DNA from: Candidatus Heimdallarchaeota archaeon
Lineage (GTDB): Archaea; Asgardarchaeota; Heimdallarchaeia; Heimdallarchaeales; Heimdallarchaeaceae
Direction of reading: 5' to 3'
NCBI GenBank assembly: GCA_030603365.1
Contig: JAUVXV010000009.1
Span: 80,568-144,567, forward strand
Length of the DNA: 64,000 nucleotides
Position 1 is the stretch's first letter; each line of letters opens with the position of its first letter. The notes under the pieces were generated by a model. The model ran no database searches. It saw only the letters and a program-made list of their open reading frames with translations, and was not told the DNA's origin. This document shows positions 1 to 64,000 of this stretch, in pieces. The position numbers and the translations under genes were made by a program.

Positions 1-1
1 T

Positions 2-796
2 CTGTATTGGTTATGGCTGTACTCACTATTTCCATTACTTGCGCCAGTATCTGAAGGTTATCCTGGATTCATGTTAAGTGATGCTTGGTCAGATAAAGCC
101 TTAATGACTTCATCTGCATCTTGGGCAGAATTAAGACACGATACAATTTTGTACGCTAAACAATCCTATACCCTTGAAACTTCAATGCCTGAGATTAGAA
201 AAGGATATGTTGAACCCTATCCTGAAGTTTATGCAAGATTAGCAAGTTTAGTTAGGCTTATGCAATCAGGTTTGGAAGAACGAGATCTATTCTTTGGTAG
301 TTTCAGTAGTAAATTACTATATATTGCTGAGATATTTGATAGACTTGTTGAACTTAGTATCAAAGAATTGGAAAATATACCACTTTCCATCGCTGATATT
401 GATTACATAAATACTGTTGCTATTCTAATTGAAGAAGCCGCAAGCTTCCATGATCCTGACGCAGAAGATTGGGTGAGTGAAGCAGATGATAGAATGGCTG
501 TAATAGCAGATGTACATACAGATCCTAATACAGGAAATGTTCTAGAAGTAGCATCAGGAGATCCTTTTGTAATATACGTAGTTGTTCAAGATGAGGATGG
601 AAATCTTAGATTAGCTAGAGGAGGAACTTTCTCTTATTATGAATTCCATCACCCAATGGTTGATAGATTAACTGATGAAGGTTGGCAGGAAATGTTAGAT
701 ACTAATCCTCCACCTTTACCTGAATGGATGTTAAGCTCACTACCTTTAGTGAATAGTGCACCATCGCTGATTTTTCATGCAAGAAGAGAGGACTAA
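2..796 (+). CDS. DUF3160-domain protein, C-terminal part (5' end lies outside the window)
   Basis: Frame is open from nt 2 (LYWLWLYSLFPLL...). Motifs WAELRHDTILYAKQ, YVEPYP, ADVHTDPN, SYYEF, RLTDEGW. Paralog of 55011..57248. Confidence 0.85.
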   Translation: MYWLWLYSLFPLLAPVSEGYPGFMLSDAWSDKALMTSSASWAELRHDTILYAKQSYTLETSMPEIRKGYVEPYPEVYARLASLVRLMQSGLEERDLFFGSFSSKLLYIAEIFDRLVELSIKELENIPLSIADIDYINTVAILIEEAASFHDPDAEDWVSEADDRMAVIADVHTDPNTGNVLEVASGDPFVIYVVVQDEDGNLRLARGGTFSYYEFHHPMVDRLTDEGWQEMLDTNPPPLPEWMLSSLPLVNSAPSLIFHARRED

Positions 797-905
797 TTTC
801 TTCTCCCTTTCTCTTTTTTTATTTTTATTCTAACATATTGTTTATAATTGAATTTACTTATAATCAAGTTTAAGCATCACAGAAAAATCAGTTGAGGAAT
901 TTCAT

Positions 906-1565
906 TTGGACAAAAATGAGTTTTTATCCAATGTTCAGAAAAAAGTTGGTAATTTCAGGGATTTAGCTGTATTCAATCAAAGTTATATTCGTCCCAATGT
1001 TATCTACCGTTCTTCTTCACCAATTCCTCATCAGTCACCTGAGCTTCTTGAAGAATTTAAAGAACTAGGGATAAACAGTATTATTGATCTGAGATCAGCT
1101 ATTGAGATAGGCCATGCTACCTATGATGATGATTTTTTGAAAACTATCAATTATTATTGGGTACATATCGATATCTCTATACCTCCTGATGTGATACTGA
1201 GAGAAGGACAAAGTGAACTTACATTTTACAAGCAATTTTGTTGGTACACCTTATTTTATAATAAACAACAGATTAGAAGAGTATTCGATATTCTTTCTCG
1301 TTCAGAGAACTTGGCAACAGTTATTCATTGTCATGCAGGTCGAGATAGAACTGGAGTAATATCTAGCTTAATTTTATTGCTTCTAAATGCTCCTGAACCG
1401 AATATCATCCAAGATTATCTCGCAACAGATGAATTTACTCTAAGTGAAGATATTGAATACATTGTTGGTGAGATTAACAAGCTAGGTGGGATTATGGAAT
1501 ACTTAGTCAGTTGTGGTTTACAGGAGGAAACTTTGGAAGGAATGATTGAACAACTCCGTCCTTAA
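906..1565 (+). CDS. Tyrosine/dual-specificity protein phosphatase (PtpB/Y_phosphatase3-like)
   Basis: GNFRD, IIDLRS and P-loop HCHAGRDRTG. Confidence 0.85.
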   Translation: MDKNEFLSNVQKKVGNFRDLAVFNQSYIRPNVIYRSSSPIPHQSPELLEEFKELGINSIIDLRSAIEIGHATYDDDFLKTINYYWVHIDISIPPDVILREGQSELTFYKQFCWYTLFYNKQQIRRVFDILSRSENLATVIHCHAGRDRTGVISSLILLLLNAPEPNIIQDYLATDEFTLSEDIEYIVGEINKLGGIMEYLVSCGLQEETLEGMIEQLRP

Positions 1566-1639
1566 ATTAAGTGAAACTGTTTTCATATTCCAAAAGAGTT
1601 ATTTGATACTTATTCTAATCCTACATATCGTTGTTCTAA

Positions 1640-3025
1640 ATGGATTTGAAAAGAATGAATGATGCTGTAAATGAGAGTGTGATTCTAGTTGATGAAAATA
1701 TCCTATCCTATCCAGTTATAACATCAAAAATGAAAGTTATTCTTCTGCTTATATCTGCATTTGGTACTGCAGCTAGAATGATTGGACGAATGTTTGTAGA
1801 AATGTATGCTGTGGTTATTGGTTCTTCTAAAACTGCTATTTCATTGATTACTTCAATTAGGAATTTGATTACATTAGCTTTTCAATCCTCTTTTGGAAGA
1901 ATATCTGATTTCTTGGGAAGAAAAGTCATGATTCTCATTGGTCTTTTTGGAGCAGGGATCTCTCTAGCCTTATTCCCATTAATACGAAACCAGTGGGTTT
2001 TGGTAGTAGGAGTATTCTTTTTTTCTCTTTGTTTTGCAATTTATAACCCCTCTTTCACAGCTTTGATTGGCGATTTGACAAAAAAAGAAAACAGAGCAGG
2101 ATTATTTAGTCTCTTAACACTTGTGGGTTCTCTAGCTTCTTTTATAGGACTTCTTCTTATAGGTGAATTGAGTGATTTAGTTCAACCTCATTTAACTCAA
2201 TACAGTCATATACATCTGTCTTCAATGGGGGATTTAATTCTTTCTTATACCAAATTTGGGTATGGGTTTGAATCTGATTTTTTGAGTGTTTTTCAGCACA
2301 ATCAGTATTCGGTTATCCTTTATTTAGCAGCATGTCTCTTCATCATTACTGGAATAATCAGTGTCCTCTTAACTGATCCACCTACTGAAAAATTAGCAGA
2401 GAGATCTGTCCTTTCCTTTACACCATTGAAGGAAAACAAAAGATTCAGACGTTTTGTAATCGTTGGTTCAACAATGGGTTTTGTTATGTCTCTTGGTTGG
2501 CCTATCTTTCCATTTGTGAGAGTTAACTATGCAACACCGAAAGAGAATACTTGGATATGGGCTACATTTAGTATTGTTATGATGCTTACACTTCTTATAA
2601 CAAGACCTTTTATAGATAAAATGAAAAGAAAATGGGCATTGTTCATTGGTCGTTGTTTTATGTTTTTCATACCTTTGAATCTAGCTTTAACAGCGATGTA
2701 TCTGCCAACTTGGTGGTTTATGGCGATAGGTGCAGGAATTAGCGGATTTGGTAATTCATTTTATTTTGTTGCAGAAAGCAGTTATGCTCTAGATTGTGCT
2801 CCTGAGAAAGAAAAAGGTACTTACACAGGTTTGTTTTATCTATTTCTTGGGATAGCAACTTTCTTCGGATCATTATTATCTGGACTTCTAGCTGATTTGG
2901 TAGAAAATTATCTAGGAGAACTTAATACAATAATTTTATTCTTATGGATAATAACAGGAGCAAGATTCTTAGCTTCTTTTGGTTTTCTCTTTCTAAAAGA
3001 ACCGATGAACACCAGGAATGGTTGA
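1640..3025 (+). CDS. MFS transporter
   Basis: Motif A GRISDFLGRK; about 12 hydrophobic segments. Confidence 0.85.
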   Translation: MDLKRMNDAVNESVILVDENILSYPVITSKMKVILLLISAFGTAARMIGRMFVEMYAVVIGSSKTAISLITSIRNLITLAFQSSFGRISDFLGRKVMILIGLFGAGISLALFPLIRNQWVLVVGVFFFSLCFAIYNPSFTALIGDLTKKENRAGLFSLLTLVGSLASFIGLLLIGELSDLVQPHLTQYSHIHLSSMGDLILSYTKFGYGFESDFLSVFQHNQYSVILYLAACLFIITGIISVLLTDPPTEKLAERSVLSFTPLKENKRFRRFVIVGSTMGFVMSLGWPIFPFVRVNYATPKENTWIWATFSIVMMLTLLITRPFIDKMKRKWALFIGRCFMFFIPLNLALTAMYLPTWWFMAIGAGISGFGNSFYFVAESSYALDCAPEKEKGTYTGLFYLFLGIATFFGSLLSGLLADLVENYLGELNTIILFLWIITGARFLASFGFLFLKEPMNTRNG

Positions 3026-3182
3026 AATTTTTGTAATTCAAGCCCTCAATGGATATTAAAGAGTAAAAGAACCAGTAAATTCTTGCCTTGGTTTACAAAG
3101 AAGAAATGAGAGAATAATTCTATCTCTTCCTTCTCTATCTTGCGTATTCGAAAAGTAATTAAATACTTGAGATGGATATATT

Positions 3183-3461
3183 TTGTCGGAAATGTTCTTT
3201 AGAAAAACCCCCCAACCAAATTATAGACGCGAAGAATCTTCAGAAACTGATACAGATACGCATCTTAAAGGACATTATTTTAGACACTCTCTCGAACTAA
3301 GGGAATTGGAATTTCAATCCCAAGAATATCAAAAGTTAGCTGAACGATTGATAAGGGAAGGACAGCTTGGACCTGTTAATGAAATTAACAGAGAAAGAGC
3401 TAAATGTAATGCAAGGATTACTGAGTTGAGAGAACTTTTACTCAAGATGCAAGGTGTGTAA
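3183..3461 (+). CDS. Small hypothetical coiled-coil protein (start may be ATG 3192)
   Basis: Charged, helical-looking ORF filling the intergenic gap; no recognisable family. Confidence 0.55.
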   Translation: MSEMFFRKTPQPNYRREESSETDTDTHLKGHYFRHSLELRELEFQSQEYQKLAERLIREGQLGPVNEINRERAKCNARITELRELLLKMQGV

Positions 3462-3538
3462 AATCTTTTTAATTGCATATGTTTATAATTATTCTTGCTC
3501 AATGAAGTTTCAGAATTAAAAATTGAGTGATGATAAAT

Positions 3539-4732
3539 ATGAGTATAGGATTTTGCACCCATTGTGGTGCCCGACTTGCTGAGCAAGCTGATTTCTGTAA
3601 TAATTGTGGCGCACAGATTGAGATGATTAATGGAGTTCCGGCTGCAAAGCCAATAAAAACTGATCCTTATCCGGATTCAGCTCCTCCAACACAACCTGTC
3701 ACCTCTGCTCAAACTTATGTTCCACCCAAGGGACCTAGACCTATAAAGCAGCGTCCTAAGATAATTGGTTTTGCTGTTGGAGCAATCTTTCTAATAACCA
3801 TACCTTTTATTGTCTTTGCTGCACTTGGTTTCTTGAATTTCACTCTTATTGGAACATTGGATTTTGAGGTTGATTCTTTTGCTGAAACTAATGTAATTCT
3901 AGATATTGATAATGACGTTGGTTCAGTTGAAATATATTATGACCCCACCCTTACTAATCTTTTTGAAGCAACTCTGGATGTTTGGGGAAGACCTGGATCG
4001 GAAATAGCTGATGCTGTTAATTTTGAACTTACGAATTATACTGTAGATGCTATTACAGTTAGTTTTGTATCTGGAGATAGAGTTTTCTGGTACTGGGATA
4101 AGCAAACCTTCAACTACGATATTGTAATATATATCCATCCAACCGCAGTTGTAGATTATGATATAGATGCAGGAACTGGGTCGATATCATTAGACACAGA
4201 TTCAGAAGATAATCTTGTAATAGAGAATATTTTCTTAAATTCAGGTACAGGTACACTTACTTTAGATATGGCAGGTTCAGTAAACAGTTCTGTTGAAGAT
4301 TTGTACATCAATACTGGTACTGGCAGTATAAATGCTAATTTAGGTACTTCAACAAGTTTGAACACTTCTGAAGTACTAATACAAACAGGAACTGGAACCA
4401 TTACTTTTGCTTATGAGGATCTAATTGTTAATGGTGACATAACATGGGTTTTGGATACTGGTACAGGTTCCATTTATATGGATATCACACAAAATGTGGT
4501 GTTGCCCTTTCCTTATGAAACAATTATTCTAGCTGAATCAGGTACAGGAAGCATTAGTTTAGCTTTAACCTTAGACTCTTCAATAGGGTATAGTGTTACA
4601 GCTACTACTGGTACAGGATCGATTAATGTTTTTGGTTCTGAAAATGATTATGAATCTGCAAACTATGATACAGCTGACAATATCTATACTATTATACTTG
4701 ATACTGGAACAGGAAGTATAACAGCTACCTAA
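3539..4732 (+). CDS. Zinc ribbon + TM + adhesin-like (DUF4097-type) beta-repeat protein
   Basis: N-terminal CTHC..CNNC, Pro-rich linker, one TM, eight (T/S/A)GTG(S/T)(I/L) repeats. Confidence 0.75.
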   Translation: MSIGFCTHCGARLAEQADFCNNCGAQIEMINGVPAAKPIKTDPYPDSAPPTQPVTSAQTYVPPKGPRPIKQRPKIIGFAVGAIFLITIPFIVFAALGFLNFTLIGTLDFEVDSFAETNVILDIDNDVGSVEIYYDPTLTNLFEATLDVWGRPGSEIADAVNFELTNYTVDAITVSFVSGDRVFWYWDKQTFNYDIVIYIHPTAVVDYDIDAGTGSISLDTDSEDNLVIENIFLNSGTGTLTLDMAGSVNSSVEDLYINTGTGSINANLGTSTSLNTSEVLIQTGTGTITFAYEDLIVNGDITWVLDTGTGSIYMDITQNVVLPFPYETIILAESGTGSISLALTLDSSIGYSVTATTGTGSINVFGSENDYESANYDTADNIYTIILDTGTGSITAT

Positions 4733-4764
4733 GAATAAGGGATAATTCCCTTTTTACTTATTTT

Positions 4765-5196
4765 TTATAATTTATCGATTAATTCTTTTGCAATGAGACT
4801 TGCTGTTTCAACTGCTTGATCACAGCTTGCTTTTCTTTTGGGATGATCCACATCTATTGAACCATCTGGCAAGAAGAAATCTTTCAAAATTTCTCTACAA
4901 TAGAGCGTTCCATTTTTTTCCATAAATTTATCTTTAAATGCCCTAAACACTTCCTTCTTCTTTTCATCTTCAATATTCTTCTCGACTAGTAATGTACTTA
5001 TTGCTGCTAACGCTCCTGTAACTGCACCACAAATAGATCTCTCTCCAGTTCCACCTCCAAATGGCAATAAAGCTTTATCTAAAATCTCTGAAAGATTTTG
5101 ATAATTATAATAATCCAAAATCCCTCTAGCAGCTGCTCTAGCGCAATTAAAATCATTTTCCCAATATTTCCTAGTCTCGTCAACAATATTCTTCAT
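4765..5196 (-). CDS. C-GCAxxG-C-C family redox-active protein
   Basis: FNCA, FGGG..ICGAVTG, LYCREI, final Cys. Confidence 0.85.
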   Translation of the reverse strand: MKNIVDETRKYWENDFNCARAAARGILDYYNYQNLSEILDKALLPFGGGTGERSICGAVTGALAAISTLLVEKNIEDEKKKEVFRAFKDKFMEKNGTLYCREILKDFFLPDGSIDVDHPKRKASCDQAVETASLIAKELIDKL

Positions 5197-5245
5197 TCTA
5201 ACAGAGTGCTATATGCTTGTTCTTTAAGAATTTCTGAATGGATAT

Positions 5246-5332
5246 TTAAAAAATAGGTTCTCCACAACTATTACAAAACTCAGATCCCTCTTCTAGTTTT
5301 TTTCCACAATGGATGCAAAAGCTTGGTTCCAT
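5246..5332 (-). CDS. 28-aa stand-alone zinc-ribbon microprotein (absent from the ORF track)
   Basis: Manual translation MEPSFCIHCGKKLEEGSEFCNSCGEPIF*; GTGAT RBS-like sequence just upstream and TATA-like CTATATATG about 30 nt upstream. Confidence 0.7.
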   Translation of the reverse strand: MEPSFCIHCGKKLEEGSEFCNSCGEPIF

Positions 5333-5399
5333 ATTATCACAAACAAATAAAAGAACCTCTTCATATATAGTGCTTTCAGAATCAAGGATCTTTTCTAAT

Positions 5400-6014
5400 T
5401 CAATCGTTTTCATGTGATAAATGATTAGTATCGTTGAATTTTATTATGTTTATTTTTCCATTTGGGTATAATTTTATATGAGAAACGGAGCATGGTTCTA
5501 CATAAAAATCCCAATAATGAGAAGGATGGGTTTCTGTTAAGTATACAAATATCAAGTTAATAGCAGCTCCATGACTTACCAAAACGACTTTCTCCTCTTC
5601 TTGTTCCCTTAATCTTAGAAATAGTCTATGAATCCTATCTAATACTTGATAAAAAGTTTCTCCACCTGGAATTAAAACATCATTAGGGTTAGTTTTCCAT
5701 TTTTCCATTAATGCCCTATGAAAAACATCACTGCCTTTTTTTCCTTCCCAATCACCAAAAGAAATATCCAGAAGATATGGTTCTTCTATAAATCGAGCTT
5801 TGTCTTGATGGCTTTTTATCTCTTCAGCTGTAACTTTAGCCCGTGATAACCTGCTGTAATAGATTACATCTACAGGAATTTTGGATAATACTTCTCCTAC
5901 TTCTTTAGCATGCTGAACTCCTAGTTCTGACAATGAAACGTCTACTCTACCTCTAATTCGTTCCTCCCCTAAATTAAATGCTGTTTCTCCATGTCTGACA
6001 ATATAGATTTCCAT
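5400..6014 (-). CDS. Histidine phosphatase (phosphoglycerate mutase) family protein
   Basis: RHGET, FGDWEG, PGGET, VSHG. Confidence 0.9.
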   Translation of the reverse strand: MEIYIVRHGETAFNLGEERIRGRVDVSLSELGVQHAKEVGEVLSKIPVDVIYYSRLSRAKVTAEEIKSHQDKARFIEEPYLLDISFGDWEGKKGSDVFHRALMEKWKTNPNDVLIPGGETFYQVLDRIHRLFLRLREQEEEKVVLVSHGAAINLIFVYLTETHPSHYWDFYVEPCSVSHIKLYPNGKINIIKFNDTNHLSHEND

Positions 6015-6080
6015 TTTTTACCACAAAATTTGTCTTTTAGGACGAAACAATATTATAGTTCTTGAATATTTCTCAATTAG

Positions 6081-6917
6081 ATGCATGAATTCATGAATAA
6101 AGAATGGATGAATGATTATGAGAAAAACTATTCTCTCTATAAGAAGGAATGGGATTTCCATTATCAGCAAATAAGCGATTTTATTCACTCTTGTTTACCT
6201 CATAGAGTTAGTCACTGGGGTTTTATAGGCGTAACTAATACTATCCCTGAAATTGATTCAAGAATATTGCATAGAATCTCAAAAATCACTCTTTTAGACA
6301 TAAATGATGAAGCTTTAAAACGGGCAAGAATCCATCTAGCTTCCGTATTTGAATTTCCTAATGTTGTGGTTCAGAGGTTTGATAATACTTGTGGTTTAAT
6401 GGAACAGATATTAGATGTTTTTACTCAATCTGACAACCAAGAGACATCTGAAAAGAAACTATTAGAATATCTAAATGATATAGAAATTTCAAAGGATTTA
6501 GTATATCCAAACTCCCAGGAAAACAACAGAAAGTATGATTTTATTACTCATCTGGGTATAATGGACTACTATCTAATGCCAGTATTCACCAAATATTGTT
6601 CTTCTTTTCAAAAGAATAATGATGAATTCTATCAAGTAATGAAGAAACTCAATGATTTTTCTGTTAGAATCTCTTTAGGATTTTTACATCATATGCTGGA
6701 TAAAAATGGACAACTTATTATCTCCACTCCAATTTCAAGAGCACCTGAAGGAGATCCGTGTAACCGTTCTCTATTTTGGTTAACACCTATTGAAGATATA
6801 ATAGAGGAAAGTGGATTCATAATACAAAATAGAACATCACATAAGTGGGATGAATTTCCTGTTGAAGGGGGACATTTCCATCAAATATTGAATGTTTCTT
6901 GTGTAAAAAAGAGATAA
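6081..6917 (+). CDS. Hypothetical protein, possibly divergent class I SAM-methyltransferase fold
   Basis: ITLLDINDEAL, YDFI and GQLIISTP resemble MTase strands; glycine motif is poorly conserved. Confidence 0.5.
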   Translation: MHEFMNKEWMNDYEKNYSLYKKEWDFHYQQISDFIHSCLPHRVSHWGFIGVTNTIPEIDSRILHRISKITLLDINDEALKRARIHLASVFEFPNVVVQRFDNTCGLMEQILDVFTQSDNQETSEKKLLEYLNDIEISKDLVYPNSQENNRKYDFITHLGIMDYYLMPVFTKYCSSFQKNNDEFYQVMKKLNDFSVRISLGFLHHMLDKNGQLIISTPISRAPEGDPCNRSLFWLTPIEDIIEESGFIIQNRTSHKWDEFPVEGGHFHQILNVSCVKKR

Positions 6918-6952
6918 GAGAGGAGTAATATGAGAGTGTGAACTCCCATACT

Positions 6953-8020
6953 TCAAGCAACTTTATTTCTCCTAAAGACCAAAACTAAACCAGTTAATAT
7001 CAAGAAGCTTATTGCTGAAACAATCAGAAGCTCATTTTGAGACACTAAGGGGAGATTTACCCAAGAACCTATTAGTGGATCAATTGTTGGTGAGTCTAAT
7101 CCTGTTAATATGCCAGATAAGCCAATTTTTGGATCATGAATGATATCACTTCCTCTCGGATAGTTAAAATACATTCTGTAGTCTTCTCCATCGTATTCCA
7201 GAGGAGTTACTTTTACTTCATATTCAACATCATCTACTGTTACTGTTTCTATCCAAGAGAAGAATCCACTGTAATCGGCTAGATTTACTTCTATCTCGTG
7301 TTCATCATCCGAATAACCATATTCTTCATCTTCTGTCTCTTCATCATCTTCATAATCAACATCTAGTTCAGACTCGAGTTCTACTTTGAGAGCTAGTTGT
7401 GTGTCAAGCTCATCATAATCAAAATCATGAATACCGATGTCTATTTTCATCTGAGTAGGAGCTATAACAACTCCAGAAATATTTGCAAAATCACCTGTAA
7501 TATAAAGTGTAGAAGTAAATATGTCATCTGTTGTTTCGATAAAGAAAACATGAACTGTTTCATTATCAATTGTTTCAGTAGTATAGATTATAGGCTTGAA
7601 ATCATCAAGTTCGAGGGTTTTAATCACATCATCTGATGCATTATAAATCCCATCTGAACTGAGATCTCTAAATTCAATGATTTCAGTGAACCTCACTTCG
7701 AATTCTATTTCAGTTTCTAGCGTATCATTGTCCTCTTCAAACTCTAATTCAATCACTAAACCATCTGACCCAACTGTAACCTGAATCTGGAATTCATTGT
7801 CTATACCGTTATTTTCTATTGAAGACGAGATTGTGACTTCATATGGAGCATATTCAATATCGACTTCTCTCCTATTTTCATCTTCAGTTTCATCATCTAT
7901 TCCATCTTCATCTTCATCTTCATGTGCGGTTACTGGCAAGTAAAGAAATGCAGAAAACACTAAAACTACTATTAATCCTCCTAAGAATAGTTTTTGTTTG
8001 TTTAGTAGTTTCGATTTCAT
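6953..8020 (-). CDS. Acidic secreted, C-terminally anchored surface protein (paralog 1)
   Basis: Signal peptide, D/E tracts, NYPRG.xIIHDPKIG, C-terminal TM + basic tail. Confidence 0.8.
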   Translation of the reverse strand: MKSKLLNKQKLFLGGLIVVLVFSAFLYLPVTAHEDEDEDGIDDETEDENRREVDIEYAPYEVTISSSIENNGIDNEFQIQVTVGSDGLVIELEFEEDNDTLETEIEFEVRFTEIIEFRDLSSDGIYNASDDVIKTLELDDFKPIIYTTETIDNETVHVFFIETTDDIFTSTLYITGDFANISGVVIAPTQMKIDIGIHDFDYDELDTQLALKVELESELDVDYEDDEETEDEEYGYSDDEHEIEVNLADYSGFFSWIETVTVDDVEYEVKVTPLEYDGEDYRMYFNYPRGSDIIHDPKIGLSGILTGLDSPTIDPLIGSWVNLPLVSQNELLIVSAISFLILTGLVLVFRRNKVA

Positions 8021-8080
8021 TTTTCTGTCACCAGATTTCTGCTTAATCCTATTTTATATAGAGTAAATAAATAGCTTAGC

Positions 8081-8118
8081 TTATAATATTCTGTAGTTTT
8101 AATTATAATTTTCTGTAG
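8081..8118. promoter_or_regulatory. Tandem operator-like repeat TTATAAT(A/T)TTCTGTAG, 22-bp period
   Basis: Copies at 8081-8096 and 8103-8118 differ at one position; upstream of paralog 1. Confidence 0.55.
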
Positions 8119-8160
8119 AATCATGTTCTAACGTCCTAAAAAGAAAAAAAAGAAGAGATA

Positions 8161-9207
8161 TTATCTCTTAAATCTTTTACGAAAGACTAAAACTAAACTA
8201 GTAAGTGTTAGTATAGTAGCAGCTGATATGATTAGTAAATTGTTATCTCCTAAGAAGGAAGTATTAATCTGAAGTAGGTTAGATACACCAATTTTAGGAT
8301 CATGAATGATTTCTGTACCTCTTGGATAGTTTAGATACATTTTGTTCTCTTCCAAAACCATTTCTAAAGGAGTAACTTTAACATCTACTTCTACACCATC
8401 GACCATTGCTGTTTCAATCCAAGAGAAGAATCCAGCATATTGCTCTAAACTAATTTCTATTTCCAGTTCATCTTCTGCATGGCCATATTCTTCATCTTCA
8501 GTCTCATCATCTTCCTCATAATCGACTTCTTGTTCTGATTCAAATTGAACTTTAAGTGCTAGTTGAGTATCAAGTTCAGTATAATTGAAGTTATGAATCC
8601 CCACATCTACCTTCACTTGCGTTGGAGCTACTATAACACCTTCAATATCAGCAAATTCACCTGTGGCATAAAGAGTAGCAGTAAATACTTTATCTGTAGT
8701 TTCAACAAACAGAACATGTACTGTTGCATTGTTTATTATTTCGACTGTATATTGAATGGGTTTGAAATCATCTAGTTTTAACACTTGAATTACCTCGTCT
8801 GAATCATTATAGATTCCATCTGCATTGAGATCTCTAAATTCAACAATTTCTCTGATTTTAACTTGAAATTCTATCTCTGTTTCAACTGTGTCGTTGTCTT
8901 CCTCAAATTCTAATTCAAGTATTAGACCATCAGACCCAACTTTAACCTGAACTTGGAATTCATTTTCTATTCCATTATTTTGTATCGAAGATTCTATCTG
9001 TACTTCATAATCAGAATATTCAACATGAACTTCTCGTTCGTTTTCATCTTCTATTCCATCTTCTATTCCATCATCATCTTCATCATCACCATCACTGTCT
9101 GCTAAAGCAGGCATGTACATGAAAGATGAGATGACTAATATTGCTACTAAACCACTCAAAAGCAGTTTTTGTTTGTATTTCAGTTGTGCTTTCATTGTTT
9201 TGAACAC
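8161..9207 (-). CDS. Acidic secreted, C-terminally anchored surface protein (paralog 2)
   Basis: Collinear with and clearly similar to 6953..8020. Confidence 0.8.
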   Translation of the reverse strand: MFKTMKAQLKYKQKLLLSGLVAILVISSFMYMPALADSDGDDEDDDGIEDGIEDENEREVHVEYSDYEVQIESSIQNNGIENEFQVQVKVGSDGLILELEFEEDNDTVETEIEFQVKIREIVEFRDLNADGIYNDSDEVIQVLKLDDFKPIQYTVEIINNATVHVLFVETTDKVFTATLYATGEFADIEGVIVAPTQVKVDVGIHNFNYTELDTQLALKVQFESEQEVDYEEDDETEDEEYGHAEDELEIEISLEQYAGFFSWIETAMVDGVEVDVKVTPLEMVLEENKMYLNYPRGTEIIHDPKIGVSNLLQINTSFLGDNNLLIISAATILTLTSLVLVFRKRFKR

Positions 9208-9266
9208 CTTTTTTCTTGTGGCTTAAATTGCTGAAACGCTCAATAAATAGATTAACTTATTCCGAA

Positions 9267-9316
9267 TTGTAGTTCGGGCTACAAAATGAGGTATATTTAA
9301 CTACACTTTTCTGTAG
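9267..9316. promoter_or_regulatory. Phased CTACA/TGTAG half-site array (operator-like)
   Basis: TGTAG 9268, CTACA 9279, CTACA 9301, TGTAG 9312 (11/22-bp phasing); CTACA-N6-TGTAG palindrome at 9301-9316. Confidence 0.55.
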
Positions 9317-9357
9317 GAACAAAGTTTTACAATCTCTAACTAATTTTCTTAATATGT

Positions 9358-10203
9358 TTACAAAAGAATGAAAATGAGGGTGAAAATTTGAGCATAACTT
9401 ACAATCATAGCAATAAGTGCAGATTTCTCAACTGAAAGCTCTTTTATTTCTCCAACTGCAGTAATTATAATCAAGAAACTCCAGATTTGAAAAACTCCAT
9501 GAAGAATTAGAAGCACTATTGATGGCACAACTATTGCTGTTCCACTAGCCCAACCTATGATGCCAACAATCACTGTAAATAGAAATGAAGGTAAGAAAAT
9601 TAGATTTGTTACGTTGATCAATGGAAATGTATTCTTATTTTTCTTGAAAGCGAATCTACTTAGAATTTCTGTGAAACCTGCGATAAATATCCAACTTCCA
9701 AGAAGACTGATATAACCAAGCCACAGAGGAACTTCATAGGAGATAACGAAGTTTCCAACAATAAGTATTTTACTTCCCCATCCAATGAACACACTTATTC
9801 CTGCTAGAATAACAAATTCAATTAATGCATGAACAGGATTTTTTGCAAAGAATCTAATCAATGGAGCTAGACTAAATTTCCATATGCTGAATACTTTAGG
9901 TTTTTCAGTTTCTTCAAAAACCTCATATTCTGGTTTTTCCTTGCCCTTGAGGATATTTAGAGCTTTTACGCCATCTTCTGATAAGAAATACTTCTTATTA
10001 TCCCCTTGATATACGAACTGTTTCATCTGACGAAGATGATGATAAAGAGGACCAGATTTAAGCTCGAAAGTTTCTGTAAGGTCAGTATATGTCGCTCCCC
10101 CTATTTCTTCAATGAACTCAAGAATCCTTCTCCTAATTGGATTAGAAAGAGCAGTAAACAATGCTTCTTCAATTTTAGAATCTTGAGACATATCTATCAA
10201 CAC
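9358..10203 (-). CDS. ArsR-like winged-HTH regulator fused to a multi-pass membrane domain
   Basis: FTALSNPIRRRIL..LYHHL at the N-terminus; about 5 TM helices at the C-terminus. Confidence 0.8.
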   Translation of the reverse strand: MLIDMSQDSKIEEALFTALSNPIRRRILEFIEEIGGATYTDLTETFELKSGPLYHHLRQMKQFVYQGDNKKYFLSEDGVKALNILKGKEKPEYEVFEETEKPKVFSIWKFSLAPLIRFFAKNPVHALIEFVILAGISVFIGWGSKILIVGNFVISYEVPLWLGYISLLGSWIFIAGFTEILSRFAFKKNKNTFPLINVTNLIFLPSFLFTVIVGIIGWASGTAIVVPSIVLLILHGVFQIWSFLIIITAVGEIKELSVEKSALIAMIVSYAQIFTLIFILL

Positions 10204-10243
10204 TATGTAATATTTTGTAGTCTCTCATAATATTTAGACTTTT

Positions 10244-13200
10244 TCAATCACCGAAATTGCAGAAAGATAATAGCTCTGTAAGTCCCAATCTTTCTAATTC
10301 TTCTCCTCTAGGACATCCAGTTTCAGGATTATAATTCCTATACTCATACCATTCTTTTAGCTGGATTTGAATATCTGGAGAATTACCTTCTGTTGGACCA
10401 TCTAGTCTTTGTCTCATGACATTGGGTAGAACTTGAAGTTCAGGTTTCCACCCCAGTCTTAGATTAATGATTCGTTTAAGAGCGTAAATTCTATCTCCTA
10501 ATAGAATTAAGTCTTTGGATGTATATGATTTGTTAACTGCCATTCCAAGCAAATCTGCTACTAACGGAGCTGGGGGATTATAAAAAACGCATATGGTCAT
10601 TGCATTATACAATTGCCTATAGCTTTGAAGATTGGCCATTTGTTTTGCTATTCCACTGCTTTCAAATCTACTATCTGGCAAATTATCTATCCCTATTTCA
10701 GGAAAAGTTGCTCCTTGCTGTACAAGGTAAGCATCACCATTATTATGGCATGCTCCTCTTGGACTTGTAAGATACTGAATTGCCCATCCACTAAATGCTC
10801 TTGGGTCATGGAATGGTGCTTCTAATCCAGCAACTTGTGGAGCTATTGCTGTATAAAGGTAATTTTCTGCCAAAACCTTACTACCTTCTGCTAATAAGTT
10901 CCCTATACCTTCACGTTTAGTAATCATATCAAGCAAAGTAAGTAATGTATCTGCGTTCCCAAAACTCAAATCTAGTTCTTCAGGTAATGCTTCAGAAGGG
11001 ATATAATTCTTAGATACAAGATCAAGCAGTACTCCGATAGTTGTACCAGCAGAAATTGTATCCATACCATAATCATTTGCTCTGTAAGTTGCAAATGATA
11101 CAGCTTCTAAATCTCCTATTTTCAGATTTGTCCCAAATGCTCCTAATGTTTCATATTCAGGACCCTTAGTTCGAGGAAGTTTATACTTCCCTTCTGGTAT
11201 TTCGATGATCCTGCCACATCCAATCGGACAACGATAACATGCATATCTTCCTACAAGTATAGTTTCCTTAATAGAAGCTCCAGAAAGATTAGATGCTTCA
11301 TCAAACTTAGATTCAGACCAATTACGTATTGGCAAATCTCCATACATGTCTATTGCAACATCGAGATAACCAGCAGTACCAAGTTCTTTAGTGAGTTCAA
11401 CCATAAAATCTTCTTTTATTGATTCATATGCTTCTCTTGATTTTTCTTTAAACTCTTTAGGTAATAGAAATTCTTTGTTTGATCCTTTTACAACTATTGC
11501 TTTTAGTTTTTTTGATCCCATTACGGCTCCTAGACCAGTTCTTCCAACTGCTCTACCTTCATCATTCATAATAGAAGCATATTTCACAAGATTTTCTCCA
11601 GCTTGACCTATACACGCAATCTTGAATTTTCTGTCTCCAAGTTCATCTAGAATCTTTTCATGAGTAGCAAATGTTCCTAATCCCCAAAGCTCCGATGCAT
11701 CTCTGATTTCTACCTTATCATCTTCAATCAGAAGATAAACAGGCTTATCTGACGCTCCTTCAAGGATTATGCTATCATATCCTGCAAATTTTAATTCAGG
11801 ACCAAAATTTCCTCCTGAGTTTGCTTCACCCCAGAATCCTGTTAATGGTGAACGAGAACAAACTGTAAATCTTCCCGCACAAGAAGTGGGCAAACCTGTC
11901 AGGGGTCCAGTCATAAAGATTAAGATATTTTCAGGTGATAGAGCATCAACATTTCTTGTATTCAAAAATTTGAAATAATAATGTGCACCTAATCCACTTC
12001 CACCTACAAAATCCTTTGCCGCATCCATATCTAGTGGTTCTGTTGAAGATGTGTGATTTGAGAGATTTACCTTAAGTACTAAGTTCCGATAGCCTCCTCT
12101 CACAAAATCAGCCATTTCATAAAACATGGATTCTATTGTTTCATTTGATAATTCTCTTGGATTGACTAAAGATCCTGTGTCATTGAGTGCAAAATCACAG
12201 AGAAGTTCCATATTTTCCTGTAGTTGAGAATAGGTGACTCCAAAATCCTTCAGAGTTGTTTTTAATCCGATATCTGTAATTAATTCTTCTACTTTTAGTA
12301 CTAGTTTTTCTGCTCCTTCTCTCGGTGAATCGAACTCGATTCCGATTGCATGAGCTATCTCTGAATAGTGTTGAGCAGTTTTTTCTTCTTCCAGACAGAA
12401 TTTCATCATGTGAGGTAGAGCAACAGCAATTATCTCTCCATGAGGTATATTTAATATCGCACCTGCTGAATGAGCTAAAGAATGGGTTCCTCCAATTTGA
12501 CTATTCCCAATAGCTATTCCTGCCATAGTAGCAGCATTGTGCATTTTTTCTCTATAATCAAAATTATTTCCCTCTTTCACTACTTTTGGAAGATATTCAA
12601 ATACATGTTTAATAGCTTGAATAGCCATAGCATCCGCAAAGTCATTCTTCCAGTCTATTGTATATGCTTCAATTGCATGGGCTAAAACATCCATCCCTGT
12701 TGAAGCGGTTAAACCTGGTGGAAGTTTGATAGTTAGTGAAGGATCAACAATGTCAATATCAGGAATTAAATCTCTATGAGCTAGACTCAATTTCTGTTTA
12801 GTTTCAGGATCTGTTATAATTATTGCCCAATTTGCATCTGAACCTGTTCCACTTGTCGTGGGGATTGTTATCAATCTAGCTTTATTTCGTAAAGGTAAAG
12901 GATCTTCAGGAAAAACGCTGTCTATACTCATATCAGGATTTTCATAGAATACCCAGATTGATTTCGCACAGTCAATTACTGATCCTCCTCCGATTGCAAC
13001 TATCCAGTCCACTTCTTCCTTCTGAGCTAGATCAGCACCTGCTTTAGCCATTGGTATAGATGGTTCATAATCAACTTGATCAAATATTGTTATCTTGAAT
13101 TCATTTTCTTCTAAAAAACTAATAGCCTTTTGAGGAATACCTAAGTCTAGAAGAACTTTATCAGTTACAATAAGTGCACTTTTACCCTTAATTTCTTTTA

Positions 13201-13264
13201 ATTCATCTAGTGAATCTTCCCCGAAAACTATTTTTCGTGGAGCACAATAAAACCACATAATCAA
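10244..13264 (-). CDS. Fusion: iron-containing alcohol dehydrogenase (aa 1-383) + aldehyde:ferredoxin oxidoreductase (aa ~384-1006)
   Basis: ADH: GGGSVID, TTSGTGSD, DVLAH, HSLAH, PHG. AOR: GYxxxVLKVNLS, SPLTG, GRTGLGAVMGSKKLKA, CYRCPIGC, PEYET, GMDTIS, DPR, RGACH. Confidence 0.9.
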   Translation of the reverse strand: MIMWFYCAPRKIVFGEDSLDELKEIKGKSALIVTDKVLLDLGIPQKAISFLEENEFKITIFDQVDYEPSIPMAKAGADLAQKEEVDWIVAIGGGSVIDCAKSIWVFYENPDMSIDSVFPEDPLPLRNKARLITIPTTSGTGSDANWAIIITDPETKQKLSLAHRDLIPDIDIVDPSLTIKLPPGLTASTGMDVLAHAIEAYTIDWKNDFADAMAIQAIKHVFEYLPKVVKEGNNFDYREKMHNAATMAGIAIGNSQIGGTHSLAHSAGAILNIPHGEIIAVALPHMMKFCLEEEKTAQHYSEIAHAIGIEFDSPREGAEKLVLKVEELITDIGLKTTLKDFGVTYSQLQENMELLCDFALNDTGSLVNPRELSNETIESMFYEMADFVRGGYRNLVLKVNLSNHTSSTEPLDMDAAKDFVGGSGLGAHYYFKFLNTRNVDALSPENILIFMTGPLTGLPTSCAGRFTVCSRSPLTGFWGEANSGGNFGPELKFAGYDSIILEGASDKPVYLLIEDDKVEIRDASELWGLGTFATHEKILDELGDRKFKIACIGQAGENLVKYASIMNDEGRAVGRTGLGAVMGSKKLKAIVVKGSNKEFLLPKEFKEKSREAYESIKEDFMVELTKELGTAGYLDVAIDMYGDLPIRNWSESKFDEASNLSGASIKETILVGRYACYRCPIGCGRIIEIPEGKYKLPRTKGPEYETLGAFGTNLKIGDLEAVSFATYRANDYGMDTISAGTTIGVLLDLVSKNYIPSEALPEELDLSFGNADTLLTLLDMITKREGIGNLLAEGSKVLAENYLYTAIAPQVAGLEAPFHDPRAFSGWAIQYLTSPRGACHNNGDAYLVQQGATFPEIGIDNLPDSRFESSGIAKQMANLQSYRQLYNAMTICVFYNPPAPLVADLLGMAVNKSYTSKDLILLGDRIYALKRIINLRLGWKPELQVLPNVMRQRLDGPTEGNSPDIQIQLKEWYEYRNYNPETGCPRGEELERLGLTELLSFCNFGD

Positions 13265-13290
13265 ATATTAAAAAAGGTAGAATAAAAATG

Positions 13291-13710
13291 TTATAGAAAT
13301 TCTGTTGGAACTTTCTGTGCTGAATTAACCAATTCTTTTGCAGCTTTGGTTGCTCGCATGACTTTTCCTTTGTCACCAACAAGTTTGAATTTTCTAGTAA
13401 GGATTCCTTTGATTGGATCTAATTCTCCATTAATTACTTTCAACCAATTAGAATAGGTACCTTTATACTCAAATTCAGTTTTAGGTCCTTCTTGTCCTTC
13501 CTCAAAATAATCCACACTTCTACAATCGCCATGCCAGAGGTCAAGATAATATGTGTGTTGTTTATCTAGTTTATCATCTGGTTCGATTACAAATAGAAAG
13601 TCACCTTCCCACGTTTTAGCTGCTTCCTTGTAGTCTGGTGAGTTGTTAAGAACTTCCATGAATTTTTCTATCCATTCTCTACTTGGAAATTTTGCTGTCA
13701 TCATAAACAC
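13291..13710 (-). CDS. SCP2 sterol/lipid-binding domain protein
   Basis: FPSxEW, YKEAAKTWEGD, W..VI.GELDP...KFKLVGD. Confidence 0.85.
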   Translation of the reverse strand: MFMMTAKFPSREWIEKFMEVLNNSPDYKEAAKTWEGDFLFVIEPDDKLDKQHTYYLDLWHGDCRSVDYFEEGQEGPKTEFEYKGTYSNWLKVINGELDPIKGILTRKFKLVGDKGKVMRATKAAKELVNSAQKVPTEFL

Positions 13711-13819
13711 CGTTCATTTAATGTTATTGCTGTTGCTTCTTAGCTTGTTTTTAAATATTATTTAATGCAAATATAATACTTTAAGAATCATCTAGAAATC
13801 TTGAAGTATTGGATTAGAT

Positions 13820-14152
13820 ATGACTTCTGATATACCTGATTGGATTAAAGAGTGGATACAAAAAGATAGATTAGTGCGAAACAAATTCAAGATAAGTCAC
13901 AAGTATGTGAGTCACCCCAAAAGAATCCAATTCATGAAAGGGGAAAAAGATGACCAAGACAATTGGATTTCTTTCAAGTATATGATTATTTCAACTAAAT
14001 ATGGCAAATATTGGGTAAGGTACACTAACGGATTGTATGAGTGTTCTTGCCCTTTTTTCAAACATCGAGGTATTTGTTCCCATATCTTTGGGGTATGTCA
14101 AGTTACAAATGTCTGGCCTGACAAAGAATTACTTTTTCCTTCGAAAATTTAG
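13820..14152 (+). CDS. SWIM zinc-finger protein
   Basis: CSCPFFKHRGICSH. Confidence 0.75.
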   Translation: MTSDIPDWIKEWIQKDRLVRNKFKISHKYVSHPKRIQFMKGEKDDQDNWISFKYMIISTKYGKYWVRYTNGLYECSCPFFKHRGICSHIFGVCQVTNVWPDKELLFPSKI

Positions 14153-14198
14153 ATATGTTGATAAGAGATGAATGTTATACTGTAACTAAGGTGGTTTC

Positions 14199-14978
14199 TT
14201 GGCGCAACTCTTAGGGATTTGCAGTGAAGATGAAATAGAAATAGATTTTGAGTTTAAAGGTTCAGCAGGATATGGCGACAAAAATCCTGATGGTTGGGGA
14301 TATGCCTACTCCAAAAAAGATTATTGGGTAATTGATAAAGAACCTTTTGAGGAAAATCAATTTGACAAAAAGGAATTTTCATTACGCTTTCCTGCAAATT
14401 TTTTCAGTAATTTACTCATTTCTCATATTCGATTTGCTTCAAAAGGAAGAAAGACTCTAGAAAATACTCACCCTTTTACTCAAGAGTTATTTGATAAAAA
14501 ATGGATTTTTGCTCATTCAGGTCATCTCCGAATGTACAGACATGTTCTAGAAAGTTCAGACTATCTCACTCCAAAAGGAGAAACAGATTCAGAAGAAGCA
14601 TTCTGCTCGATTCTTGGAGAAGTAAAATCTTTGGGTCGTTTAGCTGCAGATAAAGAAATTGCTAAACGTGTTGAGAGAACCGCTGTTGAATTAACTAACC
14701 AAGGTGGATTAAATTTCCTTCTTTCCGATAGAGACAAGATGTTTGCGTATTATTCTGGATATAAATCACTTTATTTTGCAGAACTTCGTCCCCCCCATGA
14801 GATTAATATTGTGGGAGAGAATAATCAGCTCTGGTTTACCCTTTTTGTAAAAGACCAAGATGTCCAAATTAGCATTGTTGCTTCTGAACCTGTAATTCCT
14901 GATATTCATTGGAAGGAACTTGATGTTAAAACTCTTTACACTTTTAAAAGTGGCAAAAGGTACAAATTTGTAATGTAG
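14199..14978 (+). CDS. Class II glutamine amidotransferase homolog (YafJ-like), apparently non-catalytic
   Basis: NPDGWG, SHIRFAS, ENTHPF, GETDSE, VASEP present; N-terminus is MAQLLG instead of MCxLLG, and HSG replaces HNG. Confidence 0.8.
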   Translation: MAQLLGICSEDEIEIDFEFKGSAGYGDKNPDGWGYAYSKKDYWVIDKEPFEENQFDKKEFSLRFPANFFSNLLISHIRFASKGRKTLENTHPFTQELFDKKWIFAHSGHLRMYRHVLESSDYLTPKGETDSEEAFCSILGEVKSLGRLAADKEIAKRVERTAVELTNQGGLNFLLSDRDKMFAYYSGYKSLYFAELRPPHEINIVGENNQLWFTLFVKDQDVQISIVASEPVIPDIHWKELDVKTLYTFKSGKRYKFVM

Positions 14979-15023
14979 GTTATTACTTATTCTTATTCAA
15001 ACTCAAGTAATTTCTAAAATCCT

Positions 15024-15893
15024 TCATTGCATCAAGAGTTGCATTGCATCTAGATGCTTTCTTAATTCAGTTATCAAATTTGGAGAATGAGTATTTTTGT
15101 TGGTTTGCATATCTAAGTATGTTGAATTCTTAATTAAACTAACAATCTTTCTTGTTTCCTCGATATTGTGCATTTTGTCAAGTTCTGCCCCAAATATGAT
15201 GGTGTTTTGTTCGATTTGCTCATATAGATCGTAATGCTCTCTCATTGAATGCTTTGCAACATTTTTCCATTTTTTCGCATTAGCTTCTTCTAGCAATCTA
15301 AGATATCTCTTAGCATGTTCTTCACTTTCAGATTTCTTAGTTATCAACCAGGAACGGAGAAGTGGTTTGATTATAGTCAGTACAAAAGGAGGTGTGAATG
15401 GAATCATGTATCTAGTACCTTTAGGTAGAGCAATTTTAGATGTTGCTCCTACAAATGCAACAAGAAGAGGATCGAATTTCTTTTTAGCTAATGCGTCAGC
15501 AAGAATCATTGCTCCCCATGATGAAGCCAACGGGATAAGTTTTTGTTCATCTATATTGAGTTGATTGATTACATCTATGATATCTTCAGATACCCTATCC
15601 AGAGTGTTTTTTGTTTTCTTATTCAACACACTTGAGTCTTTTTCTCTTGATTCAAAATACACTATATCAAAGAAATTCATTGCTTCTAGTAGCACGTCAT
15701 CCCAAGAAGGAACTATAGTTGCCCATCCAGGTATAACGAATAAAGTATAACCATTTCTTGTTTTTTCTGGTGCGATTGTATGATAAATGCGAACTATTGT
15801 ATCATCACTCACAGTAAGGAATTTTTCTTCAGCCAACTCTTCATACTTCGCAACTAGTGGTTCGAATTTGAATTTCTTTGTTATCTTTACCAT
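15024..15893 (-). CDS. Alpha/beta-fold hydrolase (start revised to ATG 15893)
   Basis: VIPGW oxyanion region, ASSWG nucleophile elbow, downstream Asp and His candidates. Confidence 0.7.
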   Translation of the reverse strand: MVKITKKFKFEPLVAKYEELAEEKFLTVSDDTIVRIYHTIAPEKTRNGYTLFVIPGWATIVPSWDDVLLEAMNFFDIVYFESREKDSSVLNKKTKNTLDRVSEDIIDVINQLNIDEQKLIPLASSWGAMILADALAKKKFDPLLVAFVGATSKIALPKGTRYMIPFTPPFVLTIIKPLLRSWLITKKSESEEHAKRYLRLLEEANAKKWKNVAKHSMREHYDLYEQIEQNTIIFGAELDKMHNIEETRKIVSLIKNSTYLDMQTNKNTHSPNLITELRKHLDAMQLLMQ

Positions 15894-15984
15894 TATTTTT
15901 GGAATTTCAAGGTTATTTAAATACCTAATTAAGTGACTACAATCAGACCAATTCTTTTTATACAAGTTGAAATCTGACAAAAAC

Positions 15985-16851
15985 ATGAAGATTAAGTTAG
16001 TAACAGATGCATCATCTCTGGTTCCTTTAGAATTCCTACAAAAGGAAAAAATAGGTTTTTTGGAATCAGTTCTTCTTATTGATGAGAAAGAATACAGAGA
16101 ATTAACTGAATTAGATTTTGAAAAATTTGTTAAAAGTCTCCATGACTTAGATCCATATCCTACAACTAGTCAAGTTAAGCCAGAAGATGCTGTAAACGTC
16201 TTTAAACAGGCTATAGATGACGGTTATGATGAAATCCTCTACCTTGGTTTAACTCCTAAGGTTTCAAGTCAAATGAATGTAGCTAGGCTTGCTGCAAAAA
16301 CTCTGAAGAAGAAAATCAACATTCACATTTATCCAACTGAAGTGACATGTGGCTCTCAAGGAGCTATGACCTATATTGCTTGGAAACTTCTAAAACAAGG
16401 AAAAACTTCAGAAGAAATTATGGCATATCTAGATGATCTTAAACAAAAAATCTATACCATTGGTGTCACAGTAGATATCGAAACTCTCTTCAAAACAGGT
16501 AAAGTGAAAAGAGGTTCAGCTAAAGGGATTCTGGTCTCTTTACTAAAAATGAAACCAATTGCTCATATTACTTTAGAAGATGGTTTTATTGGATATGGTG
16601 CAAGTTTAAGTTATAAGAGTGCTTTGAAGACAATGATTGCTGAAATCGAAAAAAGAACAGATCCAGACCAAGAATATGATCTTTATATGGCTGATGCTCT
16701 GAATAAAGAATTTGCAGAAGTATATGCTGACGAGATTAAGAAAGTCAGAAAAATAAAAGATGTTCACTACTGGTCCATGTCTCCTGTTATGGCTTTATCT
16801 GCAGGACAAGATGCAGTTACAGCTACAATTGCACCAGTTGTTAAGGAATAG
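15985..16851 (+). CDS. DegV/FakB family fatty-acid-binding protein
   Basis: IKLVTD, PTTSQ, GYDEI, LKMKPI. Confidence 0.85.
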   Translation: MKIKLVTDASSLVPLEFLQKEKIGFLESVLLIDEKEYRELTELDFEKFVKSLHDLDPYPTTSQVKPEDAVNVFKQAIDDGYDEILYLGLTPKVSSQMNVARLAAKTLKKKINIHIYPTEVTCGSQGAMTYIAWKLLKQGKTSEEIMAYLDDLKQKIYTIGVTVDIETLFKTGKVKRGSAKGILVSLLKMKPIAHITLEDGFIGYGASLSYKSALKTMIAEIEKRTDPDQEYDLYMADALNKEFAEVYADEIKKVRKIKDVHYWSMSPVMALSAGQDAVTATIAPVVKE

Positions 16852-16852
16852 A

Positions 16853-18430
16853 TTAAGTTTCTTTTGATTTTTTTAACTCTTTTTTCTCTTTTTCCTTTGG
16901 AGGTTCAGGTAGGTTTTTTATTTCTGATAACATTTTCTCCGTTTCAACTTTATTGTAAAAAGACTTGGACAGTTTGATTTTTCTTAAAGTTGCTTTAATC
17001 TCTTCAATCGACTTTCTTTTATATTCTCCCCAATCCTCAGAGAAAATACCTTGTTTTTTAGCAATATCGACCTCAAAGTTCTCTAGAATCTGTTTAGTAT
17101 TGGTTATAGATATCTTGTTAATTATATATACACAATTATCAACTATTTTCCAGATGTGTATTCGTATCTTCTCTCCAAGAGTATCTTTATCTACATTTTT
17201 GACTAGTGTGTTTGTCAAATCGACTAATGTTTGTTTTAATGAATTTATACTCTCATCATCTATAGTATCCGGAATATTGGTGGCAATCAGATTAGTTTCA
17301 GAGAGAGTTCGAGTCAGTTGTCCCTCTAGAAGTGTTGTACTTTTTGCAAACTTCCTGACCTCAAATCGCTTCACCAGACTACTTAGTGCTCGAGTTGATT
17401 TACTGACATTAATTTCTGTTTCTTTATGAAAATATGTTAAAATCTTCTTGTTTATTGAAACACTCTCTTTTACAAACTTGTCTGAATATTTTTGATTAGT
17501 GAGTTCAGTAAGAGCATTCTCAACTAAATCTAGTATTCCAACTTCAGAAATTTCTAGTTTCAAAAGAAAATAAGCTAGTTCTATTTGTGAGTAATAAGGA
17601 ACTTCATCTATTTCTTTCTTAAGAAATTCCTCAACTTCCTTTTTAGTTTCTTCATCGATCTGATTTAAAGAACCACAAGTGTCGAGTAAATGCATGAATC
17701 TAAGCAAGTTCGTTAGACTTAATTCTTCTGATACCTTTTTGTTATTCAGGATTTCAAGAATAATATCTCCTATGATTTTATTGCATGAGAGATTATCTGA
17801 ACCTATAATTGACCATAAATCCGACAGCATTGCTAGCTTGTTAATCTGTTCTTCATCTTCCTCAAAATGCTTTAAAAACCGTTCTACTAACAAATTTTCA
17901 TGAGCGTAGGCTTGTCGAAAGGGTTCATATTTGTTCAATGTTTGAGTAAATTTTGGAGAATAATGATCATCCTTGACATAATCATCGATTTGTTCTTTCG
18001 ATTTTTCGTCACCAGTAAGGTATTTTTCAAATAGTTTCTCACTCAATTTAATAGGTACTTCGGAACCGGTTATCTGTGCTTCATAAAGGATGCTAGTTGT
18101 GAGTTTAATGATTAGTCCTTCAATTTTATCCATTTTATCTATAATGATATCGTGATCATTGGATAGTTTTTGAACTCCTTTTAAAATCATGATGTCGATT
18201 TCTTTATCTTGAATACCATATCCTTCAAGCTCTTCTTTGAGTATGTCTCTGAAATCTTCTAGATTATCTGCTGTGACTAATTCTTTTTCAATATCCTTAT
18301 TGTGCTTTTTCTTGAATTTAGATTTAATTCTCTTATACAAGAAATCAGCTGCTGCTTGCCCTCCTAATCTTTTTACAGCTTCTAAAAGTATTGCTAAAAT
18401 AAACGATCCACAAGTGACAGCGATAAACAT
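16853..18430 (-). CDS. Hypothetical alpha-helical protein
   Basis: 525-aa K/E/L-rich ORF; no recognised motif. Confidence 0.6.
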   Translation of the reverse strand: MFIAVTCGSFILAILLEAVKRLGGQAAADFLYKRIKSKFKKKHNKDIEKELVTADNLEDFRDILKEELEGYGIQDKEIDIMILKGVQKLSNDHDIIIDKMDKIEGLIIKLTTSILYEAQITGSEVPIKLSEKLFEKYLTGDEKSKEQIDDYVKDDHYSPKFTQTLNKYEPFRQAYAHENLLVERFLKHFEEDEEQINKLAMLSDLWSIIGSDNLSCNKIIGDIILEILNNKKVSEELSLTNLLRFMHLLDTCGSLNQIDEETKKEVEEFLKKEIDEVPYYSQIELAYFLLKLEISEVGILDLVENALTELTNQKYSDKFVKESVSINKKILTYFHKETEINVSKSTRALSSLVKRFEVRKFAKSTTLLEGQLTRTLSETNLIATNIPDTIDDESINSLKQTLVDLTNTLVKNVDKDTLGEKIRIHIWKIVDNCVYIINKISITNTKQILENFEVDIAKKQGIFSEDWGEYKRKSIEEIKATLRKIKLSKSFYNKVETEKMLSEIKNLPEPPKEKEKKELKKSKET

Positions 18431-18515
18431 GAGTTTCAGTATTATTACTGGTTTTCTAATATTTATCCTTGTTTAAAGTGTTAAAAGAAAAAAGAAAAAA
18501 AAGATAAATGAAAAA

Positions 18516-19586
18516 TTATTGTCCATTCATTAATTTCTCAAAATCACTTTCTTTTTGATCAAAACCTTTGAGTTCTAAATCTACTACCTTTTTTATCTCT
18601 TGTAACATTCCAATTACGCTTAATATAGATAGTACAATTATTATCGCTAATATTGTTCTTCCAACATTTGATGCTGGAAACCTGCTATCTAAAACATTGA
18701 AGATTAGATGTGGGTTAAAGTGCAATTGTAGAAACAATGCAAGATTTAGACACATGGGTATAATCCCTAAAGTTAGGAAAACCTGTTGTAATCTTAGATT
18801 TTTGCCAATCAATGCTTGGGAGAATCTGATGACACCAGAGATTAACATAATTCCACCAACAAGTTTCAACCATCCTGGAAGAGCAGGCATCCATGCTTCA
18901 AAGTACGCTCTATTGATGTCAATGAAAGGATAGAAAACTAGTACTCCTCCTGCAACTAATCCCATAATTCCTTCGAACAGATAGCTACCAGAAGTTGGTA
19001 TAACTGATTTGGTTTTTCTTGGTTTCTTAATTTTCTTTATCTTTTTATCCATCTTTTCCTGTTCCTTCGCAAGACGTTTGAAATCTTCAGGTAAGAACCC
19101 ATGATAGGATAATTGAACAAACATGATTGTTATACCTGCAAAGGCAAATGCGAAACCTGCAAATGTTCCTTCAAATGCTTCCCCCACAGTACCTCCAATA
19201 TCGGCTCCTGGTTGAGCTAATTTAATACTCATTGTAAGTACATTTATGAATAGAATTACAACGGCTGCAAAAATCAACCCTTTGTAATATCCTGGCCATA
19301 ATTCTTCGGTTATGAAGAACTTTGGAGTTCCCCTTGTTCTGAATTCTTTAGCGATTTTCCTTGGACTTCCCATGGCAATAATAGCTTCTCTAACATGCAT
19401 AATCTCAGGATCTTTTCCTTGAGAGTATTCTGTAGCTTTATCCCAGATATGATCTTCAAGTTCATTTAGAAAATCAATTAGCTCTGTTACTCGAGTCTTT
19501 AACCAAAAAGGTAATTTCTTCTTTACCTCATCTTTAAATGCTTCAATCAGTATTTTTGATTCATTTTCATTACTCATATATTTCAC
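18516..19586 (-). CDS. Membrane protein with N-terminal HAAS-type signalling domain (PadR partner)
   Basis: ELEDHI..AIIAMGSPRKIAKEF followed by about 6 TMs; 1-nt gap after the PadR gene. Confidence 0.7.
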   Translation of the reverse strand: MKYMSNENESKILIEAFKDEVKKKLPFWLKTRVTELIDFLNELEDHIWDKATEYSQGKDPEIMHVREAIIAMGSPRKIAKEFRTRGTPKFFITEELWPGYYKGLIFAAVVILFINVLTMSIKLAQPGADIGGTVGEAFEGTFAGFAFAFAGITIMFVQLSYHGFLPEDFKRLAKEQEKMDKKIKKIKKPRKTKSVIPTSGSYLFEGIMGLVAGGVLVFYPFIDINRAYFEAWMPALPGWLKLVGGIMLISGVIRFSQALIGKNLRLQQVFLTLGIIPMCLNLALFLQLHFNPHLIFNVLDSRFPASNVGRTILAIIIVLSILSVIGMLQEIKKVVDLELKGFDQKESDFEKLMNGQ

Positions 19587-19587
19587 C

Positions 19588-20109
19588 TTATTTTTCTAAT
19601 CCTTCAATATTCAAACCACATATGTTGCAAAATCGAATGCCTGCTATCTGAGGAATTTTGTTAGCACAATTTGGACAATATATATACTTCTTATCTGGAA
19701 GTTTAATGTCAATCTCCATCAAAGGACCAATGGCTTCTAGCAATTTTGAAAAGAACCCTATCATGTGATAATATAACTTATTTCCTTCTTCTGTAAGTTC
19801 ATAGTACTTACGAGGACGACCACTTGATTCCTTTCTTTCAGAAACAAGTAACCCATCTCTCTCTAATTTGCGAAGAATAGGGTAGAGTGTTCCTTCTTCA
19901 ATAACTAGAGTTTTCTGAGTTTCTTGCTCAAGTTCTTTAAGTAATTGGTAACCATAAACTCCTTCTTCTGGATGTCGTTGAATTATTGCCAATGCTGATA
20001 GTGTAGATATTCCTCTGAGTAGTTCTGATTCAAAACTTTCAACATATGATCGAATTTTTTCCGATTCAATCAGAGCTTCGGGTCGATATGTTTTAATATT
20101 TCTGAACAT
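19588..20109 (-). CDS. PadR family regulator with C-terminal zinc ribbon
   Basis: YGYQL, EGTLYPILRKLE, RPRKYYELTEEG; CPNC..CNIC. Confidence 0.9.
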   Translation of the reverse strand: MFRNIKTYRPEALIESEKIRSYVESFESELLRGISTLSALAIIQRHPEEGVYGYQLLKELEQETQKTLVIEEGTLYPILRKLERDGLLVSERKESSGRPRKYYELTEEGNKLYYHMIGFFSKLLEAIGPLMEIDIKLPDKKYIYCPNCANKIPQIAGIRFCNICGLNIEGLEK

Positions 20110-20158
20110 TTTTACACCTTTTTGTTTCTTTTGTAGTATTCGTGGCTTACTAATCCAA

Positions 20159-20183
20159 ACATACTATAACACATATAGTATGT
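20159..20183. promoter_or_regulatory. Perfect inverted repeat ACATACTATA-N5-TATAGTATGT; candidate PadR operator
   Basis: 10-bp arms in the divergent padR/TPR intergenic region. Confidence 0.6.
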
Positions 20184-20224
20184 GCCGTATATAAATATTT
20201 CTAAATGAAAGTTTCAACAGTAGA

Positions 20225-21130
20225 GTGAAGAAAATGAGCAAGGATAGCACAAAAGAAGAATATCTTGCATTAGTTGAACAAGGTGACAAATATTTCACAA
20301 ATCAGCAGTACGTTGAAGCTATAGAGTTTTTTCGAAAAGCGAAAAATCTTGACCCATCTGAAGTAGAAGCTTATCGAGCTTTAGCTGATACATATTTAGA
20401 AATAGAAAATTTATCGGAAGCAATGGCCAATTGTAAAACTGCTCTAGACATCAATCCTCAAGATGATGAAACATTGCTTATTATGGGGAATGTATTTTAT
20501 GAAAAGGGAGAGATTGAAGAATCTCTAAATTACTATCAAAAATCTCTGGAAATAAAAGGGGAGAATGTTGATGCTCTATTCAATATTGGTATGATATACT
20601 TAAAACAAAAAGAACTCGAAAAGGCTTTAACCACTTTCAAAAAAGGTGAATCTATAGCTCCAACAGATTTGGGAATACTGGGTATGATTACAGACATACT
20701 TGAGGATCTTGAAAAAATACCAGAAGCAATAGATTACTATTACAGAATTGTAAAACTCCTACCTGATGCTTTTTCTATTTGGATTAGATTAGCTGAACTT
20801 CATTATGATAGAAAGGAATACATAGAATCCAAAAAATGCCAAAAAGAAATCCTTCGAATTGACCCATTAGATTATCTCAGTTGGTGTAATCTGGGAGTGG
20901 TTCAGTTGGAATTAGGAGAGGTTGATAAAGCAATTGAAAGTATTAATAAATCAATAGAGATTTTTCCTGACTTATCAAATTCATGGCATAGTCTCGGAGA
21001 ATCTTTTGAACGCAAAGGTGCATTAGCCGAAGCATTAGAACATTATGAAAAGGCTGTTAATCTTAGCCCTAAGAATGAAACTCATGAAGAGGATTTTGAC
21101 AGACTAAAGAGAAAACTTGAGGAGAAGTAG
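20225..21130 (+). CDS. Tetratricopeptide repeat protein
   Basis: About 8 repeats of 34 aa with TPR consensus (A...Y.KA..L.P). Confidence 0.9.
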   Translation: MKKMSKDSTKEEYLALVEQGDKYFTNQQYVEAIEFFRKAKNLDPSEVEAYRALADTYLEIENLSEAMANCKTALDINPQDDETLLIMGNVFYEKGEIEESLNYYQKSLEIKGENVDALFNIGMIYLKQKELEKALTTFKKGESIAPTDLGILGMITDILEDLEKIPEAIDYYYRIVKLLPDAFSIWIRLAELHYDRKEYIESKKCQKEILRIDPLDYLSWCNLGVVQLELGEVDKAIESINKSIEIFPDLSNSWHSLGESFERKGALAEALEHYEKAVNLSPKNETHEEDFDRLKRKLEEK

Positions 21131-21136
21131 TTAGTT

Positions 21137-21781
21137 TTAAGGGTAGCACATCTCCCAAGTAGGATTAAAACTATGGATCATCTCCATCATCTCATTATAA
21201 CCTTCAGTTGAAAAGAAAGGTTCAGGACAAGTTTGATCATTTTTATAACTTATATCAAAATGAATATGGGCACTAACTTGAACGTAGAGAAATCTGGCTA
21301 TCTCCTGACCTAGTTCTACCCAATCTCCTTCTTGTACTTTTATCATAGCTAACTGTTTATCCTTATCCTCAACATTCTGTGTCCATGGTTCGAAATTATA
21401 ACCCAAAGTTATACTTCTGTTGAAGCGGATATAAATACTAACATGGAACCTGTTTTCTACTCCTTCTCCATAATCTCTCCAACGTATTTCTTCAACCCGT
21501 CCTGGAGTTGCAGCAATAACTTTCGAATCATTCAGTAAGAAATAATCGAGTCCATTATGCTCAAATCCCCAAGGACATGCATCAGATTCACTGTACCCCT
21601 CATTGAACGCATAGTTATCTGAACGGTTGGTATAGATAACATTCATGTAATCAAGTTCTTCTGATGGATAAAGTTCTCCAGGATCGAATGTAATTATATC
21701 CCAGAAGAAGTATAAAGTTGCTCCTCCCAGTCCAGCCAATAAAATTAGGATAATTATCAAAGCCATCCAGATTTTTTTCAT
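21137..21781 (-). CDS. Membrane-anchored M23-like metallopeptidase
   Basis: N-terminal TM, HNGLD (HxxxD), VIAATPGRV, VQEGDWV..GQ, HIHF (HxH). Confidence 0.7.
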   Translation of the reverse strand: MKKIWMALIIILILLAGLGGATLYFFWDIITFDPGELYPSEELDYMNVIYTNRSDNYAFNEGYSESDACPWGFEHNGLDYFLLNDSKVIAATPGRVEEIRWRDYGEGVENRFHVSIYIRFNRSITLGYNFEPWTQNVEDKDKQLAMIKVQEGDWVELGQEIARFLYVQVSAHIHFDISYKNDQTCPEPFFSTEGYNEMMEMIHSFNPTWEMCYP

Positions 21782-21978
21782 ACCAGTATATTTCTCTTTG
21801 CACATATAATGTTTATTCAATACTGAAGAAAAATAAACAGAAACCTCATAAAATTCTAGTGATTTTTGATGTGGTCAAATTCGCACAGATGTGCGTTTTA
21901 GCGCCCAGTGTTTGGGAAATGTGAAGCTTTTTAACACTGATAGATTTGGTGTTAACAACTCCTAAAATGGTGAACATT

Positions 21979-22530
21979 ATGGGTTTAGATTTTTTTAAAG
22001 AAAGTTGGAAAAATAAAGATATAGCCATTTGGCTAGTTCTCATCCGATTGATTATAGGAATAGAATGGTTCATAGCTGGATTACAGAAGATAATAGGTGG
22101 TACTTTTGTTTCAGATATGCCTAATACTCTATGGTATTTTATTAATGGACCTGACCCGGTAAATTTAGGTACAAATCCTAATATTTGGTATGTTAATCTA
22201 ATAAACAATGCTTTCACACCAAATGCAGAACTTTTTGGTTATTTAGTAATGATTGGAGAATTTGCATTAGGAATAGCACTGATTTTTGGTATATTCGTAA
22301 ACTTTAGCGCCATTGTAAGTATATTCATGAATATCAATTTTATATTCGCTGCAGGTTGGTTAGGCGCTTCAACTATGTCAGTAAATTGGATAATGGCTGT
22401 AATTGGTCTTATCCTCATCTTAAGTCCTGGAGTAAAGACTCTCAGTGTGGATAAGTTTGTTGCGAATAAAGTTCCTGTACTAAGAAGATTCCTCATAGAT
22501 TGGTTTGGTTTTGAGAAATTAGTTGAATAA
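21979..22530 (+). CDS. DoxX/DoxD family membrane protein
   Basis: RLIIGIEWFIAGLQK, GEFALGIAL, SVD. Confidence 0.8.
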   Translation: MGLDFFKESWKNKDIAIWLVLIRLIIGIEWFIAGLQKIIGGTFVSDMPNTLWYFINGPDPVNLGTNPNIWYVNLINNAFTPNAELFGYLVMIGEFALGIALIFGIFVNFSAIVSIFMNINFIFAAGWLGASTMSVNWIMAVIGLILILSPGVKTLSVDKFVANKVPVLRRFLIDWFGFEKLVE

Positions 22531-22585
22531 TCCTTCGTAGGTTTATCCTACATTTTTTTTGTTAAAAGAAAAATAGAAGAAGAGT

Positions 22586-23473
22586 TTAGATCTCTTTCTC
22601 ATACATAGATGATGAGCTTATTTTAGCAAATCCCATTTTTTCATATTCATCTAATTTTGCAACCATTCCTCCAAACAATAAAGCCCTTAATTCATCTATT
22701 TCCTGTTCTTTGCACAAATCGACGATTTTAGCAATTAATTGAAGTCTATATTTTTCTTCGGTAGCATGGATATAACCCACATAAACTTCCGGAAGATCTG
22801 CAGTTTTTGCAGCATATGTTCTAGCTACGATTTTTTCATCATCTCTAATAACATAATGTCCTAGAATTCCTTCAGATTTTTCAATTACATCGAAATTTTG
22901 TCTTGCCTGTTCCTCAGTCATGCCTAGTTCTTTAATGAATATTCCAACTAACTCATCTAAATCTCTCTCTTTATCGTAAGATAAAACAGCTGTTGTATCC
23001 TCTTTAATCTCCAAGGATTTTACATTCTGACCAACAATATAGGCTGTATCACGAATGTGCTTAAACTGCAATCTTTCTGCTATTTCTTGATATTCTCCCC
23101 ATGTATCATTTGCATAAGTTCGAAGAATATTTGCTCCTTTAGCTTTAAGAGTCTCTACTGCTTTAGTAATAAGTAAATCTTTTGCTTCATCATGTCCTTC
23201 CAGAACCATAGGAGGACTTAGATTTCCAATTGTTTTGTCTTCCACTTTCTCAGGAAGTATACTAGTTGTTAGAAAACCAACCATTTCCTCTCCCTTAAAA
23301 CAATACAATCTGGTTTCAGGATCGAATTCAGGTTGAGAGTAGACTTCTTTCAATCTTTCAGCATTTGTTTGACCAAAAAGTTGCCAACCTTTGCATACTT
23401 CAGTTCCTATCTTAACTTGGTTCTCAATAAAACCTTCTTGATAGTGTTTTAGTTCGTAATCTGTCATAATCAA
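22586..23473 (-). CDS. Tandem GNAT-fold protein
   Basis: Two GNAT-like halves (GEEMVGF; YEKMGF). Confidence 0.6.
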   Translation of the reverse strand: MIMTDYELKHYQEGFIENQVKIGTEVCKGWQLFGQTNAERLKEVYSQPEFDPETRLYCFKGEEMVGFLTTSILPEKVEDKTIGNLSPPMVLEGHDEAKDLLITKAVETLKAKGANILRTYANDTWGEYQEIAERLQFKHIRDTAYIVGQNVKSLEIKEDTTAVLSYDKERDLDELVGIFIKELGMTEEQARQNFDVIEKSEGILGHYVIRDDEKIVARTYAAKTADLPEVYVGYIHATEEKYRLQLIAKIVDLCKEQEIDELRALLFGGMVAKLDEYEKMGFAKISSSSMYEKEI

Positions 23474-23589
23474 AGATTTGGTTGGACAATTAATAAACCT
23501 TATCTGTTACACGATTCTTCCTTCTTTTCTACACTAAATAGTGCAAAGAATTAAATATCTCAAAATTTGCCTTTATTTGTATCATCTAG

Positions 23590-24057
23590 GTGGGTTTGAT
23601 GAATAAAAAAGATGAATTCTTTAAAAATCAAATTGAATTGGAAAATGAAATAGTCGCTACAGCTGAAAAGTCTGTTTCCGAAATCAAGAATCTTCTAGTA
23701 AAAGAAATGATATTATCTATAGCTCTTGATTCAAAGAAACATGCCAACATGCTCAGTGCTCTTTTAGCTATTCAATCTTCCACACAGCCATTTATAGCGG
23801 AAAAAATATCTAAAGAGTTAAACGAAAATATAATTAAGCATATTAAGCTTGAGCAAAAAGCAATTGAGACTTACAAACAGCTTCTAGAGGAAGTAGATAA
23901 TGAACAAGAGAAGATGATAATCCAGGCAATTTATCATGATGAATTAAGACATCACGCACTTCTGAAGAAGATTTACACAACTATTATTGATAAAGAGACA
24001 TTTGATGAAGGGGAAGTATGGGAATTTATTAAAGATGATTTTATCCCTCAATACTAA
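23590..24057 (+). CDS. Ferritin-like (rubrerythrin-like) four-helix protein
   Basis: E..DSKKH and E..DELRHH ligand pattern. Confidence 0.75.
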   Translation: MGLMNKKDEFFKNQIELENEIVATAEKSVSEIKNLLVKEMILSIALDSKKHANMLSALLAIQSSTQPFIAEKISKELNENIIKHIKLEQKAIETYKQLLEEVDNEQEKMIIQAIYHDELRHHALLKKIYTTIIDKETFDEGEVWEFIKDDFIPQY

Positions 24058-24102
24058 TCCTCTATTCTACTAACTTTTATTAATGGTTTTACAAAGTAAT
24101 CA

Positions 24103-24981
24103 TTGATTTACTTGAAAGTTGTCAAGGTTGGTACTCGTGGATTTGTTTTTAGTTTTGATGATCCTTATCTATTAAACATCTATGTAATTAATGGTGACAA
24201 TCATATCTTTATTTGTGATACAGGCTTTGGATCTGAAACAATAAATGATATTTTATCACATTTAAACAAACAAGGTATTCACTCTAAACCTTATATTGTC
24301 TTCAATTCTCATGCTGATTATGATCATGTATGGGGGAATCATATTTTCATAGATTCGCAGATAATTGCGCAGGAACTTTCTCCTGAGATATTCGAAAAAG
24401 AAGGAAAAGAGATATTAGAAAAATATGCTGCTCATAAAAGAGGAGAAGTGATTCTAACACCTCCAAACAAACTGTTTAAAGAAAAGATTGTTTTTGATGA
24501 GGAAGAAATAGAATTTTATCACTCACCAGGACACACTCTTGAATCTTCCTCTTGTTATGATAGAAGAGATCAAATCCTCTTTGTAGGTGATAATATAGAA
24601 ACCCCTTACCCATACATTAACTTCTCAAACCTTGAAGATTACAAAGCTACTTTGAAGGAATATCTTTCTCGGGAAACTAAAGTAGTTATTTCTGGTCATG
24701 ATGAAATAATGTATAATACACAGCTAATAGAAAGCAATCTAGATTATTTAGAGAAACTTTCTAGTGGAGAAGTAGATAGATCACAATTTACTAAGAAACA
24801 CAGAGGAATTCATTTTATGAATATTACAAGATTGGGAGAGATGATGAAGGAATCTGATAATATCGAAAAGGCAAGAATGTATTATGCAGAAGCTTTGAGC
24901 ATTTTAGAGGAGATTGAAAAAACTCCTGAAATCGAACTTAACATTAATGAAATAACTACCATTTTAAGGGAATTAGTTTAG
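24103..24981 (+). CDS. MBL-fold metallo-hydrolase with C-terminal TPR-like helix
   Basis: SHADYDH, PGHT, VGD, SGH. Confidence 0.85.
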   Translation: MIYLKVVKVGTRGFVFSFDDPYLLNIYVINGDNHIFICDTGFGSETINDILSHLNKQGIHSKPYIVFNSHADYDHVWGNHIFIDSQIIAQELSPEIFEKEGKEILEKYAAHKRGEVILTPPNKLFKEKIVFDEEEIEFYHSPGHTLESSSCYDRRDQILFVGDNIETPYPYINFSNLEDYKATLKEYLSRETKVVISGHDEIMYNTQLIESNLDYLEKLSSGEVDRSQFTKKHRGIHFMNITRLGEMMKESDNIEKARMYYAEALSILEEIEKTPEIELNINEITTILRELV

Positions 24982-25076
24982 ATATTACAACTGTTTCAAC
25001 TAATATCTTTAAAACAACCTTAGAATAATTCCAATAAGATATAAATATAACTAGTTTTGTTCAATATCGCTAGTAG

Positions 25077-26984
25077 TTGGAAAATATGACTTCTGCAAAC
25101 AACATCACCAATAATCAAGAGATTCAAGATAAAGAAACTCAACTTTTAATGGGAAACAGAGCGGTAGTTCAAGGTCTTTTGGAAGCCAAAGTCGGTCTTG
25201 CAACTGCTTATCCGGGAACACCAAGTACTGAAATACAAATGCAATTATACAAGCTGAGTAAAAAGGGACAAATCTACTTTGAATTTTCAGTAAATGAAAA
25301 AGTTGCATTAGAGATAGCTGCTGCTTCAGCATTATCAGGAGTCAGATCAGCTGTTATTATGAAACATGTAGGATTGAATGTTGCTTCTGATCCATTAATG
25401 GCTCTAGCCTATTTTGGTGTTGTAGGGGGAATGGTTCTTGTAGTAGTTGATGATCCTGGATGTTTATCAAGCCAGAATGAACAAGATTCTAGATTTTGGG
25501 GCAAATTCTCTCATTTACCAATATTAGAACCTTCCACATCTCAAGAAGTAAAAGATACAATAGTCAAAGCTTTTGAATTATCAGAAAGGTATAACTCAGT
25601 ATTTATTGTTCGTTTAACTAACTATACTTCTTTAAATACTTCAGAGGTTGAGAAGAACGTCATCGAAGAAGAAATGAAGAGGGATGGAACTTTCTTTAAA
25701 GATGTTCGATATATTGTACCAGCTAGGTATGTCTACCACAAGGAGCTACATGGGAAAATCAAAGCCATTAGAGCAGATAAAGAATTTCTCGGATTTAATG
25801 AATTAAGATATTCTGATTCTAAATCTGATAAATTGATAATAACTCAAGGGTCTATCTTCCCAATGGTGGAATATACTAGAAACTTTAGTAAATTAGATGT
25901 ACCTATTCTAAAGGTAAGTGCTATTCATCCTTTGAGTGAAGAACAACTTTGTGAAATTATTAATAATTACAAATACATCTACTTTGTAGAAGAGCTAGAA
26001 ACGTATCTAGAGGATGAAATTTCTGCAATTATTGCTAAAAACAATTTAAATGTGAAGATTATTGGAAAGGAAAAATTACGAATTCCTCAAGAAAATAAAA
26101 TTTCTCCTGATGTTCTTTTAGAACCTTTCACACTTATAGCTGCTAATCCTGATGATGAAAATACGTTCAAATATGAAGAGATTCCCAAACTACCTTTCGA
26201 ACCAGTCATTGGAAGAGAAGACTTGCTTCTTCCAAGAACCTTGCCTAGATTGTGTGATGGGTGTTCTCACAGAGGCGCATTCTATTCCATAAAGAGAGCA
26301 ACTGATGTCACTACACATATTTTACCTTCAGATATAGGTTGCTATGCTCTAGGGCAAGTTTCTCCTATTGAAGTTGGAGATTTCTGGTTATGTATGGGTG
26401 CAAGTATAGGAACTGCGATAGGATTTTCACTTACTAACAATAAACCAGTTATAGCAATTATTGGTGATGGAACTTTCTTCCATGCTGGTATTCCTCCACT
26501 TATAGATGCTGTTCTCTATAATCATAATATCACAATAGCGATCTTGAATAACCGATTAACAGCGATGACGGGGGGGCAACCTACTCCATCTTCTGATGAT
26601 GAGACGACACAGAATCAAAACTCAGTTGATATAGAAGAACTAGTAAAAGCTATTGGAGTTAAATGGGTCAAATCTGTCAGAGTAGAGAATGTTAAAGAAA
26701 ACACAAAATTGATTAGAGAGGCCATGGATTTTGAAGGACCAGCTGTAGTGATATTTAACGGTGAGTGCATAGTAGAACTCTATAAACATGATTACGATTT
26801 AGGGGAACCTCCGTACGTAGATCAAGAAACCTGTAATCACTGTGGTATATGTTTTATAGAATTTGATTGTCCATCAATTGTTAAAGTGGATGGACGTATA
26901 GAGATTAAGGAAGAGACATGTTCAGCTTGTAATATTTGCGTAAATGTCTGTCCTCAGGATGCTATTATTCCTAGAAAGAAGTAG
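25077..26984 (+). CDS. iorA: Indolepyruvate:ferredoxin oxidoreductase alpha subunit
   Basis: YPGTPS, NEKVA, KHVGLNVA, SQNEQD, LCDGCSHR, DIGCY, GDGTFFH; C-terminal ferredoxin-type Cys motifs. Confidence 0.92.
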   Translation: MENMTSANNITNNQEIQDKETQLLMGNRAVVQGLLEAKVGLATAYPGTPSTEIQMQLYKLSKKGQIYFEFSVNEKVALEIAAASALSGVRSAVIMKHVGLNVASDPLMALAYFGVVGGMVLVVVDDPGCLSSQNEQDSRFWGKFSHLPILEPSTSQEVKDTIVKAFELSERYNSVFIVRLTNYTSLNTSEVEKNVIEEEMKRDGTFFKDVRYIVPARYVYHKELHGKIKAIRADKEFLGFNELRYSDSKSDKLIITQGSIFPMVEYTRNFSKLDVPILKVSAIHPLSEEQLCEIINNYKYIYFVEELETYLEDEISAIIAKNNLNVKIIGKEKLRIPQENKISPDVLLEPFTLIAANPDDENTFKYEEIPKLPFEPVIGREDLLLPRTLPRLCDGCSHRGAFYSIKRATDVTTHILPSDIGCYALGQVSPIEVGDFWLCMGASIGTAIGFSLTNNKPVIAIIGDGTFFHAGIPPLIDAVLYNHNITIAILNNRLTAMTGGQPTPSSDDETTQNQNSVDIEELVKAIGVKWVKSVRVENVKENTKLIREAMDFEGPAVVIFNGECIVELYKHDYDLGEPPYVDQETCNHCGICFIEFDCPSIVKVDGRIEIKEETCSACNICVNVCPQDAIIPRKK

Positions 26985-27623
26985 GTGAAAAATATGAGCC
27001 AGAACACAGATAATGAAAAACCAATTAACATTGCAATAATAGGTCTTGGAGGACAAGGAGTAATCACTCTAACTAAACTGATAGCTGATGTAAGCTTTGG
27101 ACTAGGAAAGAAAGTATGTTACAATGAGATTCATGGATTATCTCAAAGAGGTGGATCTGTTCAATCTTTGCTTCGAATAAATGAAGCAGAAAATCCTGTT
27201 TTCGCTGATAAAGATGTTGATTACATAATTGGTCTAGAGATGTTAGAAGCTCTACGATACTTATATTTGGCAAAGGGGTCGACAGCAAAGGTAATTATCA
27301 CCAATAAATATCTTATCAGATCAACCTCAGATTTGGGATATGAACAGTTCCCAGATGAGGATGCAATAGTGATGGAAATAAAGAAACACTCTTCTGAGCT
27401 ATATCTTTTTGATGCTTTAGGGTTTGAAGAGAGTACAAAAACAAAATTCAAACCACTAAATGTTGCAGTTTTCTCTGCAATGACAACCTTTCAAGAATTA
27501 GGTTTACCAACAAAAAAAGCAGAAGATTTAGTAACGGAATACCTTGGACGAAATACTATCTTGCGACAAATTAACAAGAAAGCCTTTAAGGATGGTTCAA
27601 AATGGCTGAGGAAACTGGAGTGA
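26985..27623 (+). CDS. iorB: Indolepyruvate:ferredoxin oxidoreductase beta subunit
   Basis: GLGGQG, EIHGLSQRGGSV, EALRY; directly follows iorA. Confidence 0.88.
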   Translation: MKNMSQNTDNEKPINIAIIGLGGQGVITLTKLIADVSFGLGKKVCYNEIHGLSQRGGSVQSLLRINEAENPVFADKDVDYIIGLEMLEALRYLYLAKGSTAKVIITNKYLIRSTSDLGYEQFPDEDAIVMEIKKHSSELYLFDALGFEESTKTKFKPLNVAVFSAMTTFQELGLPTKKAEDLVTEYLGRNTILRQINKKAFKDGSKWLRKLE

Positions 27624-27628
27624 ATAAA

Positions 27629-28666
27629 ATGAATGTTCTAATAGTAGGTCCTGGAGCAATTGGTTGTGGTGCAGCTGCAACAATAGGAAAAAACAACCAT
27701 GTAGTTTATCTTCTTGGAAGAGATTATCACAAAAAACATTTTTCAAAAAACCCTGTAATTTACAAAGTAGGAGATAAAACCGTTTCTACCAAAATTAATC
27801 CTATAATAATGGATGATTTAAAGGATGGTAGCATCAAACCGGATGCAATTTTGATAACTCTGAAGGCAAATAGTACTATGGCATTGGTTAAAGAAATGGA
27901 ACCCTATCTTTCATCTGAAACACCAATTCTTTCTCTCCAAAATGGTTTTATAGCGCAAGATATTTTTGATAAAACTTCGTTTACTAATGTTTTTGCATGT
28001 GTTGTTGGTTTCAACAGTTTCCTAGAAGATACTGGTGTAGCAATTCAAACTACTGAAGGTGATATGATTGTTGGTAAAATTATATCAGAAGTTTCTGAAA
28101 ATACCGGTGATGATGTTCCTGGATTTATTTTTAATCTTCTAAATCACATCATTGAAACAAAAGTTTCTCAAAATATCATTAGTGATGTTTGGATGAAAGC
28201 CATGATTAACTCAACAATCAATCCTATATGTGCAATAGGTAACTTAACTCTGGGTGAATTAGGAATCTATGAACCAGGACTCAAACTTGGTCTGTGGGTC
28301 TGGAGAGAATTAGTTCATGTGGTTGATTCTTTAAATCTAAAATTGAATCCTTTTCAAGGTATTCTACATCCTGAGATGCTTTATGTGTATGATATTGTGA
28401 GTTATGGTATCGCAAGAATGGTAATATGGAAAATGACTGGAGACAATAAAGATGCAGTAGTTTCTATGCTTCAAGATGTGAGAAACAACAGATCGACAGA
28501 AATTGATTATCTAAATGGGAAAATAGTAGAAATAGGTGCTGATTATAGTCTTGAGATGCCTGTTAATAAACTACTAATTGACACAATTAAACAGATAGAG
28601 CGGGGAGAACTTAAACCTTCAAAAGGCCTTCTGAACAAACTTTATAGAAATTATATCATGCATTGA
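27629..28666 (+). CDS. panE: Ketopantoate reductase family protein
   Basis: GPGAIG, SLQNG, WMKAMINSTIN, SMLQD, TEIDYLNG. Confidence 0.8.
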   Translation: MNVLIVGPGAIGCGAAATIGKNNHVVYLLGRDYHKKHFSKNPVIYKVGDKTVSTKINPIIMDDLKDGSIKPDAILITLKANSTMALVKEMEPYLSSETPILSLQNGFIAQDIFDKTSFTNVFACVVGFNSFLEDTGVAIQTTEGDMIVGKIISEVSENTGDDVPGFIFNLLNHIIETKVSQNIISDVWMKAMINSTINPICAIGNLTLGELGIYEPGLKLGLWVWRELVHVVDSLNLKLNPFQGILHPEMLYVYDIVSYGIARMVIWKMTGDNKDAVVSMLQDVRNNRSTEIDYLNGKIVEIGADYSLEMPVNKLLIDTIKQIERGELKPSKGLLNKLYRNYIMH

Positions 28667-28788
28667 TGGAATCCATTAGTTTTTTCTTTTACTTTTTATG
28701 CTTAAATGTCTATATATAAGTGAATAATGGGTCAAACTTAAAAATGACTTTATTCCAATATAGTATTAATAGCTCTTAGGTGGTTTAA

Positions 28789-29112
28789 ATGAAAATTGAG
28801 GAACTAAAACCAGATTCGAATTTTGATGAACTAAAGGTCAGAATACTTTCAAAACAAGGTCCTAGAGAAGTACATGCTAGAGGAAACCCATTACATGTCT
28901 GGGATATTCTAGTAGTTGATGAAACTGGAACTACTACATTGACATTATGGGGAGCAACAGCTGCAGATAATTACAAAGTAGGTCAAGTTATTACAATTAG
29001 TAATGGCTGGTGTAAGATGTTTAGAGATACAAAACAAATATCCTTGGGTAGAGAAGGAAAAATGTTTCTTTCAGATGATGATCCTAGCATTCCTACCAAA
29101 CCTCCCGAATAA
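28789..29112 (+). CDS. Single-OB-fold ssDNA-binding protein (crenarchaeal SSB/RPA-like)
   Basis: MKIEELKP, DETG..TLTLWG, VGQVITISNGW. Confidence 0.8.
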   Translation: MKIEELKPDSNFDELKVRILSKQGPREVHARGNPLHVWDILVVDETGTTTLTLWGATAADNYKVGQVITISNGWCKMFRDTKQISLGREGKMFLSDDDPSIPTKPPE

Positions 29113-29188
29113 TTTACTATTGCTTCTTTAATAAAAGATATATTGCTTATTTTTCTTTTTGTTTTCAAATTAATGTTGATGTGAGTAA

Positions 29189-30259
29189 ATGAGTCAGATT
29201 ATTATTAAAAGTCCCAATCCTGATGTTATTTGGAACAGTTGGAAACAAAAAGCATCTCGTAACATAAACTTGGAAAAGCACTACAAAACTAAAGGTGCTG
29301 TATTTTCTCTCGATAGTATAATAGCTGCTGAATATGTTAAAGCTGTCAATAAAGCTGCAATTGTTTTCTTTGAAGAAATTTATGAAGCTACAACCTCTTC
29401 AGCAAAAAAAATCATTAAACAAGGCAATGTCAAATCTCTTCAGAAGGAACAATTTTACGAATTCAAAACTGTAGCAGTTAAATCAGAATGGAAGGGTCCT
29501 GAGAATGTTGCTTATTTGAATTCAATTCAAGAATATGGTTGTAGTTCATGTAGAGGTTCTGGAACCATTACTTGTTCAAAATGCAATGGCAGAAAAGACA
29601 TTATATGTTCTAACTGCAAAGGCACAACTATTGGTTGTAAAAATTGTAACTCTACAGGTAAAATAACGATAAGACTTTCTGTTATAGATCAACAAGGTAA
29701 CAAGAAAAATGTTGAAAAAACAGTTCCTTGCACTCAATGCTCAGGTACAAAAAGAGTGGAATGTTCAAGATGTGGGGGTTCAGGTAAAGTTCCCTGCGAT
29801 TCTTGCCAAGCTGAAGGAGTTAAATCTTGTAAAGATTGCGGAGGTAATGGAGTTTTATTCAAGTGGATTATTCAACCTGTGCCTTTCAAAGCAGAAAGAA
29901 CTGCCAAACCTGTTATCTTATCTTCCATAAAAGTATCCGGATTTGAAAAGGAAATGGGTGTGGAAATTCAGAAAGCAATTGAAAGAGTAGAAGGGATAGC
30001 TATTAGAGATCCATATAATGAGCTCAATCAGCGATTCATTGAACCAAGCTTAGGATACTTTACTAAAGAATTATCTAAAATCATCAATGAGACCCAGAAA
30101 AGCTGGAAAAGTGCATCCAAGAATACAGATTTTACAATCAGAAAACCAATCTATATTTATCCACTGATTGCTTTAGATTGTGAAACAGCAAAAGGAAAGA
30201 AATTCCAAGTCTTTTCAATAGGTTCAGAAAGAGGGTATCTTGTTTTTGGAAAGATATAG
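29189..30259 (+). CDS. DnaJ-type Cys-rich zinc-finger protein without a J domain (SSUH2-like architecture)
   Basis: Eight CxxC(xGxG-like) motifs in the centre; no HPD motif. Confidence 0.65.
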   Translation: MSQIIIKSPNPDVIWNSWKQKASRNINLEKHYKTKGAVFSLDSIIAAEYVKAVNKAAIVFFEEIYEATTSSAKKIIKQGNVKSLQKEQFYEFKTVAVKSEWKGPENVAYLNSIQEYGCSSCRGSGTITCSKCNGRKDIICSNCKGTTIGCKNCNSTGKITIRLSVIDQQGNKKNVEKTVPCTQCSGTKRVECSRCGGSGKVPCDSCQAEGVKSCKDCGGNGVLFKWIIQPVPFKAERTAKPVILSSIKVSGFEKEMGVEIQKAIERVEGIAIRDPYNELNQRFIEPSLGYFTKELSKIINETQKSWKSASKNTDFTIRKPIYIYPLIALDCETAKGKKFQVFSIGSERGYLVFGKI

Positions 30260-30283
30260 AGGGTTTAGTTAAACTCTTTTTTT

Positions 30284-30640
30284 CTAACAGTTCAGGTGAA
30301 ATGCACCAGCAACTTTAACACCTTTTTTTACAAGTTCATTGAATTTCTTCACAGCTTGAGTAGATTTTTCAACACTAATACTAATTTCTTTAGTTTCTAG
30401 CTTTTTAATTAGCTCTTCAGGAACCTGTACTAGACCAAACATGCCTGTCCCTACAACTAAAGTTTCAATTTCTTTCTCCTTTAGAATTTTTAAATCATCT
30501 AAGTGAAGAGCATGTCCTTTCTTTCTTCTCCAATTAGTTTCAATAGAATCGGTGAAAATTATTAGATCAGAGGTATAAGAATGTCCATTAATCACCATTT
30601 TGCCAAAACGATATTTCTCAATTATATTCACTTTAGTCAC
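30284..30640 (-). CDS. Mth938-like (DUF498) protein
   Basis: Y.FG...ING..Y.SD, LVVGTG, GAFHLNC. Confidence 0.88.
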   Translation of the reverse strand: MTKVNIIEKYRFGKMVINGHSYTSDLIIFTDSIETNWRRKKGHALHLDDLKILKEKEIETLVVGTGMFGLVQVPEELIKKLETKEISISVEKSTQAVKKFNELVKKGVKVAGAFHLNC

Positions 30641-30748
30641 CGAAGATGAGTATACATATTCTACATCTACCTTTAATCTTTTTTATTGACAAAGTATTAA
30701 ATACAAGAATTAATTATAATTCCTTGATTAGATTTAGGAGTTAAGAAA

Positions 30749-31516
30749 ATGGTAGAATTTTGGGTATGGATAGTAGTAGGAGTAATACTGTTATTTTCTG
30801 CATTCTGGTTTTTATCTGGAATCAGAGTAGTATTAGAATATGAACGAATAGTTGTCTTCCGATTAGGCAGATACAAAAGAACGATGGGACCGGGAGTAGT
30901 TTATGTCCTTCCTGTCTTTGAAAAAGCTAGAAAGGTTGATCTCAGGATCATAACTCAAGATATTCCTAGACAAGAAGTTATGACTCGTGATAATATTCCT
31001 GTCTTAGCTAATACAGTTGTCTACTTCAAAGTTGAACGTCCAGAAGATGCAGTGATTAAAATTGAGAATTATGTTTATGCTGTTAGACAGTATACTCAAG
31101 CAGCTCTACGTGATACAATGGGTACCATGGAACTTGATCAAGTTCTTATTGAGAGAGATAAGATTGCTCAAGATATACGAAATATAGTTGACAAAGAAAC
31201 TAGTGAATGGGGAATTGATATTAAGGGAATTAAAATTCAAGAGCTTGAACTTCCTGCAGAAATGAAAAGAGCATTTGCAATGCAAGCTGAAGCAGAAAGA
31301 GAAAAAAGAGCTGCAATAATTAAATCAGAAGGTGAACTTCAAGCATCAGCAAATCTTGCAGAAGCTGCAAGTAAACTTGCGAAAAATCCAGGATCTATGC
31401 ATTTAAGAACTTTGCAGACTATCAGAGATATAGCTCAAGATCCAAGCGAGAAAATTGTTATCTTCATGCCTAGTGATTTAACAGAAGTTGCCAAGAAAGT
31501 TGTAGGTAAGAAATAA
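30749..31516 (+). CDS. SPFH/stomatin (slipin) family protein
   Basis: EYERIVVFRLGR, VDLR, QAEAEREKRA, LRTLQT. Confidence 0.92.
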   Translation: MVEFWVWIVVGVILLFSAFWFLSGIRVVLEYERIVVFRLGRYKRTMGPGVVYVLPVFEKARKVDLRIITQDIPRQEVMTRDNIPVLANTVVYFKVERPEDAVIKIENYVYAVRQYTQAALRDTMGTMELDQVLIERDKIAQDIRNIVDKETSEWGIDIKGIKIQELELPAEMKRAFAMQAEAEREKRAAIIKSEGELQASANLAEAASKLAKNPGSMHLRTLQTIRDIAQDPSEKIVIFMPSDLTEVAKKVVGKK

Positions 31517-31530
31517 AAAGGTGAGAGTTT

Positions 31531-32202
31531 TTGGGTTTAGAAACTCATAAGAGATACGTACAAATTGCTTTCAATGGCTCAGCTCAGCAGGTTCGACGAG
31601 TACTACCACAGATACCTTATGACTCAAGAATAATCATAGAGGCAGGAACTCCATATATTAAGAGAACAGGTATGGCAGGTGTCAGCCTCATCAGACGATG
31701 GTGGCGTGGGTTGATTGTTGCTGATATCAAAGTTACAGATGGAGCTGTTAAAGAAGTGATGTTCTCAGCTGCTGCAGGAGCTAATGCTGCAACTGTAATG
31801 GGTTCTGCTCCAGTTGAAACTTTGGATTACTTCGTTACATATTGTAAAAATCACAATCTCTACTCTATGATAGATATGCTAGGTGTTGATAAACCTCTAC
31901 GAAAAATGCTTCCTATGAAAACCAAACCTGATGTTGTTGTAATTCACAAAGGAAGAGATGAGGAAAGCAACAAGAGTAATATTATCAGATATAAAGACAT
32001 AGCAAAAATACATTCGAAGTATGAGAGTCTTATTTCAGTAGCAGGAGGGTTGGGTTTCAAAGATGTTAGAAAAGCTTATTTCAATGGTGCTGATATAGCT
32101 ATTCTGAATGTTACAGAACCAGACGACCCAAATGTTGGTTTACCTGATCGTTCAAACTTTAAGCGGCTAATACCTGCAATTTTAAGTGCAGTGGGTGATT
32201 AA
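31531..32202 (+). CDS. OMPDC/HUMPS family TIM barrel (3-hexulose-6-phosphate synthase-like)
   Basis: IEAGTP, VADIKVTDG, H.G.DE, VAGG. Confidence 0.75.
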   Translation: MGLETHKRYVQIAFNGSAQQVRRVLPQIPYDSRIIIEAGTPYIKRTGMAGVSLIRRWWRGLIVADIKVTDGAVKEVMFSAAAGANAATVMGSAPVETLDYFVTYCKNHNLYSMIDMLGVDKPLRKMLPMKTKPDVVVIHKGRDEESNKSNIIRYKDIAKIHSKYESLISVAGGLGFKDVRKAYFNGADIAILNVTEPDDPNVGLPDRSNFKRLIPAILSAVGD

Positions 32203-32219
32203 CCTACTCACAACTTTTT

Positions 32220-33089
32220 CTAACAATCAAAAACGAAACTTTTACCAAATGGTGCATAATTAACTCTGTTCTCACCTAATTTCTTTCTTAAAAGATGATA
32301 TGCCCTTCTACCAATACTATGATTGAAAAAGAATTTGACGTTCTTAAAATCTTGATTTAATTTATGAGCTATTTGTAAAATTATCTCTTTCTTAGCACCA
32401 TAAAGATGAACTCCACCAATTAATGTAGTTACTTTATCATTCACCAAACTCTCTGCCTTTCTGATAGTATTGCTAATCCCAGAATGGCAACAACCGCAAA
32501 TAAGTACTAATCCTTCTTTACTTTTTAATATTAGAGAAATTTCATCTAGAACTGGATCTATAGACCATTCTCCATTTACATAGTGAACAAAATAGCTAGA
32601 AATGTTTTGGTCTTCAATTCTTTCATCTAAAGATATTTCTCCCGTTGTTATCAAATAAGGCGTTATTTCTACTGGTTCTGAACTTAAATTGAATTTTATT
32701 TTATTCTTCAATTCTGGTTTTATTGAATAGATTCCAGCATTCCACAATCGTAGTTTGCCGATTTGTGCTCTTTTAGCTTCGAGAGCATTTGTATGGGCAT
32801 ATATAGGAATGATTGATTTCTTTGTTCGATTTTCTAGAAGAGCATTGAGTCCACCAGTATGATCAGAATGACCATGAGAAAAAACAATTTTGTTTATTTT
32901 GTCTGGTTTAATATCTAATATCTCCATATTCTTAATTAGAAGTCTACCAACTAAACCTAAGTCGTACATTATATGATGTCTTCCTGAAGCGATGTAGAAT
33001 GACAATCCATGACTAAATACTGAAAAAATTCCAGGATTTGTAATTCTATCATATACTGTCGTAATTGAGGTTTGCAATAAATCACTCAA
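32220..33089 (-). CDS. MBL-fold metallo-hydrolase (MJ0301-like)
   Basis: HGLS, SHGHSDHTGG, GCCHSG, GGVHL. Confidence 0.85.
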   Translation of the reverse strand: MSDLLQTSITTVYDRITNPGIFSVFSHGLSFYIASGRHHIMYDLGLVGRLLIKNMEILDIKPDKINKIVFSHGHSDHTGGLNALLENRTKKSIIPIYAHTNALEAKRAQIGKLRLWNAGIYSIKPELKNKIKFNLSSEPVEITPYLITTGEISLDERIEDQNISSYFVHYVNGEWSIDPVLDEISLILKSKEGLVLICGCCHSGISNTIRKAESLVNDKVTTLIGGVHLYGAKKEIILQIAHKLNQDFKNVKFFFNHSIGRRAYHLLRKKLGENRVNYAPFGKSFVFDC

Positions 33090-33176
33090 AGAAAGAAGCT
33101 ATTTTGACAATATAATAATATTTCGAAAAAATGGGAAAATGCTTTAAATTTGTATCAATACGTTATACATGATAAA

Positions 33177-34025
33177 ATGAAAGCTTTCATTTCTGTTGAT
33201 CTAGAAGGAATGCCCTTTGTGGTTATTCCTGGTCATTTAAACCTTAAAGGATCTCTTTATCCTGAAGCAAGAAAAATAGCTACACAAGTTACTCTTTTTG
33301 TAACTGAAGAACTTCATAAGAATGGTTTCGACAAAATAATAGTAGCGGATAGTCATGGACCAATGATAAATCTACTAGTCGATGATTTGCCTGAATGTGT
33401 TGAAATCGTGAGAGGTGGTCTTAGACCTACAAGTATGGTCGCTGGTTCAGAAGGTTGTGATGTCGGAATATTCCTTGGTTATCACGCTAAATTTGGGACC
33501 ATAAATGCAACTTTTGATCATACTTACAGCGGAGGAAGTGTAAACAAACTCGTCTTAAATGGAATTGAAGTGAGTGAGTATCTCCTGAATTCCTATACTA
33601 TAGGAGAGTTAAATATCCCTTCAATATTGGTTGCTGGAGATAAGCAATTGATAGAAGATGATGTTAAACCTTACACTCCTTGGGTTGAATCTGTAGCATT
33701 GAAAGAATCTCTTAGCAGGTTATCTGCAAAGAGTCCAAGTATGAAACTAATTGAGAGAGAATTACGAGCAGCTACTAATAAAGCTGTGATAAATGTGAAT
33801 GAAAATCTTGTGAAACCTCTTGTTCTTGAAAAACCTATCAATGTCTCTCTGACTCTGCGTGATACACATCAAGCTGATGCAGTTTCTTATCTACCTTTCA
33901 TTACTCGAAAAGATGCCCTTACAGTAGAATATGTTTCTAAAGATATGGTCGAAGCTTACAAAACATTTCAAGCAATTATGTTTATTTCTTCGGCTTCCAA
34001 CTCTATGCTTCAAAATCTCAAATAA
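33177..34025 (+). CDS. dppA: M55 family D-aminopeptidase
   Basis: SVDLEG, DSHG, GYHA, DHTY. Confidence 0.88.
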   Translation: MKAFISVDLEGMPFVVIPGHLNLKGSLYPEARKIATQVTLFVTEELHKNGFDKIIVADSHGPMINLLVDDLPECVEIVRGGLRPTSMVAGSEGCDVGIFLGYHAKFGTINATFDHTYSGGSVNKLVLNGIEVSEYLLNSYTIGELNIPSILVAGDKQLIEDDVKPYTPWVESVALKESLSRLSAKSPSMKLIERELRAATNKAVINVNENLVKPLVLEKPINVSLTLRDTHQADAVSYLPFITRKDALTVEYVSKDMVEAYKTFQAIMFISSASNSMLQNLK

Positions 34026-34122
34026 AAACGGACGAGGAAATTCCTCTGCCAAAATTTTTTTAATAAGTACTATTAAGTTAGCCCAGATACTTCACAATCA
34101 CTGAAATTTAAGAGGTTCCAAA

Positions 34123-35373
34123 TTGGGCAAGAAAAAGATACCAACTATTGTTTTTATTGCAATTCTTGTAGTTTCTATTGTTGCTCTTGATATTGTCAGA
34201 CAAGCTCAATTTAGAGGAGATAAAGATGAGATAGTTCTGAGTGTTCTCTATACAAGTGAAAAGAAAGGTTGGATTAATTCTATTGCTCCTGAATTCCCAG
34301 AATGGTTTTCTGGAAGGAATCCTGGGATGAGTGTTCGGTTAGAATTCGAAGTATTAGGAACTCGTACATCTATGTTGTCTATTTTATCAGGAGAAAGTAA
34401 GCCTACAATATGGAGTCCTGCTGCTTCTGTTTGGGTACCACTTTTTGACTGGTCCTGGGAGAAGAAATTTGGAACACATATTATTGATTTCGCTCAAGTA
34501 AAACCATTGGTTGCTTCTCCTATTATCTTAGGAACTTGGGAGAGTTACAGAGATGAAAATAATTTTACTAAATGGGCAGATTTATACGATTTAGCAAATT
34601 CTGATCTTAAACTTGCACACACTTCTGCACAAGAATCGAATTCAGGATACATGGCAGTTCTTCTTGAGATAACTGCAGCTAGTGGAAAGGAACCAGATAA
34701 AATAACTATGGCAGATTTGCAAAATACTACTATCCATGAATGGATGGAAAAAGTAGAATCGACAGCAGTTCTTTATGGGTCTTCAACTGGTTTCCTCGCT
34801 AAGCAAGCAGTACAATTAGGTCCTTCTGGTTTGAATGTGGTGATACTTTACGAGAATCTAATTATAGAAACTGCAAAAGATGGAGAAGCCTTTGCAAAAT
34901 GGGGAGATAACCTAGTAGCAGTCTATCCTGAGGAAGGGACTCTTTGGAGTGATCATCCATTTGTTATTCTTAATGCTTCTTGGGTTACTCCAGATGAACA
35001 ATTTGCTGCAACAGAATTTGAAATATTCTTGTTAAGCAAAGAGATTCAAAAACAAGCAATTCCTTTTGGTTTCAGACCTGGTAATGAAACAATAGTTAAT
35101 GATACTGATATTATAGCAGAAATGGAGCAAGTATTCAAACCTGAAAATGGGGTTGCTCTTGATATTACTATACCAAAATTCAGTGTTCCTACTGATGGAG
35201 AAGTTTTAGATAGAATCCCTGATGTATGGTTGAAAACGAGAGCAACAACACTTGAAAAAGATGAGGATGCGGAATATTGGCAGCTAGGTTATGAGGCTCT
35301 ATCTTTAATTCCTGTCGCATTTGGATCTCTAGTTCTATTAGTGATCTTTAGAAAGAAGAGGAGGGTAAAATAG
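34123..35373 (+). CDS. ABC substrate-binding protein with N- and C-terminal membrane anchors
   Basis: SEK, WSPA, SNSG, SSTG, YENL, YPEEGT..SDHP, GFRP; first gene of the ABC operon. Confidence 0.8.
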   Translation: MGKKKIPTIVFIAILVVSIVALDIVRQAQFRGDKDEIVLSVLYTSEKKGWINSIAPEFPEWFSGRNPGMSVRLEFEVLGTRTSMLSILSGESKPTIWSPAASVWVPLFDWSWEKKFGTHIIDFAQVKPLVASPIILGTWESYRDENNFTKWADLYDLANSDLKLAHTSAQESNSGYMAVLLEITAASGKEPDKITMADLQNTTIHEWMEKVESTAVLYGSSTGFLAKQAVQLGPSGLNVVILYENLIIETAKDGEAFAKWGDNLVAVYPEEGTLWSDHPFVILNASWVTPDEQFAATEFEIFLLSKEIQKQAIPFGFRPGNETIVNDTDIIAEMEQVFKPENGVALDITIPKFSVPTDGEVLDRIPDVWLKTRATTLEKDEDAEYWQLGYEALSLIPVAFGSLVLLVIFRKKRRVK

Positions 35374-37103
35374 TGGATCTGGATGACCCAAAACTTGATG
35401 TAGAAGTCAAGCTGAGAAGAACCTTACTTGCTACTGAAAAGTGGTTGTCTAAGAAAGGAGTTCTTTCTGCTGGTAAAGTTTTTACTGTTGGAATTTTCAT
35501 CCTATTAGTACTAGGTCCAATTCTTTATCTTCTTTTACAAATTATCATCAGCTGGAAAGATATTAATGCAACAGTTTTCAATGATCCAATCCTAGGAAAT
35601 GAAGCATTTCTTATGATGTTGAATTCAATTGGACTTTCGCTCAAGATAGCAGCTATTGTAACTGTTTTCGATATAATAATAGGAGTACCTATTGCTTGGA
35701 TTTTAGCGCGATATAATTTTAGAGGTAAAAATATTCTAGATACTCTAGTAGATATGCCTATGGCAGTTCCAACAAGTGCTTTAGGATTTTCTATTTATTT
35801 GTTCTGGGGAACAAACAATGGAATTTCAAGAATATTCAATTCTGAAGTTGGTCTTGTTTCTCAGGGAACATTACTAATCATTTTGGCACATGTAGCTTTT
35901 ACATTTCCTTATGTAACAAGATCAATTAGAGGGATTATTGCAGATATGGATTTAAATTTAGAAAAAGCAGGGAGAACTCTGGGAGCGTCACCTTTTACAA
36001 TTGCAAGAATGATTTCTTTACCCTTAGTTAAAGAAGGATTGTTAGCTGGAACAGTTTTAGCATTTACAAGATCTTTAGGTGAAACTGGAGCTACCCTAAT
36101 AGTAAGTGGTGTATATCAGACAGCTCCAGTAGTTATTGTCAGCTGGATGAAAGGATTAAAGATTCCTACGACCGCATTTCTAGCATTTATTCTTATCATA
36201 ATCAGTTTATCATTACTAACTTTTGTCAGATTATTTGCAAGGAAAGTTGGTCTTCCATGGAGTAAGGTTTTTCCAAAATTTGAGAGAAAATTGAGTTCCA
36301 AACCAGTAACCAGAACACGTGATGGTCTTTCTCTCTTCTTGTTTTCTGCAGTTGTATTTATCCCAGCCCTATTTGTAATTGTATTCTTGTTCCAATGGTG
36401 GGGTGGTTCACCGTTCTCAGGAGATCCACAAGCAGGAATGATTTATCAGGTGTTTCAAGCTCCAGATCAGAAGATTACGGATATTACGAATGCCCTGATC
36501 ACGTCTGTGGAAATCGCTCTAATTGTTACTGTGGTTAATGTTATTATAGCCACACCTATGGCATTCTTTATTTCGAAAATGAAAAATAAGAAACTCAAAG
36601 GGTTTCTTGATCTATTAATTGATATTCCTTTAATTATTCCAAGTTCTGCACTTGGTTTTAGTATTTTCTTCTTGTGGGGATCAAATGGGATGCATATTCT
36701 ATCACCAGGATTTATGATGATAATAGTTGCACATGTTTCTTTCACGTATTCTTATTGTGTTAGACCTCTAATCGGTTCTTTTGATGCCATACCCACAATG
36801 TATGATGAAGCCGCTACAGCTTTTGGAGCGTCAAAGTTTACGGCTTTCAGAAAAGTGACGTTTCCTTTCCTCAAAAGTGGTTTAATTGCAGCTGCAATAA
36901 TGACTTTTACCAGATCTATGAGTGAAACTGGTGCAACAATAATCTGTATGGGAGTAGAGCGAACAATACCTGTTTTATTAGTTGATTTTTTTGAAGCATC
37001 AACGTTTCCAGCAGCTGCATTTGCTGCAACAATACTGATTGTTATTTCATTCCTATTACTGTTATTATTGAGAGTATTTACAAGGGGGAAGAAAAATGAG
37101 TGA
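35373..37103 (+). CDS. ABC permease with two fused TMDs (CysT/ModB/FbpB-like)
   Basis: Two EAA loops (EKAGRTLGAS, DEAATAFGAS); FTRSLGETGA and FTRSMSETGA. Confidence 0.9.
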   Translation: MDLDDPKLDVEVKLRRTLLATEKWLSKKGVLSAGKVFTVGIFILLVLGPILYLLLQIIISWKDINATVFNDPILGNEAFLMMLNSIGLSLKIAAIVTVFDIIIGVPIAWILARYNFRGKNILDTLVDMPMAVPTSALGFSIYLFWGTNNGISRIFNSEVGLVSQGTLLIILAHVAFTFPYVTRSIRGIIADMDLNLEKAGRTLGASPFTIARMISLPLVKEGLLAGTVLAFTRSLGETGATLIVSGVYQTAPVVIVSWMKGLKIPTTAFLAFILIIISLSLLTFVRLFARKVGLPWSKVFPKFERKLSSKPVTRTRDGLSLFLFSAVVFIPALFVIVFLFQWWGGSPFSGDPQAGMIYQVFQAPDQKITDITNALITSVEIALIVTVVNVIIATPMAFFISKMKNKKLKGFLDLLIDIPLIIPSSALGFSIFFLWGSNGMHILSPGFMMIIVAHVSFTYSYCVRPLIGSFDAIPTMYDEAATAFGASKFTAFRKVTFPFLKSGLIAAAIMTFTRSMSETGATIICMGVERTIPVLLVDFFEASTFPAAAFAATILIVISFLLLLLLRVFTRGKKNE

Positions 37104-38208
37104 TATTCGTTTCCAACATGTAACAAAGATTTTTGGTAGGAAAGTAGAAGCAGTGAAAGATCTTAGTTTTGTCATAAATGATGGAGAATATGTCTCTTTA
37201 ATAGGTCCTTCTGGTTGTGGAAAAACAACCACTTTACGATTACTAGCTGGGACAATCCTGCCAACAAAGGGGCAGATATTTTTTGATGATAAACCTATGG
37301 GAAATGTTCGGATTCAAGATAGGAACATTGGCTTTGTTTTCCAGCATTTCGCAATTTTTCCTCATATGAATATTTGGGAAAATGTTGCTTATAGCCCAAC
37401 AGTGAGAGGAAGAAGTAAACGAGAAATTGAATCTCTTGTAGAGGATGCTCTCAAGTCAGTTCAAATGAGTGAAAAAGCTGAACTATATCCACCTTCTTTA
37501 TCTGCTCCTGATTGGCAAAAAACAGCTCTAGCAAGAGTATTAGCATCTGAAGCGCGAATTCTTCTTCTAGATGAACCTTTAGGAGCCCTTGACCAGAAAA
37601 TAAGAGAAGAGTTTCAAATATTCCTTCGAAATTTAGTCAAACGTGAAAAACTTACTGCAATTCATGTGACTCATGATCAAGCTGAGGCATTGACTATCAG
37701 TGATAGGGTTGCAGTTATGAATAAAGGAGAACTGATTCAATTAGGGTCACCTTCAGATTTGATTTACAATCCTAGTCACATTTTCACATCCTTCTTTGTA
37801 GGTGAATCTGATTTCTTAGAAGGTGTTATGATAACCGATGAAGAAAATGAGGTAGAAGTAAAAATTGGTCAATCAATAATTAAAACACATAATACTGGTA
37901 TTCCAAAAGGTAGAAGAGTAGCTGTTGCTGTCAGAAGAGAATTTTTCTCACTGGAAAAGATGCCAGCTGATGGTAAGGAAATTCCTAACAATTATATTTC
38001 AGGTACTATTATTCGTGATCAGTTTCTTGGACTCTTGAGACGAGTTAGTGTGCTTCTAGAAAACCAACAGATTATAGAAGCAAAGATTCATGCAAAACAC
38101 CCTGTTCATTTCAATGAAAATGATTTAGTTAAGGTGCGAATTGATCCAGCTGTAAGTAGATGTTTTGCTTATCCTAAAGAAGGAATTGCAAAGGCTTTGG
38201 AGATGTGA
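37096..38208 (+). CDS. ABC ATPase (MalK/PotA-like) with degenerate signature motif
   Basis: GPSGCGKT, VFQ, LLLDEP and THD intact; signature reads LSAPD. Confidence 0.9.
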   Translation: MSDIRFQHVTKIFGRKVEAVKDLSFVINDGEYVSLIGPSGCGKTTTLRLLAGTILPTKGQIFFDDKPMGNVRIQDRNIGFVFQHFAIFPHMNIWENVAYSPTVRGRSKREIESLVEDALKSVQMSEKAELYPPSLSAPDWQKTALARVLASEARILLLDEPLGALDQKIREEFQIFLRNLVKREKLTAIHVTHDQAEALTISDRVAVMNKGELIQLGSPSDLIYNPSHIFTSFFVGESDFLEGVMITDEENEVEVKIGQSIIKTHNTGIPKGRRVAVAVRREFFSLEKMPADGKEIPNNYISGTIIRDQFLGLLRRVSVLLENQQIIEAKIHAKHPVHFNENDLVKVRIDPAVSRCFAYPKEGIAKALEM

Positions 38209-38212
38209 TAAA

Positions 38213-39301
38213 ATGGTTAAAGTTGAATTGAAAGATGTAACAAAATTCTACGGAAAGATAAGAGGAGTTGAAAATATCAATCTTTCAATTAGCGATGGGG
38301 AATATCTTGCAGTATTAGGTGCAACAGGAGCTGGTAAAACTACTACCATGTATCTCCTTGCTGGGTTACTCTCACCATCTTCAGGAACCATTTATTTTGA
38401 TCATGAAGATATTACTAAGAAACCCGCAGAAGATAGAGATGTAGGTTTTGTGTTTGAAGAATACAATCTTTTCCCACGAATGTTAGTAGAAGATAATGTT
38501 CTATTTGGTCCTATTGTAAAAGATTTAGACATTACTGACTCTAAACAAATTGCTCGAGAATTATTTGTTCTACTCAATATTGCAGGAAAAGAGAAGAATT
38601 TTCCAGATGAAATTAGTGGCGGTCAGAAGCAAAGAGTAGCTTTAGCAAGAGCGATAGTATCAAATGCCAAGCTTCTCGTTATGGATGATCCATTAAGAGC
38701 CTTAGACGCAAAAATTAGAGAAATTTTGCAAATAGAACTCAGGAAACTTGTAAAAGATTTAGGCATAACTTGTATTCATGCAACTCACGATACTCAAGAA
38801 GCAATGAGGGTTGCAGATAGAATAGCTGTTTTTGAGGATGGAAAAATTGTTCAGATTGGTTCACCTGAAGAAGTTTACAATCATCCAAATTCATTTTATG
38901 TGGCAGATTTTCTCGGAGAAAGCACTTCAATGGAAGGAAGGATAAGCAAGAAGAAAAAGGAAAGTTTCTTCATCGCAAACAATGGTTTAGAATTTAAGGT
39001 AAAAACTGATTTGAAGGATGGAGAAGAGGCTATTGCTTTGGTTCCAGCTGAATTGTTGGATATTTTTGATGTTGAGGAAAGAGAAACCCTCAATTATGAC
39101 AATATCGTTGAGGGAAAAATACTCAATTCAAAATGTGTGGGAGAATTCAATGAAATTGAAGTAATGGTTAATGGTATCATTTTCAAAGCTAAAGATTTGA
39201 TTGGGAAGGAAGTTCCGGCGAGGAAAGGCAGCAAAATACTAGTTGCTACTGATAAAGATGATTACAGAATATTTCCAAAAGAAAAGGAGATAAAAAAATG
39301 A
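38213..39301 (+). CDS. ABC ATPase (MalK/PotA-like) with degenerate Walker B and Q-loop
   Basis: GATGAGKT and ISGGQ intact; Q-loop VFEE; Walker B LLVMDDP. Confidence 0.9.
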   Translation: MVKVELKDVTKFYGKIRGVENINLSISDGEYLAVLGATGAGKTTTMYLLAGLLSPSSGTIYFDHEDITKKPAEDRDVGFVFEEYNLFPRMLVEDNVLFGPIVKDLDITDSKQIARELFVLLNIAGKEKNFPDEISGGQKQRVALARAIVSNAKLLVMDDPLRALDAKIREILQIELRKLVKDLGITCIHATHDTQEAMRVADRIAVFEDGKIVQIGSPEEVYNHPNSFYVADFLGESTSMEGRISKKKKESFFIANNGLEFKVKTDLKDGEEAIALVPAELLDIFDVEERETLNYDNIVEGKILNSKCVGEFNEIEVMVNGIIFKAKDLIGKEVPARKGSKILVATDKDDYRIFPKEKEIKK

Positions 39302-39382
39302 AAAAGGAAGTAAAATCAGAGAAAGTTAATAAACAATCTCACATAGTTAAGAATATAGATTCCTTAGTAGAGGGGATTTTAA

Positions 39383-40051
39383 ATGAGTAATAGAGAGCTT
39401 AAACAATGGTTAAGTCGTAGACGTGAATCAAGAATATTGAAACGTATAAGAGACCATTTGATTTACGTGAATAGTTGTATTATTAAAGGTAAAGATTTCT
39501 ATAAATTCTGGATTGAGAAAGATGAAGAAGCTTCTAAAAACATGTACGAAATTATCTTTCAAGAAGAAAAGACTGCAGATGGTGTTGAAGCCGATATAAT
39601 CGACATGCTTTCTGAAGGTAGAACTCCAGAGTATGTCAGAGCAGATCTTATGACTTTCATAAGAACAGCTGATAGAGCTGCAGGCAATGCAAAAAGAGGA
39701 GTTAAGAATCTTCTTTTACTCATCAACCACGAATTTCCAAAAGGTATCACTGATTTAATTGGTAAAATTTTCGACCTACTTGCAGAGGAAATTGATGCTT
39801 TCATAAAAGTATTTGATACCATGTTTAAAGTTGAACATCCAGAATTACTAGAGAATATTGCTAAAGTAGATAGAATTGAATCTTCGATAGATACTATCTA
39901 TGGTAATCTCAAGTTTGAAATAGCTTATAATACTGAAAACGTCCCTGCAGGAGCACTCATTATCTTGGATCATGCTATTAAAGATCTTGAAGATGTATCT
40001 GATTTGGTTGAAGATTGTGCTGATATGATCAGAAGTATGGTTCTACTTTAG
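39383..40051 (+). CDS. DUF47 / PhoU-like phosphate transport regulator
   Basis: EKTAD, IESSID, LEDVSDLVEDCAD. Confidence 0.8.
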   Translation: MSNRELKQWLSRRRESRILKRIRDHLIYVNSCIIKGKDFYKFWIEKDEEASKNMYEIIFQEEKTADGVEADIIDMLSEGRTPEYVRADLMTFIRTADRAAGNAKRGVKNLLLLINHEFPKGITDLIGKIFDLLAEEIDAFIKVFDTMFKVEHPELLENIAKVDRIESSIDTIYGNLKFEIAYNTENVPAGALIILDHAIKDLEDVSDLVEDCADMIRSMVLL

Positions 40052-40112
40052 TCTCTATGAATAACTATGATTAGCTAAATGGTTAACTGAAACATTTTTA
40101 TTCATCAAATCT

Positions 40113-41522
40113 TTGGCGAATAGTATGGGTCAAGAGGAAAGTAGCAGTAATCTAATTGAAAGAGTATTAGAAACAATTATTAACAAATCCCAAGAAGAAA
40201 TTGAGGATTTTATTCTTCAAAATTGGTATCCTGAAACATTAGAGAAGAGAGGAGTCAAATCTATTACAGATTCTCTTCATCACCTCAAAAGAGAATTTGG
40301 GGATTTTAAAATTTATCAAACCTTCAATGAATCACCAGGTAAAGAATCTGCATTCTTATTTAATCCGGAAACTGAAGATTGGCTTAAATTCTCTGTAATG
40401 ATAACTGAAGATAAACCATCATTTGTTAAGGGACTAGGATTGAGACCTACAGTACCACCAGATGATGATTCTACTGAAATAAAAGAAGAGAACCTAGCTA
40501 CTGCAATAACTGATTCTATCAAGCGCTTATTAGAAAAGAATCTTTTTTCTGGTGTAGCTCTTGTTGCTAAGGATGATAAAACAGTATTTCAGCTGACCCG
40601 TGGATATTCAAACATTGATTCAGAAATAAAACCTAATCTTGAAACCAAATTCAACCTTGGTTCTATGAATAAGATGTTTACATCCTTAGCGATTGCCAAA
40701 CTTATTGAAGAATGTCATTTTTCCTTTGATACATTCGTAGCTAAGTTGTTGCCGGATATTCAAATAGATCAAGCAGGAAAAATCAAAGTGCACCATCTTC
40801 TCACACATTCTTCTGGTTTAGGTAATTTTTTCACTCCTGAATACATGAAAAATAAGGATAAGTATGTAGAAGTTAAGGATCTTTTACCTTTAATAGAAAC
40901 AGAAAAATTAGCTTTCTCACCAGGTTCTAAGTTTCAATATAGTAACTCTGGTTTTGAAGTCCTTGGAAACATAATAGAAAGTGTAAGCGAAATGTCCTAT
41001 TATGATTTTGTAAGAGAAAAGATTTTTCTTCCATTAGGTATGAAAGATACAGATAGTTACAGACTTGATGATGAAGTGGAGAACCTAGCTAATGGATATA
41101 CTAAGCATTTAGCAATGAATCAACCCCCTTCAAAAGAATGGGTCTTGAATACACGAATGGCAAGAATCAAGGGAAGTGCAGCGGGAGGAGGATATTCTTC
41201 AGCTCAGGATTTGTTAAAATTTAGTCAAGCCTTATTCTCTTATAAGATCATCAATAAAGATCTAACAAAAGAAGTTATCCGAGGAAAAATGCAATTGGAA
41301 CCAGGGAGTGATGAAACTATGTATGGTTATGGTTTTGGAGTTCACAAATTTGGAAGTCTAACAAGATATGGTCATAATGGAGGTGCTCCTGGAATTAACA
41401 GTTTTTTTGGTGTATATCAACCAATTAACTACACAGTTGTAGTACTTTCAAACTATGACCCTCCATCAGCTGAAAGAATAGGTAATAAGATTCATTCCCT
41501 TATAACAAAAATGAAGAAATGA
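40113..41522 (+). CDS. Serine hydrolase, beta-lactamase (AmpC-like) family
   Basis: SMNK, LLTHSSG, YSN, GHNG. Confidence 0.9.
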   Translation: MANSMGQEESSSNLIERVLETIINKSQEEIEDFILQNWYPETLEKRGVKSITDSLHHLKREFGDFKIYQTFNESPGKESAFLFNPETEDWLKFSVMITEDKPSFVKGLGLRPTVPPDDDSTEIKEENLATAITDSIKRLLEKNLFSGVALVAKDDKTVFQLTRGYSNIDSEIKPNLETKFNLGSMNKMFTSLAIAKLIEECHFSFDTFVAKLLPDIQIDQAGKIKVHHLLTHSSGLGNFFTPEYMKNKDKYVEVKDLLPLIETEKLAFSPGSKFQYSNSGFEVLGNIIESVSEMSYYDFVREKIFLPLGMKDTDSYRLDDEVENLANGYTKHLAMNQPPSKEWVLNTRMARIKGSAAGGGYSSAQDLLKFSQALFSYKIINKDLTKEVIRGKMQLEPGSDETMYGYGFGVHKFGSLTRYGHNGGAPGINSFFGVYQPINYTVVVLSNYDPPSAERIGNKIHSLITKMKK

Positions 41523-41530
41523 AAAAGTAG

Positions 41531-41968
41531 TTAGTATTGGATGTAGCTACTCTTAATAGATTGAACAGGTCCTCCACATTCAGGACATTCTCTTTCTCCA
41601 TAAATTACTTCATATCCACAGTACTCACAAAATCTAGCTTTCTTAGCACCTGAAGGTTTGTAGCCTGGAGCATAAGGACCAATTTTAGATATTTTCATGC
41701 TTTTAAGAGAAGAGAATATGGTTTTTCTTTTGCGTGTAAACATAATTACTACTGTGGGCATAAAAATAAATGGAATAAATCCTGCTACACCATATAGCAT
41801 ATAAATTCCTATCCACATCCGATCTATATTTGTAGAAGGATCATCTCCAAAAACACTAGAGAAAATCAGCACTATTGCTGTAACAATTGTTCCTAAGAAT
41901 AATAATCCCTCAATAATGAGAATATACTTAAAAGCACCTATCCCCTTTTTCTTTGTCTCAGTACTCAT
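41531..41968 (-). CDS. 2-TM membrane protein with C-terminal zinc ribbon
   Basis: CEYCG..ECPECGGP. Confidence 0.75.
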   Translation of the reverse strand: MSTETKKKGIGAFKYILIIEGLLFLGTIVTAIVLIFSSVFGDDPSTNIDRMWIGIYMLYGVAGFIPFIFMPTVVIMFTRKRKTIFSSLKSMKISKIGPYAPGYKPSGAKKARFCEYCGYEVIYGERECPECGGPVQSIKSSYIQY

Positions 41969-42174
41969 CTTGTTATTTTTTGCAATTAGATTAATAAAGT
42001 TTGAGATTAAAATAACCGAATTACTGCTATAAACACCAGTACTGCTAAAAATTGCAGTACTTCTATAATTTATTGATTTACTCGACGATAACTTTTTTCC
42101 TCTTTTATTAAATTTACAGGCTTTCTGTTTGAATATGAAGTTCTAATAGTTCCAACAACCAAAGAATGAGTTTT

Positions 42175-42609
42175 CTATTTTTCCTTTATTGGTCCTCCAC
42201 ATTCGGGACATTCACCAACTAGTGTTTCTGTGCCATATCCACAGTAAGAACAATAATAGACCTTCTTTTTTGAACCTGCATCTTCTGGGTAATTCTTAGT
42301 TGTATATGGTGAATCTGCAGCACTAATTGTAGAAGAATATCCTGAAGAAGCTTGTTTCCTGGATTTTGTAACAGAGATGACCATACCAATCATCATGAAA
42401 GCCATTGTAGACCCAACAACTCCAAAGAATATTGACCCTCCAATTGAAGCTAAATCAAACCCCTCGATTCCTGAAACGATAGCTGCGATGAAGAAACCTA
42501 TCGCTGTCAAAAATCCTGCAATTTCTAAGGAGACAATTACTAAAACTAGTTTGTTTAGAGGTTTCTTTTTCTTCTTCGAAGGTTCGTTTTTCGACATATC
42601 CTGATTCAT
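42175..42609 (-). CDS. 2-TM membrane protein with C-terminal zinc ribbon (paralog)
   Basis: CSYCG..ECPECGGP. Confidence 0.75.
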   Translation of the reverse strand: MNQDMSKNEPSKKKKKPLNKLVLVIVSLEIAGFLTAIGFFIAAIVSGIEGFDLASIGGSIFFGVVGSTMAFMMIGMVISVTKSRKQASSGYSSTISAADSPYTTKNYPEDAGSKKKVYYCSYCGYGTETLVGECPECGGPIKEK

Positions 42610-42663
42610 TACTAAAATATTAGTGAAACCAGTTTAAAAAATTTAGTGAATATAGCTAGTTAA

Positions 42664-42855
42664 TTATCTTGAATTCATGAATAATCCTGAAGCATACGGT
42701 ACTTCTTCACCTGTGTCAAGATGACTGGGTTCAAAGATCTTTCTGGTTAGAATTTGTTTTCGTTTAGTAAGTTTATTTCCATAAAAATTCTGATTCCAAA
42801 GAACCCAGTCTGTAATGTTTGTAATTCTTAAAGAATAATCTAGCAATATTTTCAA
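42664..42855 (-). pseudogene. Probable remnant of a beta-lactamase-family serine hydrolase
   Basis: TNITDWVLWNQNFYGNKL...LDTGEEVPYASGLF resembles the C-terminal segment of these enzymes; no SxxK. Confidence 0.45.
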
Positions 42856-42937
42856 TTATTGAGAAAGTATAATGGTTAAATTTTAAAGCATTGTCGTTCT
42901 ACAATAATATAGAAACAAATTATTGGTTTGTGATTAA

Positions 42938-43504
42938 ATGTCAGAAAAAAAAATTCTAATTTTTTATGGCACCAGGTATGGAGCAACAGAGGGAGTAGCA
43001 GGAAAGATGGCAGAATTAATAAGAGAAAAGGGAAGCCAAGCAGAAGTGTATAACCTAAAAGACCTACCAGATGATAGGATTCCTGATTTCTCCAACTATG
43101 ATGGTATCCTTATCGGATCAAGCATAAGAATTGGTCAATGGACTAGAGATGTTAAGAAGTTTATTGGAAACAAAGCTGAGGAATTAAATAAATTCAAAGG
43201 CAAAAAAGGGTTCTATGTCTGTTCGGGGTATGCTTCAAATCCAGATACCTACGAAAAAGTGAAAGTAGAATATACTACAGATGCATGCGAGAAATTAGGT
43301 GTTAAGAAACTAGACTTATTCGATGCTTTTGGAGGATTAATGGACTTTACGGATACATCTCGAATGGGATGGTTGGAGAAGAAAATCTTGAAAAAGGCTG
43401 CAAAACAAACAACTGGTGAAAGCGCAGAGGATGATAGTTATACTGATCTAAGAGATTGGGATCAGATTGAAAAATTCACTTTGGAATTTCTAGGAAAATT
43501 GTAA
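42938..43504 (+). CDS. Flavodoxin-domain protein (HemG/Flavodoxin_5-like)
   Basis: YGTRYGAT, IGSSI, AFGG, DLRDWDQI. Confidence 0.88.
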   Translation: MSEKKILIFYGTRYGATEGVAGKMAELIREKGSQAEVYNLKDLPDDRIPDFSNYDGILIGSSIRIGQWTRDVKKFIGNKAEELNKFKGKKGFYVCSGYASNPDTYEKVKVEYTTDACEKLGVKKLDLFDAFGGLMDFTDTSRMGWLEKKILKKAAKQTTGESAEDDSYTDLRDWDQIEKFTLEFLGKL

Positions 43505-43527
43505 ATGAAGAAAAATAGTTAGGAAGT

Positions 43528-43650
43528 TTAATAGAATACGAATTGACCATTGAAGTAGGTAATCTCTTTCTTTTCTACCTTTCTAACTTCAGGTTGATAT
43601 ACCCATTGTTCATCGTTTTCAATTTTTTTGTTTTTTGTTTTTTCAGCCAT
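43528..43650 (-). CDS. 40-aa microprotein, copy A (absent from the ORF track)
   Basis: MAEKTKNKKIENDEQWVYQPEVRKVEKKEITYFNGQFVFY*; AGGTG RBS; paralog at 52319..52441. Confidence 0.75.
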   Translation of the reverse strand: MAEKTKNKKIENDEQWVYQPEVRKVEKKEITYFNGQFVFY

Positions 43651-43880
43651 TTTTTGCACCTATGTTAACTATAACTGGTCACATGATAAGAAGCTGGTGA
43701 GCTAAAGTGACCAAAAAGTGACCACAAGAAAAAACTTGAAGGCGCTCTTTTCAGAGACTATCCCACAAGTTTACAAGGTTTTCTTCTGAATCAAGCAATA
43801 GAGAATTCATCAAAATCTGAACATGTTGAATTGTGTCCATTTTAAAAAACATACATTTTATGTTTTCCAATCTACTCTTG

Positions 43881-44510
43881 TTATTTTTGAACTATATATT
43901 CAAATGAGGATTCTCTGAAATATTCATTACGAACAAGTACCTCGATTTGTGTTTTTTCTTTGAATATTAATTTTGTACCTTCAAGCATTTGATCTGTTTC
44001 TTCCTCTGTAAAGAAAGAATGCACAGTTTCTTCTCCGTGCTCCATATTCCAAAACTCTCCCTGATTCTTCTCTTCTCCCAATGATGGATGCACATTCTTA
44101 TACCAAAGAAAGTTTATACAAAGCAAACCTCCTTTCTTCAGCACTCTTAGCATTTCCTTTACAGCCTTTTTTGTATCTGCTTTTGTTAGATGGATACTTG
44201 AGTTATATGAGTAAACAAGGTCAAAAAATCTGCCATCAAAAGATAAGTCTCTCATGTCACCTTTTAACAATTTAAAATCCTGACCATATCTTGCTGCAAA
44301 ATCTTCTGCTTCCTCAAGTGCATTATCAGAAATATCTATTCCATATGCATCATACCCATGTTTGCAGAAAAGTGCTAAAGGAGGATTTTGACCTCCAGCT
44401 CCACAATCTAGAACCTTACCTTTTTCAGGTTTTTTCCACTTTGCTAAACGCAAAAATTTGTAAATTGTTGGACGAAATAATGTAAGACTAAAATCATTCT
44501 TTTCAGTCAT
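43881..44510 (-). CDS. Class I SAM-dependent methyltransferase
   Basis: VLDCGAG, GIDIS, GDMR, RVLKKGG. Confidence 0.9.
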   Translation of the reverse strand: MTEKNDFSLTLFRPTIYKFLRLAKWKKPEKGKVLDCGAGGQNPPLALFCKHGYDAYGIDISDNALEEAEDFAARYGQDFKLLKGDMRDLSFDGRFFDLVYSYNSSIHLTKADTKKAVKEMLRVLKKGGLLCINFLWYKNVHPSLGEEKNQGEFWNMEHGEETVHSFFTEEETDQMLEGTKLIFKEKTQIEVLVRNEYFRESSFEYIVQK

Positions 44511-44592
44511 AATAAATTCTTAGAAGATTACACATTTATAAAAATTCGGAAGAAAATTCTAGCTTGATTAACTCCTTCCTTCGAACGCGGTC

Positions 44593-44991
44593 TCAATGTT
44601 CTTTTTCAAAATCTAGAGTTACAGAATTTATACAAAATCTTAATCCTGTAGGTTTAGGTCCATCATCAAAAATGTGTCCTAGATGCCCTCCACAATTCTT
44701 ACAAAGAACTTCAGTTCTGATCATATCATGACTTGTATCTATTTCTTCCTCGATATTTCCTTCTTCAAGAGGTTCAAAAAAGCTTGGCCAACCACAACCA
44801 GAGTCAAACTTAGTGTCTGATTCGAAGAGTGGAGTTCCACATCCAGCACATTTGTAAGTTCCCTTTTCTTTATGATCCCAAAATTCACCAGTAAATGGTC
44901 TTTCTGTTCCTTTCAAACGCAGAACAAAAAATTGTTCTTTGGACAATTTGTCTTTCCATTCTTTCTCTGATTTCTTTACAGATTCATTCAT
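44593..44991 (-). CDS. msrB: Peptide-methionine (R)-S-oxide reductase (start revised to 44991)
   Basis: GTERPF, CAGC, SGCGWPSF, CKNCGGHLGHIFDDGP, RFCINS. Confidence 0.95.
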   Translation of the reverse strand: MNESVKKSEKEWKDKLSKEQFFVLRLKGTERPFTGEFWDHKEKGTYKCAGCGTPLFESDTKFDSGCGWPSFFEPLEEGNIEEEIDTSHDMIRTEVLCKNCGGHLGHIFDDGPKPTGLRFCINSVTLDFEKEH

Positions 44992-45046
44992 CAATATGAT
45001 ATCTTCTTCGAAACAATTAAAACTAATGCTCCTACAAGAAATATTA

Positions 45047-45601
45047 ATGAGTTCAGAAGAACCAGAACAAACTGAATCTTTTGGTGAATTTACTAGCAAT
45101 CTCTTAATTGCTCTAGATACCTTGGAATTGGCTCCGGATAGTCTTTGGACAATCATAAGACCAACTTTGTATTTTAGTATACCTGGTTTAATAGGAACAA
45201 TACTTGGTTACTGGCTTATGGTTAAAGATGAAGGTACAATCTGGGAATATTTACTCTTAGCATTTAGCGTCTTCTTCTTAGCAACTGGTATTATGTTTGT
45301 AATTGTTGGATTAACTCAACTTTCTTCTAACAGGAGGAGATACACATTTACCAAAGCTGGTCTTACAATAAAACCGTTGTTTGATGAAAAACGATTTATC
45401 TCTTGGGAAGAAATGAGTTCTCTTGAAATTGAGGGAAAAGATCAAAGCATAAGAAAGAAAAAGAAGTGTGTTATCAAAATTGAAGAAGAAGAAATTGTAA
45501 TTAACATTAGAGGTTTATATGAACCATCATCTAAATCAAGAAACCATGATAATATTCTTGAAGCAATTGAGAAATATTATCAAAGGATGAAAAAGAAGTG
45601 A
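45047..45601 (+). CDS. 2-TM membrane protein with PH-like soluble domain
   Basis: Two TMs followed by YTFT..GL.I..ISWEE; start revised to avoid overlap with msrB. Confidence 0.6.
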   Translation: MSSEEPEQTESFGEFTSNLLIALDTLELAPDSLWTIIRPTLYFSIPGLIGTILGYWLMVKDEGTIWEYLLLAFSVFFLATGIMFVIVGLTQLSSNRRRYTFTKAGLTIKPLFDEKRFISWEEMSSLEIEGKDQSIRKKKKCVIKIEEEEIVINIRGLYEPSSKSRNHDNILEAIEKYYQRMKKK

Positions 45602-45608
45602 ATTCTGA

Positions 45609-46058
45609 CTAGTTTTCAAGTTCTTCATTCGATTTCTTATTACTTCTTTTTAATGCAAACACAAATGCTATTATGAATATTATAAAGAGAAGAATTCTAA
45701 TTGATTGGAAAATAGCAAATTGTGTGACCGTTTGATTCGAATACCCTTGTAGGAATAACACTAATTCTCCAGTAAATAGTCCTAAAACAACAGGAAATGC
45801 AGTAAAAAATAATATCAATCTTCTCTCGATAGGTTTTCTGTCACCCCAAATTAATAGTATTGTCCATCCCCACATCAATGCCATTCCAGCACTGAGCATA
45901 AACCTTAACTCATTTGTAGGTTCTGGGTAGTCCATTCCTATATTCACTTGGAAGAAAACATATAGTGTCATTGAAAGGGCTACAAGAAAATCCATCAAAG
46001 CACCTAACCAGTAAGCAAAACGGATAAAGATTAAATCTAGTTGCATTTGCTTTTTCAT
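45609..46058 (-). CDS. Hypothetical 4-TM membrane protein
   Basis: ALMWGWT..W.DRKPIERR. Confidence 0.7.
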   Translation of the reverse strand: MKKQMQLDLIFIRFAYWLGALMDFLVALSMTLYVFFQVNIGMDYPEPTNELRFMLSAGMALMWGWTILLIWGDRKPIERRLILFFTAFPVVLGLFTGELVLFLQGYSNQTVTQFAIFQSIRILLFIIFIIAFVFALKRSNKKSNEELEN

Positions 46059-46155
46059 TTCTATTCATCCATTATTTTTGTTAATGAATCAAACCGAGTT
46101 AATAATTGTTATGCAATTCAATATCCTTAGCTTAATGTTTTAAAATTAGAATGAG

Positions 46156-47379
46156 ATGTTTTTAGCGAATACAATGACAGAATTCATTCTCAATACAAAT
46201 GATTTTGAATCTATTTTAGTGAACAAAGCTCAAGGTTCATGGATTTGGGATGTTAAGGGGAAGAAATATTTGGATTGCACATCAGGAGTATGGTGCTTGC
46301 TTATAGGTCATAACCATCCTAAATTGATTAAAACTATAAAATCTCAAATAGATAATCTAATCCATACAAATAACAGATTTTTGTCACCAATAACATTAGA
46401 AGCTGCTGAAAGAGTATTAAACTTCATCCCTGGAAATTTTGATAAAATTACATTTCTAAATAGTGGTAGTGAAGCAGTTGAGTTTTCGATTAATTTAGCA
46501 AAGAAAATAACAGGTAGAGTAGATGTACTTTCTTTGAAAGATTCATATTATGGTTCTTATGGGACCTCCAAATCATTATCTTACACTTCTGGTAAAGAAT
46601 CTAAGATGAAATTGCAATATAGAAAATGTAATTCTGAAGAATGTAATTGTATAGAAGATTTAATTCCAATTCTTGATGAACTATTACTAGCTGAATCCAT
46701 CCAACCAGCTTGTTTTGTACTTGAGCCAATCATGGTAAGCGGTGGTATTCACAAACCCTGCAAAAAGTATGTTGAAGAGGTTTGTAATAGAATAAAAAAT
46801 GCTGGTGGATTAATAATTTCGAATGAGGTAACTACAGGATTAGGAAGGTCAGGAAAACCTTTCGGATTTCAACATTATAATATTACTCCTGATATAATCG
46901 TTTTGGGTAAGGGATTAGGAGCAGGTTATCCAGTAAGTGCGATTATCACTAGATCAGAACTAGCATCAAAAATACCAGCTGAACAGAAATATTATGCTCA
47001 ATCGCATCAGCTAGATCCTCTAGGATCTGCAATTGCTAATACAGTTGTTAGAATAATTGAAGAGGATGAAATAATCGAAAGGAGTCAAGAAATTATTAGT
47101 ATTCTTGAAGAATTCTTTGGTAATCTAAGACATCCTTCCATTAAAGAAATCAGACAATATGGTATGATCATCGGTATCCAAATCCAACCTTATTCTAGCA
47201 AAAATAGTTCTCAACTAATACTTGAAATCAAGAATAGATTGTTGGAGGAAGGTATTATGATCGGACTGAGTCTTGGAAAAGATTTGTTAAGACTTTTACC
47301 ACCACTAAATATGTCTGTAGAAGAAGTGGACTTCCTTAAACGGAAATTAACTAAGGTTTTTGATAATCTATCCCCTTAA
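46156..47379 (+). CDS. Class III PLP-dependent aminotransferase
   Basis: GKKYLD, GHNHP, SGSEAVE, EP, NEVTTGLGRSG, GKGLGAG. Confidence 0.9.
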   Translation: MFLANTMTEFILNTNDFESILVNKAQGSWIWDVKGKKYLDCTSGVWCLLIGHNHPKLIKTIKSQIDNLIHTNNRFLSPITLEAAERVLNFIPGNFDKITFLNSGSEAVEFSINLAKKITGRVDVLSLKDSYYGSYGTSKSLSYTSGKESKMKLQYRKCNSEECNCIEDLIPILDELLLAESIQPACFVLEPIMVSGGIHKPCKKYVEEVCNRIKNAGGLIISNEVTTGLGRSGKPFGFQHYNITPDIIVLGKGLGAGYPVSAIITRSELASKIPAEQKYYAQSHQLDPLGSAIANTVVRIIEEDEIIERSQEIISILEEFFGNLRHPSIKEIRQYGMIIGIQIQPYSSKNSSQLILEIKNRLLEEGIMIGLSLGKDLLRLLPPLNMSVEEVDFLKRKLTKVFDNLSP

Positions 47380-47572
47380 GATGTTCAATGTTAATCTTTT
47401 CACTTCATAGATTTTCAAATATATTACTTAGTCTAATCTTTTATTTAGTGCAGGATTTGTCGAAAGACTAAAAACGTGTCTAGAGCACTTTTAATATCAT
47501 TTATTTACATATAATATTTTTTCGTTGTAAGCGGTACTTTATCAGTATCTCATTTAGCATACAATTGATGCT

Positions 47573-49150
47573 ATGTCAGAATCTACTAGTACTTACGATG
47601 TGATTATCGTGGGTTCAGGAGTCGGTGGTTTAACCGCTGGAGTTACTTTGCAAACATTGAAACCTGAAATGAAAACACTAATATTAGAACAGCATTATGC
47701 TCCTGGTGGTTATATTAGTGGATTTAGACGTAAAGGATACTATTTTGATTCTGGCGCAGAAGGATTAGTTTTTTGTGGGGAAGGACAGAATTTTAGAAGG
47801 GCTATCGAAGGTTTAGGAGTTAATTTAAAATTTCTTAATATAGATCCTGTAGAAGAATTGCACTATTCAGATAAGACTGTAACAATGCATCAAGATGCTG
47901 AAAAGTATGTAAAAGAACTAATCCAAAAGTATCCTGATAACAAAGATGAAATTGAGAAATTATTCTCTGTTCTAAGGAAGATAAATAGTGAGTACCACTC
48001 TAATGTAAAAACAGGATTAGATCCAACTTTCAAAGAACTGCTGAAGATTAGTTTTACCTGCCCAACCATGCGTAAATATGTATTTATGTCATTCAAGGAT
48101 TTTATTGATAGATTCATTACTAATGAGCAATTGAAGAAAGTTCTTTCGGTCTATTGTCTATGGTTAGGTGTTCCATCTGAATCCATAAGGGCAGTGGCAG
48201 CAGGATTAATATTCTTCTCACCAGTTTTCGATGGACATTACTATCCAAAAGGAGGAATGTTTGCATTTGCAAAGAGTCTTGCAGATTCTTTCGTTAACAA
48301 AGGAGGAGAGATTGAGTATAAGAAGAAAGTCACTAGAATCCTGACTAAGAAAAGAAAAGCAGTAGGCGTAGAACTAGCAGATGGGACTAAAATTAGAAGT
48401 AAATGGATTATTTCTAATGCTGATCTGAAGAGAACTGTTTTCGAGTATGTGGGTATGAACAAATTTCCTAATAGCTATTTAGTCAAGGTTGCTAAAAAGA
48501 ACCAATCAGTATCAGGTTTTTCTGTTTTTCTAGGACTGGATAAAGAACTCACAGGTTACCCATCGCATATGGCATATAATCTGGACGCAGATAGGAATAT
48601 CAAAGAAATTCTGGGAGGAAAGTATGATCCCAAAGAAGTGATGATAAGAATTCCTTCAAAAATTGATCCCGATCTTTCAAATAATGGTAAATCCTCTGTT
48701 ATTCTTTTATCATTTGCTCCCTATGATTGGGAAAATAAATGGAATAGTTCTCACAAAGAATCATACAAAGAAACAAAAGAAAAGTATGCAGATAAGCTAA
48801 TCAAGTTAGCAGAAAATGTTATTCCTGAATTATCTAAACATATTGAAGTTAAGTTGATCTCAACTCCTTTAACTTTCGAACGATATTCCTTGAATACACA
48901 AGGTGCATGGTATGGTCCAAGAGAAGGATCACTTAAAATTGGAAAGAAAACTCCAATAAGAAAACTAGTTTTAGCTGGAGCAAATACAGCAGGTGCAGGA
49001 GTTCCACCAAGTTTCTTTTCAGGTATAAAAACAGCAAAGCATATCATAAATAGATTCGGTGCAGGAAAGAGAACCTTGAGAGTAATGTTCCCTGTTATCA
49101 GTCATTTGTCATTCAAAGCAAGAAACAGAGCTATATTGAGTATAGCTTGA
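47573..49150 (+). CDS. FAD-dependent oxidoreductase, phytoene desaturase / retinol reductase family
   Basis: GSGVGG, PGGY..F.RKGY.FD, YPKGG, STPLTFERY. Confidence 0.85.
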   Translation: MSESTSTYDVIIVGSGVGGLTAGVTLQTLKPEMKTLILEQHYAPGGYISGFRRKGYYFDSGAEGLVFCGEGQNFRRAIEGLGVNLKFLNIDPVEELHYSDKTVTMHQDAEKYVKELIQKYPDNKDEIEKLFSVLRKINSEYHSNVKTGLDPTFKELLKISFTCPTMRKYVFMSFKDFIDRFITNEQLKKVLSVYCLWLGVPSESIRAVAAGLIFFSPVFDGHYYPKGGMFAFAKSLADSFVNKGGEIEYKKKVTRILTKKRKAVGVELADGTKIRSKWIISNADLKRTVFEYVGMNKFPNSYLVKVAKKNQSVSGFSVFLGLDKELTGYPSHMAYNLDADRNIKEILGGKYDPKEVMIRIPSKIDPDLSNNGKSSVILLSFAPYDWENKWNSSHKESYKETKEKYADKLIKLAENVIPELSKHIEVKLISTPLTFERYSLNTQGAWYGPREGSLKIGKKTPIRKLVLAGANTAGAGVPPSFFSGIKTAKHIINRFGAGKRTLRVMFPVISHLSFKARNRAILSIA

Positions 49151-49165
49151 TTTTTTAACCTTCAA

Positions 49166-49321
49166 TCAATCTTTTAAGAGAACAGAGAAGATAAATTATA
49201 GAAGTAAAAGTAATTTAGCAGAATTCATTGCATAGCATCTGAATGGGCAATAGAAAGTCTGTTTGGTACTCCAGTGAGTATTAACTTATGGTTTTCCACA
49301 AACAACGCACTTGCCAACCAT
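49166..49321 (-). pseudogene. Decayed zinc-finger + TM gene
   Basis: MVGKCVVCGKP*VNTHWSTKQTFYCPFRCYAMNSAKLLLLL*FIFSVLLKD*, with two in-frame TAA stops. Confidence 0.45.
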
Positions 49322-49397
49322 TGTATTCAGACACATGTAAATCTTCTACTTTTTAAAAGAATTAGAATAAAAAAGAAAAAAGTGGGTAAGAAACAGT

Positions 49398-51167
49398 TTA
49401 TTGTTTCTTTTTCTTTCGATAAAAGCGGATTGTGCTACTTACAGCGAGAAAGCCAAGTAGAATGAAGTAACCTGATGAAAACTCTGGTACTACTATTATA
49501 TCATATCCTGCTGCTTCCATATAGCTTAATGCTATGTCTAAATTGTACTCATATGGAAGTAGAGAATCATCAAAACCTATACATCCACGAGGGATTGAAG
49601 TAATGCCTTCTTCACCTAACCCTAAAAGGATATTATCAATTATATCTTGTCGAGGTGTAGCATGGCTAATAGCTTTTCTCACGTATTTAGCTGCTTCAGC
49701 TGTCCCTACAGGTGTTAATTCACCTGTTCCTAGAATAGGATGACGCATATTAATGGCCATCCCTTGTTCAGCAAACCCGTCTACTTTAATTCCTTCAATT
49801 CCTGCAATACCCTCGAAATCAGACAGAACTGGAAAATATTGAGCATCCATAATATCGATTGTGCCATTAATTAAAGATTCTAAAGCGCCTACTTTACCTG
49901 AAATAAAAATCTCGTTCCATTCGTCTAATACAACTGTAGTCCCATGCCAGTATGGATTTGGTAAAAGCTGTACAGTACTGAGGACAGGATTGAACTCGTT
50001 GAGTATCATTGGACCACATGATTTCACTAATGAATCTAAAACATTTCCTGTTAAAGGTAATTCATAGAAAATATCATAACCATAAGTAGCAATTTTTGCT
50101 TCAACATCGCTCTTATCAATAATCCCATGAGATAGTAAGCTTAGAGGGAAGTTGTAGGGTTCAGGTAGTATAAAACTTAGAGTGCTAGAGCTATGTTCTA
50201 TGATTGAATCATGGTTACCAAACCATTTGGTTAAGTATCCATATGAAGGTGAACCAACTTCTGGAGTCATGTATAACTCATAAGAATACTTAACATCCTC
50301 TGCTAAAACTGCATCACCATTGCTAAATTTAGCATTAGGATCAATAGTTACGGTCAAGTTTGTCCCTCCAGCAGTTATAATACAATCTGTTGCTATATTA
50401 GGCTCCCACATTAGATCTATAGGGTTTCGACTGAATAATGAACCATATACATTTTGCATCCATATCCTATCAAAATAACTCTCTAGAGTGAAGATATTTT
50501 GATCTTGCAAATCTACTGGGACTGCATGTGTGATAATGCGGTCGACCGGGTCATACCAGTTTTCTATACGCTGATTAGCCGTAGAGACTAGAAGAGGGTT
50601 GATCCCAATTAAGCCAGTTTTGAATCCATAAAGATCACTTGGATGAACTATGCATATTGCAGGCAAACCCTCATAAAGAATAGATTGAAGTAGGTGTGCG
50701 TATTGTGTCCGGAGAACAGGATTATATTCTTCCTCATAATTTTCAAGAATTGCATCATATATAGGATTATTATATTGATAAAAATTATCTCCATATGGAA
50801 CTATTGCAGCTGTCTCAAATATCCCACTTAGTTGTAAATCAAAAGGCCAATGCCAACCTAAAAAGAGTATGTCATATCCTCCTTCATCATATGTTGGAAT
50901 ATAATCATACTCGATTAAAGGATAGTACCATGTTCGTGGGGATATATTAGCCCATCCAGTAGATTCATGAAAAGATACACTAATACCTATTTCTGGCAAC
51001 TGTTGTTCCATTAGTAATGCCCATTGATCACGAGCAGGGCTTGTATTTGGTGAGAGCAAAGCAATAGAGAATAACTCTGGTATCGCTGCTTGTGGTGTAT
51101 TTTGAATAATAACAAGAGATGAAACAAATAAACTAACAAAAGTAATCAAAACGATTTTTCTTTTCAA
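49398..51167 (-). CDS. Family 5 (peptide/nickel) ABC substrate-binding protein with PEF-CTERM-like tail
   Basis: AKFSNG..AEDVKYS, CGP, NPYW, VRKAISHA, PYEYN; ends VPEF + TM + RKKKK. Confidence 0.88.
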   Translation of the reverse strand: MKRKIVLITFVSLFVSSLVIIQNTPQAAIPELFSIALLSPNTSPARDQWALLMEQQLPEIGISVSFHESTGWANISPRTWYYPLIEYDYIPTYDEGGYDILFLGWHWPFDLQLSGIFETAAIVPYGDNFYQYNNPIYDAILENYEEEYNPVLRTQYAHLLQSILYEGLPAICIVHPSDLYGFKTGLIGINPLLVSTANQRIENWYDPVDRIITHAVPVDLQDQNIFTLESYFDRIWMQNVYGSLFSRNPIDLMWEPNIATDCIITAGGTNLTVTIDPNAKFSNGDAVLAEDVKYSYELYMTPEVGSPSYGYLTKWFGNHDSIIEHSSSTLSFILPEPYNFPLSLLSHGIIDKSDVEAKIATYGYDIFYELPLTGNVLDSLVKSCGPMILNEFNPVLSTVQLLPNPYWHGTTVVLDEWNEIFISGKVGALESLINGTIDIMDAQYFPVLSDFEGIAGIEGIKVDGFAEQGMAINMRHPILGTGELTPVGTAEAAKYVRKAISHATPRQDIIDNILLGLGEEGITSIPRGCIGFDDSLLPYEYNLDIALSYMEAAGYDIIVVPEFSSGYFILLGFLAVSSTIRFYRKKKKQ

Positions 51168-51750
51168 TTTTAAACCTCCATAAGTTAACCAAATTTTCTT
51201 TTCTCACTTGTTTATTTAAACATTGTGCGAGAAAAGAAAGGAAAAAAGAAGAAGAGATTTGTTAAGGTTTCTTGAGGTTCTTAACTAGTAACAAATTGCT
51301 GATTTGAAAAAGAGGATTATATCAATAAATACTGATAGTCACCAGATCATTTTTTATGGTGCTTTATATGATAGAGAAAGAGAGATTACTGAAAGTAGAT
51401 GTCATCTGTAAGGTTCAAAGAGGAAATGACTGAGATTAATTCTGGCACCAGTAAGTCTTATTAGTAAGAAATCTATGCATATGAATTGAATGCCAACTGA
51501 AGAAAATTTTGAAGAAATTTGAAGCGGTTGATAAAAACTTCTTGTAAATTCATTATCTTCACTTAATGTTTATATTTTCTAGTATAAGGGTTTTTTCTGA
51601 AATGTGTGCGAAAAAATGAACATACAAAACTGCATTAAAACCATCCAAAACCATGAATTTCACTGTTTTCGTCTTTTTTGTTGAAGGAATATGCTTATCA
51701 TTTGTTCATGAGAATTTATGAACAATCTGAATGAACTTGGAGGTTATGGT

Positions 51751-52260
51751 GTGGCAAAAAATACTGTTATTGTGTATGAGACGTACTACGGAGCAACAAA
51801 ACAAGCTGCTTTCAAAATAGCTCGAATATTAGAAGATGAATTCAATCATGAAGTTACTGTACACAATATCGGAAAAGATCGTGAATGTCCAGACTTAAGC
51901 ACTTGTGATAATATAATCATAGGTAGTTGTATCTATAATGGTACTTGGGCATGTCATGTAGAAAACTTTCTCAGCAATACGTTTGACGGAAAGAAAACAG
52001 CTCTTTTCGTATGTTCAATGTTTGCTGGAGAAAAATCACTCTATAAGCAAGCTTACCAATCGTACCTGGTTAACAAACTTGAGAAGTATGATAATTTTCA
52101 ACCAGTATCAATGGAAGCTTTTGGTGGAAGAGTTCCTGATAAGGAATTTCCAGATGAATGGGTAGAGCAAGTTGCCAAAAAACTACCAACCTTTACTACA
52201 AATAATAAGGACTTAACCAGAGTTGAAAAATGGGCAAAAGAACTAGGAAAATTACTCTAA
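51751..52260 (+). CDS. Flavodoxin-domain protein (paralog of 42938)
   Basis: YETYYGAT, IGSCI, AFGG; GTG start after GGAGG. Confidence 0.82.
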   Translation: MAKNTVIVYETYYGATKQAAFKIARILEDEFNHEVTVHNIGKDRECPDLSTCDNIIIGSCIYNGTWACHVENFLSNTFDGKKTALFVCSMFAGEKSLYKQAYQSYLVNKLEKYDNFQPVSMEAFGGRVPDKEFPDEWVEQVAKKLPTFTTNNKDLTRVEKWAKELGKLL

Positions 52261-52318
52261 AATTGAGCAATAAAGATAAGCAATAATAGGAGTAATAATT
52301 GGGGATTGAAAAGAAAGA

Positions 52319-52441
52319 TTAGAAGGTAAATGCTTGTCCGAAGACATAAGCAACGTTTATCTTTTCAATTCTTTTATTTTCGTGTTGATAAACCCATTTG
52401 TTTTGGTTTTCAGTTTTTGTTTGTTTAACTTTTTGAGCCAT
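52319..52441 (-). CDS. 40-aa microprotein, copy B (absent from the ORF track)
   Basis: MAQKVKQTKTENQNKWVYQHENKRIEKINVAYVFGQAFTF*; AGGTG RBS; 17/40 identical to copy A. Confidence 0.75.
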   Translation of the reverse strand: MAQKVKQTKTENQNKWVYQHENKRIEKINVAYVFGQAFTF

Positions 52442-52575
52442 TTTTTGCACCTATCCTAACATAGCTCCCTATTTAAAAATAACTTGCTCACATGATGTGA
52501 ACACAAGTTGTGACATAAGAGTGAAAAAAAACACAAATTTCAGATAAACCTTAAATATTCAAAAACTGAGGAAGT

Positions 52576-53313
52576 TTGTTTCCTATGAAACTAGAACAAG
52601 CAGCAGAAACTATGTTTAGAGATCTAAGCAAAAGGCGATTAAAGATGCTTGAATATTTCTACGAATCCTTTACTGTTATAATGTTGCTTGTGATTCTTCT
52701 AGTAAGTTTTTCTTTTAGCTTCTATCCTGAGTTCAGTTGTCTAAAAACTGGTTTTTGTGACCTACGAGAAGTCAGAGAGATTAATGGAGAATCGACACTA
52801 ATTTCTACTATGCTTCTTAGAACTGCAATTATATTACTATTTATGTCACTAATGATGTTTTTCTCTGTACTTCTGATGTTCTTTCAAGAGAAGAAGAAAA
52901 CCAAGTATCTGAGTTGGATTGGCACTTTCTTTGGAGTAGTACAAGGACCAATAAATATTATAATATTTTTTGAAAGGGGAGCTTTCGAGTTTCATATGAT
53001 TTTTGTCATCATGGGACCACTGCTTCTAAATCTAGCTATAATGATTTATACAGCTGTTTTTTTCATAGATAAACGTCTTCCAAAAATACTCAAATATTCA
53101 TTCCTAGTTTTATCGATAGTAGCCATTGTCTTCTCGATAATTGTTGGAATAGCTGCTTCAATAGGTGGTACTTTCAATGCACAAACACAAAGATTGGGAA
53201 ATAGTTTGTTTAATTATCTCTCTGTTATTACCTATGTACTTCAAGGTATAATTTTCTTCTTGATAGTAAGAAAAGCAGAAAAGATGCAAGAAATGGATTT
53301 GTCAAATTCCTAA
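52576..53313 (+). CDS. Hypothetical multi-pass membrane protein
   Basis: About 6 TM segments. Confidence 0.65.
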   Translation: MFPMKLEQAAETMFRDLSKRRLKMLEYFYESFTVIMLLVILLVSFSFSFYPEFSCLKTGFCDLREVREINGESTLISTMLLRTAIILLFMSLMMFFSVLLMFFQEKKKTKYLSWIGTFFGVVQGPINIIIFFERGAFEFHMIFVIMGPLLLNLAIMIYTAVFFIDKRLPKILKYSFLVLSIVAIVFSIIVGIAASIGGTFNAQTQRLGNSLFNYLSVITYVLQGIIFFLIVRKAEKMQEMDLSNS

Positions 53314-54339
53314 TCTTCTAGCAATTTCCTCTGTTTGGAACTTGTAACTATCAGCTGTTTTATGCTTCTTGAATCCCATTCTATCGTTTATAGAGAACAT
53401 TGGTGCATTTGCTTCAACATTTCCAGTTATTATTACTTCAACATCAGGATAATTGTCTCGAACATGGAGAATCATCTGTCCCTTTAACCATTTTCCTAAA
53501 CCTCTTCCCCTGAATTCGGGACGAACACCTGTAAGTTCTTGAAGAATTCTGTGTCCTTCTCGAGAATCATGAAGAATCTCTGTTAAACCAGATATTCTTC
53601 CATCTTTTTCTCTGCTGATGAGGGTATAATTTGTGTAACCTATATCTTTGAATCTCTGTTCCATTTCCCTTCTTAATTTTCCATCAATATTAGCTCGATG
53701 TTCGGTGTCCCCAAGAGGTTGCATATTCAAAGCTTCAGTATACAATTCAGAATATTCCTCTAAAATCTCTTCAGGACATTCATAGAAGGATTCGATTGTA
53801 ACTTCTTCAGCTCTTTTAGGACCTTCATCTACCCAAGATTGCATGAGAACCCAATCTACATCCTCTAAATCTAGACGATTTTCTGCTCCCTCTATGGTGA
53901 GTTGAGCTCCGAAATGATCTAAGAAAGCTCTACCTGGATTATTATCTGTGCTGACTTCAATGGTTGTTCTTCCAAGAATTTGAGCTTCTTGAACTGCTCT
54001 TTTAAGTACGTCTGTACCTATTCCTTTTCGTACATAGTCAGCTAAAACTGCAATATTCATACTGCAAAGATTTTTATTCTCTTCATAATCTGAAGAACCT
54101 TCAACAACAGTTCCAAAACCACCCCAAGCTATAACTTTGTTTTCTGGAGTAATAGCTAGCCAACGTTTAATATGGTAATAAGGTGCTTTAGTTTTCTGAC
54201 GTTGAATAACTCCTTCTCGATTAGGTAAGGGATCATCTGGATTGTGATGTTTGAAGTTTGTTTCCATAAATTCAAAGTATATCTCCCAAAAATCATCTGA
54301 GGCTTCTTTAGGATTGAATTCAATTATCTTATAGTCCAT
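53302..54339 (-). CDS. Tandem GNAT N-acetyltransferase
   Basis: RKGIGT; TGVRPEFRGRGLGKWLK; NAPM..IN..MGF. Confidence 0.88.
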   Translation of the reverse strand: MDYKIIEFNPKEASDDFWEIYFEFMETNFKHHNPDDPLPNREGVIQRQKTKAPYYHIKRWLAITPENKVIAWGGFGTVVEGSSDYEENKNLCSMNIAVLADYVRKGIGTDVLKRAVQEAQILGRTTIEVSTDNNPGRAFLDHFGAQLTIEGAENRLDLEDVDWVLMQSWVDEGPKRAEEVTIESFYECPEEILEEYSELYTEALNMQPLGDTEHRANIDGKLRREMEQRFKDIGYTNYTLISREKDGRISGLTEILHDSREGHRILQELTGVRPEFRGRGLGKWLKGQMILHVRDNYPDVEVIITGNVEANAPMFSINDRMGFKKHKTADSYKFQTEEIARRLGI

Positions 54340-54519
54340 TTTCTTACACTTCTAACTAATTTATTACAAAGATTCAATTGGACATTCTCTTATAAATTAG
54401 TATGATGATTGAGAAAATTATTTCAAGTTCTTCCTTCTGTTCCTATCAATTTACCCATCTTTTAGTTTTTCATTTGGTTTGGTTTATTAACGCGTATGCA
54501 CAAATTCACTTAGAAGAAA

Positions 54520-54930
54520 ATGCATAGTAATAATTATAGACATAAAAACCCAGTTGGAGGATTTTTTATATTCATGCTAACTTTGTTAGGTGCATTAATC
54601 TTAGTTGGGTTTATTACAGGATTCTTGAGGCACGTGATTTGGCCAATTCCTATGGTGGGAACATTATTAGTTATCTTATTTGTAGCAAGTATTATTTCTT
54701 CATCTAGAAGAAGAACAAGACATAGACACGCTCAAAGACAACAATACAGAAGGTATGAAACCTACAAACCTACAGAAAATCCCTTCTGGAAGAATCAAGA
54801 GAACCAAGTAGTTCAAGAACAAGAACCAGTTCAAAGAGTTGTTAATTCAACTAAGTTTTGTGACTACTGTGGAATGAAAGTTAAGGAAGAAATGAGTTTT
54901 TGTACAAACTGTGGTAATAGACTAAAATAG
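54520..54930 (+). CDS. 2-TM membrane protein with C-terminal zinc ribbon
   Basis: CDYCG..FCTNCG. Confidence 0.75.
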   Translation: MHSNNYRHKNPVGGFFIFMLTLLGALILVGFITGFLRHVIWPIPMVGTLLVILFVASIISSSRRRTRHRHAQRQQYRRYETYKPTENPFWKNQENQVVQEQEPVQRVVNSTKFCDYCGMKVKEEMSFCTNCGNRLK

Positions 54931-55010
54931 AACTACAGTTTTTGTTTTTCAACAACAAGAATATTTTGTTTTATTAACAGTAAAATATATTTAAAAAAGT
55001 AAAGAAGAAT

Positions 55011-57248
55011 CTAGTTCTTCTTTGTTGTAATGGTGTTTACAAGCATTTTTACACTTAAAGATTCTTCATATATTACTATAGGCAGGTTATCTGTAATCCA
55101 TTCTGGTAAACTTGGTGGAGCTGTTTCTAACATCTCTTGCCACTCTTCATCAGTCAAACGTTGATCATAAGGTTGCTTAAATTCATAAAATGAGAATGTT
55201 ACTCCTCGAGTTAGATACAATTGCCCTGAATGATCTTGAACAACTACGAAAATCAAGAAAGGATTTCCTACAGCTACTTCTAATACATTACCGCTATTAG
55301 GGTCAGTATGCACATCTGCTATTAGGGCAGTTCTTTTATCAGCTTCACTTTGATACCATTCAGCTGCACCATAATTAAATGAAACAATTTTCTGAAGTTC
55401 CTTTCCTAAATGATGAATGAATTTCATCTCATCTGTACTTAGTTCTTCATTTTGTAGTTCTTTTATACTTAGCTCAGTTAATCTATCAAATACATCTGCT
55501 AACTCATCAAATTTCAGAGTGAAATTACTGAAGATTTGTGCATTGTAACCTGGTTCCGCAGCTGGATCCTCATACAAGACTCCTCTAGATTGGAGACCTT
55601 CCTTCAACATCCTTAGAGTTGCTGCTATTCTAGAATAAACTTGAGGATATGGTTCAACATAATGGGTAATTTGATCACCTAACCCATATACACCGTACGG
55701 CTGTTTTGCATATAAAATAGTGTCATGCTTAAGCTCGACCCAACTTGCTAAAGAAGTTATAAGTGATTTATCAGTCCAAGAATCAGATTGCATGTAACCT
55801 GGATAACCTGTTCCTACCTCTTTTTCCTCCAATAAAGGTAAAAGTGAATACAACCATTGCCAATAGATGTTCTGAGTCCAATCAGTAAGATTGAGTTCGT
55901 TAAATTCTCCCCTCAATTCTAATATTTTTTCTTCATATCCTTCATAATTTTTCTCCGATTCTAAATGATATTCTGCTCTTTCACTGCCAAACACTGAGAA
56001 GATGTCCAGTGAATTGGGAAATTGTCTGGTTGGAAGATTATCATAAATCAGTTCTTGAAAGATATATGCATCAGGGGTATAACTCTGCCCAAAAAGTTTG
56101 AACCCTTTAATTGCACTTTCTTGTCCTTCAAAAGATTCAACATATCTGGAATTAATTTTTGGAGCTCTCAGTTCTTGTAAAGAATCAATCATTATTTCTA
56201 TAAATGTATCATCTATTATATCATTAAAATCTAAGGTTCCTTCTTCCTCCCAGACTTGATAATATTCTGCTGGAGTAAGATCATCACTTCCACCAACTAA
56301 GAAGTCTGTTGTTCTACAAATATTATCCCAATAATCCCAGACTGTTTTATCTCCTATTTCAGCTGAGAATGAGTATAATATCGATAAAGCCATTCGGGTT
56401 TGTTTGATACCTACGATATTGTTAATTGATCGGTCATTTAACATAAAGCCCATTCTTCCGGCATACATCATTGCTTTGAAATATCGTTTGAATTCATCAT
56501 TTCGTGTGTAATGCCCTCGTGGTTTGTATTGGGAATAATCCTCCTCATATCCAAAAATCAGTGAAACAGCTGCTACTCCTGCTTCTATGTTACTTAATTC
56601 ATCTGAAACAAGAGAATCAACATAAGCAGGAATAGAAGTGGAATTATCTAATAAATACAATAAAACTGAAAGATAAGCAATATTATTGTTAAGTGCTTCA
56701 ATGATATCGGGGTCTGAGTTGATTAGATATAAATTGATTTGATCATTTCGAAGAGTATCAATCATTATACTAAAATTATTATAAAAGTATTCTAATTCTA
56801 TAATTCGTAAACAATTATCAAAAATAGAGTGTAAGACATGCAAACAGAAATCAGTAGAAATATACATGGGTGTATCTAGATTGGCATCATAATACATTGG
56901 ATCAAAAATGTCTTCAATACCTTTGTCAACAAATGCAAATCCATAGGTTTCTAGCTGTTGGAGAATTTCAGCATTGAGTTCTTCATCTAAACCTTGTAAG
57001 TTTACATTCGCTAAACCTGGTTCAATTGGAGTGGGTACAATTGACGGCGTATAATTATATGATTGTAATTCATATGTACCAAAAGCATTCTTGACACTTT
57101 CTGGTAGGTTAATTTGTTCTTTAAATTCATAATTAATAGTGGGAAATATACCCTGATAGAGATAAAACCCTCCTAATACAACTGAACTAACAATTAGTGT
57201 AACTGCAATTCCTGTCAAAATTGGTTTTTTTGGATTAGTTAGAATCAT
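55011..57248 (-). CDS. DUF3160-domain protein, N-terminally anchored
   Basis: EDYSQYKPRGHYT, YFKAMMY, WVELKHDTILYAKQ, RLTDEEW. Confidence 0.9.
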   Translation of the reverse strand: MILTNPKKPILTGIAVTLIVSSVVLGGFYLYQGIFPTINYEFKEQINLPESVKNAFGTYELQSYNYTPSIVPTPIEPGLANVNLQGLDEELNAEILQQLETYGFAFVDKGIEDIFDPMYYDANLDTPMYISTDFCLHVLHSIFDNCLRIIELEYFYNNFSIMIDTLRNDQINLYLINSDPDIIEALNNNIAYLSVLLYLLDNSTSIPAYVDSLVSDELSNIEAGVAAVSLIFGYEEDYSQYKPRGHYTRNDEFKRYFKAMMYAGRMGFMLNDRSINNIVGIKQTRMALSILYSFSAEIGDKTVWDYWDNICRTTDFLVGGSDDLTPAEYYQVWEEEGTLDFNDIIDDTFIEIMIDSLQELRAPKINSRYVESFEGQESAIKGFKLFGQSYTPDAYIFQELIYDNLPTRQFPNSLDIFSVFGSERAEYHLESEKNYEGYEEKILELRGEFNELNLTDWTQNIYWQWLYSLLPLLEEKEVGTGYPGYMQSDSWTDKSLITSLASWVELKHDTILYAKQPYGVYGLGDQITHYVEPYPQVYSRIAATLRMLKEGLQSRGVLYEDPAAEPGYNAQIFSNFTLKFDELADVFDRLTELSIKELQNEELSTDEMKFIHHLGKELQKIVSFNYGAAEWYQSEADKRTALIADVHTDPNSGNVLEVAVGNPFLIFVVVQDHSGQLYLTRGVTFSFYEFKQPYDQRLTDEEWQEMLETAPPSLPEWITDNLPIVIYEESLSVKMLVNTITTKKN

Positions 57249-57334
57249 AGGATACCAAACAAACTATACTATGGAGCATTAATAAATCTAGAACTCGAAC
57301 ACTTCTAATATCATTCTGTGATAGTTTCAGAAGG

Positions 57335-57871
57335 TCATTTTTTTTCTTTTTTACGAAAAATAGAACGGAATATTCTGTATTCATCTTTCCGTTCCTTTTC
57401 CCAGCTGTAAAAAGATAGTTGTTTCTTAATAGTTAGATAATTCAGAATATAGAAAATACAATTCAAACCTACTAGAACAGCTCCATTTATCGCAGCAGCT
57501 AACGGGTTGATAAAAATTAATATCAAAGTGACGATGAATGTTGTTATGAGAAAAGAGATCAAGAATAATCTTCTGGGAATTAGCTCCCCTCTAATTATCT
57601 GTGCAGAGAATTTGACTGGAACATTAATTTCCTTGATATCCAAACCCTTCTGAACTATTCTATATCTATTAGTAGGAAGTTTTTCTATTAATTCTGCTTC
57701 ATCAAGTTTTTCTAAGTGCCATAAAACTGTACTAGGGCTATTAAAATCCAGACTACGTTTGGCCTCTCTGACACCGAAATCTTTGGGATGAACAGACTTA
57801 GCGAAGAGAAAGAGTTTCAATGTTGCTGGATGATTAAGTGTCTCAACACCAGTTTCTTCTTCGTTAGTCAC
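57335..57871 (-). CDS. Winged-HTH protein with two C-terminal TMs
   Basis: GVRE..RSLDFNSPSTVLWHLEKL. Confidence 0.7.
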   Translation of the reverse strand: MTNEEETGVETLNHPATLKLFLFAKSVHPKDFGVREAKRSLDFNSPSTVLWHLEKLDEAELIEKLPTNRYRIVQKGLDIKEINVPVKFSAQIIRGELIPRRLFLISFLITTFIVTLILIFINPLAAAINGAVLVGLNCIFYILNYLTIKKQLSFYSWEKERKDEYRIFRSIFRKKEKK

Positions 57872-57955
57872 GCGTATATTATGTGACTTTACAGTTAAAT
57901 GCTTTACCCATTCTACCTCTAGAAATCTAATAACACAGAAATCTTTGAGTGCAAA

Positions 57956-58315
57956 TCAATCTGAAATTACTATCTGTATTTGATTATTTTCAGCTATTGC
58001 TCTAGCGATTTTACTTCTAACGGATTTTAGATATCTCCAAACAGATGTTTGTGAAATATCAAGTTTTTCAGCTATCTCATTCTGATTTAGATCTTCTGAG
58101 TCTGACATCTGCAAAATTTGAAATTCAAAACTAGATAATTCAATCATACCAATCTTTTGTCTGCGGCTTGAGTCATAGTCAATTGGATATGCAACAGGTG
58201 GTCTTCCTCTACCTCTCCCAGGTCCTCTACCTCTACCTCTACCATGACCTCTTCCGTACCCTCTTCCTCTTTGGAAATCAGGATTATCGCTCTGAGGGTC
58301 TTTATAGTTTGACAC
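57956..58315 (-). CDS. DUF134-like HTH protein with RG-rich N-terminus
   Basis: RGRP..., L...EF..L...D.E.LNQ.E.A..L.ISQ.SVWR.L.S.R.KIA. Confidence 0.75.
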   Translation of the reverse strand: MSNYKDPQSDNPDFQRGRGYGRGHGRGRGRGPGRGRGRPPVAYPIDYDSSRRQKIGMIELSSFEFQILQMSDSEDLNQNEIAEKLDISQTSVWRYLKSVRSKIARAIAENNQIQIVISD

Positions 58316-58372
58316 AGAAATCAGCTCGGGAAAAAGAGAAGTAGAGGATTTAAAGATGTTTCGACAATTGGT

Positions 58373-58738
58373 TCACTTTGATTTTCCAATATTCTTCAAG
58401 CGACTAAGTTCTTTCTGTAAACTCTCTATCTGCTTCTGAATCATTGCAACTTCATGTTCAATTGCTTCTGTATTTTCAGGTGCTCCTGAGTATGGATCCC
58501 ATCTTGCTCCTAGTGGCGGCGCAGTCCACCCTATGTCCTCTGATTGTTCTTGATATTCAGGACTAGCCCACCAACCTCGTGGTCGATCAGGATACCAATC
58601 ACAATTTGGGCTGTAGAATCTTCTACCTCTACCCGGACCAGGACCAAATCCTCCAGGTCCTCTTCCGTATCCTCTTCCATAACCACTACCATATCTTGGT
58701 CCGTATGTGTTTCTTCTTGATCTATACATTTTGTTCAC
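58373..58738 (-). CDS. DUF5320-like Gly/Arg-rich protein with C-terminal coiled coil
   Basis: GYGRG repeats, PRGWW, C-terminal heptads. Confidence 0.65.
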   Translation of the reverse strand: MNKMYRSRRNTYGPRYGSGYGRGYGRGPGGFGPGPGRGRRFYSPNCDWYPDRPRGWWASPEYQEQSEDIGWTAPPLGARWDPYSGAPENTEAIEHEVAMIQKQIESLQKELSRLKNIGKSK

Positions 58739-58740
58739 TT

Positions 58741-58814
58741 TATTGAATTATTACTCAATATTCTATTTATAACATAACATATAAGTTTTACTATTTATGA
58801 ATAATAATTCATAA
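58741..58814. promoter_or_regulatory. Two related 20-bp palindromes (TGAAT-N4-A(T/C)TCA core)
   Basis: TATTGAAT-tatt-ACTCAATA at 58741-58760; TTATGAAT-aata-ATTCATAA at 58795-58814. Confidence 0.5.
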
Positions 58815-58887
58815 TTATACATTATTGTTTTCTTACGAAGATTTAATTGCATGTTAAAGTCCTTAAGTAGCATAGGAGATATACTCA

Positions 58888-60207
58888 TTGAAATTCAAGA
58901 GAAAGAGTCGCTCTATTGCTTTATTATTAATTTTAGTTGTGAGTGTTCTAAATATAAACTTACTAAATTTTTCTAATAAAACCCAAGCAGAAAATATCTA
59001 TCCATCCAGTATCATTTTGTTCATTGGAGATGGGATGGGATTAGAGCAGATAAAATTCGGTTCATTGGTTGAATTTGGAGAAGAAGGTTTTTCTAGCATA
59101 CTAAATTTCCCATTTAATACTACCGTCTCAACTACAAACATTGATGGAACAAAAACTGATTCTGCTGCTGCAGCAACTGCAATCAGTACTGGAATTAAAA
59201 CACAAAATGGTAGAATAGCTACAAACTGGGATGGAGAAATGGAATTAACAACAATTCTTGAAATAGCTCAAATGAATGGATATGCAACAGGTTTGGTTGC
59301 TACATGTCATCTTACTCATGCTACTCCAGCTGCTTTTGCTGCTCATGAAGGAAGTAGAGGAGATTATCTAAATATTGCTGAAGATTTTAGTCAAGCAGAT
59401 GTAGATGTTTTCTTAGGAGGAGGATCAGGTTTAGAATACATTGGAAATTATATAGATAATTTTACAGCTCAAGGATATGAATATGTAACTGAGGAAGCAG
59501 AACTGGATTTGATTACTAAAACACCTGTTTTAGGTTTATTCACTGAAGTATCTTTTCCCAAGCTTCAAACCATTCCTGAAGATTCTACTATCCCCACTTT
59601 AAGTGAAATGACCATAAAAGCAATTGAATTACTTAATGCAACTTCACAACCATTTTTCTTGATGATTGAAGGCTCTCAGATAGATTGGGCTGGACATGCT
59701 AATGATCAGGTATATCTGGCTCATCAAATAATAGAGTTTGAGAAAGCTGTAAAATATGCAAAAACACTAGCAGAACAAGTTTCTGATTTACAAGTATTGG
59801 TAACAGCTGATCATGAAACTGGAGGACTATCAATTGAGAATTATTCTTTCAAAACTGAAATACCTTTGGAAACAGATTCTTACAAAGTAAAACAAGAAAA
59901 ACGAACAAATCGTTCTCAAGAAATCACTGTTGATTGGGGAACAGGAGGTCATACAAATACAAAAGTTATTCTAGCAGGTTATGGACCTTTCACTGAAGAA
60001 ATATTAACTGCAAAACATCACATTGACACATTTTCAATTATGAGACAGGCAATAGATGGACAATCAGAACCAATAGGTGAAGGATATTATAAAGGACATT
60101 TACCAATTTATGCTTGGATTTTGGTACTCTTCTCACCTATGATTATTTCGGTTTCTTTGGCTTTTATTACAGTTAAAATAATCAGAAGAAAAAAGACTAC
60201 TAAATGA
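58888..60207 (+). CDS. Alkaline phosphatase (PhoA family), membrane anchored
   Basis: IGDGMG, TDSAAAATA, THATPA, EGSQIDWAGH, TADHETGG, HT. Confidence 0.92.
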   Translation: MKFKRKSRSIALLLILVVSVLNINLLNFSNKTQAENIYPSSIILFIGDGMGLEQIKFGSLVEFGEEGFSSILNFPFNTTVSTTNIDGTKTDSAAAATAISTGIKTQNGRIATNWDGEMELTTILEIAQMNGYATGLVATCHLTHATPAAFAAHEGSRGDYLNIAEDFSQADVDVFLGGGSGLEYIGNYIDNFTAQGYEYVTEEAELDLITKTPVLGLFTEVSFPKLQTIPEDSTIPTLSEMTIKAIELLNATSQPFFLMIEGSQIDWAGHANDQVYLAHQIIEFEKAVKYAKTLAEQVSDLQVLVTADHETGGLSIENYSFKTEIPLETDSYKVKQEKRTNRSQEITVDWGTGGHTNTKVILAGYGPFTEEILTAKHHIDTFSIMRQAIDGQSEPIGEGYYKGHLPIYAWILVLFSPMIISVSLAFITVKIIRRKKTTK

Positions 60208-60320
60208 GTGAGAAGATTCTCTAGTCTGGTGATATAATAGAATCTTGAGTTTTTACTGAGTTTGTGATTTTTTCTAATTTTGAAATCCGAACAAATAAAT
60301 AGCAGTTCAATGATATATTA

Positions 60321-60869
60321 ATGATGGAAGAAGAAGCTAAGAAAACAAGAGGACACAAAATGGGTCATCATAAAGATAGAGATGATATCATAGGAGAACA
60401 CAAATTATCGGATATGGGACAATTGGTTTTTCTAGGTATTTTTACAGTTCTGTGGGTACTAGATTCGTTTGTATTCAATTTCTCCACTCTATTAACAGAG
60501 TATATTCCGATTTATGTAGTAGCACCCATAGGAGGAGTCATACTAATATTAGCTGGCTATCTAGCATTTAAAGGATTAAGACAAGTGTTCAAGGAAGTAA
60601 GAGATCCTCCTGAAGTAATAAGAACTGGAGTGTTCAGGTATTCAAGACATCCTGTTTATCTAGGTTCTATTCTTCTATACTTGGGTCTGACAATAATTAC
60701 TCTATCACTCGCTTCTTTGGGATTATTAGTGGGAATAGTTATTTTCTATAATTTCATCGCTTCATATGAAGAACAACTGCTAAGTGAACAGTTTGAAGAT
60801 GAATATGAAGATTACAAAGAGGATACTCCAAGGTGGATTCCTGTTCCTAAAATAGGAAAAAGTAGATGA
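60321..60869 (+). CDS. Isoprenylcysteine carboxyl methyltransferase / PEMT family membrane protein
   Basis: RHPVYLG, EEQLL..F..EY..Y...PRW. Confidence 0.85.
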   Translation: MMEEEAKKTRGHKMGHHKDRDDIIGEHKLSDMGQLVFLGIFTVLWVLDSFVFNFSTLLTEYIPIYVVAPIGGVILILAGYLAFKGLRQVFKEVRDPPEVIRTGVFRYSRHPVYLGSILLYLGLTIITLSLASLGLLVGIVIFYNFIASYEEQLLSEQFEDEYEDYKEDTPRWIPVPKIGKSR

Positions 60870-60949
60870 CTAATCTATCTTGAACTTGAAATGTTTTTTG
60901 TTCAACACTAATCTTAAAAAGAAACGAAAAAGCTGTTTCTTTGAATATT

Positions 60950-62134
60950 ATGGTCGAAGTAACTCGATTCTTTGGTACTCCTTGGTGTTCCGATTGTAAA
61001 GTCTCCAAGACTTTTCTCGCTGAAAATCTAATAAATTATGAATATACTAATATTGATGAAGATGAAGAAGCTGCAAAATTCGTTGAAAAAATAAATGACG
61101 GAAAAAGAAAAGTTCCGACAATAGAATTTTCTGATGGAACCTATCTAGTTGAACCATCAAACGCTGAACTTGCAGAGAAACTAGATTTAATCTCTCACCC
61201 ATCTAAAACTATCTATGATGTTCTAATTGTAGGAAGTGGACCCGCAGGGTTAACATGCGCTATCTATACAGCTAGAGAAGGAATGGATACAGTGGTTCTT
61301 GAAAAAGGAGCTTTAGGGGGAAGAATGAATTATACTGAAAGGATAGAAAATTATCCAGGTTTTCCTGAAGGCTCAAGTGGTGAACATCTAGCTTCAACTT
61401 TTGCTAAACAAGCAGAAAGATTTGAGGTGGAAATGCTCAAAGCTACTCTAGCCACTGACATTGAAATAAACGATCAAGGTTTCAAGGTTACAACTTCTCA
61501 TGGAGATACCATTAATGCAAAAACTGTTGTTATAGCTACAGGTACTGAATATAGAACTCTTGGGGTTGAAGGAGAATCTGATTTGATTGGTTATAAGATA
61601 CACTTCTGTGCAGTATGTGATGGACCATTTTTCAAAAACAAGAAGGTTATGGTAATAGGTGGAGGTAACTCCGCTCTAGAAGAATCGCTTTTTCTAGCTC
61701 GTTTTGCGTCAGAAGTAACTATTGTTGAGATAATGGATGAGCTGACTGCTTCAGAAGTCATACAAAAAGAAATCTCAAAAAATCCAAAAATAAAGACACT
61801 AACTAGTTATGAAACCAAAGAATTCCTTGTAGGTGAGAAAAAACAACTAGAAGGAATAAGGTTTTTTGATAGAGCTAATCAGAAAGAAGTCATTCTCAAA
61901 CCTGATGGTGTATTTATGCTAGTAGGATTGAAGCCTATTGTCAAAATTGTTGAAAATCTTGTAGATTTAGATGAAAGAGGGTTTATCAAAACAGATGAAA
62001 AAATGATGACAAGTGTCCCAGGTATTTTTGCTTCAGGAGATTGTAGAAGTGGTTCTACTTGGCAAGTTGCTTCTGCAGTTGGTGAAGGTGCCATAGTAGC
62101 TTTGAAAATTAGAGATTACTTACGAAGTCATTGA
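60950..62134 (+). CDS. trxB: Glutaredoxin-like (mycoredoxin-type) domain fused to thioredoxin reductase
   Basis: WCSDC and VPTI in the N-terminal domain; GSGPAG, ENYPGF, CAVCDG, GGGNSA, GD. Confidence 0.88.
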   Translation: MVEVTRFFGTPWCSDCKVSKTFLAENLINYEYTNIDEDEEAAKFVEKINDGKRKVPTIEFSDGTYLVEPSNAELAEKLDLISHPSKTIYDVLIVGSGPAGLTCAIYTAREGMDTVVLEKGALGGRMNYTERIENYPGFPEGSSGEHLASTFAKQAERFEVEMLKATLATDIEINDQGFKVTTSHGDTINAKTVVIATGTEYRTLGVEGESDLIGYKIHFCAVCDGPFFKNKKVMVIGGGNSALEESLFLARFASEVTIVEIMDELTASEVIQKEISKNPKIKTLTSYETKEFLVGEKKQLEGIRFFDRANQKEVILKPDGVFMLVGLKPIVKIVENLVDLDERGFIKTDEKMMTSVPGIFASGDCRSGSTWQVASAVGEGAIVALKIRDYLRSH

Positions 62135-62223
62135 AGAAGAGTTTATCCCTCTTCTAAATTCCTTTTTATTGGTAGTGGAATACATTTTTAAAATTGTTAT
62201 TTTATTTTTTGATGGAGAATAAA

Positions 62224-62727
62224 ATGAATGACGCTTTAGAACTTTTAAAATCTCGTAGGAGTATTAGAAAATATAAAGATCAACCGGTAGAAGAGGAGAA
62301 GATTCAGAAATGTTTAGAAGCTGCCAGTTGGGCTCCCTCTGCTTCAAATAAACAACCTTGGGAATTTCTTATTGTAACAGATAAACAAGTTAGAAAAAAA
62401 CTTTCTGAAACTCATCCTTATGCTAAATTTGTTGCTCAAAGTCCTGTTGTTTTCATTCCACTTACTAATCCTGAAGTTCATCAGAAATACCACATGTCTG
62501 ATACTGCTCTAGCAACATTGCAGTATATGATAGAAGCGCACAGTTTGGGGTTAGGAACATGTTGGGCAGGAGTAATCGGTTCATCTATTGAACTCGAAAT
62601 TAGAAAATTACTTGGCATACCTGATCATCTTAATGTACTAGGATTAGTTGCTACAGGTTACGCAGACGAAAAACCTACAAAGACAAGAAAAGAACTAGAT
62701 TCCTTAATTCATTATGAAAAATACTAG
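62224..62727 (+). CDS. Nitroreductase family protein
   Basis: RRSIRKY, APSASNKQPW, GLGTCW. Confidence 0.92.
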   Translation: MNDALELLKSRRSIRKYKDQPVEEEKIQKCLEAASWAPSASNKQPWEFLIVTDKQVRKKLSETHPYAKFVAQSPVVFIPLTNPEVHQKYHMSDTALATLQYMIEAHSLGLGTCWAGVIGSSIELEIRKLLGIPDHLNVLGLVATGYADEKPTKTRKELDSLIHYEKY

Positions 62728-62789
62728 CTAAAAGGATGATGTGGTTTTGTCATCTTGTCATAGTAACAAGAAAAGTTAAATATCTTTCT

Positions 62790-62860
62790 TAGAGTTCATC
62801 ATATAGAAGCATGCAACTGTTCTATACTCACTCTGAGTGGATACATCACGTATCCTCCTA
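62790..62860 (-). ncRNA. Candidate 3' part of the omegaRNA / IS right end
   Basis: Hairpins GGATAC/GTATCC (62839-62855), ACTCA/TGAGT (62826-62838) and TATAGAA/TTCTATA (62802-62826) overlapping the tnpB 3' end. Confidence 0.4.
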
Positions 62861-64000
62861 CCCCGTTCGCCTTACGCTTGGGTAAGGCTTTCGGATCGCT
62901 TTTGATTAAAATATTGTACGCTGCATTAACATCAGCATTGATTGAATGTCCTTGAGAAGATTTAAACAATCCATGTTCCACTCTTCTACCTGCATACTTA
63001 GTGCGTTTTTGGGGAAACTCGTTGTCGAGAAAACTGCACTTAGAGGTGTACTCTTCTGGGATGAGCTCAACCTTTATCCCTCTCTCAGCAGCTTTATACT
63101 TGAGCATATTGATTATGCGCATGAAGGGGATGGTGACAAACATCTGGGTGACCTTTTTCCAGAAATGCACCCCTTGTTTCCACTTCTGATTGTACCCAAT
63201 AACCACCTCGTGAAGATCTCGTTCCACCCACACTTCAACTAGATAATGGGTAAGTTTGTGGATAGCATCTTTGAGTTTCTTCCTCCACTTCTCCCGAAGT
63301 TGGTAGAAGGTTGTTCCATATTTCAGTATGTTCTTTGCTTTCAGCTGCTGACGTTGCTGCAGGACATATTGTTCTCGTAATTGTGTCTGGTTTTTCAGAT
63401 AATATTGGGTTATTGATTTTATTCCTCTACCGTGATCCTTGATAACAATCGGTTGATTGCCGAGGTTATCCACAAAGGTCACAAGATTGGTCATCCCTAA
63501 ATCGATTGCTCCCTTACGTCTGGGACGTTTCTTTAACTGAGGTAAGGTCTTGAGATAAATCAGTTCTATCGTATAGCCCACTCGTCTTGGTATGATTCGT
63601 ACTTCTCGTAATTTCGTACTTGCTGTTAGTCTTGTCTTATAGTAATACCCTACTTTCTTGGGTAACACTAGCCACCCGTTCCTTATCATAGCTTGTTGGT
63701 TGCTGAAGATAGCCACCACCTCCCCATCTTTAGGTTTGTACCCAGGGGGACGGGGCATAGCGAAGAACAGCTTGGGATTCTTCTTCCACTCCTTGAGAGC
63801 TCGGAAATACGATTTCCAATTTCTGGATAGGAGTTTGAGTGTGTGTTGGGCTGTATGAGCTGGTAAAATCTTATAGCATTCTTCGTTTTTGAGCAAAGAG
63901 TTGAGGTCATAATAGTACAGGATCTTGTTCTGCTTATTAAGAGAGGTTTTGAAAAGGAAATTAGCTCGATTATAGAGATTCTTCACTTGATGACAAAGCT
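62799..64000 (-). mobile_element. tnpB: IS200/IS605-type element, tnpB (5' end lies outside the window)
   Basis: LCHQVKNLYN, IDLG, YTSK, NADVNAAYNI; visibly more GC-rich than the flank; frame open to the window edge. Confidence 0.9.

Follow-up and report, generated by a model that had tools for sequence, protein, structure and literature searches.

A fused iron-type alcohol dehydrogenase and aldehyde:ferredoxin oxidoreductase gene, conserved in one Heimdallarchaeaceae-like genus, probably encodes a bifunctional enzyme

The window, a stretch of 64,000 nucleotides from a Candidatus Heimdallarchaeota archaeon, was found to carry a gene in which an iron-type alcohol dehydrogenase (Fe-ADH) runs directly into an aldehyde:ferredoxin oxidoreductase (AOR). 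The fused protein is probably a genuine bifunctional Fe-ADH::AOR enzyme (probability of about 0.78), whose activity we infer from sequence. The uninterrupted open reading frame of 1006 codons joining the two enzymes, as described in the original prediction, is present at 10244..13264 (-), with a mechanical start at a TTG at 13264. Because orthologues of 1004 amino acids open with MWFY, translation probably begins at the ATG at 13258, which would give a fused adh::aor gene at 10244..13258 (-), with 1004 codons followed by a TGA stop at 10244-10246. Four near full-length Pfam domains were identified in this single frame: Fe-ADH (residues 9-175; E = 7e-44), ADH_Fe_C (residues 186-381; E = 7e-50), AFOR_N (residues 396-594, 11483-12079 (-); E = 3e-81) and AFOR_C (residues 610-995, 10280-11437 (-); E = 7e-100). 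None of the NCBIfam equivalogs attained its cut-off with the fused protein. The AF2 model of the whole chain had a pLDDT of 91.2 and a pTM of 0.78, with an ordered junction.

The Fe-ADH module (12116..13258 (-), residues 1-381) matched the profiles PF00465 (149.9 bits versus a cut-off of 31.3; profile positions 1-168 of 168) and PF25137 (169.9 bits versus a cut-off of 27; positions 1-190 of 194). Its best solved relatives were the ADH domain of AdhE (3zdr, E = 2e-72), FucO and 1,3-propanediol dehydrogenase, and the modelled half superposed on Fe-ADH structures with Foldseek TM scores of 0.86-0.94. Both the nucleotide-binding and the metal-binding motifs were intact, as had been predicted: the GGGS motif lies at 12980-12991 (-) (residues 90-93), and the metal ligands D190, H194, H259 and H273 align with those of AdhE and FucO. 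The acidic residue Asp33, within LIVTD, is presumably the same as in NAD-dependent FucO and, taken by itself, would suggest that this half prefers NAD.

The AOR module (10247..12094 (-), residues 389-1004) matched PF02730 with 272.4 bits (profile positions 3-198 of 199) and PF01314 with 335.3 bits (positions 4-385 of 385). It aligned end to end with 1aor and 9mqx_D, and full-length matches to 9mqx_D, 1aor and 9g7j were obtained with E-values of 1e-115 to 1e-119, at 36-38% identity; the modelled half resembled solved AOR structures with Foldseek TM scores of 0.93-0.94. The motifs CYRCPIGC (11216-11239 (-)) and PEYET were both found as originally described. The four [4Fe-4S] ligands, C674, C677, C681 and C890, corresponding to Cys288, Cys291, Cys295 and Cys494 of P. 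furiosus AOR, were invariant in all 53 aligned AOR-containing sequences; the last of them (10589-10591 (-)) lies within LYNAMTICVF. The cysteine of RGACH had initially been taken for a cluster ligand, which it is not; in the alignment with P. furiosus AOR, this motif contains the equivalent of the catalytic His448 (10745-10747 (-)).

The second-shell catalytic residues described for AOR are Thr243, Glu313, Tyr427 and His448 (PMC13328260, PMC12096430). Equivalents of Thr243, Glu313 (11150-11152 (-)) and His448 were retained, and the Tyr427 position was occupied by His in 17 of 17 fused proteins and in 31 of 32 stand-alone relatives. The AOR of C. formicoaceticum, which has been characterised and is active, shows the same Tyr-to-His change, as does WOR5/ASOR (PMC12096430). 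The first pterin motif, DxxGxD, was kept as DYGMD, with an invariant second Asp and a first Asp that was replaced by Glu in 2 of the 17 fused orthologues. In the second, DxxGxC, the Asp489 equivalent was Asn in the clade, while the Cys was retained.

At the junction, the protein reads ...ESMFYE-MADFVRG-GYRNLVLKVNLS, with neither a stop nor a change of frame. The seven residues MADFVRG (12095..12115 (-)) form a link that leads from the final helix of the ADH into the first strand of the AOR. As predicted, the AOR half begins near an in-frame ATG at 12115, which is Met384 of the 1006-residue reading and Met382 of the 1004-residue protein. The model was confident across this region, with pLDDT values of 85-96 over residues 371-400. 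Among fused orthologues, the link showed only 22-78% identity, with zero indels and a constant length. The junction-spanning peptide contains ...YEMADFVRGGYR..., with variants in the orthologues.

Fused forms were found in 16 protein clusters sharing 69-89% identity, drawn from independent NCBI, ENA, JGI and Logan assemblies. Within the genus, 14 genomes had a reading frame that continues through the junction, and no genome had a stop there. Twenty residues with catalytic or cofactor roles were checked, and 18 of them were invariant in all 17 fused orthologues; this set comprised GGGS, Asp33, the four metal ligands, the four cluster cysteines, the equivalents of Thr243, Glu313 and His448, and the second Asp of DxxGxD, and also counted the His and Asn that are typical of the clade where other AORs have Tyr427 and Asp489. 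The two halves were equally conserved (66-87% identity for ADH and 67-90% for AOR). Orthologues and residue alignment confirm the predicted natural, conserved fusion with both active sites intact. At E ≤ 1e-150, no orthologue was detected in 8 of the 24 other genus genomes, where the gene is either dispensable or unassembled.

Outside the genus, the same two genes occur separately, in the order adh then aor, in the sister genus (g2) and in the Asgard phylum at large. Split pairs were identified in g2, in g15 and in families f31, f20, f12 and f13, and encode orthologous proteins of 40-68% identity. Each pair is divided by a stop (TAA, TAG or TGA), a spacer of 9-50 nt that contains a site resembling GGAGG or GGTGA, and a start codon belonging to aor; this arrangement is kept in many Asgard families. 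In a quick IQ-TREE analysis of AOR, the fused forms made up a single clade (SH-aLRT 96), nested among split forms and sister to those of the split sister genus. Judged from these sequences, the fusion is derived from a split adjacent pair. It originated at the base of one Heimdallarchaeaceae-like genus, where the stop between adjacent, translationally coupled adh and aor genes was lost through a net change of 3 nt. The concern, raised in the original prediction, that all close relatives might keep the genes apart does not apply inside the genus, with its 14 open junctions; it does apply to the sister genus and the remaining phylum, whose two genes indicate the route by which the fusion arose.

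Two further fusions of these families were found in bacteria. Proteins of Anaerovoracaceae/UBA1422 (1014-1029 aa) have the ADH-AOR order, whereas a protein of 'Tharpellaceae' (Desulfobacterota; 977 aa) has the reverse order, AOR-ADH. Like the window protein, they combine these four Pfam domains in a single chain, and motifs were intact in the Anaerovoracaceae-type and P0137 proteins that were checked. However, their identity to the window protein does not exceed 37%, and they belong to separate AOR clades and have either a linker of 20-35 low-complexity residues or swapped domains, in contrast to the seven-residue link of the Heimdall protein. On this comparison, Fe-ADH and AOR have been joined independently at least three times. 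No SCP2 gene, of the kind described below, was present next to the bacterial fusions. Their neighbours (threonine synthase, peptidase, heliorhodopsin, CorA and amidohydrolase genes) are unrelated and give no clue to the substrate. In NCBI, these fusions are labelled only as 'iron-containing alcohol dehydrogenase'.

In the window, the operon probably opens with a gene for a small SCP2-family carrier of 139 aa (13291..13710 (-); Pfam SCP2, E = 8.5e-10), which has the same orientation as the fused gene and lies 32 nt before its ATG. The nearest solved relatives of its product were the SCP2-like T. thermophilus protein TT1886 (1wfr) and 2cx7, with an E-value of 2e-15. An SCP2 gene was located directly upstream at all loci of f1 and g15 for which upstream sequence was available, as well as at 4 of 20 loci in other families. 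This conserved neighbour suggests that the substrate is an alcohol or aldehyde of low solubility, either long-chain or isoprenoid. Neither the partner gene nor the lack of pterin-cofactor biosynthesis genes described below had been foreseen in the original prediction. A search for fused forms of the SCP2 protein among longer proteins returned one irrelevant match. On the other side, 40 nt downstream and co-oriented, is a gene for a winged-helix (ArsR/HTH_20) protein with a membrane (Yip1-like) tail (9358..10203 (-)); its position is conserved only within the genus, so that its tie to the fusion is uncertain.

In the mechanism that we propose, the N-terminal iron-type (group III) ADH module would interconvert alcohol and aldehyde with NAD(H), and the C-terminal AOR module, containing a tungsto-bis-pyranopterin and a [4Fe-4S] cluster, would interconvert aldehyde and free acid with ferredoxin, with neither step using CoA or ATP. 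The short link of fixed length would lock both modules in one geometry, so that the reactive aldehyde would be produced and used on the same particle, with 1:1 stoichiometry; we infer from this a proximity coupling between the two sites. The strongly exergonic, ferredoxin-linked oxidation of the aldehyde would pull the unfavourable NAD-linked oxidation of the alcohol, and in the reverse direction aldehyde reduction would pull the unfavourable reduction of the acid. We lean slightly towards oxidation of alcohol to acid as the favoured direction.

Cofactor supply was examined through the genes of pterin-cofactor biosynthesis. MoaA, MoaC and MoeA had no match in the genome carrying the window (89% complete), in the 24 other genus genomes or in two genomes of the sister genus, and a tblastn search that used five clustered genes from a closed relative as queries found nothing. 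The tungstate-binding protein WtpA, searched for in the window's own genome, had no match there. This same genome contains seven intact AOR-family genes. Across the phylum, roughly half of the near-complete Asgard genomes have no MoaC, even though AOR-family genes are widespread. The invariant cluster and second-shell residues, the near-invariant pterin residues and the equal conservation of the two halves are consistent with an enzyme in use, and hence with a cofactor obtained by salvage or by an unknown route. The absence of pterin-cofactor biosynthesis genes from AOR-rich lineages raises a testable question, namely whether these lineages depend on partner organisms for the cofactor.

The broadest reading, which we put forward tentatively and regard as unlikely in its entirety, is that SCP2 and ADH::AOR form a dedicated CoA-independent module: the carrier would deliver a water-insoluble (fatty or isoprenoid) alcohol, and the enzyme of fixed geometry would channel the aldehyde and release NADH and reduced ferredoxin 1:1, in a host unable to make tungstopterin and salvaging the cofactor from syntrophic partners. 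If true, such a carrier-fed channelling module running on a salvaged cofactor would represent a new enzyme architecture tied to dependence on an outside cofactor, in the archaea most closely related to eukaryotes.

Several other explanations of the fused gene were weighed against that of a working bifunctional enzyme. That the fusion is an artefact, in which a sequencing or assembly error or a frameshift merged two genes, is practically negligible: beyond the general expectation that metagenome-assembled genomes contain errors, nothing speaks for it, and the open junction recurs across different projects, in the 16 protein clusters and the 14 genomes, each of which has its own codons at that point. 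It is also highly improbable that translation starting internally at Met382 (ATG at 12115) yields a separate AOR in addition to, or even more than, the fused protein, the products being functionally split. An in-frame ATG does lie at the junction, and some members of the genus keep an AGGTGA-like remnant (TTA GGT GAA). However, the window contains no ribosome-site-like motif before this ATG, the remnant in the other genomes is too near to any start codon, and in the model the link and AOR N-terminus are ordered and run on from the ADH without a break. The gaps in cofactor biosynthesis described above (MoaA, MoaC and MoeA in the genus, WtpA in the window's own genome) could mean that the AOR half is inactive or does not use tungstopterin, as the organism would be unable to make the pterin cofactor. 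We find this quite improbable, given that seven intact AOR-family genes are kept in the same genome, that the cluster and second-shell residues are invariant and those of the pterin motifs nearly so, and that this half is as conserved as the ADH half; moreover, about half of the near-complete Asgard genomes lack MoaC despite the wide distribution of AOR-family genes.

A further explanation holds that the fusion is selectively neutral, the accidental loss of a stop having tethered two cooperating enzymes without any benefit in channelling or kinetics. Most of the phylum has the split pair, which is evidently functional, a third of the other genus genomes (8 of 24) had no orthologue, and the linkers of the bacterial ADH-AOR proteins are long, of low complexity and variable in length, with no hint of a fixed tunnel. 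We nevertheless judge neutrality to be rather unlikely, because the fusion has persisted while its orthologues diverged to as little as 66% identity, the link never changing in length and none of 14 genomes reverting to a stop, and because the repeated joining of the two families, on at least three occasions, points to a recurring advantage.

As a bifunctional enzyme, the fused protein joins two enzymes that are already known to act in sequence and that are already adjacent in relatives. To our knowledge, AOR together with ADH provides the only known biological route between carboxylic acids and alcohols that is independent of CoA and ATP, and this route is under development for obtaining alcohols from acids and syngas. 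The route through two separate enzymes, a tungsten AOR and an NAD(P)H alcohol dehydrogenase, is established along with its energetics; it occurs in acetogens, in Thermoanaerobacter sp. X514 and in P. furiosus carrying AdhA, and the same two steps are used in reverse in alcohol catabolism (PMC10816221, PMC12096430). The Heimdall protein belongs to the same families and would carry out the same chemistry, with an NAD(P) step, a ferredoxin step and no CoA; whereas the described systems consist of separate genes and proteins, it places both activities on a single chain of 1004 aa with a seven-residue link. In line with the original prediction, no characterised example was found: in the literature searched, which included PMC13328260 and PMC12096430 and excluded most subscription journals, only a two-enzyme 'AOR-ADH pathway' appeared, and a large subunit fused to an ADH goes unmentioned both in a 2025 review and in a 2026 classification covering more than 4000 WORs.

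The spirosome-forming AdhE is likewise an Fe-ADH fused to an aldehyde-converting module, and sequesters the aldehyde; its ADH domains are the closest to the Heimdall ADH half. In AdhE, however, the partner is a CoA-acylating ALDH that precedes the ADH on the chain, and NAD(H) serves in both reactions, whereas the Heimdall partner is a C-terminal tungstopterin/[4Fe-4S] AOR, for which the product would be the free acid and the second carrier ferredoxin. Membership of the AdhE family was rejected, and the predicted distinction from AdhE upheld, since Pfam detected no ALDH domain and PRK13805 matched only over its positions 458-860, covering the ADH part, with 313 bits versus a cut-off of 951.

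The best sequence and fold matches of the AOR half, the catalytic subunits of Aromatoleum aromaticum AorABC (8c0z) and of the electron-bifurcating tungsten aldehyde oxidoreductase 9mqx, are homologous to it, and both of these enzymes tie aldehyde oxidation to the pyridine-nucleotide pool, as the fused protein would. AorABC and 9mqx pass electrons from the aldehyde to NAD through additional FeS and flavin subunits, whereas in the fused protein NAD(H) would enter in the separate ADH step, and Pfam found no flavin or polyferredoxin module. A natural single-chain version would offer a counterpart of AdhE for studying a reactive aldehyde between two very different active sites; engineers would gain a ready-made scaffold and three natural linker solutions to compare. 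The split Asgard pairs have the same gene order as the fusion, often with the same SCP2 gene upstream, and this phylum-wide pair may mark a conserved, undescribed piece of Asgard alcohol or lipid catabolism.

Pyrrolysine or programmed read-through of the split pairs was also considered and rejected. In the first relatives examined (g2, genome G054 and a distant paralogous pair), adh and aor were in the same frame with a single TAG between them. The 'always in frame' pattern turned out to be a product of the way in which the read-through search reported its matches. Furthermore, the stops vary among TAA, TAG and TGA and are often followed by further in-frame stops, then by a ribosome site and a start codon, and PylD was not found above its cut-off in any of the five genomes tested. 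TAG accounts for 24% of the stops in the genome carrying the window, and at several loci the junction TAG overlaps a ribosome-site-like TAGGAG or TAGGTG.

An open frame of 1006 codons, read from a TTG, occupied positions 10244-13264 on the minus strand. Its likely start is the ATG at 13258, since the 1004-aa orthologues begin with MWFYCAPRK. Pfam placed four near full-length domains on the chain (E 7e-44 to 7e-100) in the order Fe-ADH (residues 9-175), ADH_Fe_C (186-381), AFOR_N (396-594) and AFOR_C (610-995). The junction, ...IESMFYE-MADFVRG-GYRNLVLKVNLS, was free of stops, with the frame unchanged. The frame, the domains and the stop-free junction confirmed the original prediction that one 1006-codon frame runs from an Fe-ADH into an AOR.

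Both halves appeared intact when aligned with solved relatives. The ADH half aligned over its whole length with the ADH domains of AdhE, with FucO and with 1,3-propanediol dehydrogenase (best match 3zdr, E 2e-72), and retained GGGS and the Asp/His/His/His metal ligands. The AOR half aligned end to end with the solved AORs 9mqx_D, 1aor and 9g7j (E 1e-115 to 1e-119). Relative to the Pyrococcus furiosus AOR, whose numbering is used here, the cluster cysteines Cys288, Cys291 and Cys295 (CYRCPIGC) and Cys494 (LYNAMTICVF) were retained, as were the second-shell residues Thr243, Glu313 and His448; of the pterin motifs, the first was present as DYGMD. The cysteine of RGACH, earlier assigned as a [4Fe-4S] ligand, is not one: this motif carries the equivalent of the catalytic His448, and the fourth cluster cysteine is that of LYNAMTICVF. 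Two residues differed from the P. furiosus enzyme, Tyr427 (His) and Asp489 (Asn); both changes were shared throughout the stand-alone AORs of the surrounding clade, and the active C. formicoaceticum AOR also carries the same Tyr-to-His change (PMC12096430). Among 17 fused orthologues, all of the catalytic and cofactor residues checked were invariant, except for the first Asp of DYGMD (Glu in two). Identity among these orthologues was 66-87% in the ADH half and 67-90% in the AOR half; a 9-residue window around the link was only 22-78% identical, yet no residue had been gained or lost. This pattern is what would be expected for two working modules on a length-constrained spacer.

An AlphaFold2 model built from 56 sequences had a mean pLDDT of 91.2 and a pTM of 0.78, and in it the last ADH helix (372-382) leads on to the first strand of the AOR (393-398) with a pLDDT of 85-96. 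In Foldseek searches, the AOR half matched 9mqx, 1aor and 9g7j with TM scores of 0.93-0.94 and the ADH half matched Fe-ADHs with scores of 0.86-0.94; no solved chain spanning both halves was found.

Among 5.8 billion proteins searched, full-length fusions formed 16 clusters (996-1007 aa, 69-89% identity), which derive from NCBI, ENA, JGI and Logan assemblies and are labelled Heimdallarchaeota or Asgard and named 'iron-containing alcohol dehydrogenase'. The complete fused frame was present in nine same-genus genomes and contig-truncated pieces crossing the junction in five more, with no junction stop in any of these. The proposal of a natural fusion was thus borne out by 16 fused clusters and 14 same-genus genomes with an open junction. 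No orthologue was found at E <= 1e-150 in 8 of the 24 other genus genomes. Of the seven AOR-family loci in the genome that carries the window (3.65 Mb in 17 contigs, 89% complete), only the window locus is fused. Two AOR paralogues outside the window, at 193198-195039 and 198810-200624 of contig C15, are separated by about 4 kb and group as sisters in the tree, apparently the result of a recent tandem duplication.

In the two genomes of the sister genus (G025 and G029; L018, near 2650, and L019; protein P0021), the orthologous adh and aor were separate genes (67-68% identity to the window protein), and aor followed the adh stop without a spacer (...ATG CTT TAG GTG GTT...). No ribosome-site-like motif was found upstream of this aor, except for TAGGTGG, which overlaps the stop; initiation might conceivably occur by termination-reinitiation. 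The stop in a further family of this class precedes GAA GAG GAG GAT TTA CCA TTG, in which GGAGG resembles a ribosome site and is followed by a TTG start. A phylum-wide search of 400 genomes gave collinear adh-aor matches in many Asgard families. The 20 junctions that we read had TAA, TAG or TGA stops, spacers of 9-50 nt with GGAGG- or GGTGA-like motifs, and ATG, GTG or TTG starts. The pairs are therefore ordinary, closely linked genes, which are probably translationally coupled. Further in-frame stops occurred at several of these junctions. Pyrrolysine insertion or programmed read-through was rejected, as PylD was not found above cut-off in the five genomes searched for it and the same-frame appearance of the matches came from a search reporting bias. 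Families f20 and f6 widely carry a second adh-aor pair, a paralogous one (L021, L022, L122-L126), which shares about 35-38% identity with the window protein, has the same gene order and a short spacer, and encodes an ADH of roughly 400 aa bearing an N-terminal extension.

At the position of T TAG GTG in the sister genus, some genus members have TTA GGT GAA; the net difference of 3 nt could reflect either the clean loss of one codon or a pair of frameshifts. In a quick maximum-likelihood tree of AOR domains, the fused sequences formed one clade (SH-aLRT 96), sister to the split sister genus (97) and then to g15, another Asgard group (100), all within split Asgard pairs; the fusion is therefore derived and arose once.

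When 1.84 billion cluster representatives were scanned without profiles, three further fused clusters emerged: the P0172 type (1014-1029 aa, ADH-AOR; Anaerovoracaceae/UBA1422 MAGs), with intact frames and a linker of 20-35 low-complexity residues; P0137 (1026 aa); and the P0246 type (977 aa; Desulfobacterota MAGs), with the reversed order AOR-ADH. None of these exceeded 37% identity to the window protein, and all fell in separate AOR clades, which indicates that the two families have been fused at least three times. In Firmicutes bacterium UBA1422, a heliorhodopsin gene (L030:7416-8195; Pfam E 2e-94) lies 3' of the bacterial ADH-AOR fusion gene, probably by coincidence.

A co-oriented SCP2-family gene (139 aa) ended 32 nt upstream of the fusion ATG. 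The same gene directly preceded the orthologue in all own-family and g15 loci with upstream sequence, and was found at 4 of the 20 sampled loci that belong to other families. In three g15 genomes (L023, L024 and L025; G060:C74, G056:C17 and G050:C7), the orthologous AOR stood alone without an adjoining ADH, directly behind the SCP2 gene in L023 and L024, those with upstream sequence; a fourth g15 genome (G054, L020) had the order SCP2-adh-aor. SCP2 may thus have been paired with AOR before ADH was. SCP2 domains are lipid carriers, and this neighbour hints that the substrate of the fusion may be hydrophobic; the nearest solved relatives of the 139-aa protein are SCP2-like proteins without an assigned role. 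The downstream winged-helix membrane protein was conserved within the genus only. For two other window genes, an earlier assignment to DegV (15967-16851, plus strand) was confirmed (E 8e-49), and that to an alpha/beta hydrolase (15024-15986, minus strand) was not, the 320-aa ORF having no Pfam match at E <= 0.01. Neither gene was seen in the short flanks of orthologous loci.

In its working principle, the window protein matches the two-enzyme AOR-ADH route. It is built like an analogue of AdhE but falls outside that family, since no NCBIfam equivalog was reached and an ALDH domain is absent. An ADH-fused large subunit is mentioned neither in a 2026 classification of more than 4000 tungsten oxidoreductases (PMC13328260) nor in a 2025 review of tungsten enzymes (PMC12096430), and none was found in the other literature searched. 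The fusion is real, conserved, recurrent and uncharacterised, with parts and chemistry that are already familiar; channelling, substrate, direction and cofactor supply are its candidate special properties.

The ADH module would oxidise an alcohol to an aldehyde with NAD+, a preference suggested by Asp33 in LIVTD. The AOR module would convert the aldehyde to the free acid, two electrons leaving through the [4Fe-4S] cluster to ferredoxin. With a potential near -520 to -560 mV for the acid/aldehyde couple (PMC10816221), the second step would be strongly exergonic and able to pull the unfavourable first one. In reverse, acid reduction would be pulled by aldehyde reduction, as in the known AOR-ADH pathway. 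Covalent 1:1 pairing would keep the reactive aldehyde local and fix the ratio in which NADH and reduced ferredoxin are delivered. [NiFe]-hydrogenase-like genes were present in the genome and no [FeFe] hydrogenase was found there. We lean towards the oxidative direction on three grounds: the habitats are neutral and marine-type, the thermodynamics favour it, and the presence of a carrier protein hints at delivery of a substrate.

MoeA, MoaC, the MoaA C-terminal domain and WtpA were not found in the genome carrying the window, and the five-gene cofactor cluster of a closed relative (G027; L127:6025-9651) had no tblastn match there, although its flanking genes did. The AOR genes look fully functional despite these missing genes; either salvage or some unrecognised route supplies the cofactor, or these proteins are something other than they appear to be. 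MoaC, MoeA and the MoaA C-terminal domain were found in 0 of 24 genus, 0 of 2 sister-genus and 0 of 6 g15 genomes. Such absence in AOR-rich lineages, on which we found no paper, suggests salvage or an unknown route. The same three occurred in a neighbouring genus, in both of its closed genomes, and in nearly every genome of families f3 and f4, and MoaC was present in 126 of the 268 Asgard genomes that were at least 85% complete.

Follow-up and report, generated by a model that had tools for sequence, protein, structure and literature searches.

An orphan family of very probably coding 40-codon genes in Heimdallarchaeaceae, anciently linked to hyuA and putatively governed by GTCAC operators

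In the window studied here (the whole stretch of 64,000 nucleotides from a Candidatus Heimdallarchaeota archaeon), two short open frames on the minus strand raise the question of whether they are genuine genes and, if so, what their products might do. Copy A (43528..43650), which starts with ATG, belongs to the stand-alone subfamily A, and copy B (52319..52441) to the stand-alone subfamily B. As the first-pass annotation had stated, each frame consists of exactly 40 codons plus a stop, the two products share 17 of 40 residues without gaps (recounted manually), each frame lies tail-to-tail with a Flavodoxin_5 gene (according to Pfam and the ORF coordinates), and the 19-nt sequence ATAGGTGCAAAAAATGGCT is present at both starts. 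BLASTP aligns the copies with 19/40 identities and one gap (E 5e-11), a resemblance that, at the level of sequence, far exceeds chance. In the 3.65-Mb assembly, ATAGGTGCAAAAAATGGCT is found exactly twice, both times at these ORF starts, while its reversed form, used as a control, gave no match. Both copies are preceded on the minus strand by a GGTG Shine-Dalgarno (SD) sequence (43657..43660 for copy A, 6 nt ahead of the ATG, and 52448..52451 for copy B), a motif that matches the archaeal anti-SD. This context is kept across subfamilies, in the form (A/T)TAGGTG(C/A)AAAAA-ATG in A, B, C, and F; every copy of the family has a short SD-led leader with the ribosome-binding site GGTG, and both the SD and an ATG/TTG start are conserved across the family.

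The 40-codon ORFs are very probably genuine protein-coding genes, judging from the way in which their sequences have diverged. A search of related genomes recovered open homologues of both peptides, more than 45 in total and 39-45 aa long, with the sense frame open in all of them (41/41 profile matches, 5 G-type copies, and 2 further complete H-type copies); orthologues of copy B in genomes G016, G020, and G023 are 77-80% identical. A comparison of the dN/dS type yielded sense-frame pN/pS values of 0.19-0.43 in six subfamilies (0.43 inside subfamily A, 0.29 in that of copy B), indicative of purifying selection, while the other frames show values near 1 or are rich in stops, and in roughly half of the homologues an antisense ORF of 41 aa is interrupted. 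It could be argued that the ORF is fortuitous, and that the region encodes no functional protein but serves as a small RNA or as a promoter/5' cassette under conservation, given that the DNA upstream is better conserved than the ORF itself, that the same cassette precedes unrelated ORFs and a fusion, and that the sequence combines a high AT content with low complexity. However, more than 45 divergent copies have kept the frame open when the chance of this at such a GC content is ~0.045 per copy, the sense-frame pN/pS stays below 0.45 with length and the motifs W.Y and NG[QH] maintained, and Rfam provided nothing relevant, its sole match being sub-threshold, snoRNA-like, and located at 45522-45564. 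A fortuitous origin is thus considered very unlikely. The claim that these are real paralogous microprotein genes holds, based on purifying selection and on the conservation of length, start, and SD; a conserved small ORF, purifying selection, and translation signals, features expected of archaeal small proteins (mu-proteins), are found here.

The family profile finds open frames of 39-45 aa in 26 of the 47 genomes of the order, all of them within two genera, and the 25 genomes of the genus hold at least one copy each. According to these searches, the family is limited to one Heimdallarchaeaceae genus and the genus that is sister to it. In a collection of 5.8e9 proteins it forms only 22 clusters, and in one of 1.84e9 only 19 representatives belong to it; all are 37-42 aa long, and those bearing a name are assigned to 'Candidatus Heimdallarchaeaceae'. 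At E<=0.01, Pfam places neither window protein in a family, and for all 39 members it returned only scattered single-member matches (best E 0.003, none common to more than two). A PDB profile search gave 0 matches at E<=10, Foldseek against the PDB with the predicted fold gave 0 matches, and the ESM Atlas no usable one. By these comparisons the family is an orphan.

The position of both copies next to flavodoxin genes had suggested a duplicated flavodoxin and microprotein module, in which the microprotein would be the partner of the flavodoxin encoded tail-to-tail and a single duplication would have copied both genes together. Fld1 (42938..43504, plus strand; Pfam E 3.7e-21) converges with copy A and Fld2 (51718..52260, plus strand; E 1.3e-17) with copy B, the two being 32% identical. 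Both window copies and both G016 copies abut such paralogous Flavodoxin_5 genes, and in seven further genomes a convergent Fld1 orthologue shares a contig with the A copy at a distance of 4-10 kb (in other genomes the two are on separate contigs). This guilt by association is tempting but wrong, and it is corrected here: a flavodoxin abuts only 5 of the 24 stand-alone copies, all from three closely related genomes out of 25, and none of the older hyuA-linked copies (20 or more). Fld1 orthologues adjoin a micro-ORF only in G000, G016, and G020, and Fld2 is next to copy B in G000 and G016 alone. Moreover, convergent genes have no common transcript, and Fld1 orthologues exist in genomes devoid of any A or B copy, such as G018 and G001. 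A flavodoxin partnership is therefore extremely improbable; the adjacency is lineage-specific and incidental, with no conserved module, and the conserved ancestral linkage is instead to hyuA-hyuB-ECH.

In 20 of the 25 genomes of the genus, a microprotein copy is encoded upstream of hyuA on the same strand. The spacer to hyuA measures 40 nt in subfamilies D, E, and G, where TAA-ACTTTAAATT is invariant, and hyuA has a TATA-like box that directly adjoins the stop codon of the micro-ORF. The sister genus differs in that an isochorismatase-family gene separates the micro-ORF from hyuA. This hyuA-linked copy is the oldest one, and its linkage to hyuA, hyuB, and the enoyl-CoA hydratase gene (ECH) is conserved, even though conserved synteny within one genus may be mere inheritance. 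The operon belongs to the ATP-dependent N-methylhydantoinase / 5-oxoprolinase / caprolactamase class (ring-opening, lactamase-type), and the local HyuA and HyuB most resemble N-methylhydantoinase and caprolactamase, the closest structures being PDB 7HK5 and 6YRA. No literature joining Heimdallarchaeia with hydantoinase was found.

Such an arrangement is reminiscent of regulatory leader peptides like TnaC and ErmCL, in which a short conserved ORF lies directly upstream of an operon, and the micro-ORF could be a cis-acting leader or uORF controlling the hyuA operon by attenuation or reinitiation. In addition to the upstream, same-strand position, the TTG start of hyuA without an SD and the differing palindromes in the spacers of subfamilies D and E speak in favor of it. 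Nevertheless, this position is restricted to the hyuA-linked paralogues. Most family members lack a downstream gene in the same direction, among them the two window copies, whose next gene is in each case convergent, and 22 further stand-alone copies, yet these stand-alone genes are under purifying selection. Furthermore, the five genus genomes without the hyuA-linked ORF retain TAAACTTTAAATT and hyuA; this box reads as the TATA of hyuA itself, which thus keeps its own promoter box, contrary to TnaC and ErmCL, and the subfamily G spacer shows T-runs and no hairpin. Control in cis is consequently judged highly unlikely.

The microprotein is not an essential subunit of HyuAB either, since HyuAB orthologues are present in 47/47 genomes of the order and the microprotein in two genera only. 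No indel in HyuA correlates with the presence of the microprotein (there is one fixed substitution only), and the characterised enzymes of the class (PDB 7HK5, 6YRA) have no small subunit. The gamma subunits of acetone and acetophenone carboxylases are zinc-binding and several times larger than 40 aa. They are comparable in being small polypeptides encoded with HyuA/HyuB-type genes (PDB 5M45, 5SVB, 5L9W), but the local HyuAB is of the lactamase and not of the carboxylase class, and an assignment of the 40-aa microprotein as an Acetone_carb_G gamma subunit was rejected in view of its size and its lack of conserved Cys residues, a Cys4 motif, or a Pfam match.

Stand-alone copies, among them A and B, form a single clade (support 99/98). 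One old duplication of the hyuA-linked gene gave rise to this lineage, which later diversified. Stand-alone copies are retained in the five genomes that have lost the hyuA-linked one, remnants of which are still visible, and in one genome the microprotein is fused in frame to an alpha/beta-hydrolase. The history of the family can thus be traced from its origin upstream of hyuA, through duplication, to the loss of the original copy in five genomes and one fusion.

Regarding their expression, the putative type-1 operator/promoter of copy A (43675..43724, minus strand), as read from the sequence, comprises two direct copies of TGGTCAC (the first at 43718-43724, the second at 43707-43713), a CTCACCAG box (43694-43701), an AT-rich TATA-like stretch (43684-43693), and an inverted GTGACCAG (43675-43682), an architecture kept in subfamilies A, C, and F. 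Copy B holds a putative type-2 operator, GTCACAACTTGTGTTCAC (52497..52514, minus strand), which is an imperfect GTCAC-N5-GTGAC palindrome, and the presumed TATA-like box TTATTTTTAAATA (52470..52482, minus strand), found in all type-2 promoters. GTCAC half-site operators are present in the promoters of most microprotein copies, those of subfamily D being devoid of an operator. Exact GTCAC-N5-GTGAC palindromes do not occur in the genome of the window, and the sites described below emerged only with the real type-1 and type-2 architectures. Strict GGTCAC-N24-GTGACCA yielded 66 strand matches (~33 sites) in 19/25 genus genomes, against 5 control matches, and the type-2 operator 31 matches in 19/25, against 1. 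Micro-ORF promoters are the largest single class (~15/33 type-1 sites). The type-1 element also precedes genes for an MFS transporter (MFS_1/MFS_3 type), a 114-aa protein, PmbA/TldD, and GNAT, and the type-2 operator a second micro-ORF family of 33 aa, whose homology to the 40-aa family was rejected (hhalign probability 1%). The sharing of these operators argues that the microproteins would be members of a genus-specific regulon, defined in an uncultured genus by a cis-regulatory code that lends itself to testing, with GTCAC operators positioned around the TATA region.

Two other readings of the upstream element were discarded. Against an RNA structure, 4 nt beside GTGACCAG vary freely, the CTCA box shows no compensation, the centre of the type-2 palindrome is only 1 nt, and the element recurs ahead of unrelated genes; a second coding frame is interrupted by stops in most copies. 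The operators recall the TGM motif of Thermococcales, TATCAC-N5-GTGATA, the TrmBL1/Tgr operator (PMC4158304). In both cases, an inverted repeat with a TCAC-N5-GTGA core surrounds the BRE/TATA region; here this is seen in the type-2 and E-type promoters, which carry GTCAC-N5-GTG(AC/TT)C. By contrast, the organism and the regulon content differ, and the type-1 N24 spacing straddles the TATA region and is accompanied by an extra direct repeat. No transcription factor gene was found beside the MFS or 114-aa loci, and none of the 13 TrmB-domain matches in the genome (10 above the family cut-off) adjoins an operator target. The prevalence of micro-ORF promoters among the operator sites, together with the very basic N-terminal helix of subfamilies C and G, would fit a microprotein that acts as a minimal DNA-binding autoregulator of the GTCAC operators. 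This is nonetheless quite improbable, as subfamily A proteins are almost neutral, Pfam, the PDB profile search, and Foldseek revealed no resemblance to a DNA-binding fold, and subfamily D promoters lack the operator.

The first-pass annotation had also considered a precursor peptide. The composition of the regulon could be taken to indicate a secreted or modified RiPP-like precursor, which HyuAB, PmbA/TldD, or both would mature and the MFS protein of the regulon would export. Several dispersed paralogues under a common promoter, an MFS_3-type transporter and a PmbA/TldD peptidase in the same regulon, and a conserved Asn-Gly close to the C terminus are consistent with it. However, the C-terminal hairpin, and not an N-terminal leader, is the best-conserved part, so that conservation is the reverse of that of leader/core precursors, and the family shows no conserved leader with a variable core. 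YcaO, radical-SAM, lanthipeptide-type, or other canonical RiPP enzymes are absent within 3 kb of the microprotein genes, and no protease or transporter is adjacent, although MFS and PmbA/TldD genes elsewhere do share the operator. Modification of peptides is not known for HyuAB-type enzymes. The precursor idea, lacking direct support, is accordingly rated as rather remote. The same low probability is given to a broader Asgard peptide system, of which the microproteins would be the peptide component. Scattered genes for precursors or effectors, from at least two unrelated micro-ORF families, would stand under one GTCAC operator; the ATP-dependent HyuAB lactamase, PmbA/TldD, or both would mature the products or act on them, and the co-regulated MFS exporter would handle them; if true, it would represent a previously unseen RiPP-like or signalling-peptide pathway employing a hydantoinase-type enzyme.

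Our best guess is that the microprotein works in trans, binding or modulating a larger protein as its small partner, with the HyuAB enzyme or another product of the regulon as the possible ancestral target. Two AF2 predictions of moderate confidence (pLDDT 64 and 76) show a helix at residues 2-27 and a hairpin at 30-39. The most conserved block is formed by the C-terminal 12 residues (F/Y-x-N-G-Q/H-x-x-x-aromatic), while the N terminus varies between subfamilies; the predicted shape, a long amphipathic helix followed by a beta-hairpin with an NG turn, is unlikely to be stable alone. Action in trans is supported by the five genomes that lost the hyuA-linked copy and kept stand-alone ones, with at least one copy in 25/25. 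Taken as a whole, an orphan coding family in a GTCAC regulon, with trans-acting, protein-binding products and an incidental flavodoxin, is given slightly better than even chances. It supplies a well-supported, lineage-restricted microprotein family from Asgard archaea, which among prokaryotes are the closest to eukaryotes and in which small proteins are almost unexplored. The family is also a candidate for a new accessory factor of ATP-dependent lactamases.

The mode of action might be analogous to that of archaeal sP26 and MtrR or bacterial MntS. The 23-aa sP26 of Methanosarcina mazei binds glutamine synthetase (bioRxiv 10.1101/2020.05.06.080432), and MtrR is another archaeal small protein that modulates an enzyme (PMC13370731). 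In common with them, the genes studied here are stand-alone and regulated, encode at most 50 aa without enzymatic domains, and presumably specify binders of larger proteins; in contrast, they have no relation to them in sequence or fold, and they form a family with multiple copies that is found in two Asgard genera only. MntS from E. coli (42 aa) is repressed by MntR and modulates the exporter MntP (PMC4361602, bioRxiv 10.1101/2023.06.02.543501). It shares with the microprotein a soluble nature, a length of ~40 aa, a young origin, and a place in a transcription-factor regulon that includes a transporter, although there is no homology between them. A link of the microprotein to metals would be pure speculation, its sole basis being the presence of a DtxR-like gene after the hyuAB-ECH operon.

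The two microprotein ORFs of the window, copy A (43528..43650) and copy B (52319..52441), lie on the minus strand and encode 40 residues each. Their products are identical at 17/40 positions when aligned without gaps, and at 19/40 with one gap in BLASTP (E 5e-11). The 19-mer ATAGGTGCAAAAAATGGCT occurs in the 3.65-Mb assembly only at the starts of both ORFs. Each is convergent with a Flavodoxin_5 gene, Fld1 (42938..43504(+)) for copy A and Fld2 (51718..52260(+)) for copy B, the two flavodoxins being 32% identical. The first-pass annotation, which had described paired 40-codon ORFs with a common 19-nt start context and convergent flavodoxins, is correct in all these details. Hydrophobic 41-codon ORFs also lie antisense to both genes (43543..43668(+) and 52334..52459(+)); they are not conserved, being broken by stops in about half of the homologues.

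Searches by tblastn and by profile (E<=0.01) across 47 genomes of the order, a check that the annotation had proposed, returned homologous open frames of 39-45 aa without internal stops in 26 of them. The carriers are the genus of the window and its sister genus, with zero matches in the 11 other genera of the order. All 25 genus genomes hold 1-3 copies, context-found copies included, which have been assigned here to subfamilies A-H. Within six subfamilies the sense frame shows a pN/pS of 0.19-0.43, while the other frames give values of about 1 or contain many stops. A GGTG Shine-Dalgarno sequence stands 6 nt 5' of the conserved ATG, replaced by TTG in a few copies. Open frames, selection and conserved start signals bear out, at the level of sequence, the claim of paralogous protein-coding genes and establish a conserved coding microprotein; a non-functional ORF is of low probability.

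This family is an orphan, unmatched in Pfam, the PDB, Foldseek and the Atlas. Only 22 clusters were recovered from 5.8 billion proteins, and 19 representatives from 1.84 billion, all of 37-42 aa and without fused forms; the sole name carried by the members is 'hypothetical protein, Candidatus Heimdallarchaeaceae archaeon'. In two concordant AF2 runs (pLDDT 64 and 76), the predicted fold is a long helix (residues 2-27) and then a beta-hairpin (30-33/36-39) that turns at Asn-Gly. A RiPP-like precursor has a low probability.

The annotation had further proposed a module of flavodoxin and microprotein, an idea that did not survive the clustering of neighbour genes from the 6-kb flanks of 41 microprotein copies. 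Subfamilies A and B, to which both window copies belong, comprise the 24 stand-alone copies. A flavodoxin adjoins only five of these, confined to the window genome and its closest relatives (G000, G016 and G020); the remaining ones adjoin a PEMT/ICMT-like methyltransferase, an FAD amine-oxidase-like gene, membrane proteins and others. Fld1 orthologues are present in about 18 genomes, and in seven of these they lie 4-10 kb from an A copy on the same contig, convergent and with variable genes between, which is the usual synteny among genomes of one genus in a plastic island and not a module. Flavodoxin adjacency is therefore not conserved, and a role of the peptide as flavodoxin partner, which the arrangement in the window would favour, has a low probability. 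The island around the micro-ORFs also encodes several small paralogous membrane proteins, each with a zinc ribbon at the C-terminus (window 41531..42609(-), 54520..54930(+); clusters c3 and c10), whose gene order is shuffled across the genus. The window also contains an MsrB (SelR) gene with a 70-residue N-terminal extension (44593..45156(-)), the frame of which overlaps the predicted start of a function-unassigned 220-aa ORF (44939..45601(+)); one of both starts is probably mis-set.

In contrast, homologues of subfamilies C, D, E and G are found directly upstream of hyuA, on the same strand. There, the micro-ORF is followed by hyuA (Hydantoinase_A, 691 aa), hyuB (526 aa) and an enoyl-CoA hydratase (ECH) gene, an arrangement present in 20/25 genus genomes and including the third copy of the window's own genome (G000:C14:129897-130016). 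Each of the order's 47 genomes has a hyuA orthologue, which in the non-carrier genera is preceded by a tRNA gene or unrelated sequence. The five genus genomes without the hyuA-linked copy all keep stand-alone copies, and remnants are visible: only the final seven codons (NGQMVFR-stop) in G012 (L088, G012:C88); a clean deletion that brings the GGTCAC repeat up against the TATA box of hyuA, with CTGGTCAC fused to TAAACTTTAAATT, in G021 (L093, G021:C95); and a TnpB-like fragment where the micro-ORF stood in G004 (L100, G004:C8). By maximum likelihood, 23 stand-alone copies group into a single clade (support 99/98) beside the hyuA-linked C type, and subfamily B is a 100/100 clade nested within it. 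This topology derives the window pair from an old duplication, in a lineage whose departure from the hyuA locus was a single event, and the hyuA linkage is ancestral.

The spacer between micro-ORF and hyuA is constant (40 nt) in subfamilies D, E and G and starts with an invariant TAA-ACTTTAAATT. Its distance of 27 nt to a TTG start without Shine-Dalgarno sequence suggests that this box is the TATA box of hyuA itself. The apparent TTG start (L067, L082; G000:C14:130057 onwards) follows the TTTAAATT box at only that distance, which suggests a near-leaderless hyuA transcript. A DtxR-family regulator gene lies 3' of hyuA-hyuB-ECH in 12 loci. In the sister genus, a gene for an isochorismatase-family hydrolase is located between micro-ORF and hyuA (L077:6140-6703, L078:1406-1969), a gene set reminiscent of the route from N-methylhydantoin to N-carbamoylsarcosine. 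The closest relatives of HyuA and HyuB are N-methylhydantoinase (7HK5) and caprolactamase (6YRA); the proteins studied here belong to the lactamase class, which lacks a gamma subunit. The microprotein itself carries no Zn ribbon.

Since the stand-alone copies are under selection and are kept where the hyuA-linked copy has been lost, the microprotein would act in trans, possibly as a small binding modulator. A leader peptide, which the position directly upstream of hyuA would suit, has a low probability next to these stand-alone copies. HyuAB is a candidate as historical target and not as required partner, because HyuAB works in 11 other genera that lack the peptide and no HyuA indel correlates with it.

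Conservation is higher in the about 85 nt upstream of the micro-ORFs than within the ORFs, and the upstream DNA takes two forms, with operators of 48 bp (type 1) and 18 bp (type 2). Type 1 (copy A, subfamilies C and F) consists of TGGTCAC-N4-TGGTCAC, a T-run, a CTCA box, an AT-rich 8-mer, GTGACCAG, about 15 nt, AGGTG, N6 and ATG; type 2 (copy B) consists of GTCAC-AACTT-GTG(AC/TT)C followed by TTTTTAAA and AGGTG. An RNA-helix reading was rejected, as there is no compensation, and so was a coding reading, as most copies have stops in that frame. For the strict type-1 form GGTCAC-N24-GTGACCA, 66 strand matches (about 33 sites) were counted in 19/25 genomes versus 5 control matches, and for the type-2 element 31 versus 1. 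These operators are common to microprotein genes and other genes of a regulon, being found also upstream of genes for an MFS_1/MFS_3 transporter, a 112-128-aa protein without Pfam match (114 aa at G000:C11:125983), PmbA/TldD and GNAT, and of further micro-ORF subfamilies. The family is real, unstudied, restricted to the genus and its sister genus, and part of a definable regulon. The TCAC-N5-GTGA core matches the 'TGM' motif of TrmBL1/Tgr (PMC4158304); the TrmB-family genes of this genome, three of which encode full TrmB-family proteins, are linked to none of the operator-bearing targets, so the factor remains inferred. That the microprotein itself would be a DNA-binding autoregulator, as operators at its own genes might suggest, has a low probability.

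At the MFS transporter gene, the upstream type-1 operator is overlapped by a 40-codon ORF (G000:C12:63720-63842, L154) that begins with MKIISKPRKTRTERIEYWSFGGH; this ORF is probably fortuitous, because the same frame is closed in micro-ORF promoters. G020 carries a fusion (L161:1076-1747, G020:C38) in which the type-1 promoter and about 28 initial codons of an A-type micro-ORF run in frame into a 224-aa alpha/beta-hydrolase. The type-2 element also precedes a second micro-ORF family, of 32-34 aa and not homologous to the first, whose own-genome copy outside the window (G000:C17:34219; G000:C17:34146-34320, L182:547-724) has the same AGGTGCAAAAAATG context. Seventeen copies of this family were collected across the genus, with the consensus M.KK.K...KI.K..KKER..AL....IL.KGSL, and a YdjM-like membrane protein often follows.
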